A stretch of DNA of 34,052 nt from a candidate division WOR-3 bacterium (GTDB lineage Bacteria; Hydrothermota; Hydrothermia; LBFQ01): the NCBI GenBank assembly GCA_027050205.1, contig JALUCS010000087.1, forward strand, positions 1 through 34,052. Reading direction: 5' to 3'. The notes below the pieces were generated by a model. It had not been told where the DNA came from, ran no database searches, and saw only the letters and a list, made by a program, of their open reading frames with translations. Both the position numbers and the translations under genes were made by a program. This document shows positions 1 to 34,052 of this stretch, piece after piece; within the stretch, counting starts at the first letter, position 1; every line of letters begins with the position of its first letter.

Positions 1-275
1 AGGCCATAGTGCAACACCTGTACGATGTGGTAAGTCGGGCCTACTCGGAACTCAAACCTCCAAAGATCGCCGTCGTAGGTGGGGTGGCCCTCAACAGCCG
101 CCTAAGGGAGGTCTTCAGGGAAAGTTTTGGGGATAAGGTCCTCTTCGCCCGTCCGGAGTACTGCACCGACAACGCTGCTATGATAGGGGCGGCGGCCCTG
201 AAGAAGTACGAGATATTCGGAGAGGACGGCCAGGGGGTGGGGGTGTATCCCTCCTTAGGGGTCGTGGAGGTGTGA
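1..275 (+). CDS. tsaD: tRNA N6-adenosine threonylcarbamoyltransferase TsaD, 3' part (5' end outside window)
   Basis: C-terminal Kae1/TsaD motifs GGVALNSRLR and CTDNAAMIG; frame open to the window edge. Confidence 0.9.
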   Translation, partial: AIVQHLYDVVSRAYSELKPPKIAVVGGVALNSRLREVFRESFGDKVLFARPEYCTDNAAMIGAAALKKYEIFGEDGQGVGVYPSLGVVEV

Positions 276-326
276 GGGATACGGGGATTTCTCCCCTAAG
301 GGCCGTCCCTTCCCCTCCTTCGCCGG

Positions 327-332
327 TATAAT
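327..332 (+). promoter_or_regulatory. -10 box TATAAT, 8 nt before nuoD ATG (leaderless-type)
   Basis: GGTATAAT-AGCCGTCC-ATG, no SD. Confidence 0.75.
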
Positions 333-340
333 AGCCGTCC

Positions 341-1531
341 ATGGCAACCGCTGGCGTTAAGACCGAAACTTTCGTCCTGAACATGGGACCACAACACCCC
401 GCCACCCACGGGGTACTGCGGGTAGAGTTGGAGTTGGACGGTGAGACGGTGGTAAATGCGAAGTGTCGGATAGGCTACCTCCATCGGGGAACGGAGAAGA
501 CGGCCGAGCATCGCAGCTACCTCCAGATAATCCCCTACACGGACCGTCTGGACTACCTCGCCCCCCTGTACTACAACTGGGCCTACGTCCTCGCCGTTGA
601 GAGGCTCCTGGGCATAGACAAGGAGATACCGGAGAGGGCGGAGTACCTCCGGGTCATCCTCGGGGAGCTTTCCCGTATAGCCAGCCACCTCGTCTGGTTC
701 GGCACCCACGTGATGGACGTCGGAGCCTGGACGCCCTTCCTCCACGCCTTCCGGGAGAGGGAGAAGATATACGACCTCCTTGAGGAACTCACGGGCCAGA
801 GGATGAACAACTCCTTCTTCCGGATAGGTGGCCTCGCCGCCGACGCCCCGGAGGGTTGGTTGGATAAGGTCTCCGCCTTCCTTGACGAGTTTGAGGAGGC
901 CTTCGCCGAGATGGACAGGCTCATAACCAAGAACCCCATCCTCATAGCCCGTTTGAAGGACGTCGGTATCCTCTCGGCGGAGGACGCCCTGAACCTCGGC
1001 GCCACCGGTCCCATGCTCCGTGGCTCCGGTGTAAAGAGGGACATACGCAAGGACGAACCTTACTCAATATACGATCGGTTTGACTTTGAGATACCCGTAG
1101 GGGAGAAGGGGGACTCCTACGACAGGTACCTCGTGAGGATGGAAGAGATAAGGCAGTCCGTCCGCATCATACGTCAGGCCCTCAAGGACATACCGGACGG
1201 GGACGTCCTACACAACAACTACAAGTTCGTACCCCCGCCCAAGGCCCGCATCTACGGCTCCATAGAGGAGATGATCCACCACTTCAAGCTCGTCACGGAG
1301 GGGGTGAAGGTTCCGCCGGGTGAGGTGTATTATCCGGTTGAGGCCCCCAAAGGGGAGTTGGGCTTCTACATCGTGTCCGATGGTACGGCCCGCCCCTGGC
1401 GTATGGGCATAAGGGCGCCCTCCTTTACCAACCTCCAGGCTCTGGAGCATATGGCTCCGGGCCTCCTGGTGGCCGACATAATCGTCCTCATCGGGACCAT
1501 AGATATAGTGTTGGGGGACGTGGACCGTTAG
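341..1531 (+). CDS. nuoD: NADH-quinone oxidoreductase subunit D
   Basis: NMGPQHPATHGVLR, GYLHRGTEK, EAPKGELG and C-terminal DIVLGDVDR motifs. Confidence 0.97.
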   Translation: MATAGVKTETFVLNMGPQHPATHGVLRVELELDGETVVNAKCRIGYLHRGTEKTAEHRSYLQIIPYTDRLDYLAPLYYNWAYVLAVERLLGIDKEIPERAEYLRVILGELSRIASHLVWFGTHVMDVGAWTPFLHAFREREKIYDLLEELTGQRMNNSFFRIGGLAADAPEGWLDKVSAFLDEFEEAFAEMDRLITKNPILIARLKDVGILSAEDALNLGATGPMLRGSGVKRDIRKDEPYSIYDRFDFEIPVGEKGDSYDRYLVRMEEIRQSVRIIRQALKDIPDGDVLHNNYKFVPPPKARIYGSIEEMIHHFKLVTEGVKVPPGEVYYPVEAPKGELGFYIVSDGTARPWRMGIRAPSFTNLQALEHMAPGLLVADIIVLIGTIDIVLGDVDR

Positions 1532-2364
1532 GGACTACCAGAGGCGGGTTTCGTGACCATCGGTCCCAAGATACGGAGGACGCGGTCGTAGACCAGGGCG
1601 GTGGCGTAGACGTCCTGTAGGTTGTAGAGGGCTATGTCGTCGTATCTCCCCTCCTTGAAGTACTCCTCAACCTTACTTCCGTCCATATCACCCTTGGGCG
1701 TGGGGATCCCAAGGCGGCGACACACGAAGTCAAGGGAGGCGAACCTGTTCAGGCTGTGGAAGGAGAGGACGTCCATCACGTCCAAGTGGTCGGTGTAGTC
1801 GTAGCGGCCCCTTAGGTGGTAGGCGGTTATGGGGACGTTGAGGGCGAGGGAGCGGAGCATGAGGAAGGGGAGGTCAAACCTCCGGCCGTTGTAGGTGACG
1901 AGCCGCCACTTTCTCCTACCTTTCCTCTTCTGCTCTTCACTTTCCCATCCTACTATCTCCCAGACCTCGGAGATCAGACGTCTCTCCGCCTCCTCTATTC
2001 CCTTTCCTATGCCAAACTTCTTGAACTTGACGGGAAACGTCCCGGCGTACTCCCCTTCGCCCAACTGTACGTGCTTCTTCTTCGGCTCCACCCCGTCCGG
2101 AGGGTCGTCCTCGTTGGCCAGGTAGAGAACCTTACCCTTGATAAACCTCGCTCTACCGTCCGACCTCTCCACTATCCCCATCGCAACGCTTACCACATGG
2201 CCGGTCAGGCCCCACATAGCCGCCTGCTTTCGTACCTTCTCCTCGTACCCCTCCCACTCCTCTTCGGGGAGGGACTCCTTCCTCTTGGTCAGGTACTCCC
2301 ACTCCTCGTCGCTTAAATCCGCTCTGATGGTCTCTATGTCTAAGATGACGTCGTATACTGCCAT
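1528..2364 (-). CDS. DnaQ-like / PolB-type 3'-5' exonuclease (RNase H-like fold)
   Basis: ExoI DIET, ExoII YNGRRFDLPFL, ExoIII YNLQDV; ATG at 2364 preferred over TTG 2370 because TAAAAT (2375-2380) lies 10 nt upstream. Confidence 0.85.
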   Translation of the reverse strand: MAVYDVILDIETIRADLSDEEWEYLTKRKESLPEEEWEGYEEKVRKQAAMWGLTGHVVSVAMGIVERSDGRARFIKGKVLYLANEDDPPDGVEPKKKHVQLGEGEYAGTFPVKFKKFGIGKGIEEAERRLISEVWEIVGWESEEQKRKGRRKWRLVTYNGRRFDLPFLMLRSLALNVPITAYHLRGRYDYTDHLDVMDVLSFHSLNRFASLDFVCRRLGIPTPKGDMDGSKVEEYFKEGRYDDIALYNLQDVYATALVYDRVLRILGPMVTKPASGSP

Positions 2365-2374
2365 AGACAAAGGA

Positions 2375-2411
2375 ATTTTAAGCCCGCCATACGGATGGAC
2401 GGCGGTAGAAT
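2375..2411. promoter_or_regulatory. Back-to-back -10 boxes: TAAAAT (2375-2380, minus) and TAGAAT (2406-2411, plus)
   Basis: 10 nt and 9 nt from the ATGs of the exonuclease and patatin genes. Confidence 0.65.
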
Positions 2412-2420
2412 ACGGCCTGT

Positions 2421-3272
2421 ATGGTGAAGGCTCTCGTTCTGGGGGGTGGTGGGGCGAAGGGAATGGCCCACATCGGTGTCCTCAAGGCCCTGAACGAGGC
2501 GGGCGTGAGGTTCGATATGGTCGTAGGGTGCAGCATAGGGGCGATAATAGGGGGTCTATACGCCGCCGGGTACTCCGCCCCTCTGATTGAGAGGATAGGG
2601 AGGGAGATAGCCTCCTCGCCGCGGAGGGACTTCCTCGCCCCCTCCTTCACCCCCGTTGAGATACTGGATTCCCGGAGGATGGAGGACTTCCTGCGGAGGT
2701 ACGTTGGAGACCTGAAGATAGAGGAGCTTCCGGTAAGGTTCGCCGCTAACGCCTACGATATAATCACCCACAGGGAGGTGGTGGTGTCCTCCGGTAGCCT
2801 TATGGCCGCGATGAGGGTGTCGGCCAGCCTCCCCGGTATATTTGAGGCTATCACCTTCCGCTCCGTCGGTATGACGTTGGTGGACGGTGGGGTAGTGGAC
2901 CCCGTGCCGGTAAGGGTGGCCCGCCAGCTCGGAGCCGACTTCGTTCTCGCCGTCAACCTCCTTGAGAGGTACCCTAAGGGTACGGTGGAGGTAAAACTCC
3001 CGTACTTCCGTAGACGACACAGCCTCGTCTCCAACCTCGCCCGCCTCCTATCCGTAAGGCGGAGAAACGCCCTCGCCGTCCTCTCGGAGTCCTTTATGGC
3101 CTATCAGGGGGCTTTGGTGGAGTACCTCCTTGAGTCCCATCCTCCGGACGTCCTCGTTGAGCCTAACACCGGAGACGTTGGGATCCTTGACTTCAACCTT
3201 CGTAACTACGAGAACCTGAAGGAGAGGGGCTACAGGGCGACGTTGGAGGTTCTGGAGAGGATACCGCGGTGA
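2421..3272 (+). CDS. Patatin-like phospholipase (RssA/NTE type)
   Basis: GGGGAKG oxyanion loop, GCSIG nucleophile elbow, DGG catalytic Asp. Confidence 0.93.
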   Translation: MVKALVLGGGGAKGMAHIGVLKALNEAGVRFDMVVGCSIGAIIGGLYAAGYSAPLIERIGREIASSPRRDFLAPSFTPVEILDSRRMEDFLRRYVGDLKIEELPVRFAANAYDIITHREVVVSSGSLMAAMRVSASLPGIFEAITFRSVGMTLVDGGVVDPVPVRVARQLGADFVLAVNLLERYPKGTVEVKLPYFRRRHSLVSNLARLLSVRRRNALAVLSESFMAYQGALVEYLLESHPPDVLVEPNTGDVGILDFNLRNYENLKERGYRATLEVLERIPR

Positions 3273-4078
3273 TGTACGGGGAGGTGCTGTATGCCGTAGC
3301 CAAGGGGAACCTGCGGGCTGTAAGGGCGGAGGTGATCCGCCTGGCGGAGAGGCCGGACTTTGTGCGCTGGGTACGTTTCCACCAGATGGGTTCGCTACTC
3401 TACGACCTCTTCCCCGAAATCTCTGGCACCTTCCTCTTAGACAGGGCGACGGCTATGAGCAGGTGGGGGGTGTGGGGCAGGTTGAGGGAGAAACTGAAGG
3501 ACTCACCCGTCCCCGTCGTCGCCTTCAAAGGGGTGGCCGTGGGGGAGCTGTACCCCAACAGGCTCCAGCGGTTCATATCGGACGCGGACCTTTGGGTCCG
3601 GAGGGAGGACCTTGACAGGGTGACGGAGTTTCTGAAGGGCGTGGGCGCCCGCTGGGTGATGGACGTCCCCGGCCAGAGGATATTCCGGTACGAGGGGCTT
3701 CCGGTTGAGGTGCATACCGCCTTTACCCGTTTTCCTTACCCATCGGGGATCGGGGAGGGGGACGTACTAAGGCACATCCGGAGGGTTGAGGGGAACCTCT
3801 TCTTCCCGGACTGCGACCTCTCCTTGAGTATCCTCTACGTCCACGCGTACAAGAGTATGTACGTCAGGACATCCTTCAAAGCGATATGGTGGCACGAGGA
3901 GAGGATCTTACTAAAGAGGGGGGCGAAGCCGGTAGGGGGTAGGGTGGTAAGGGCGAGCGCCCGGTGGTTCTCCTCCGTAAAGCCGGAGATGTTGAGGGGG
4001 GACTACCTTGAGGATAGCCCTAAGAACCGCCTAATGTACCTGTGGCACGGCCTTAGGATGCTCCTCGGCCTCGTATGA
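3269..4078 (+). CDS. Nucleotidyltransferase family protein (NTP_transf_5-like)
   Basis: FKG...LYP...R..SDADLWV and VEVH motifs; GTGA overlap with patatin stop. Confidence 0.75.
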   Translation: MMYGEVLYAVAKGNLRAVRAEVIRLAERPDFVRWVRFHQMGSLLYDLFPEISGTFLLDRATAMSRWGVWGRLREKLKDSPVPVVAFKGVAVGELYPNRLQRFISDADLWVRREDLDRVTEFLKGVGARWVMDVPGQRIFRYEGLPVEVHTAFTRFPYPSGIGEGDVLRHIRRVEGNLFFPDCDLSLSILYVHAYKSMYVRTSFKAIWWHEERILLKRGAKPVGGRVVRASARWFSSVKPEMLRGDYLEDSPKNRLMYLWHGLRMLLGLV

Positions 4079-4079
4079 C

Positions 4080-4778
4080 CTACTCCAGTCCCGCCACCTG
4101 GGGACCCCTGCTCGTTCCGAGCCGCTTGGCCCCGGCCTTTATCAGCTTGAGGGCGAACTCCTTCGTCCTTATCCCCCCGGAGGCCTTAACGGGCAGCCGT
4201 GTGGCCTTTGCCATCAAGAGGACGTCGTAGATGGTGGCCCCACCCTTTATAAAGCCGGTGGAGGTCTTCACGAAGGCAGCCCCCGCCTCCTCGGCCAATT
4301 TGCACGCCATCACCTTCTCCTCGTCGGTGAGCAACCCCGTCTCTATTATCACCTTCACGGGGACGCCGGCCGCCTCCACCACCGCCCTTATGTCCTCCTT
4401 CACCTCCTCGTACCTGCCAGCCTTTAGGAGGCCGATATTTATCACCATATCCACCTCGTCCGCCCCGTCCTCTACGGCCTTCTTGGCCTCGTAGGCCTTG
4501 ACGTCGCTCCTGTTGGCTCCGAGGGGGAACCCTACCACGCTCACTACCTTCATTTTGTTCCCTACGACCTCTCTGGCCAACCGTACGTAGTAGGGGTTGA
4601 CGCACACACCGAGGAAACCGTACTTCAGGGACTCCTCACAGAAGGCCCTCACCTCCTCCGGTGTGGCCTCTGGACGCAGTAGGGTGTTCTCCACGTACGG
4701 TCTGACGTCTACGCTCTCATCTACGGGCCCCTTCTCTATCTCCTCGGCGAGCCTGCGTATCTCGTCAAAGTTCATCAT
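4080..4778 (-). CDS. deoC: Deoxyribose-phosphate aldolase
   Basis: VVGFPLG, GADEVDMVIN, FVKTSTG, VKASGGIR, RLGTS; SD AGGAGG at 4785-4790. Confidence 0.97.
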   Translation of the reverse strand: MMNFDEIRRLAEEIEKGPVDESVDVRPYVENTLLRPEATPEEVRAFCEESLKYGFLGVCVNPYYVRLAREVVGNKMKVVSVVGFPLGANRSDVKAYEAKKAVEDGADEVDMVINIGLLKAGRYEEVKEDIRAVVEAAGVPVKVIIETGLLTDEEKVMACKLAEEAGAAFVKTSTGFIKGGATIYDVLLMAKATRLPVKASGGIRTKEFALKLIKAGAKRLGTSRGPQVAGLE

Positions 4779-4790
4779 ACCCTCCCTCCT

Positions 4791-6629
4791 TCAGTAGATG
4801 TATCCCCTGTAGTCCTTGAGCGGGAAGAGGTCCTCCAACTCTTTGGCGAAGCCACCGATGAACTTCATAGCCACCTGCTGCTGCTCCTGGGGTAGGAGGG
4901 TCTGGAACTTCTTGTCAAACTCCTCCTTGCTCACGGGTACCTCGTACCTCTTCAGGACGAGGTAGGCTCCCGTCTCGTAGTCGTAAGGCCCCTGCCAGGA
5001 GCCGGACTTGACCTTCCTCAAGAGGGAGAAGAAGAGGTCCTTGGCGACCAGACCCCTGACGAAGGCGTTGGACGAGGCGCTGTCCTCGCTTCCCACGCTT
5101 AGCCTGATATCTGGATAGAGGGCGGGAATGCTGTCAATGGGCGTCCCCGCCGATAGTTTGGCCTTTATATCTTCCAACAGCTTAAGGCCCTTCCGCCTCT
5201 TGTAGTCCAAGACGTACTTCCTCTTCACCTCCTCCTTCACCTCCTCGTAGGGGGGTACCCCCGCCTTCCGCTTGTCCAAGAGGAGGGCCACCAGGTAGAA
5301 CTGCGGGCGATACACGACGGGGGAAAGCTCGCCCACCTTCGCCCTCTTTATCCACGAGAGGAGCGCCCTGTCGGGGCCAACGAAGGGGATAAAGCCGTCG
5401 GCGAGGCTGAAGAGACCCGTACTATCCACCCTGAAGCCGTACTTCTTCGCCAGCTCCACGAACTTCGCCTTTTTATCCTTACCCTTCTCCACCTCCTCAA
5501 GGAAACGGAGGAGGGAGTCCCTGATCTCCTGCTTGCTCTGGTAGGAGGTCTTTACGGTTATGAGGATGTGCGCCAACTTAACGCTGTCGCCGGTAGAGTC
5601 TACCTCAAGCACCTTCACTATGTCCCACCCGAAGGGGAAGAGGAAGGGACCGAGTACCGCCCCCGTATCGGCCTGGGAGAGGGCAGACCTTATCTCCGGG
5701 GGAAGGTTGGGGTCGTCCTTAGCAAACCAGCCCAGCTCACCAGCCTTCTCCTTGGTACGGGTGTCTTCGCTGTAGGCCTTAACCGCTCCCTCCCAGTTGG
5801 TTTTGGCCTCCTCAAGGGCGTTATCAACGAGCTCCTTCGCCTGGAGGGAGTCGGCTTTGAGGGGTACCTTATCCACACGGACTATGTATAAGTCGGCCCT
5901 CGGAGGCTTTTTGAAGTCGTCCCTGTGCTTCTCGTAAAACTCCTTCAACTTCTCCTCGCTCACCCCAGTGGGGGTGTCCTTTATCTGGTTATAGACCAGA
6001 TTGACGAAGGAGAAACCGTACTTGGTGTTCTCCGCCTCGTACCTCTTCCACATCTCGTAGCGGGAGATGGAGGGGACCTTTACGAAGAGGGCGCGGGTTA
6101 TCTCAACCGGTATCTGGGTGCGGAGTTCCCTCTCGTAGGCGGCGAAGATGGGGGCGTACCTCTTGTCGTTGAGGACCTGAAGGTAGAGCTGGTAGTTGAA
6201 CTTCCCGTCCTTGTTGAAGAGGGTATCCCGCATTATCTCCGGAGGGGGGAAGAGGGCGACCAGGGTCAGAACGGTCTTATCGCTTAGCTTTATACCGTAC
6301 TTGTTGGCCAGCTGCTTCCAGCGTATCATATCCACCAACTGGTAGAAGACGGCGTCCCTTATGGCCTCCTCCTCCTCCGGCGGGAGGGCCTCAACCCCCC
6401 TAACGGCGAGGGTTTCTGCTATGGCCTTCTGTACGGCGGCGTCGTACTCTTGGACGGTTAGCTGGTACTTCCCTATCTCCGCCACTATCCCCTCCTGCCA
6501 GGGTTTTACTCTGGTCCAGTTGAAGTTAAGAATGTTTGCCCCCAACTCCAGCCCCAACCACGCTACGAAGGCGATGGCTACGAGCCAGATGAGCCACTTA
6601 AAACTCTCACGGAACTTCCTTATCGCCAT
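4791..6629 (-). CDS. PpiD/SurA-like membrane-anchored peptidyl-prolyl isomerase / periplasmic chaperone
   Basis: N-terminal TM anchor, SurA-N-like helical domain, parvulin motifs (YSED...GELGWF, GPF...GWDIVKV, LAHILI). Confidence 0.85.
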   Translation of the reverse strand: MAIRKFRESFKWLIWLVAIAFVAWLGLELGANILNFNWTRVKPWQEGIVAEIGKYQLTVQEYDAAVQKAIAETLAVRGVEALPPEEEEAIRDAVFYQLVDMIRWKQLANKYGIKLSDKTVLTLVALFPPPEIMRDTLFNKDGKFNYQLYLQVLNDKRYAPIFAAYERELRTQIPVEITRALFVKVPSISRYEMWKRYEAENTKYGFSFVNLVYNQIKDTPTGVSEEKLKEFYEKHRDDFKKPPRADLYIVRVDKVPLKADSLQAKELVDNALEEAKTNWEGAVKAYSEDTRTKEKAGELGWFAKDDPNLPPEIRSALSQADTGAVLGPFLFPFGWDIVKVLEVDSTGDSVKLAHILITVKTSYQSKQEIRDSLLRFLEEVEKGKDKKAKFVELAKKYGFRVDSTGLFSLADGFIPFVGPDRALLSWIKRAKVGELSPVVYRPQFYLVALLLDKRKAGVPPYEEVKEEVKRKYVLDYKRRKGLKLLEDIKAKLSAGTPIDSIPALYPDIRLSVGSEDSASSNAFVRGLVAKDLFFSLLRKVKSGSWQGPYDYETGAYLVLKRYEVPVSKEEFDKKFQTLLPQEQQQVAMKFIGGFAKELEDLFPLKDYRGYIY

Positions 6630-6637
6630 AAGCGGGT

Positions 6638-6643
6638 ATTATA
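6638..6643 (-). promoter_or_regulatory. -10 box TATAAT, 8 nt before ATG 6629
   Basis: CCCCAGTATAAT-ACCCGCTT-ATG. Confidence 0.75.
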
Positions 6644-6764
6644 CTGGGGGCGGCATCTCCGTACCGCCCATCCAACCTATCTCACCGTATGGTCAGCAGG
6701 GTACGGTGCTGTATGATGGGGTAAATTACCATAAGCGGGAGAGGGCGGTTTCTCCACCGATTGC

Positions 6765-7072
6765 CTACCTCCCAATCCGATGGGAGAAGTTCCTATAAAC
6801 TTCACCGTCGTTTCGCGGCCCAACCTTTGTTATGATGACGATATTCTCAACTACAAGGCATATCACCCTCCAACGGTGGGAAACTTTTATCCTGTAATAC
6901 TCATATTTACTACCCTTCATTTTCTTGACTTTATGATGCTGTCTGAACTCGTTAATATCTTTACAATCCTCAATTATTTCTTTAGCTTTTTCAATGGCTT
7001 TGAGTTCCTCTTTTGATAGTTTCCCTTTTTCAATATGCTTTTTTATTTTTTTTTACTGTATCGCCATTCCAT
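6765..7072 (-). pseudogene. RelE/ParE-superfamily toxin interrupted by a frameshift at an A9 tract (pseudogene, slippage-dependent gene or sequencing indel)
   Basis: ATG 7072 MEWRYSKKK-stop; one extra A at 7046-7054 gives 102 aa ...VKKMKGSKYEYYRIKVSHRWRVICLVVENIVIITKVGPRNDGEVY..., a typical RelE pattern; absent from ORF track. Confidence 0.8.
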
Positions 7073-7102
7073 AATTTTTAAGTGAATTTTTTAATTTTCC
7101 GA

Positions 7103-7831
7103 TTATACCCTGATTTCTTCCTCATCCTCCTCTTTAACCTCCTTCAACATCTCAACCTCCCCCCACATCATAACGGCCTCATCAAGGGACCACTCAAGAG
7201 CATTGCGGAGTTTCTCCATCAGGGCCTCATCTCCCTCCTCAACGGTGGAGAGTATGCGGGCGATAAGGACGGCCCCTCCGGTATAGGCGAAGAGCTCCGA
7301 CAGATAGTCTGGGTCAAACCCCTCCGTAATAGTGAAGTTTGCCAACCCCTCCGCGAGTACGACCTCCAACAACCTGATCACCTCCCCCACCGCTTTCCTA
7401 TTCTTCTCCCCCATCATCAACCGTACTACGGACATTGGATCGTCTTGGGTGATGAGTTCCTTGAACCACTCTGTGATGGTCTCCCTGTTCCTCTCTATCC
7501 ACCGCCGAGGATCCCCAGAAACCAAGAGTTGGATGGAGAGGTTTGAGGTTTCGTTGAAGATTTTTAAATTTTTTGTGTGGTATTCTCTCAAAATTTTTAT
7601 CAAATATTTACCAGCCATTTTACCCACCTTTTCCCCTACCATTTCCTCAACCACCCTCCTTACTATCGTTTCATTCAACACGATATGCGCCTCCCGTCTT
7701 GAATTGGGCATAACAACAACGACCCCTCTACGTGGTCTAAACGCCATCCTTACCACTTCCCTCTGACCCTCTTTTCCTCGCATGCTTTCCGGTTTTAGAA
7801 AATCTATCAAACTCTTACGATTCGCTCCCAC
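7103..7831 (-). CDS. Hypothetical helical protein, candidate antitoxin of the downstream RelE-like toxin
   Basis: 242-aa ORF, acidic C-terminus (EMLKEVKEEDEEEIRV), 30 nt upstream of toxin ATG; TAAAAT (7838-7843) 6 nt before GTG. Confidence 0.65.
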   Translation of the reverse strand: MGANRKSLIDFLKPESMRGKEGQREVVRMAFRPRRGVVVVMPNSRREAHIVLNETIVRRVVEEMVGEKVGKMAGKYLIKILREYHTKNLKIFNETSNLSIQLLVSGDPRRWIERNRETITEWFKELITQDDPMSVVRLMMGEKNRKAVGEVIRLLEVVLAEGLANFTITEGFDPDYLSELFAYTGGAVLIARILSTVEEGDEALMEKLRNALEWSLDEAVMMWGEVEMLKEVKEEDEEEIRV

Positions 7832-7884
7832 ACCTGGATTTTACAGCCGAACGGTGCGTTTTGCCGCCGTAAGTCCTTCCGCAG

Positions 7885-7890
7885 TATAAT
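7885..7890 (+). promoter_or_regulatory. -10 box TATAAT for tRNA-Glu/purB
   Basis: GCAGTATAAT 9 nt before the tRNA 5' G. Confidence 0.75.
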
Positions 7891-7899
7891 ACCATCCTC

Positions 7900-7971
7900 G
7901 GCCCCATCGTCTAAGGGCTAGGACGCCACTCTTTCAAGGTGGTAGTGCGGGTTCGAGTCCCGCTGGGGCCG
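7900..7971 (+). tRNA. tRNA-Glu (UUC), CCA not encoded
   Basis: Acceptor GGCCCCA/TGGGGCC, anticodon arm CCACT-CT-TTC-AA-GGTGG, T arm GCGGG-TTCGAGT-CCCGC, discriminator G. Confidence 0.96.
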
Positions 7972-7978
7972 TTTTTTT

Positions 7979-9295
7979 ATGTCGCTTCGCAGGTACTCCC
8001 TCCCCGAGATGTGGAAACTCTGGAGCGAGGAGGAGAAGTTCCGGACGTGGGCGAGGGTTGAGTGGGCGGTGGCCAAGGCCCAGGAGGAGCTGGGCATAAT
8101 CCCGAAGGTGGGACTGTCAGAGTCCCTTGAGAAGCTCCTGGAGGATGAGGCCTTTTGGAGGGAGGTTCCCCGGCTCGTTGAGGAGAGGGAGAGGGTCTAC
8201 GACCACGACGTCCTCGCCTTCCTTGGCGTAGTAGAGGAGAGGTTGGAGAAGGGCGGGAACTACCTACATTTCGGTATGACCTCCTCGGACGTGGTGGATA
8301 CGGCCAACGCCCTAAGGATGCGGAGGGCCTTACTCCTTATTAAGGAGAGGCTGGAGGGGTTCGCGGAAGTTCTCTGGGAGAAGGCCAACAGGTACAGGTA
8401 CGTCCCCGTTATGGGTAGGACCCACGGGGTATTCGCCCAGCCCACTACCTTCGGCCTGAAGTTCCTCGGATTCTACTCCGAGGCCTTGAGGGACCTAAGG
8501 CGGCTTGAGGGGGCGATTGAGGAGGTCTCCTACGGTAAGATTTCGGGAGCCGTGGGGAACTACGCCCTGAACCCCCCGGAGGTGGAGGAGAGGGCGCTGC
8601 AACTGCTCGGCCTAAAGGTCGAGCCGGTCTCAACCCAGGTCCTTCCGAGGGACCGCTTCGCCCATGCCCTCAACGTCCTCGTCCTGATTGGGGAACTCCT
8701 TGAGAGGGTGGCCCTTGAGATAAGGCTGTCCGCCCGCACGGAGACGGGAGAGATGCAGGAGCCTTTCCGTAAGGGTCAGAGGGGGTCTTCGGCTATGCCC
8801 CACAAACGCAACCCCATAAGGAGCGAGAGGCTTACCGGTATAGCCCGCCTCCTGCGAGGGTGGGCCATCGCCGAGAACGAGAGCGTCGCCCTCTGGCACG
8901 AGAGAGACATAAGCCATTCCTCCGTTGAGAGGTTCACCTTCCCCGACGCCACCACCACCCTGCACTACGCCCTGAACCTCGCGACGTCCGTTGTCAGGGA
9001 CCTCGTCATAAACGAAGGGAGGGCGAGGGAGAACATGGAGCGGTTCGGGGACTTCTACCTGTCCTCCGTCCTCCTGATACTCCTTACCAGATACGGGGCC
9101 TCAAGAGATAGGGCCTACGAGTGGGTGAAGGAGGTATCGCAGAGGGCGTACGAGAGGGGTACGAGCATATACGAGGAGGCCCTGAAACACCCGGAGATAG
9201 CGAAGGTGGTACCGGAGGGGGAGCTAAAGGAGGGTCTAAGCGTGGATTTCAACAGGTACGTGGATACCGTATTTGCCCGCTTCCAGACCTCCTAA
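7979..9295 (+). CDS. purB: Adenylosuccinate lyase
   Basis: HFGMTSSDVVD, GRTHG, GSSAMPHKRNP, WHERDISHSSVER. Confidence 0.97.
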   Translation: MSLRRYSLPEMWKLWSEEEKFRTWARVEWAVAKAQEELGIIPKVGLSESLEKLLEDEAFWREVPRLVEERERVYDHDVLAFLGVVEERLEKGGNYLHFGMTSSDVVDTANALRMRRALLLIKERLEGFAEVLWEKANRYRYVPVMGRTHGVFAQPTTFGLKFLGFYSEALRDLRRLEGAIEEVSYGKISGAVGNYALNPPEVEERALQLLGLKVEPVSTQVLPRDRFAHALNVLVLIGELLERVALEIRLSARTETGEMQEPFRKGQRGSSAMPHKRNPIRSERLTGIARLLRGWAIAENESVALWHERDISHSSVERFTFPDATTTLHYALNLATSVVRDLVINEGRARENMERFGDFYLSSVLLILLTRYGASRDRAYEWVKEVSQRAYERGTSIYEEALKHPEIAKVVPEGELKEGLSVDFNRYVDTVFARFQTS

Positions 9296-9299
9296 ACCG

Positions 9300-10271
9300 T
9301 CAGGTCTCAAACACCTTGGCAAGTACCTCTTCCAAGGGGGGATCGGTGACGGAGAGGTCGTCTATATCGTACCTGTCCATGAGGATACGGACCTTCTCAA
9401 ACACCTCGTCCCTCCTGACTAAGAGCTTGACCTCCGAGCCTTCAATTTCCCGCACCTCCCCTATACGACGCAATTCCTCAACGGGTATCCTCCCCTTGAA
9501 CTCCACGTAAAGCTCCTTAAAGGGCATCACCTTCTCCGAGAGGTCGTAGAGGTCGCCGTCAAAGATGAGCCTCCCCCTGTGGATCACTATCGCCCGGTCG
9601 CATAGGGCCTCTATGTCGCCCATATAGTGGCTGGTCAGTATTATGGTGGCGCCGAACTCCGCGTTGTAGGTGCGGAGGAAGTTCCGGATGGATATCTGGG
9701 CGTTGACGTCAAGTCCCAGGGTCGGCTCGTCCAAGAAGAGTATGTCCGGCTCGTGGATGAGGGCGGCCAGGATTTCGGCCTTCATTCTCTCTCCAAGGGA
9801 CAGCTTCCGCACGGGTTGGTGCAGCCTGTGGCCTATGGAGAGCATCTCGGCGAGCCTACTCAACCTCCGTTTGAAGACGTCTTCGGGTATCTCGTACACG
9901 GCGGCATTTATCCGCAGGGAGTCTATAGGGGGGAGGTCCCAGATGAGCTGCTGCTTCTGTCCCATAACGAGGGTTATCTTCCGGAGGAAGTCCGGCCGTC
10001 GCTCAAAGGGGTCGTACCCCAGGACTCGAACCTCACCAGAGGTGGGTTTTATCAGTCCGACCAACATCTTCAGGGTCGTCGTCTTTCCCGCCCCGTTGGG
10101 TCCCAAGAAGCCGACCACCTCCCCCCTCTCAACGGCGAAGGTTATACCCTTGACGGCCTCTATGTCCCTATACTGACGGTTGAAGAAGTGCTTGAGGGTG
10201 GATAAAAAACCCTCCCCCTTTATGGGAACCCTGTAGACCTTACGGAGATCCCTTACTCGGATGATGGGCAT
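9300..10271 (-). CDS. ABC transporter ATP-binding protein (ABC-2 type)
   Basis: Walker A GPNGAGKTT, LSLGERMK signature, LFLDEPTLGLD, TSH. Confidence 0.93.
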   Translation of the reverse strand: MPIIRVRDLRKVYRVPIKGEGFLSTLKHFFNRQYRDIEAVKGITFAVERGEVVGFLGPNGAGKTTTLKMLVGLIKPTSGEVRVLGYDPFERRPDFLRKITLVMGQKQQLIWDLPPIDSLRINAAVYEIPEDVFKRRLSRLAEMLSIGHRLHQPVRKLSLGERMKAEILAALIHEPDILFLDEPTLGLDVNAQISIRNFLRTYNAEFGATIILTSHYMGDIEALCDRAIVIHRGRLIFDGDLYDLSEKVMPFKELYVEFKGRIPVEELRRIGEVREIEGSEVKLLVRRDEVFEKVRILMDRYDIDDLSVTDPPLEEVLAKVFET

Positions 10272-10278
10272 CCGGAGG

Positions 10279-10488
10279 TCAGTCTTCCTCCATCATCTTC
10301 TGGAGTTTCCTCCGGATCTTCCTCCACTTCATAGCCTCCTTCTTCTTGCGGATCTCGGAGGGTTTCTCGTACACCAGGTGGCGACGGTAGTCGTTGAGAA
10401 TCCCCTCCCTCCCTATGAGCTTCTTGAACCTCCGCAGCATAGACTCAAAGGTCTCACCTTCCTGCTTCCTGACTCCGACCTTAGGCAT
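10279..10488 (-). CDS. rpsU: 30S ribosomal protein bS21
   Basis: ETFESMLRRFKK...YEKPSEIRKKK, 69 aa basic. Confidence 0.93.
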   Translation of the reverse strand: MPKVGVRKQEGETFESMLRRFKKLIGREGILNDYRRHLVYEKPSEIRKKKEAMKWRKIRRKLQKMMEED

Positions 10489-10496
10489 AAGCGGCT

Positions 10497-10502
10497 ATTA
10501 TA
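10497..10502 (-). promoter_or_regulatory. -10 box TATAAT, 8 nt before rpsU ATG
   Basis: TTCCCCAGTATAAT-AGCCGCTT-ATG. Confidence 0.75.
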
Positions 10503-10553
10503 CTGGGGAAGGTTTGCCGGTTCCCGGTAGGTGGGAGGGGACGGCTCACTACC

Positions 10554-10627
10554 CTTCCAAAAACGGGGGATTACACTGATGAAATGATAGCCCCTATGAC
10601 CGTACGTTCAAAAAACTGAAAGGCACA
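10554..10627 (+). repeat. Two isolated copies of the 22-bp intergenic unit
   Basis: CTTCCA-AAAAC-GGGGGA-TTACA (10554) and GTTCAA-AAAAC-TGAAAG-GCACA (10606). Confidence 0.55.
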
Positions 10628-11266
10628 ATCCGGGGAATTCTATGCCGACGAACTTTTAAATGTATGCACCACTCCATCCGTAAAATGGGAGAATTTTTGG
10701 GATAACTAACAATAACCCATAAAATATTGCATAAAATCTGTATAATTCATCGGAATTACGTTGGCGGAATGGGTATTACGCCGGTAGGATGACGCTCCAT
10801 CTATCGCCTGACACAACGCCCTTCCGAATCCAACGGCCCCCGGAAGCACACAATCCAAAGGCCGGAAACCACATTTCAACCCGAAGCTCATCCTTAAGGG
10901 GGGTCATAGAAATCCGGGATTCTGCTGATCGGATAGTTATTGTTTTATAGTCTCATCAGACGATCGGAATTTATCACAGAATTTCCGAAGATTTAATAAT
11001 ATAACTACACATTCTAACAATTTTTGTGAAGAATTTTTATATCTTGTCCCCTTTCCTGTCCCACCAAAGTTCGGAAGCCCTATAGAACCATAACCTATGC
11101 GAACTCGGTCGGCTTAGTGTCCCCCATCCCCTACGCCCCCCTTTCAGGAAATTGTGGGAAATGGCAATCCAAGTTCCCGGAGGACACATCACCCCATCCG
11201 CCAAATACCGGCGCCCGCAATACGGGACTTGGAGTCCTTAACTTACGTTAACTAACCTTTCGGCCG

Positions 11267-11272
11267 TAGAAT
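11267..11272 (+). promoter_or_regulatory. -10 box TAGAAT, 9 nt before dnaK ATG
   Basis: CCGTAGAAT-TCCCACCCT-ATG, no SD. Confidence 0.7.
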
Positions 11273-11281
11273 TCCCACCCT

Positions 11282-13183
11282 ATGGAGAAGGTAATCGGAA
11301 TTGACCTCGGCACGACGAACTCCGTCGTTGCTGTGGTTGAGGGAGGGGAGCCTATCGTCATTCCCAATCCCGAAGGAGAGAGAATAACCCCCTCTGTGGT
11401 AGCTTTCAGGGAGAACGGGGAGGTCCTTGTGGGATCCCCCGCAAAGAGGCAGGCCATCACCAACCCGGAGAACACCGTCTTCTCCGTCAAGCGGTTCATG
11501 GGGATGAGGTACGACGAGAGCAAGCGCCTCGGCGACGTGGACCGCGTCCCCTACAGGGTCGTACCGGGAAGGGATGGAAGGGTTGAGATAGAGATACCCG
11601 CCACCGGCAAGAGGTACACACCGGAGCAGATCTCCGCCTTCATCCTCATGCACCTGAAGAAGGCCGCCGAGAACTTCCTCGGCAGCGAGGTGAAGAGGGC
11701 CGTCATCACCGTACCCGCCTACTTCAACGACCCCCAGAGGCAGGCCACGAAGGACGCCGGACTCATAGCCGGTTTTGAGGAGGTCATAAGGGTACTGCCG
11801 GAGCCTACGGCAGCCGCCCTCGCCTACGGCCTGAACAAGACGGACCAGAACCTGAAGATAGCCGTCTACGACTTCGGAGGTGGCACCTTTGACATCTCCA
11901 TCCTGACCCTCGTTGAGGGGGCCTTCATAGTGAAGGCCACCCACGGAGACACCCACCTCGGAGGGGACGACATAGACCAGAGGATAATAGAGTGGCTCCT
12001 TGAGGAGTTCCGGAAGGAGACGGGGATAGACCTCTCCTCCGACCCCGCCGCTATGCAGAGGCTGAAGGAGGCCGCCGAGAAGGCCAAGAAGGAGCTGTCC
12101 TTCCAGCAGGAGACCCTCATAAGCCTGCCCTACATAGCCTTTGACCCGGAGTCCCGCAGGGGTTTGAACCTTGAGAGGACCCTCACGAGGGCGCGCCTTG
12201 AGGCCATGGCCAAGCCCCTGATAGACCGCACGGTGGAGCTGATGAGGGCCGCCCTTGACGAGGCCGGTTTCAGCCGCAACGAGATAGACGCCGTCATCCT
12301 CGTAGGTGGGCAGACCCGTATGCCCCTGATACAGAGGACGGTTGAGGAGTTCTTCGGTAAGAAGCCTTATGCCGGAATAAACCCGGACGAGGTCGTGGCC
12401 ATAGGTGCCGCCATCCAGGCCTCCATAGCCGCCGGCGAGATGAAGGACCGCAAGGACATCGTCTTAGTGGATGTCGTACCCCTCTCCCTCGGGGTTGCCA
12501 CCCTCGGGGACATCTTTGACGTCGTCATACCCAAGAACACCCCCATACCCGTCAAGAAGTCCAAGATATACACCACCGCCATGGACAACCAGACGATGGT
12601 CACGGTGGAGGTCTATCAGGGTGAGAGGAAGATAGCCTCCCAGAACCGCCTCCTCGGCAGGTTTGACCTCACCGGGATACCCCCCGCTCCGAGGGGAGTC
12701 CCCCAGATAGAGGTGACGTTTGAGCTGGACGCCAACGGCATCCTCCACGTCACGGCGGTTGAGAAGAGTACGGGCAAGAAGGCCGACATCCGCATATCCG
12801 CCCGCACCGGCCTGACGGAGGAGGAGATCCAGAAGATGATAGAGGAGGCGGAGAGGTACAGGGAGGAGGATGAGAGGAGGGCGCGCCTCGCCCAGCTGCG
12901 GAACGAGATAGACGCGTACATCTACAGCGTTGAGAAGGCCCTGAAGGAGTACGGGGACAAGGTGACGGACCAGGAGAGGAAGGAGCTTGAGGAGAAGATG
13001 AAGGGTCTCCGGGAGGTCATGTCCTCCGACGACGAGGACCGGATGCGTCGGGAGTACGAGGAGTTTCAGAACCTCTGGAACCGGATAGTGAGCCGCATAT
13101 ACCAGGCCACCGGAGGTAAGCCGGGCGGAGGTCCCGGTGGAGCCGGTCCGGAAGGTGGAGAGGGACCGGAGATAGAGGCGTAA
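11282..13183 (+). CDS. dnaK: Molecular chaperone DnaK (Hsp70)
   Basis: [53 protein letters not shown]. Confidence 0.98.
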
Positions 13184-13216
13184 AAAAAGGGGGGCTTGGC
13201 CCCCCTATCTTTTTTT
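13184..13216. terminator. Bidirectional intrinsic terminator between dnaK and the convergent FG-GAP gene
   Basis: A-run, stem AGGGGGGC-TTG-GCCCCCCT, then T-run. Confidence 0.85.
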
Positions 13217-13228
13217 ATTGTTTCACCC

Positions 13229-14971
13229 CTACCGGATCACCACCCTGTGGGCCTTACCTGTCTCCTCAACGATGAAGAAGACCCCTTTGGATAGCCTCGG
13301 AACCTTCCTGCCCTCGTAGATGAGCTTTCCGGAGGCGTTATAGACCCTTAACTTGCCCTTGAAACCGGAGTACAGGCCGTTCTCATCGGCGGAGAGGTCC
13401 CCTTCGGAGCCGAGGGGGTCGTAGGTGAACCTGACGTAGTCCACCACGGGAGCGGTGAGGGAGTCGGAGCTGGAGTATAGGACGAGGCGGTACTGGAGGA
13501 ACTTGTAGGGGGTGGTGGCGAAGGGTCCGGTGAGGGTCTGGGTCCCGCTGCTCGTGAAGGTATAGGGGCCTACCCACGAGGTCCAGGTGCTACCGTCTCT
13601 GGAGCCACGCACGTATACGTCCACCCTCTTGCCCGGTTTGGAGTCGTTGCACGGGGTGAAACGGACCTCAACCGTCAGCCACAGCCTGTAGTAGGGGTCC
13701 TCGTAGATGGAGGAGGTTAGCTCGCCCACAGGCTCAAACTTGGGGGTAGTCTTATACATCCAGAGGCCGGGGGACGTACTCTGGGTCTTGGTGAATACGT
13801 CGGGATAGCCATCGCCGTCAAGGTCGCTTATGTAGGCAGCGAAGTAGGGCCTCGTGGAGGTGGAGGTTACCTTCACCCAGTAGGGAGGGGTGGGTAGGTG
13901 GATGTAGAAGTACATCTTCTGGCTCCCTGGATCTGCAACGACTATATCGGGTAGGGAGTTCAGGTCAAGGTCGCCTATGTCTATACCGACGGGGGAGGTG
14001 AGGGAGTTGTCCAGGGTGGTGCGGCTGAAGGTCAAGCCTCCCTGGTTGGAGTAGATATAGACCCTTCCGGAACCCATATTCGTTATGGCTATGTCAAGGT
14101 CGCCATCGTTGTCTATGTCGGCGACGTCCATGTACTTCCAACCGCTGGCCAGCGAACCGTCTATGACCACCCTCGTAAAGGAGCCTCCGCCATCGTTCCG
14201 GTATATCACCAGCCCTTGGGAACCGTTGAGGGTGAGTATTACATCGTCATCCCCGTCGCCATCCATATCGTAGGCCGCCATGTCCAGTATCACGTCCCCT
14301 ATGTCGGAGGTTATGGTGTAGGATCGCCAGGAGGTGCCGTCGTGGTAGTAGTATATCAGGGGGGAGTTGTGGCCAGTGATGACGGTGCCGACGTACCCGT
14401 TGTTGAGCAGGTCGGTGGGGTTGGCTATGTCCTCCGCTTCCTGCCCGAGGTGCCAGTACTGTCTGGTGAAACCCGAAGGGCCACCCATATAGACCACCGT
14501 CTGGCCGTACCACGAAGAGTTAGGATAGTACTCCCCTCCGGTGAAGATGTCCAGATATCCGTTCCCGTCAAAGTCGTAGACCACGACGCCCTCAAAGCCG
14601 TTCCCTACCCCAGAGGCGTCGTCTATTATGGAATCGGCGAAGGAGGTGGCGCACCCATCGTTGTAAAGGATGTGAAGCTTGCGGGTGTGGTCCTCGTCGC
14701 TGGCGACTATGTCCATATCCCCGTCGCCGTCAAAGTCTATTATCTGGATGCCGGTGTTGTCGTGGCCGGATATCGCGGGGTGGATGTTCCGCTCGGACCA
14801 CGTGGGCGATACGCTGGAGGTCGTGGGACGGACGAGGCTCGGATAGGAGGTCTCAACGGAGCTGCCGGAGCAGTAGGAGGAGCCGAACCCCCCTGGGACG
14901 GGGCCGCACACTCCCGGCCCACCGGACCAGTCGTCCTGCATAACGGCCTGCGACAAAAGTAGTATAACCAT
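13229..14971 (-). CDS. Secreted FG-GAP/VCBS-repeat (Ca-binding beta-propeller) protein with T9SS-like C-terminal sorting tail
   Basis: Repeated D(F/M/I/L)DGDGDxD motifs; C-terminal LRVYNASGKLIY...LSKGVFFI...VVIR; start 14971 chosen from TATAAT (14981-14986) 9 nt upstream. Confidence 0.8.
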   Translation of the reverse strand: MVILLLSQAVMQDDWSGGPGVCGPVPGGFGSSYCSGSSVETSYPSLVRPTTSSVSPTWSERNIHPAISGHDNTGIQIIDFDGDGDMDIVASDEDHTRKLHILYNDGCATSFADSIIDDASGVGNGFEGVVVYDFDGNGYLDIFTGGEYYPNSSWYGQTVVYMGGPSGFTRQYWHLGQEAEDIANPTDLLNNGYVGTVITGHNSPLIYYYHDGTSWRSYTITSDIGDVILDMAAYDMDGDGDDDVILTLNGSQGLVIYRNDGGGSFTRVVIDGSLASGWKYMDVADIDNDGDLDIAITNMGSGRVYIYSNQGGLTFSRTTLDNSLTSPVGIDIGDLDLNSLPDIVVADPGSQKMYFYIHLPTPPYWVKVTSTSTRPYFAAYISDLDGDGYPDVFTKTQSTSPGLWMYKTTPKFEPVGELTSSIYEDPYYRLWLTVEVRFTPCNDSKPGKRVDVYVRGSRDGSTWTSWVGPYTFTSSGTQTLTGPFATTPYKFLQYRLVLYSSSDSLTAPVVDYVRFTYDPLGSEGDLSADENGLYSGFKGKLRVYNASGKLIYEGRKVPRLSKGVFFIVEETGKAHRVVIR

Positions 14972-14980
14972 GGCGTGCAT

Positions 14981-15054
14981 ATTATACGGCAAGCGTCCGG
15001 CTTTGCAAGCGAACCGTTGCAGTCAATTCCCCTTCCCCCACCGTACCGTAGAAT
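14981..15054. promoter_or_regulatory. Divergent promoters: TATAAT 14981-14986 (minus; TTGCAA 16 nt upstream) and TAGAAT 15049-15054 (plus)
   Basis: 9 nt and 8 nt from in-frame ATGs at 14971 and 15063. Confidence 0.65.
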
Positions 15055-15062
15055 ACTTGACT

Positions 15063-16340
15063 ATGCTTCCCCTCTTTCTGCCGATTGACCCCCTCTTCAA
15101 CCCCTGCACCGGGGTGTGTGCGACGTCCCCCGACACCTCCAACGTCGTTGGGGCAGCCCTCTACAGCCGGAACAACCCCTTCGCCGGCTTCGTTGAATTC
15201 ACCCCCTACGCCAACGTCCTCCTCCCCCTCGGCAGAGTCCGGGCTGGGGCCTTCGTCTCCTTGAGCGCCTTCAACGGGCGGTCCCGCGCCCTCACCGTAG
15301 GCGACTGGAACCCCTACCGGGAGTACAACCTTGAGGTGGTGGACTGGACGGCCGAGCCGGTCATAGGTAAGGAACCCCTCTTTGAGGCCTTCCAGTACAG
15401 GGCCTTCCTCTGGCTTGACGCCAAGGGCGTAAGTTTCAGGACGGGGAGGGACTACGTGAAGGTCTCCCCCTCCGTGCGATACCCCCTATTCCTCTCCGGT
15501 TGGAGTTATCCCCTTGACTGGCTGTACCTCATGAGGGGAGAGGTTGGACCCTTCCGGGGGTACGCCGGCTTCGCGAGGGTGCCGGATACGGTGGAGAACA
15601 GGCGGTTCGCCTTCCAGAGGATGGAGGTACTCCTCGGCCCCTTGGCCCTCGCCATAACGGAGGCCGTGGCATACACCCGTACGGACTCGTGGAAGTACGC
15701 CAACCCCCTCGTCCTATACTACGTCGTCCAGAGGCTTGAGACCTCTGACAACGACGACAACCTCTTCCTCCACGTGGACGCCGCCCTCAACCTCGGCAAC
15801 TTCAGGATATACGGGGAGTTCATGGGAGACGACCCCTCCTTCTTCCACGGCGAGGGACAGGCTCCCCTGTGGGGGACGACGGCCGGCCTATCCTACCTCG
15901 GAGCCTTCAACCTCTACCTTGAGGCCTCAACCGTGGCCCCCTTCACCTACGCGCACTACACCGGGATAAACGACCTCGCCGCCCTCGGGGTACCGCTGGC
16001 CACGTACCTCGGTCAGGACTACAGGGCGGCCTACCTGCGGTTGGAGAGGGGAGGCCTCTTCGCCGAGTACGAGTACATCCTCCACGGCTCCATTCCCTTC
16101 GGCCTGGCCTACGAGAACTCCGGTCTCCCCCCGGACCTACCCTTCCCCCGTCCCCCCCTATCCGAATGGCACCGCTTCGGGGCCGGTGCGGTCCTGGACC
16201 TCGCAAAGCCGTTCGGGCGGCTTGACGTAAGGGGTAGGGTGGGCCTCCGTGTGGGTATGGACGTAAGGAACGGAAAGGTCTATCCCGCTTTCTCATTCAT
16301 CTGGGGAGGGGAGGGACTCATCGCCGTCGGAACACGTTGA
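15063..16340 (+). CDS. Wzi-like capsule-assembly outer-membrane beta-barrel protein
   Basis: Pattern FQRMEV..LAITEAVAY..YANPLVLYY..DN..DA...RIYGEFMGDD; alternating beta-strand composition; start moved to 15063 by the -10 box. Confidence 0.65.
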   Translation: MLPLFLPIDPLFNPCTGVCATSPDTSNVVGAALYSRNNPFAGFVEFTPYANVLLPLGRVRAGAFVSLSAFNGRSRALTVGDWNPYREYNLEVVDWTAEPVIGKEPLFEAFQYRAFLWLDAKGVSFRTGRDYVKVSPSVRYPLFLSGWSYPLDWLYLMRGEVGPFRGYAGFARVPDTVENRRFAFQRMEVLLGPLALAITEAVAYTRTDSWKYANPLVLYYVVQRLETSDNDDNLFLHVDAALNLGNFRIYGEFMGDDPSFFHGEGQAPLWGTTAGLSYLGAFNLYLEASTVAPFTYAHYTGINDLAALGVPLATYLGQDYRAAYLRLERGGLFAEYEYILHGSIPFGLAYENSGLPPDLPFPRPPLSEWHRFGAGAVLDLAKPFGRLDVRGRVGLRVGMDVRNGKVYPAFSFIWGGEGLIAVGTR

Positions 16341-18405
16341 GGTTGGGGAAGAACCTCCGGAGCCTATCGGAGAGACCCCTCCGCCTCCTGGCGTAGTACT
16401 TGCTGTAGTAGGAGGAGGCCCTGCCCACCTGGTTGAATATAACGACGTCGGGGTCTATATCCACCCGCTTGAGGTCGGAGCGGCGGGTGTAGTTGTACCG
16501 GAGGACGAGGATGTACCTAGTGGCGAAACGGTCCAAGAGCTTTATCTCCGGGGATACGGTTATGGGGGGGAGGTCCAGGATGATCCTGTAGGTACCTATC
16601 AGGGGTTCAACGTTATCCAGCATCCTCTTGAAGATCCGGAGGTGGTCCTCCTGCGCCCTGCCTACAGGGAGAACGTAGAGGTCGTCATAGACCTCGTAAG
16701 GCTCGTAGCGGCCATCGGCGTAGCCCTCGGCGTTGGCGAGGTCAAACAGTTCGCTCAACCCCTTGGCCCTCACGTCCCCGTCTATCAAAAGCACGGGCAG
16801 ACCCGACAGGGCGGCTGCGGAGGCGAGGTTGGCGCTGATGAAGGTCTTACCCTCACCCGTACGGGTACTGGTTATGGCGATTATGTCCTTCACCTCGCTG
16901 AACATACCGAGGTCAAAGAGGAGTTTCCGGAACTCGTTCAGGGCGGGGGAGGAGGAGTCAAGGTGCCTTATACGTACCATCTCGTAAGGCAGCATATCGC
17001 TGCGGGAGAACCTCGGCAACAGGACTACCTTCCCCTTCGGGAAGGGGAGGACGTCCTCGTCCAGTACGACGTCGGCCGTGGCATCCTTCAGGAAGGCCAT
17101 GGCAACGCCCAATATCAGACCTATCAGGAAACCGAGGAGGGCGGCGAACCGGCTGCGGTTGTATAGCCCTATCTTCCTGACCTCCGGCTCCCCAAGGATA
17201 GAGACGTCGGGGACGAGGCTCCCCAACTGTACGTCGGTGTCGTTCAACTTCTGGCCGAGGACTATGTAGAAGTCTTCGGCGTTCTCAAGGTTCCGCTGTA
17301 TCGTCAGGAGGGTGGCCTGCTCCCTCAAGACGTCGGGGAGTATCCCCCTGTAGTACTCTATCTGCCTGCGGGTGTAGTTCAGGCTCTTATCCACGGAGCG
17401 GAGGATGAGGGAGTTCAGCTCCTTCAGCCTCTCCTTAAGGCTCTTAACCTCCGGGTGTTCCCATCCCTTTACGGCCCCTACGCTCCTGATCTCGAGTATA
17501 GTGGCAAGCCTCTCCTTCTGGAGGGAGTTTAGGAGAGGTTCCCCCACGTCCACAAAGGCGGTGTCCATCGGGGACTTGAGGAGCATATCACGGAGTTCTT
17601 TGAGGGCCATCTCCCTATCCTTCAACTTACCCATCACGGCCAGGACCTTCTCCTCCGTTAGCTCCGGGTACCTCATCCTCCTTTTGAACTGCTCTATCTC
17701 CTTGGCGAAGCGGTCTATCTCCTCCCTGTACAGCTCCATCAGCTTGGCTATGGTCCTCCTCTGACGGAGCAGCCTCCTCTTCTTGTCCTCCAAGTTCTTC
17801 TCAACTATCCACTTTGAGACCACCTCCACAGCCCTCTCCGCCCACCTCCTGTCGGGGGACTCGTACTCCAAGGTAAAGAAGACGACGCTCTTGGGCATAA
17901 AGGAGGGCTTCTCGTTGTCCTCCTCCATGACCCTTATCCGGCCCCTCGTGAGCCTTCGCCACAGGCCGAGGGTGTCGTACACGACCACTTTAAACCTCTT
18001 GGAGCAGGGACACTTGACCACTCCGGGGGACTTCTCCGTATATACTCCGGGCTTGAGGGCGGTTATTCCGGATATCCGCCCGGCGAGGACCTCGTACATT
18101 AGGGCGGTGTCCCTAAGGCCGACGTAGAAGTCGGGGAACTTTATTTTCAAGGATAGTACGTCTATAGGCTCGGTGGTACTACTTCGGGCTACGGGCATCT
18201 GTTCCGCGAGGACGCTGACCTCCTTCCCTTTCGTCGTCTGCATCATATATATTCGGCCCCTGAAGATGGGTCCCTTTCTAAGGAAGAGGTTGAGGAGAAC
18301 GGCCAGGACGGTGGAGACGAGGGCCGTCAGGAGGATGAGCTTCCATTCCCTTACGAATACCGCCTTTACCCTCCTGAAGATGTACTGGAAGGAGGATTCG
18401 CTCAT
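16318..18405 (-). CDS. Wzc/GumC-like polysaccharide co-polymerase with BY-kinase domain
   Basis: Two TM helices flanking a coiled coil, Walker A TSTRTGEGKT, LIDGD, ILDLPP, C-terminal Tyr cluster SSYYSKYY. Confidence 0.85.
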   Translation of the reverse strand: MSESSFQYIFRRVKAVFVREWKLILLTALVSTVLAVLLNLFLRKGPIFRGRIYMMQTTKGKEVSVLAEQMPVARSSTTEPIDVLSLKIKFPDFYVGLRDTALMYEVLAGRISGITALKPGVYTEKSPGVVKCPCSKRFKVVVYDTLGLWRRLTRGRIRVMEEDNEKPSFMPKSVVFFTLEYESPDRRWAERAVEVVSKWIVEKNLEDKKRRLLRQRRTIAKLMELYREEIDRFAKEIEQFKRRMRYPELTEEKVLAVMGKLKDREMALKELRDMLLKSPMDTAFVDVGEPLLNSLQKERLATILEIRSVGAVKGWEHPEVKSLKERLKELNSLILRSVDKSLNYTRRQIEYYRGILPDVLREQATLLTIQRNLENAEDFYIVLGQKLNDTDVQLGSLVPDVSILGEPEVRKIGLYNRSRFAALLGFLIGLILGVAMAFLKDATADVVLDEDVLPFPKGKVVLLPRFSRSDMLPYEMVRIRHLDSSSPALNEFRKLLFDLGMFSEVKDIIAITSTRTGEGKTFISANLASAAALSGLPVLLIDGDVRAKGLSELFDLANAEGYADGRYEPYEVYDDLYVLPVGRAQEDHLRIFKRMLDNVEPLIGTYRIILDLPPITVSPEIKLLDRFATRYILVLRYNYTRRSDLKRVDIDPDVVIFNQVGRASSYYSKYYARRRRGLSDRLRRFFPNLNVFRRR

Positions 18406-19427
18406 TCTAAGTCCAGCCTCCTCCTCGCCCTCTTGTAGAAACGCTTGAGGTTGCGGATTATGGGCTTGAGGGCCTTCTTGTCGGACGGGGGAGCCTCCTC
18501 GTAGTACTTCAGGGCGACCTCAAAGTACTTTATGGCCTCCTCAAACTTGCCGAGGAAGTACTTGGTGTAGCCGAGGTAGTATGCTATATAGACGACGTTG
18601 TAGGGTACGTTGGGCTGGTCCCTAAGGATGAGGTAGAGGAGACCCTCGTATATGTCCTCGGCCTCGGCAAACCTCCCCTCCTTGAGTAGGAGACCGCCGT
18701 AGACCCACCGGAAGTAACGGCTTTCGGGGTACTTCTCAACGTACTGCTTTAGAATCGGGATGGCCTCGCGGGCCTTTCCCTCCCGCATCAGGACCCACGC
18801 CAGGGTCAAAGCGGCTATCACGGAGGTGTAGTGGCCCTTCCTCCACGCCAGTTTGAGGTAGTCTATCCCCTTCCTTCTGGCCTTCTCCCTGTCTCTAACC
18901 AAGAAGAAGGTCGGTATTATGCCGATGCGGTTGGGGGCCTTGGAGAGGGCGTAGTTGTATATGCCAAGGGGAAAGTAGGCGTCGTAGAGGGTGGAGTCCT
19001 CCTTTACGGTAGCCTTCAGGGGCTTTACCCCCTCCAAGGCGTACTTGAGGGCGACGACGTAGTTTCCGGCCCTACCGGCCCGCATGGCCTTATAGCCGTA
19101 GGCTCCGGCTATGAAGAAGTGCATCCACGCCCGCGTTTCGGGGTCGCTCGCCACGCTCAACCTCTCCCTGGCTTTGTCCTCTGCTATCTTCATGTTCCTG
19201 AAGAACTCGTTCTCATAACGCTTGGTGTGGTAGTCCTCCATGTAGTAGTCGTATATGGCCGCCTTGAAGAAGTACCCTACAGGTTCCTGCGGATACCGTT
19301 TGATAGCCTCGTTTATGACGGACAGGGCAGCACCGTACCTCTCCCGGTACGTGTATTCCAGGGCCGTAAGCACGAGGCTGTCCAGTTCAGGACTGAACGG
19401 TACTGCCGACAGCGTTAATGCTATCAA
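18402..19427 (-). CDS. Tetratricopeptide-repeat protein
   Basis: TPR-like repeats (YDAYFPLGIYNY, AYYLGYTKYFLGKFEEAIKYFEVAL); TTG start with TAAAAT (19436-19441) 8 nt upstream. Confidence 0.8.
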   Translation of the reverse strand: MIALTLSAVPFSPELDSLVLTALEYTYRERYGAALSVINEAIKRYPQEPVGYFFKAAIYDYYMEDYHTKRYENEFFRNMKIAEDKARERLSVASDPETRAWMHFFIAGAYGYKAMRAGRAGNYVVALKYALEGVKPLKATVKEDSTLYDAYFPLGIYNYALSKAPNRIGIIPTFFLVRDREKARRKGIDYLKLAWRKGHYTSVIAALTLAWVLMREGKAREAIPILKQYVEKYPESRYFRWVYGGLLLKEGRFAEAEDIYEGLLYLILRDQPNVPYNVVYIAYYLGYTKYFLGKFEEAIKYFEVALKYYEEAPPSDKKALKPIIRNLKRFYKRARRRLDLE

Positions 19428-21849
19428 CGGGTGTTATTTTACCGGCGACAGCCTCGTTCAGGGGGACATCGTAGAACAGGCCCCTGAAGAGTACAACGTT
19501 CCCCCTGACGTCCTCGCTTACGGCCACGCTCACCTCGTACTCCCTGCCGCCCACCTTGAGGAGGGCCTTGGCTCCGTCCTTGAGGCCCGAGGACTGGGCC
19601 AACTCTCTGCTTACGAAGACGGTCTTCTCCTTGACGAAGGGCTTGTGTATCCTGTTCCGGAAGGCGTAGTAGGAGCCTTTGTAGATGTCGGGGACGTGGA
19701 GGAGGAGGGTACCCTCCCTAAGCTCTCCCTTAACAGGCTCGTAGCCCTCGGCGGAGAAGGTGTAGCGGGCGAGGGGGTAGCGGTAGGCCCTCTTGAGTTT
19801 GGCGATGGTGGGTACGTAGTCGGGGTAGGGCCTCTCCTCGTAGGGCATCTCGTAGGGGTCAAACTCCAGATCCTGATAGACGAGGACGTTCCTCTTCATC
19901 TCGTTGAAGACGTCCCGCGCACTCCTCCACGGGGCGTTCCCGCCGAGGCGGTTTATGAGGCTCTTGAATATCCACCAGGCGGGGCGACTCCCGGCGTAGG
20001 GCCAGAGGGCGTCCTTGCCGTACTGCACCCTCCCCTCAAGGTTGGTGCGGGTGCCATCCTCCTCGTAGGGGACGGTTATGGGCAGGACGGCGGAGGCGTA
20101 CTCTGTAGAGGGATCCCAGAAGGAGGTCATAACGACCACGAAGGGCGTATTCTCAAGGGCCTTTACGACGAGGTCCCTGTCGTAGTACTCGTAGAGTGGC
20201 TCAACCTCCCAGAGGAAGAGGACGTCTATCTCACCGCTGGCAGCCTTCCGGAGGATCTCCCCCGTGGTGGCACCGTCGGGGAAGGGCGAGAACTCAACGT
20301 CCACGAACCCCTGACCGTTGGGTGCGGTGCGCAGGAGGAGGAACTTCACCCTGTCGTCCAAAGCGGAGAGGTGGGCCAGGTTGGACTGGGCCTCCGCCTC
20401 AAGGTCGTCCGGGAAGATGATGAGGGGAGCCTTGGCCTCTCTGAAGGCCTCAACGGCTCCCGCGTACTTGGGGTCGGGATTCTCGCTGTGGAACTGGTAG
20501 GAGGCGTAGGTCTCCCCACCGGCGGGTATCTCCACCCACTCGGCCCAGCCGTCCCGTACGTACCTCTCCCTGTAGGGGTTGAGGACGAAGATCCTGGCGC
20601 CCCTGCGGGCGGCCCTTACGAGACGGATACCGATGCCGGGGACGGTCTCCCTGACGTCCCCGAAGATGAATATGGCGTCCGCCCTGTCTATGTCTGCCAC
20701 CTTGCCCGTGGAGGCGGAGTAGCCGACGGCCCTCCGTACGGGGTCCTCCTTGAAGGCCACGTGAGGCCTACGGAAGTCTATGTCGTAGGTCTCCAGAATC
20801 TCCTTGAAGAACTTCCGCCCGGCGTAGGCGGCCTCGTTGGTACCCCTTCCACCGGCCAGAGCGGCCACCCTCTTACCCTTGAGGTTCTCGGCCACCCAGT
20901 CCAGGGCGAGGCTCCAGTTCACCTTCACCCACTTACCGTCCTTCGCCTTGAGGTGGGGGTAATCCACCCTGTCCTTGTGGTTATAGACGTACTCGTGGGA
21001 GAACCTGTCCCTGTCCGTAATCCAGAACTCGTTGACGTCGGGGTTCTCCCTTCCGTTTATCCGTACTATCTTATGCACGTCCTCCCTCTTGCCACCCTTC
21101 ACCATCTTACCCTTGGAGTAGGGTTTGCGGCTTATGACCTCAACGGTGACGTTGGCTCCGAGGGAGTCCTCCGGGCTTATGGCCGGGACCCTCTCAAGGT
21201 TCCACGGGCGGGTGTAGTACTTGTAATCCGCCCCGTTTATGGCCCCGACCGGGCAGACCTCTATGAGGTTCCCGGAAAACTCGTTGTTGATAAAGCGGTC
21301 CTTCTCCGGACCGAAGACGGTGTACCAACCCCTGTCAAACATTGACCAGTCCCTTCCACCCCCGATGGTCCAGTAGAAGGTGGAACACTTGAAGCACTGG
21401 ATGCACCTGTGAGGCTCAAGGTCAAAGTAGGGGCCGGCGTCGTGCTTGGGGAAGAGCCTCTTGGGGAAGGCGTACTTGCTCGTCGTGGGGCCGAAGAGGT
21501 AGGTTATCTCCTGGAGGTCGCACTCCCCACCCTTGTCGCATATGGGGCAGTCAAGGGGGTGGTTCGTCAGGAGTAGGGCCACGACCGACCTCTGGGTCTC
21601 CTTCACGGGGTCGGTATTCGTCCATACCTTCATCCCGTTCTCCGCCCTCGTGGCACAGGAGGGTTTGAGTCCCCTCCTCCCCCTCCTGTCCTCCACCTCA
21701 ACGAGGCAGACCCTACACCCCGCCCACACGGGGAGCTTCGGGTGATAACAAAATACGGGGATCCTCTCCCCGTTTCTCCAGGCAACGTCAAGGATAGTTT
21801 CCCCTTCTTTGAACTCAACCTCCTTACCGTTCAGCAAGAGCTTGGCCAT
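19387..21849 (-). CDS. nuoG: NADH-quinone oxidoreductase subunit G
   Basis: FCYHPKL..GCRVCLVE, HPLDCPICDKGGECDLQE, RCIQCFKC..EVCPVGA; start MAKLLLNGKEV at 21849, 7 nt after TATAAT (21857-21862). Confidence 0.92.
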   Translation of the reverse strand: MAKLLLNGKEVEFKEGETILDVAWRNGERIPVFCYHPKLPVWAGCRVCLVEVEDRRGRRGLKPSCATRAENGMKVWTNTDPVKETQRSVVALLLTNHPLDCPICDKGGECDLQEITYLFGPTTSKYAFPKRLFPKHDAGPYFDLEPHRCIQCFKCSTFYWTIGGGRDWSMFDRGWYTVFGPEKDRFINNEFSGNLIEVCPVGAINGADYKYYTRPWNLERVPAISPEDSLGANVTVEVISRKPYSKGKMVKGGKREDVHKIVRINGRENPDVNEFWITDRDRFSHEYVYNHKDRVDYPHLKAKDGKWVKVNWSLALDWVAENLKGKRVAALAGGRGTNEAAYAGRKFFKEILETYDIDFRRPHVAFKEDPVRRAVGYSASTGKVADIDRADAIFIFGDVRETVPGIGIRLVRAARRGARIFVLNPYRERYVRDGWAEWVEIPAGGETYASYQFHSENPDPKYAGAVEAFREAKAPLIIFPDDLEAEAQSNLAHLSALDDRVKFLLLRTAPNGQGFVDVEFSPFPDGATTGEILRKAASGEIDVLFLWEVEPLYEYYDRDLVVKALENTPFVVVMTSFWDPSTEYASAVLPITVPYEEDGTRTNLEGRVQYGKDALWPYAGSRPAWWIFKSLINRLGGNAPWRSARDVFNEMKRNVLVYQDLEFDPYEMPYEERPYPDYVPTIAKLKRAYRYPLARYTFSAEGYEPVKGELREGTLLLHVPDIYKGSYYAFRNRIHKPFVKEKTVFVSRELAQSSGLKDGAKALLKVGGREYEVSVAVSEDVRGNVVLFRGLFYDVPLNEAVAGKITPVDSINAVGSTVQS

Positions 21850-21856
21850 GGAGGGT

Positions 21857-21862
21857 ATTATA
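21857..21862 (-). promoter_or_regulatory. -10 box TATAAT for nuoG
   Basis: TTCCCCAGTATAAT-ACCCTCC-ATG. Confidence 0.75.
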
Positions 21863-22150
21863 CTGGGGAAGGGAAGGACGAAACCCTGCGATGTCGCCAC
21901 ACCTCCCCCAAATCGGCCGGGGCGAACGTTGGGGATGGAGGCGCACGTATCACCGGAAGCGGAGCGATCGGGTACGTCCAGGATAGTCTCGTTTCGGTTG
22001 CGGATCAAGGATCGCCCGGATATTTGCCGGAAAATAGGAGGCTCCTGTTAGCAAATTATTCAAAAAATTGCGGGTAATCTCAAGAATCTTCAAAATTTTA
22101 CGCGATATATAACCATTCCATCCCTCATTTACGTATTTGACCGATGGGGT

Positions 22151-22216
22151 TGTGAAAAATCTTTAATGGGGTTTTCAAGAATCTTAAAGTGAGATTTGCA
22201 ATTTCTTACAGTTTTT
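22151..22216 (+). repeat. Degenerate 3 x 22-bp tandem array
   Basis: TGTGAA-AAATC-TTTAAT-GGGGT / TTTCAA-GAATC-TTAAAG-TGAGA / TTTGCA-ATTTC-TTACAG-TTTTT. Confidence 0.5.
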
Positions 22217-22337
22217 ATGGAATCCTGTTCTATCTCGTATGAGTCTTTCCTATTAGTTGGGCTGTCCTTCAACGGCATTTTGGACTTATAGGTGAGTTGT
22301 CCCATATTGGAGTAATTCTCCAATTTACCACAATATC

Positions 22338-22381
22338 CCTTCAAAAGTCGAAAGTCGTATTTCAATATCCCCGTTCTTCCT
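22338..22381 (+). repeat. 22-bp unit plus degenerate follower
   Basis: CCTTCA-AAAGT-CGAAAG-TCGTA-TTTCAAT, close to 22529 CCTTCA-AAAAC-CGAAAG-TCGGA-CTTCAAT. Confidence 0.65.
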
Positions 22382-22528
22382 ACGATAAATTTTGAACGAC
22401 GTCCGATGCGGACAACTTTTGGAATATTTGCCCCGTATTTTGGGGAATACAAAGCACAATTGGTGAAAAATCGGCAGAAAATTGGGCATTATGCTAATAA
22501 GGAGGACGTCCTAACCGATGCTCTACTA

Positions 22529-22818
22529 CCTTCAAAAACCGAAAGTCGGACTTCAATGAGCTGATGGTCGCACTTCAGCTCCCGTTGCAAGGTTTTGAAC
22601 AGCATAGGGTTCAACTCCTTCCGGAACTTTGCTTCAAACGGAGGTCGCCAAATCCCTATTGAGAACCGAATGACTGGACGTGGCCCTACGGTTGGATAAG
22701 TTCGTAGGGTCTTACCCGTTTGCTGGGACTACAGGGCAATCACCACTCCATCAGCGGAAACCCAAAACGGAGGGTGCGAGGTACAATTGCCGGAAGGCAA
22801 ATACGGGTTAAGGTCCCG
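22529..22818 (+). repeat. Modular intergenic element, copy A (22-bp units, TTGAAC-N8-GTTCAA block, CCATCAGCG block, GGAAGGCA..AATACGGG..GGTCCCG block)
   Basis: Blocks 22567-22626 and 22768-22818 align with 30019-30090 and 30099-30152. Confidence 0.8.
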
Positions 22819-23066
22819 TCGGAGATGACCTCATGGCCGAATACGAGGAATCACAATCGGAACTTCAGGACCCCCTACGACGGGCTTTCAACGGCATTAC
22901 CCTACGATGCGGATCCTCGTAGGCTACCCCCTTACAACGGTTCTGACGTCAAGGCTTCCGTGGTTGTTGCTTGCCCTTTGGGACCTCGACAAGTGTCTCA
23001 CCTTTCAACGTATCCTTGTAAAAGTGCAACACCTCGCCCCCACAGGGGCGATCCACCGTACCCCAG

Positions 23067-23072
23067 TATAAT
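23067..23072 (+). promoter_or_regulatory. -10 box TATAAT, 9 nt before cysS ATG
   Basis: CCCCAGTATAAT-CCCCTTCGT-ATG. Confidence 0.75.
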
Positions 23073-23081
23073 CCCCTTCGT

Positions 23082-24398
23082 ATGTATCTCTACAACACCC
23101 TGACCGGCAAGAAGGAGGAGTTCGCCCCCTTGAGGGACAACACCGTCCGCGCCTACGTCTGTGGTATGACCGTTCAGGACAGCCCCCACGTCGGCCATAT
23201 GAGGGTCTTCACCGTATTTGACGCCCTCTTCCGCTTCTTCAAGGCGCTCGGATGGGAGGTCAGGGCGGTCCAGAACTTCACGGATATAGACGACAAGATC
23301 ATAACCAAGGCCAGAGAGGAGGGGATAGACTGGCGGTTTCTGGCCGACAGGTACGAGATGGAGTACAGGGAGGTCGCCCGCCGGATGAACTTCCTCCCCT
23401 TAATGCACCCAAGGGCCACCCAGCACATACAGGAGATTGTTGAGATGATAGGTGCCATAATTGAGCGGGGGTACGCGTACGAGAGCGGCGGGAACGTCTG
23501 GTTCTCCGTCCGTAAGTTCGCCGAAGATTACGGGTACGGTAAGCTGGCAAAGATGTCCCTTGACGAGATGTTAGCCGGGGCGAGGGTGGAGCCTGACCCC
23601 ACCAAGAGGGATCCCCTTGACTTCGCCCTCTGGAAGGCCCACAAGGAGGGGGAGCCTTACTGGTACAGCCCCTGGGGGAAAGGCAGGCCCGGATGGCACA
23701 TTGAATGCTCGGCTATGTCCAGTAAGCACCTCGGCCTCCCCCTTGACATCCACGGCGGTGGCAGGGACCTGATATTCCCCCACCACGAGGACGAGATAGC
23801 CCAGACCGAGGCGGCGACGGGCCAGACCTTCGCCCGCTTCTGGATGCACGTGGGACTCCTCACCTTCCGTGGTGAGAAGATGTCCAAGTCCCTGAAGAAC
23901 TACTTCGTAGCGAGGGAAATCCTTGAGGACTACTCCCCGGACACCCTCCGGCACCTCCTCCTCTCCGCCCACTACCGGAGCGACCTTGAGTTCTACCCGG
24001 AGAAGTTGGACGAACATGCGAGGGCCGTAGCCCGCCTTAGGGATGCCATCGCCGGCATAGAAGAGGACGGGGAAGAGGACGAGGGTCTGAAGGAGGAGAT
24101 ATACGGGGCCTTGAAGGACGACTTCAACACCCCGGAGGCCTTCGGCCTCATCTTCTCGGCGTTGGATAACCCGACGCCGGCGAAACTAAGGACGGTCAAG
24201 GGGGTTATGGAGATGCTCGGCTTCCGCCTTAGCGAGGAGGAGGAGGACGACACCCTCCAAAGGCTGGTCAAACTCCGTGAGGAGGCCCGGAGGGAGAAGA
24301 ACTACGACCTCGCCGACCGCATAAGGGACGTCCTCAAGATGGTGGGCGTGGAGCTGATGGACGTACCGGGAGGGACGAAGGTCCGAAAGGTCAGGTGA
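23082..24398 (+). CDS. cysS: Cysteine--tRNA ligase
   Basis: [52 protein letters not shown]. Confidence 0.97.
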
Positions 24399-25827
24399 GG
24401 GAGTAGCGCTGCCTTAGCACCTTCAGGGTGGCGTCTATCAGCCCCGTAAAGAGGAGGTCGGCGTCCCTCTCCCGGACATATTCGTCCATACCCTTTATCT
24501 CCTCCCCTATCCGCCTTATCTCCTCGGCCCCTGCGTAGTCTTTGAACCTCTCGTACAGGCCGATGTGGGCGTCCTTCTTCACTATCGCCTCTATGCCGTC
24601 CAGAACCTGCCTGTGGGCGGTACCCTCCCATATCGGCAGTATCATAGCCTCCCTCAAAAGCCTCTCAACCGGGTACTCCTCAAGTACCCCCATCCCGCCG
24701 TGGACTTCCATCGCCCACTTCGCCGCACTTACGGAGACCTCGGCCGTCCAGTACTTGGCCATGTGGGCTATGAGACGGAAGGTGTGGTAGGCCTGTGAGT
24801 ACCTCGGCTTCTCAAGATAGACCCCGTCTAAGGCCTCAACGGCCTCCCAGGCGAGGGCGAAGGCCTCCCTTACCTCCCTCCTCATATCCTCAAACTGCCT
24901 TCGTAGGAGGGGATGCTCGCTTATGTACTTTCCGAAGGCCCACCTCTTTCTGGCGAAGGTCAGGGCCTCAACCCACGCCCTGTGGGCCAGAGCCACGCTC
25001 CCCACACTGTTGGCCACGCGGGAGACGTTCAGGGCCTCAAGGATGAGGTATATACCCCACTCCTCCCGGCCGAGGAGGTAGGCTTCGGAGTCCCTCAACT
25101 CCACCTCCCCGGTGGGTACGGACCTCGTCCCTATCTTGGGCTTTATCCTCCGCACCAGATAGTTGAGGGAGCCGTCCCGCCTGTACTTCGGCAACAGGAA
25201 GAGGGCGAGGCTCCGGACTCCCTTCGGCTTCCCCTTTATCCGGGCGGCCACGACGGCCACCTCCGCCCCGACGTTGCTGGCGAAGTACTTCTCACCGTTC
25301 AGGATATAGAGGCCATCGCCTATGGGAGCGGCGACGGTCTCAACGGTGTTTCCGAGGTCGGACCCTCCTCTGGCCTCCGTCATCCAGGTCGCCCCCTGCC
25401 ATATCTCACCCTCCGTAGCGATGAGGTTTGGGAGGTACTTCTCCTTCAACTCTTCGCTCCCGTACTTGTATAAGGGCAGGGCGGTTGATATGGAGACGGT
25501 GTAGGGGCAGTAGACCCCCGGATCGTAGAAGGAGGTTATGTAGCCGAGGACGTAGAAGGGCTTCAGGCTACCCTCCTTGAAGGCCCTACCCACCACCCCC
25601 GCCCTGTATCCGGCGTATAGCATTTCCCAGTACTCCGGGGGATAGAGCAGCTCGTCTATGCGGTTCCCCCACCTGTCAAACATACGCAACTGTACGGTCC
25701 CCACACGGTCTACGGCCTCGGAGATGTACTTCCACCTTCTATCCCACTCCTCCTCGTACTTGAGATCCTCCTCCTTCACCTCTATGCCGAAGTCCTTCAG
25801 CATCCCGGACGGTCTCTCCGGAAGCAT
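24391..25827 (-). CDS. Acyl-CoA dehydrogenase family protein (AidB-like)
   Basis: GATWMTEARGGSDLG, LNGEKYFAS, KIGTRSVPTGEV, EVHGGMG, ILPIWEGT; TAAAAT (25835-25840) 7 nt before ATG. Confidence 0.9.
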   Translation of the reverse strand: MLPERPSGMLKDFGIEVKEEDLKYEEEWDRRWKYISEAVDRVGTVQLRMFDRWGNRIDELLYPPEYWEMLYAGYRAGVVGRAFKEGSLKPFYVLGYITSFYDPGVYCPYTVSISTALPLYKYGSEELKEKYLPNLIATEGEIWQGATWMTEARGGSDLGNTVETVAAPIGDGLYILNGEKYFASNVGAEVAVVAARIKGKPKGVRSLALFLLPKYRRDGSLNYLVRRIKPKIGTRSVPTGEVELRDSEAYLLGREEWGIYLILEALNVSRVANSVGSVALAHRAWVEALTFARKRWAFGKYISEHPLLRRQFEDMRREVREAFALAWEAVEALDGVYLEKPRYSQAYHTFRLIAHMAKYWTAEVSVSAAKWAMEVHGGMGVLEEYPVERLLREAMILPIWEGTAHRQVLDGIEAIVKKDAHIGLYERFKDYAGAEEIRRIGEEIKGMDEYVRERDADLLFTGLIDATLKVLRQRYSLT

Positions 25828-26550
25828 AGGGTGGATTTTAAGGCCGACTAAGTGCGGTTTTACGAAAGGCGACTGCCAATTCCATAAAGGACAACTGTAT
25901 TCAGCGTATGGAGTGATGCAACCTCCGAGGAGCCATTAGGGTGAAATTACCCGTATCGCCATTGTCAAAATCCTGAATCTGGAACACCTCACATTTTCAA
26001 AGCAAAGGATGGTCAAAATCTGTAATGGAGATTGCAATGAAGTTAGGAAGGCAGACTACGAGTTCTCCGAAATGCAAGTACCAAAGTCCAATTTTAGTTT
26101 TTGAATGTGCGTTCTACCGGCGTAGCACCGGATGCCAAATCCTTAGAGGAGGGATGCCGTACCCTATTTTGGAATGCACGGCAAGGTCGGGCGTTGTAAT
26201 ATTCGGTTCATCATCAACAAACCACACAATCTTGCAGTTTTATAATCTGAAATACCAAATTTCCGCAAAAAGTTGGTATTTTCAAAAATTCAATATTAAA
26301 ATTCACAGCGGAGATAACGCGCTGTTCGGCGTATATGCGGCCTCCAAGAGGTCGTTGGGGCGGTTTCCGAACCCTTCCGGTTTCCCGAATTACGAAGGGA
26401 ACTACGGGGACTCTGCGGCTCCCTAAATTTCCCGTAAGGTGCAAACAGTAGCCGGTATTCAAAGGATAGAGGGATTGGCAGGTTCTTGTATCTATGGGGT
26501 TGATGTAAACGTGAATACCCACCGTAATGCTGGCCTTTGAATGCAGGCTA

Positions 26551-26638
26551 TTTTCAAAATTATAAAGCCGCATTTTCAAAAACTTAAAATGTATGTTTAA
26601 AAAATTGAAAGTATGACTTTAAGATTTTGGAACCCTAC
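26551..26638 (+). repeat. 4 x 22-bp tandem array
   Basis: TTTTCAAAATTATAAAGCCGCA / TTTTCAAAAACTTAAAATGTAT / GTTTAAAAAATTGAAAGTATGA / CTTTAAGATTTTGGAACCCTAC. Confidence 0.75.
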
Positions 26639-26836
26639 AGATCCGAACGGTGTTGGGGATTAGATGCCGTCCATCGTTTTCATTTGAAGGCGTTGGACAC
26701 AGAGCATCATTCCATAAGCGTAATACCCGGTAGCCCATCTCCTCATCAGCGAAATACCAGGACAACCCCGGTTTTTGAGGGTCCCACCGACCCATATCCG
26801 AATAGGCCCTCCCATTCCCGCACCCGCCGGGTAGGG

Positions 26837-26914
26837 TTATGTTTTAAGGAGTCGGTACCCGTACAATAGGATAACCACCCAGAAGAGGAGATAGGCGGCT
26901 ACGAGATATGCCAT
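26837..26914 (-). CDS. CcmD-like small membrane protein (25 aa)
   Basis: MAYLVAAYLLFWVVILLYGYRLLKT; ATG 1 nt after the stop of the YidD-like gene; YLxAAY...W...Y pattern; below ORF-track cutoff. Confidence 0.65.
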   Translation of the reverse strand: MAYLVAAYLLFWVVILLYGYRLLKT

Positions 26915-26915
26915 A

Positions 26916-27260
26916 CTACCTCAACAGCATCCTCGGTATCTCCCTCGCGTTCGGGGCGAAGAGTTCAAGGGTATCCACCAGCTTACCGTCCTTGGAGTCG
27001 TAGATGTACCCTGCGAGCTGATGGGAGCCGGGATTGCACCTCTGGAGCCTGTCGGCCGCCATCAGGATCCCCCACACGCCGTACTTCTCAACGGCCCTCC
27101 TCCCGTACCGTGAGCAGGTGATGGGGTGGGCGAAGTTGCACACGTCGGGCTGTATGTCGGATAGGAACAGCTGATATACCCGTATCAACGCCCACGCCAC
27201 GAGCTTGGGAGGGTTCGCAGCCACATCCGGAGGGAGCGAGAGGAGGGCCACAAGCAGCAT
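26916..27260 (-). CDS. YidD-like (membrane protein insertion efficiency factor / haemolytic domain) protein
   Basis: IRVYQLFLS...CNF...TCSRY...AVEKYG...GILMAADRLQRCNP; TGATG overlap with sdhA. Confidence 0.8.
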   Translation of the reverse strand: MLLVALLSLPPDVAANPPKLVAWALIRVYQLFLSDIQPDVCNFAHPITCSRYGRRAVEKYGVWGILMAADRLQRCNPGSHQLAGYIYDSKDGKLVDTLELFAPNAREIPRMLLR

Positions 27261-29008
27261 CAGTACTTCCTCTCTACCGGCTTCCAGTAGGTTATATTCA
27301 CGGGTATGTAGTCAAACTTAGGTGAGCCGTCCTCACCCCTGAAGGCGAGGGTGTGCTTCAGCCACTTCTCGTCGTCCCTCTTGGGGAAGTCCCTGCGGAA
27401 GTGTCCGCCCCGGCTCTCCTCACGCAGGAGGGCGCCCATAGCCACGACCTCGGCCAGCTCCAGGAGGAACTCCGTCTCCAACGTGAAGATCAGGTCCGTG
27501 TTCCAGACGAGGCTCTTGTCCTTTACACCGACGTCCTTGAACCTCTTCTTCAGCTCCTTTATCTTGTCCAGAGCCTTCTCAAGGCCGTCGCGGGTGCGGA
27601 AGACACCCACGTTGAGGTCCATTGTGCGCTGCAGCTCCTTCCTTATCTTGTAGGGACTCTCCTTGCCGTCCCGGTTGAGTATCCCCTCTATCCTCTTGAA
27701 CTCCTTCTCCGCCTCCTGCAGGACCTCCTCCTCCTTAAACTTGAACTCGTTGGCGAGGGCGTACTGGGCGGCCAGCTCTCCGGTTATGCGGCCCCATACG
27801 AGGCACTCCGCCGTGGAGTTGGAGCCGAGACGGTTGGCACCGTGGAGGGACAGACAGGCGGCCTCACCGGCCGTGAAGACGTTCTCCACCACCCTCTCAC
27901 CGTCCCACATAGCCTGTCCGTCTATGTTGGCGTGGATCCCGCCCATTGAGTAGTGGGCCACCGGCCTGACGGGTATAGGCTCCTCTATGGGGTCCACGCC
28001 GGCGAACTTTATGGCCAGCTCCCGTATGAGGGGCAGCCTCTCCAGTATCTTCGCCCTTCCGAGGTGGGTCAGGTCCAGATGTACGTAGTCAAGGCCGTCC
28101 GGTCCCTTGAAGCCTCTCCCCTCCTCTATCTCCGTCATCTCCGCACGGGAGACTATGTCCCTCGGAGCCAATTCCATCTTACTGGGGGCGTACTTCTTCA
28201 TGAACCTCTCGCCCTTGTTGTTCCGGAGGTACCCCCCTTCCCCTCTGGCTCCCTCGGTTACCAGTATCCCGGAGGGTACGAGGCCCGTAGGGTGGAACTG
28301 GATGAACTCCATATCCTTGAGGGGTATCCCCACCCTGTAGGCCATCGCCAGACCGTCCCCCGTAACGGAGTGGGAGTAGGTGGTGAAGCCGTAGAGCCTC
28401 CCGGCCCCTCCGGTCGCTATTATCAGGACCTTCCCCATTATCAGGACGGCCTCACCGTGGACGAGGTCTATGGCCGTGAGGCCAGCGAACTTCCCGTCCT
28501 TCATTATTATGTGGGTGGCGAAGACCTCGTCGTGGCGGTCGTAGTTGGAGAACTTCATCAGGGTGTCGTACAGGGTCTGCATCTCAAAGAAGCCCGTCTT
28601 GTCCTGGGCGAAGACCGTACGGAAGAAGGAGTGTCCGCCGAAGGGACGGGTGTTTATCCGGCCGTCAGACTTCCTTGACCAGGGTATCCCCCAGTGATCC
28701 AGAAGGAGGATCTCGTAGGGCATCATCTTGACGAAACGGAACACCACGTCCTGATCGGCGAGAAAGTCGCTCCCCTTTATCGTGTCCCAGGCGTGAAGTT
28801 CAAAGGAGTCTCCCTCCTCCGGCCTCAAAACGGCCGCCGTACCCCCCTCCGCACACACGGAGTGGGCGCGCATGAGCTGTACCTTGGAGACTATACCGAC
28901 CTTTACCTTGTCTCCGAACTTACGTGCAATCTCGGTAGCCGCCCTCAAACCGGCCAACCCCGCGCCGAGGATGACGACGTCGTACCTATGGACCCTTGAA
29001 ATCTTCAT
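27260..29008 (-). CDS. sdhA: Succinate dehydrogenase / fumarate reductase flavoprotein subunit
   Basis: GAGLAG, RAHSVCAEGG (covalent-FAD His), QFHPT, TEGARGEGG, HYSMGG, HGANRLGSNS, ESRGGH; TAGAAT (29018-29023) 9 nt before ATG. Confidence 0.94.
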   Translation of the reverse strand: MKISRVHRYDVVILGAGLAGLRAATEIARKFGDKVKVGIVSKVQLMRAHSVCAEGGTAAVLRPEEGDSFELHAWDTIKGSDFLADQDVVFRFVKMMPYEILLLDHWGIPWSRKSDGRINTRPFGGHSFFRTVFAQDKTGFFEMQTLYDTLMKFSNYDRHDEVFATHIIMKDGKFAGLTAIDLVHGEAVLIMGKVLIIATGGAGRLYGFTTYSHSVTGDGLAMAYRVGIPLKDMEFIQFHPTGLVPSGILVTEGARGEGGYLRNNKGERFMKKYAPSKMELAPRDIVSRAEMTEIEEGRGFKGPDGLDYVHLDLTHLGRAKILERLPLIRELAIKFAGVDPIEEPIPVRPVAHYSMGGIHANIDGQAMWDGERVVENVFTAGEAACLSLHGANRLGSNSTAECLVWGRITGELAAQYALANEFKFKEEEVLQEAEKEFKRIEGILNRDGKESPYKIRKELQRTMDLNVGVFRTRDGLEKALDKIKELKKRFKDVGVKDKSLVWNTDLIFTLETEFLLELAEVVAMGALLREESRGGHFRRDFPKRDDEKWLKHTLAFRGEDGSPKFDYIPVNITYWKPVERKY

Positions 29009-29071
29009 AGGCCTGTAATTCTACCCCTGTGGGCCGGCCTATGTGCATCCAACCGTAGAATTGGAACTTCT

Positions 29072-29707
29072 ATGCGTCGCCTCGCCCTATCGCTGGCAGT
29101 AGTGGTGTTGGGGGCTGTGGCCTTCGGATGCGGAAAGGGACTCAACTACGCCCACCGTTTCCCCTACGGTAAGGGGTACGTCCTCGTAAATCAGAACGGG
29201 GACACGGTCAAATTGGACGCCCTGAAGGGTAAGGTCCTCGTCGTCGGCTACATCTACACCCACTGCCCGGACATCTGCCCCTTCATAACCTCAAACATGA
29301 AGAAGATCCAGAAACTCGTTAACTCCGACCCCTCCTTGAAAAACAAGGTCCTCTTCGTGAGCATATCCTTTGACCCCCGCAGGGACAAACCGGAGGTCCT
29401 GAAAGAGTACGCCAGACTTTACAGGGTGGATACGTCCAACTGGATATTCTTAACGGGGGACCGCTACACCATAGACTCCCTCATGAAGGACCTCGGGATA
29501 GTGGTGGAGGTAGGTCCGATGGACATAGAGGTGAGGACGGACACGGTGGACGGGAAGGTAATAACGGACACCATATACAGCTACGAGATCGTCCATACGG
29601 ACAGGATACACGTCGTAGACCCCAAAGGCAACATCGTGGACTACTTCAAGGGGAGTGAGGCCGACCCCCGGAAGGTTCTGAAGGCGGTAAAGAAGGCGGC
29701 GGGGTAG
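29072..29707 (+). CDS. SCO1/SenC copper chaperone lipoprotein
   Basis: Lipobox-like AFG-C, YTHCPDICP, ISFDPRRD, conserved His in IVHTD; TAGAAT (29056-29061) 10 nt before ATG. Confidence 0.92.
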   Translation: MRRLALSLAVVVLGAVAFGCGKGLNYAHRFPYGKGYVLVNQNGDTVKLDALKGKVLVVGYIYTHCPDICPFITSNMKKIQKLVNSDPSLKNKVLFVSISFDPRRDKPEVLKEYARLYRVDTSNWIFLTGDRYTIDSLMKDLGIVVEVGPMDIEVRTDTVDGKVITDTIYSYEIVHTDRIHVVDPKGNIVDYFKGSEADPRKVLKAVKKAAG

Positions 29708-29794
29708 TTATCCACCTCCCATAGCCTTACCGGCGAGGGCGAGGATGAAGAGGAGTATGAAGATGGCGGCGGCGATGGAGAGGTATAGGGATCC
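29708..29794 (-). pseudogene. Start-less single-TM coding remnant (GSLYLSIAAAIFILLFILALAGKAMGGG*)
   Basis: Host-like codons, hydrophobic helix, stop abuts the SCO stop; in-frame TAG upstream and no start codon. Confidence 0.4.
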
Positions 29795-29840
29795 CTACCC
29801 GTTGTCTGGGGTTCCATTCGCCGTTTGACGGGCGGATGCA

Positions 29841-29950
29841 CTTTCAAAATCTGAAACTTGTCTTTTAATAAACTGATAATCCCTATTCAAGAAACATAAA
29901 GAACCACTTTCATAAACTGAAAGTCCGTCTTTAAAATTCCGCATTCTACG
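29841..29950 (+). repeat. 5 x 22-bp tandem array with dyad core
   Basis: CTTTCAAAATCTGAAACTTGTC / TTTTAATAAACTGATAATCCCT / ATTCAAGAAACATAAAGAACCA / CTTTCATAAACTGAAAGTCCGT / CTTTAAAATTCCGCATTCTACG. Confidence 0.8.
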
Positions 29951-30212
29951 TTTGATAAGGCCGCAGGGCAATTCTCACCCCATTAGCGTAATATCAACCG
30001 GATTTCCAAAAACGGGTAGTCGCACTTCAGGATCGTTGCAACCCTTATGGCAAGATTTTGAACGGCATCATGTTCAACTCCCTTCCGGAATCGGGTTTCG
30101 GAAGGTGCAAAGTGCAGTTGATGGAAGGCACTAATACGGGTTCAAGGTCCCGCCATCCGCATCGTTCCAACGACCCTTTGAAAGGGTAGTCACCCCATCA
30201 GCCGAATATACC
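29951..30212 (+). repeat. Modular intergenic element, copy B
   Basis: Same blocks as 22529-22818 in a different order. Confidence 0.8.
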
Positions 30213-30288
30213 AAAAATGAAGGAATTCGGACGCCGATTCTACGGCGAAAAGCGTCCGGTGAGCCTATCGGGGGTAGAATCCCGGCCT

Positions 30289-33033
30289 ATGCCCGGTCTT
30301 AAGGACTTCGCACGCAGGCTGAAGACAAAAGACGGAGATCTGACCTACTACTCCGTTCCGGACTTCCTCTCCTCCGTGGGGGTGAACCCCGACAGGGTCC
30401 CCTACTCCATAAGGGTTCTGGTGGAGAACGTCCTCCACAGCCTTGACGGCTTTCTAGTAACGGACGAGCATCTGAACATCGTCTCCAGCTGGAGGCCCCA
30501 GACGGAGCGCAAGGAGATAGCCTACATGCCCGCTCGTATCGTCCTCCAGGACTTCACGGGCGTTCCCGTCGTCGTTGATATTGCGGCCATGCGCGACGCC
30601 ATGAAGGCCCTCGGGGGAGACCCCAAACGTATAAACCCCATAAAGCAGTCCGACCTCATCATAGACCACAGCGTACAGGTGGACTACTTCGGAACCCTCT
30701 ACGCGTACATCTACAACGTGCGCCTTGAGATGGAGCGGAACCGGGAGAGGTACCAGCTCCTCAAGTGGGGCCAGCAGGCCTTCTCCAACTTCAGGGTCGT
30801 CCCTCCCGGCAAGGGCATAATCCACCAGGTGAACCTTGAGTACCTCGGCCGGGTGGTGATGGTGAGGGACGGCGTGGCCATATACGACACCCTCATAGGG
30901 ACGGACAGCCACACCACAATGATAAACGGCCTCGGAATCCTCGGCTGGGGTGTGGGCGGCATAGAGGCGGAGGCCGTGATGCTCGGCCAGCCCTACTACA
31001 TGCTCCTGCCAGAGGTCGTAGGGGTGAGGCTCGTAGGGGAGCTTCCGGAGGGGGCGACGGCCACCGACCTCGTCCTGACCATAACGGAGGCCCTTCGTAA
31101 GAAGGGGGTCGTGGGTAAGTTCGTTGAGTACTTCGGTCCCGGTCTGGCCAACCTCTCCCTCCCCGACAGGGCCACTCTCGCCAACATGTCCCCGGAGTAC
31201 GGCTCCACGGTCGGGTACTTCCCGATTGATGAGAATACCCTCGCGTACCTTAGGGGGACCGGAAGGGAGTCCGTCGTCCCGTTGGTGGAGGCCTACGTGA
31301 AGGAGCAGGGTATGTTCTGGAGTCCGGAGGCCCCGGAGCCGGAGTACACGGACGTCGTTGAGATAGACCTCTCCAAGATAGAGCCGAGCATAGCCGGACC
31401 CAAGCGTCCCCAGGACCGCATACCCCTGCGGGAGGCCAAGGAGAGGTTTCAGGTTATCCTCAAGGAGGAGTTCCACAAGGAGGACGTACCTACGGCCGAC
31501 GAGGTCATAAGACAGCTTGAAGAGTTTGAGAGTGAGGGCGGAGGACACGTCTTAACCGAGAAGGACGTCGCCCTCGTCGTTTACGAGGGGGAGGAGTTCG
31601 TCCTTAGCCACGGCTCCGTCGTCATAGCCGCCATAACCTCCTGTACCAACACGTCCAACCCCTCCGTTATGATAGGGGCGGGCCTCCTGGCAAAGAAGGC
31701 CGTTGAGTACGGCCTGCAGACCAAACCCTACGTGAAGACCAGCCTGGCGCCGGGGTCGGCCGTCGTAACGGACTACCTGACGCAGTCCGGTCTGATGCCC
31801 TACCTTGAGGCCCTCCGCTTCCACTTAGTGGGGTACGGATGTACGACGTGCATAGGGAACGCCGGACCTCTGCCGGAGCCTATTGAGAGGGCCATCAAGG
31901 AACACGACCTTGTGGTCGCCTCCGTCCTCTCCGGGAACCGGAACTTTGAGGCCCGCATCCACCCCCTCGTAAAGGCCAACTTCCTCGCCTCCCCGATGTT
32001 AGTCGTGGCCTACGCCATAGCCGGCCGCATAGACATAGACTTTGAGAAGGAGCCGATAGGGTACGACCCCAACGGCAAACCCGTCTATCTGCGGGACATA
32101 TGGCCCTCCCAGGCGGAGATTAGGGACTACATAAACCGCTACGCCCTCAAACCGGAGAACTTCAAGAGGAAGTACGCGGACATCTTCAAAGGTACGGAGG
32201 AGTGGGAGAAGTTGGACGCCCCTATGGGCGTACTCTACGACTGGGACCCCAACTCCACGTACATCCAGAGGCCTCCCTACTTTGACGACTTCAAGCTTGA
32301 GCCGGAGCCTCCAAAGGACATAATCGGGGCCTACGTCTTAGTCAGGGGTGGGGACACCGTCACCACCGACCACATCTCCCCCGCCGGCCCCATAGCCCCC
32401 GACAGCCCTGCTGGTCAGTACCTTCTGTCCAAGGGCGTCCCTCCGGAGAAGCTCCACACCTACGGCGCCCGCAGGGGTAACCACGAGGTTATGGTGCGGG
32501 GGACCTTCGCAAATGTGCGCTTCCGCAACTACCTGTTTGAGGAGGAGGTCAGGGGCTGGTGGACGATATACGTCCCCACCGGTGAGAAGATGACCACCTA
32601 CGACGCTGCTATGAGGTACAAGGCGGAGGGCCACCCCGTTATCGTCCTCGCCGGCAAGGAGTACGGCACCGGCTCCTCAAGGGACTGGGCTGCCAAGGGT
32701 CAGGCCCTGCTCGGCGTGAGGGCGGTCCTCGCCGAGTCCTTTGAGAGGATCCACAAGAGCAACCTCGTCGGTATGGGGGTCCTGCCCATCCAGTTCAAGC
32801 CCGGTGAGGGTGCGGCCACCTACGGCCTGACCGGCCATGAGAGGTACGACATCCTCGGCATAGAGGACATCTACCCCAACAAAGTCCTGAAGGTGGTCGC
32901 CCACAGGAAGGACGGAAGCAAGGTTGAGTTTGAGGCCATAGCCCGCCTTGACTCTCCCGTTGAGGTGGAGTACTACAGGCACGGCGGCATCCTACCGTAC
33001 GTCTTGAGGAAGATATACAAGGGCGAGCTGTGA
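30289..33033 (+). CDS. acnA: Aconitate hydratase A
   Basis: LQDFTGVP, DHSVQVD, GTDSHTTM, AAITSCTNTSNP, GYGCTTCIGN, SGNRNFE, TTDHISPAG, GSSRDWAAKG; start 30289 is 8 nt after TAGAAT (30275-30280). Confidence 0.97.
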   Translation: MPGLKDFARRLKTKDGDLTYYSVPDFLSSVGVNPDRVPYSIRVLVENVLHSLDGFLVTDEHLNIVSSWRPQTERKEIAYMPARIVLQDFTGVPVVVDIAAMRDAMKALGGDPKRINPIKQSDLIIDHSVQVDYFGTLYAYIYNVRLEMERNRERYQLLKWGQQAFSNFRVVPPGKGIIHQVNLEYLGRVVMVRDGVAIYDTLIGTDSHTTMINGLGILGWGVGGIEAEAVMLGQPYYMLLPEVVGVRLVGELPEGATATDLVLTITEALRKKGVVGKFVEYFGPGLANLSLPDRATLANMSPEYGSTVGYFPIDENTLAYLRGTGRESVVPLVEAYVKEQGMFWSPEAPEPEYTDVVEIDLSKIEPSIAGPKRPQDRIPLREAKERFQVILKEEFHKEDVPTADEVIRQLEEFESEGGGHVLTEKDVALVVYEGEEFVLSHGSVVIAAITSCTNTSNPSVMIGAGLLAKKAVEYGLQTKPYVKTSLAPGSAVVTDYLTQSGLMPYLEALRFHLVGYGCTTCIGNAGPLPEPIERAIKEHDLVVASVLSGNRNFEARIHPLVKANFLASPMLVVAYAIAGRIDIDFEKEPIGYDPNGKPVYLRDIWPSQAEIRDYINRYALKPENFKRKYADIFKGTEEWEKLDAPMGVLYDWDPNSTYIQRPPYFDDFKLEPEPPKDIIGAYVLVRGGDTVTTDHISPAGPIAPDSPAGQYLLSKGVPPEKLHTYGARRGNHEVMVRGTFANVRFRNYLFEEEVRGWWTIYVPTGEKMTTYDAAMRYKAEGHPVIVLAGKEYGTGSSRDWAAKGQALLGVRAVLAESFERIHKSNLVGMGVLPIQFKPGEGAATYGLTGHERYDILGIEDIYPNKVLKVVAHRKDGSKVEFEAIARLDSPVEVEYYRHGGILPYVLRKIYKGEL

Positions 33034-33034
33034 G

Positions 33035-33068
33035 GGAAGGGGGGGCCTTTCGCCCCCCTTCCTTCTTT
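33035..33068 (+). terminator. Intrinsic terminator after acnA
   Basis: GGAAGGGGGGGC-CTTTC-GCCCCCCTTCC followed by TTCTTT. Confidence 0.75.
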
Positions 33069-33132
33069 GGAGTTGTCTCCTGTTGCCTGACCGCATTTTA
33101 AACTGTATGGTAGCCCCCTTACAATTTACGGA

Positions 33133-33924
33133 ATGCGGTACTTCTCCGACTTCCTCGGTAGGTACGTCTCCGTTCCCGACAGGCCGGAGCGTATCGTATC
33201 CCTCGCCCCCAACGTAACGGATACCCTCTTCCGGATAGGGGCAGGGGACAGGGTGGTAGGCGTAAGTCTGTACTGCAACCGCCCCCGGAACCTGAACCTC
33301 CCCCGCGTAGGGTCCTACCTCAAGGTGCTGTGGGACAGGTTGGAGGCCCTGCAGCCCGACCTCGTCCTCCTGACGACGGGCGCCCAGAGGAAGGTAGCGG
33401 AGGAGGCTGCGGAGAGGGGGATACCGGTCGCCGTCGTACCCCTACCCAACTCCGTTTTCGGCATCCTTGAGAACGTACGGAGGGTGGGACTCCTCACGGA
33501 TTCCCTTGAGGGGGCGGAGGCACTGAACAGGCACCTCCTCGGAGTCCTCAACTCCCTAATTGAGAGGCCTCTATCTCTAAGAGCCTACTACGAGATAGAC
33601 CTCGGAGGTCCCATAACGGTAGGTGGCCCGTCCTACATAACCGACGCCCTCCACCTCTTGGGCGTGGAGCTCATATACGCCCACCGCCGCGAGCCTTACT
33701 TCCAGCCCAACGACTCCGAGACCGTCGGCTACGGGTTTGACGTCGTGATATACGAGATGAAACCGGGCAGGAGGTACAGGGAGGAGGACATCGTGAGGGA
33801 GGTAAGACGGAGGTTGGGAGACGTCAGGGTGGTCGTCCTAGAGGGGGATTCCCTCGCCCACTACGGCCCCTCCCTCATAGACGAGGTGCTACCGAAACTT
33901 AAGGAGAAACTGAAGTCCCTCTAA
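33133..33924 (+). CDS. BtuF/TroA-like helical-backbone metal/cobalamin-binding protein, no signal peptide
   Basis: PERIVSLAPNVTDTLF.IGAGDRVVGVS.YCN.P, LQPDLVL; TACAAT (33120-33125) 7 nt before ATG. Confidence 0.85.
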   Translation: MRYFSDFLGRYVSVPDRPERIVSLAPNVTDTLFRIGAGDRVVGVSLYCNRPRNLNLPRVGSYLKVLWDRLEALQPDLVLLTTGAQRKVAEEAAERGIPVAVVPLPNSVFGILENVRRVGLLTDSLEGAEALNRHLLGVLNSLIERPLSLRAYYEIDLGGPITVGGPSYITDALHLLGVELIYAHRREPYFQPNDSETVGYGFDVVIYEMKPGRRYREEDIVREVRRRLGDVRVVVLEGDSLAHYGPSLIDEVLPKLKEKLKSL

Positions 33925-34052
33925 AACCTCCTCCACCCCTACATCCATACAGGGCCTCCCCCCTACCATGCACCGGCCGGAGCCGTTCGTGGAGCAGGGG
34001 CGACACTTCAGGGGCCTCTCCACCACCCGGACGGACGGGTCCCTCGGTACGA
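33889..34052 (-). CDS. Glycosyltransferase family 9 (heptosyltransferase-like), 3' end only
   Basis: ..VVERPLKCRPCSTNGSGRCMVGGRPCMDVGVEEVLEGLQFLLKFR*, the Cys-rich C-terminus typical of GT9; not in ORF track. Confidence 0.7.
   Translation of the reverse strand, partial: VPRDPSVRVVERPLKCRPCSTNGSGRCMVGGRPCMDVGVEEVLEGLQFLLKFR

Follow-up and report, generated by a model that had tools for sequence, protein, structure and literature searches.

As described in PMC12428005, IS1 generates duplications of 8 or 9 bp and makes its transposase InsAB' at an A6C frameshift motif, and IHF and H-NS have been implicated as host factors in IS1 transposition in E. coli. An ISAba3-like element of the IS1 family with 24-bp terminal inverted repeats (TIRs) and 8-bp duplications is described in PMC6382973, a report from which MITEs with outward promoters are also known. 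With the IS1 family, as represented in these two accounts by E. coli IS1 and the ISAba3-like element, the system analyzed here has in common an InsA-like zinc-finger/HTH ORF followed in the -1 frame by a DDE_Tnp_IS1 ORF, with a run of A residues where the two meet, a small IS (906 bp) whose termini start with GG, 8-bp target-site duplications (TSDs) and AT-rich insertion targets (PMC12428005, PMC6382973). In contrast to these systems, the elements described below belong to many families with unalignable interiors and have one four-unit module of 22-bp units in common.

Two further comparisons are instructive. The BOX elements of Streptococcus pneumoniae are built as boxA-(boxB)n-boxC with a variable number of tandem internal units, and like the present elements they are modular, intergenic, non-coding dispersed repeats with a tandem short unit between conserved end modules. 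In contrast to BOX, the unit is here 22 bp long, its copy number is nearly fixed (mostly 3-4), the ends are IS1-type TIRs with 8-bp TSDs and a candidate transposase is present; we regard this as likeness and not as membership. The TnsB sites of Tn7, the MuA sites and the iterons of the R6K gamma origin share with our arrays the unit length of ~22 bp, which corresponds to about two helical turns, and the tandem direct arrangement. They differ in that our arrays are internal, apparently dispensable for transposition and present in dozens per genome, and a search of this genome gave neither an rve nor a Rep_3 protein.

The stretch of DNA under study (the window) comprises one complete contig of 34 kb from the 2.05-Mb assembly of an uncultured vent bacterium (135 contigs, 57% G+C, 93.5% complete). 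Since the assembly is fragmented all copy numbers are lower bounds, and the gene calls used in genome-wide counts are crude ORF calls. The window carries housekeeping genes (nuoD, dnaK, a nuoG-like gene, cysS, the genes for acyl-CoA dehydrogenase and aconitase, sdhA and SCO1) and four long spacers with a G+C content down to 38-47%. A BLAST comparison with the genome showed that these spacers are mosaics of dispersed repeat families of ~200-280 bp with 70-92% identity. Another part of the window, 6900-7830, is likewise AT-rich (34-44% G+C); it holds a 242-aa ORF without Pfam match and three weak unit-like matches and has no repeat copies elsewhere in the genome.

A sequence-only reading of the window had reported contiguous 22-bp units with a dyad core in the long spacers. 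We find the five units at 29841-29950, which score 16-25 bits with the position weight matrix (PWM) described below, as well as the four units at 26551-26638, the two units at 22529-22572 and the single copies at 10554, 10606, 22338, 26237 and 30003; the three-unit array at ~22150-22216 is also present, in a register about 1 bp off the claimed start at 22151. Unit 4 of the five-unit array (29907) indeed forms a perfect CTTTCA-N5-TGAAAG dyad with a 6-bp stem and a 5-nt loop. No unit of the window lies inside a called ORF, as had been noticed, and genome-wide 532 of 583 PWM matches fall outside the crude ORF calls. Tandem Repeats Finder recovers only one array of the window (22144-22185, period 22) and misses the others, as the similarity of their units stays below about 70%.

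The PWM was built from the units listed in the sequence-only reading and applied with a threshold of ≥14 bits. It gives 583 matches in the whole 2.05-Mb genome, and same-strand matches are spaced by 22, 44 and 66 bp in 171, 108 and 51 cases and by 88 bp in one case. As control we used 20 dinucleotide shuffles of the AT-rich islands. The islands outside the window contain 521 matches compared with a shuffle mean of 71 (maximum 85), and 110, 68 and 30 same-strand pairs at exactly 22, 44 and 66 bp, where the shuffles have none at any of the three distances. The autocorrelation at lag 22 which had been proposed as a check is raised, but only weakly (z 9.2) and mixed with the period-3 signal of AT-rich coding DNA. 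Because of this confounding the raw lag identity was replaced by the spacing of PWM matches in comparison with shuffles. After merging the calls of both strands 333 arrays or single units remain, 85 of them multi-unit; among the 103 multi-unit array calls most span 3-4 units and five units are rare. The motif occurs with identical period across the 2.05 Mb, and the proposal of one shared motif that recurs in many long spacers, in arrays with a strict period of 22 bp, is supported. The arrays are real and highly non-random. The uniform plus orientation which had been noted holds for the window and not for the genome, with 23 units in forward and 22 in reverse orientation; the fourth unit of the array at 26551-26638 scores higher on the minus strand, and the fourth unit of the module described below generally reads about equally well on the opposite strand.

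The arrays are, as had been concluded, not CRISPR arrays: their units are contiguous and divergent and there are no unique spacers. Genuine CRISPR arrays lie on other contigs, at contig ends (C97 at 84.7-87.6 kb, C98, C30, C131, C78 and C12); they have a conserved leader and a repeat of ~30 nt, and they bear no relation to the 22-bp units. Paralogous ORFs of ~185-210 aa, three to six in tandem, are found on C104, C73, C122, C97, C49, C47, C93 and C109. The long multi-copy repeats of the genome are these CRISPR arrays and tandem paralogous genes, and we rejected them as candidate IS copies.

The dyad core, perfect in unit 4 at 29907, is weak on the genome-wide scale and shows no covariation. 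Watson–Crick pairing at the six symmetric pairs (observed/expected of 575) amounts to 205/190, 395/395, 415/419, 256/247, 243/231 and 319/322. The strongest positions of the unit are T2, T3, A6, A8, A9, A15 and A16, and the unit is better described by an asymmetric T3/A5/A3 pattern than by a true dyad. With dyad positions that do not covary the case for a dimeric binder is weak. The proposed phasing of the A-tracts was not confirmed either, the strongest A/T harmonic within the unit being 7.3 bp and not the 10.5-11 bp that correspond to once per helical turn; A/T tracts that recur every ~7.3 bp do not support A-tract phasing or classical intrinsic curvature.

The arrays are carried by dispersed non-coding elements of 125-920 bp with ~20-bp inverted termini and 8-bp TSDs (Table 1). 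Alignments including the flanks show the same ~20-bp inverted terminus at both ends of families A, B and C, and the ends are sharp. A strict terminus pattern matches 52 times as compared with 2 times in the reversed genome, and a terminus PWM at ≥14 bits yields 204 matches versus 8 in the control. In 42 nearest-neighbour pairs of termini at most 600 bp apart, the 8-bp direct repeats outside the termini match in 8 of 8 positions for four pairs and in 7 of 8 for three. Three further perfect duplications flank an element of 906 bp on contig C31, one of 797 bp on C60 and the outer element of the window at 25896-26758, which brings the perfect TSDs to seven. Most pairs show none, and most older copies have lost the TSD. 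As a perfect 8-mer is expected by chance with only ~1.5e-5 in each case, we interpret the flanking repeats as TSDs. Most of the 49 terminus pairs enclose elements of 61-488 bp. The elements thus have common TIRs, a TSD of fixed length, a small, non-coding and multi-copy body and an autonomous partner with the same termini, as is characteristic of MITEs.

Table 1. Array-bearing and TIR-bounded repeat elements in the long spacers of the window.
Feature	Position	Strand	Evidence and remarks
Five-unit array, internal module of family A	29841..29950	+	conserved unit by unit in 14 family A copies
Family A MITE-like element, ~214 bp	29782..29995	+	BLAST/alignment, 14 copies, 73-83% identity
Family B element, left-truncated	30004..30210	+	two array units first (30003-30045); right terminus 30210
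Outer TIR-bounded non-coding element, 863 bp	25896..26758	+	perfect 8-bp TSD, 25888-25895 = 26759-26766
Nested family C MITE, 274 bp, inside the outer element	26454..26727	+	array 26551-26638; TSD 7/8
Composite of repeat modules	22132..22763	+	weak termini, 16.0 and 14.4 bits
Family E TIR-bounded element, 438 bp, upstream of dnaK	10772..11209	+	termini 25.2 and 29.9 bits

Family A has 14 near-full copies and 20 matches in all in this genome, and its copies on C91 and C110 are flanked by perfect 8-bp TSDs. The copy in the window ends with a right terminus at 29995 (20.7 bits in the terminus PWM), while its left terminus is partly deleted. Family B, to which the region 22500-22763 is related, has two or three units at its start; full-length copies on C104, C15 and C83 open with the common terminus, and the copy C15:6161-6409 has an 8/8 TSD. 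The interiors of family B (30050-30200 and 22585-22720) show conserved small palindromes, hairpin-like segments and some paired changes between copies. A sigma-54 promoter in family B was dropped by eye on account of wrong spacing, and so was a tRNA-like structure, ARAGORN finding only tRNA-Glu. For family C eight copies could be aligned, which are up to 92% identical. The composite region contains family F with the array at ~22150-22216 and the unit at 22338; the units at 22529-22572 belong to a B2-type element which it also contains (22500-22763). The family E element has no unit inside; the single units at 10554 and 10606 lie to its left. Across the genome a unit or a terminus is found in 144 of 329 spacers of at least 300 bp (crude calls), and 71.5 kb of the 297.5 kb of AT-rich island DNA has at least two other copies.

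The 906-bp IS on C31 (G000:C31:1269-2174) has termini of the same type and an 8/8 TSD. Its ORF A encodes a protein of 122 aa with the Zn-ribbon_InsA domain and an HTH motif, and ORF B matches DDE_Tnp_IS1 (PF03400) with 28.1 bits at a cut-off of 24.1. The match to PF03811 stays below the cut-off (24.2 versus 26.1 bits), and that to NF050000 (IS1/IS1595 zinc-binding domain) is well above it (46.6 versus 28 bits). The NCBIfam model NF033558 ("IS1 family transposase") is covered by both reading frames, positions 1-78 by ORF A (67.1 bits) and 91-199 by ORF B (50.6 bits), neither ORF alone reaching the cut-off of 100 bits. ORF B lies in the -1 frame relative to ORF A with an A8 run in the overlap. 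This ORF arrangement matches that of IS1, and an IS1-family InsAB' is predicted to arise by -1 frameshifting at the A8 run. The fragmented assembly contains one intact transposase copy, a degenerate second copy of the IS on C40 and IS fragments at contig ends; a search with ORF B in a set of genome contigs gave no relative. The remark that no cognate gene is visible is correct for the window; elsewhere the genome has a related gene, an IS1-family transposase whose element ends match those of the array carriers. Since the carriers have the same ends as this IS and 8-bp TSDs, they are, as far as sequence comparison goes, IS1-family-derived MITEs.

The genome also contains a solo InsA-like zinc-finger/HTH gene (86 aa, C61:464-724) that is not followed by a DDE ORF. 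Three congeners have this gene at 90-95% identity and another genus has it at 77%, and it looks like a domesticated transposase DNA-binding domain. As the cognate binder of the units this protein was rejected, being conserved in relatives that have no arrays.

The carriers are confined to this genome among the relatives compared. Units with at most two mismatches number 45 here and 0 in the control, and each of 30 relatives has 0-5 of them, compared with 0-6 in reversed-pattern controls. For the terminus pattern the counts are 20 here and 0-2 in the relatives. Family A has no match in six congeners or 24 further relatives, and a comparison of family C with 271 other genomes of the phylum, in which two candidates per genome were scored, gave no real match; a marginal family C match in one of these turned out to be plain low-complexity AT-rich DNA. 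The suggestion of a conserved host system such as a nucleoid organiser, a partition system or a global regulon is therefore not borne out, since the motif is not enriched in the 30 relatives, and it is also contradicted by congeners which do not have the long spacers. From these genomes the IS1-derived MITE burst appears to be specific to this lineage.

The spacer upstream of dnaK illustrates the difference. It measures 751 bp here and at most 80 bp in four congeners, where the coding DNA of the neighbour gene follows. DnaK itself is 98-100% identical in these four genomes, and the homology upstream of the gene starts only at 11231, ~50 bp before the start codon. The gene order upstream of dnaK differs among the genomes and no exact empty site was seen. 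A terminus-like sequence upstream of dnaK in the genomes G002 and G004 proved to be part of an unrelated 153-aa ORF. For the region 21000-31500 no empty site was bridged among the contigs listed from four DNA runs; read depth over the repeats of this region is not locus-specific, as paralogous copies align too.

When 72 arrays are stacked without gaps on their first unit, one rank-ordered consensus of four units emerges (~88 bp), with flanks of several unrelated types, and 52 of the 103 multi-unit array calls fall into one BLAST cluster. This module is conserved across families far better than the DNA between module and termini. It lies 45-100 bp inside the elements, the ends of which consist of a different, ~20-bp inverted repeat. 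The idea of transposase ends, one of the options of the sequence-only reading, was thus right in the link to transposable elements and wrong in that the arrays are internal and not ends. For 38 of the 103 multi-unit array calls no recognisable terminus is found within 700 bp; either the carriers of many arrays are decayed, or the module occurs also outside IS1-type elements.

Several elements do without the module. The IS on C31 and the family B copy C15:6161-6409 have perfect TSDs and no unit inside, and the short elements of 61-181 bp are mostly free of units. In an array-less relative of family A (C1:2039-2136) the left arm is joined to the last unit, and the array-less joint 29826>29944 occurs in contigs of three DNA runs (X1, X2 and X4), which shows that members of one family may have the module or lack it. 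Because array-less elements with perfect duplications and an array-less family A relative exist, we infer that the module is not required for transposition. We know of no described IS1-derived MITE with such a module, and none was found in searches of the open-access literature.

We consider it probable that the arrays are a passenger module of IS1-derived MITEs, including a possible role as landing site. The MITEs would be mobilised in trans by the IS1-family transposase InsAB', made by -1 frameshifting, and the module would be a passenger that is not needed for cutting and pasting. Its probable origin is the tandem duplication of an AT-rich unit in an ancestral MITE, followed by exchange of the module between MITE families. 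At most, the AT-rich DNA with its T3/A5/A3 pattern might offer a platform to a DNA-binding protein, architectural or otherwise. The elements would insert upstream of compact promoters of the leaderless type and make the spacers longer while leaving the genes intact. The module is better conserved than its surroundings, and pure hitch-hiking is therefore insufficient; its conservation suggests selection on the module or exchange between families.

Unit DNA may also be a favoured landing site for further IS1-type insertions, a preference which would explain the mosaic nature of the long spacers. The family C element of the window is nested in the outer element. Among the 204 termini a unit lies within 40 bp outside the terminus in 33 cases, compared with 6.3% of random positions in AT-rich islands, and at no fewer than nine junctions whose flanks are unrelated a half-unit directly abuts a terminus. 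Of the roughly 10 TSDs that are best preserved, only 2 are located in unit-like DNA. The target preference for units is modest.

With regard to the promoters of the window, hexamers resembling a -10 box are found 7-9 nt 5' of the start codon of dnaK, the aconitase gene, the acyl-CoA dehydrogenase gene and three minus-strand genes (11231-11281, 30260-30289, 25828-25860 on the minus strand, 6630-6650, 10489-10510 and 21849-21870). These start codons have no Shine–Dalgarno-like spacing. This arrangement suggests leaderless-type promoters. Upstream of dnaK the hexamer and a small palindrome are conserved in the four congeners. The aconitase ORF is probably over-long in the region 30217-30289, since the homology to the congeners begins at residue 17-20 and the congener start aligns with the ATG at 30290.

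A different reading, which we hold to be possible though doubtful, sees in the module a selected multi-site binding platform for one DNA-binding protein, the MITEs merely spreading it. Candidates would be an architectural host protein resembling IHF/HU or H-NS, or else a zinc-finger/HTH protein of InsA type, and the platform would aid the assembly of the transpososome or silence or regulate the elements. One consensus in 72 arrays with unrelated flanks and the strict 22-bp period would agree with a bound protein, as would the implication of IHF and H-NS in the transposition of IS1 in E. coli (PMC12428005). In units 22 bp downstream of a strong anchor the core positions keep information and the spacer positions 19-22 have almost none; this anchor test is free of selection bias, but the mixing of units of different rank could give low spacer information too. 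On the other hand, unit-less elements have transposed, there is no covariation between the dyad positions, and the two half-sites differ. The motif is moreover not enriched in the relatives that keep the solo InsA-like gene at 90-95% identity, and the InsA-like protein consequently does not track the arrays.

That the 88-bp module is a cassette under its own selection, either as a multi-site protein docking platform exchanged between the MITE families or as a separate mobile unit targeted or captured by MITEs, seems unlikely to us.

It is improbable that the arrays are co-opted regulatory DNA, that is outward promoters, UP-like elements or operators for dnaK, the cysS operon and the aconitase gene. 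All arrays of the window lie upstream of genes on the plus strand and point to them, three weak sigma-70-like matches are found in 29700-30260 as compared with 0.5 in shuffles, and MITEs with outward promoters have precedent in the report cited above (PMC6382973). Genome-wide, however, there is little orientation bias, with 46 arrays toward a gene start and 30 toward a gene end (crude calls), and in tandem gene contexts the numbers are 20 and 18. The array at 26551 is located between two minus-strand genes, and a promoter scan of 25800-26930 stays at chance level (2 found versus 1.8 expected). In addition, the same conserved promoter region of ~50 bp drives dnaK in the four congeners, where there is no array.

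We give very little weight to the view that the units are nucleic-acid hairpins in the form of a structured non-coding RNA, REP-like stem–loops or cruciform DNA. The consensus is quasi-palindromic, the unit at 29907 has its perfect 6-bp stem and 5-nt loop, and the downstream modules of family B contain conserved small palindromes; yet the pairing at the six symmetric pairs is what the base frequencies lead one to expect, no Rfam family matches at the gathering threshold or with E up to 10, and for a thermophile such stems would be short and rich in A+T. The duplications made by Tn7 and Mu measure 5 bp, and an explanation of the arrays as replication-origin iterons or multi-site transposon ends of the Tn7 or Mu type, with only the 22-bp unit length and the tandem direct arrangement in its favour, can practically be dismissed in view of about 85 multi-unit arrays in 2 Mb, their internal and not terminal position, duplications of 8 bp and the finding that the 93.5%-complete assembly gives no match to Rep_3 (PF01051) or rve (PF00665), where control genomes do.

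If the passenger module of IS1-derived MITEs does bind a protein, it would provide a clean natural example in which an array of binding sites is spread by transposons. The unusual point is the rank-ordered module of four 22-bp units which appears to be kept across MITE families with otherwise unrelated interiors. Should the module instead be a docking cassette of its own, a new chromosome-wide protein-binding or regulatory layer would have been acquired in a single lineage-specific burst, the MITEs having delivered the module in front of dozens of promoters.

For the annotation of this genome it follows that such spacers are not to be taken as promoters, origins or RNA genes and that ORFs which extend into them are likely mis-started, the aconitase ORF (30217 versus ~30290) being an example. 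That a compact 2-Mb genome of a thermophile contains hundreds of AT-rich spacers of 0.5-1 kb would be explained by the burst of IS1-derived MITEs in this lineage.
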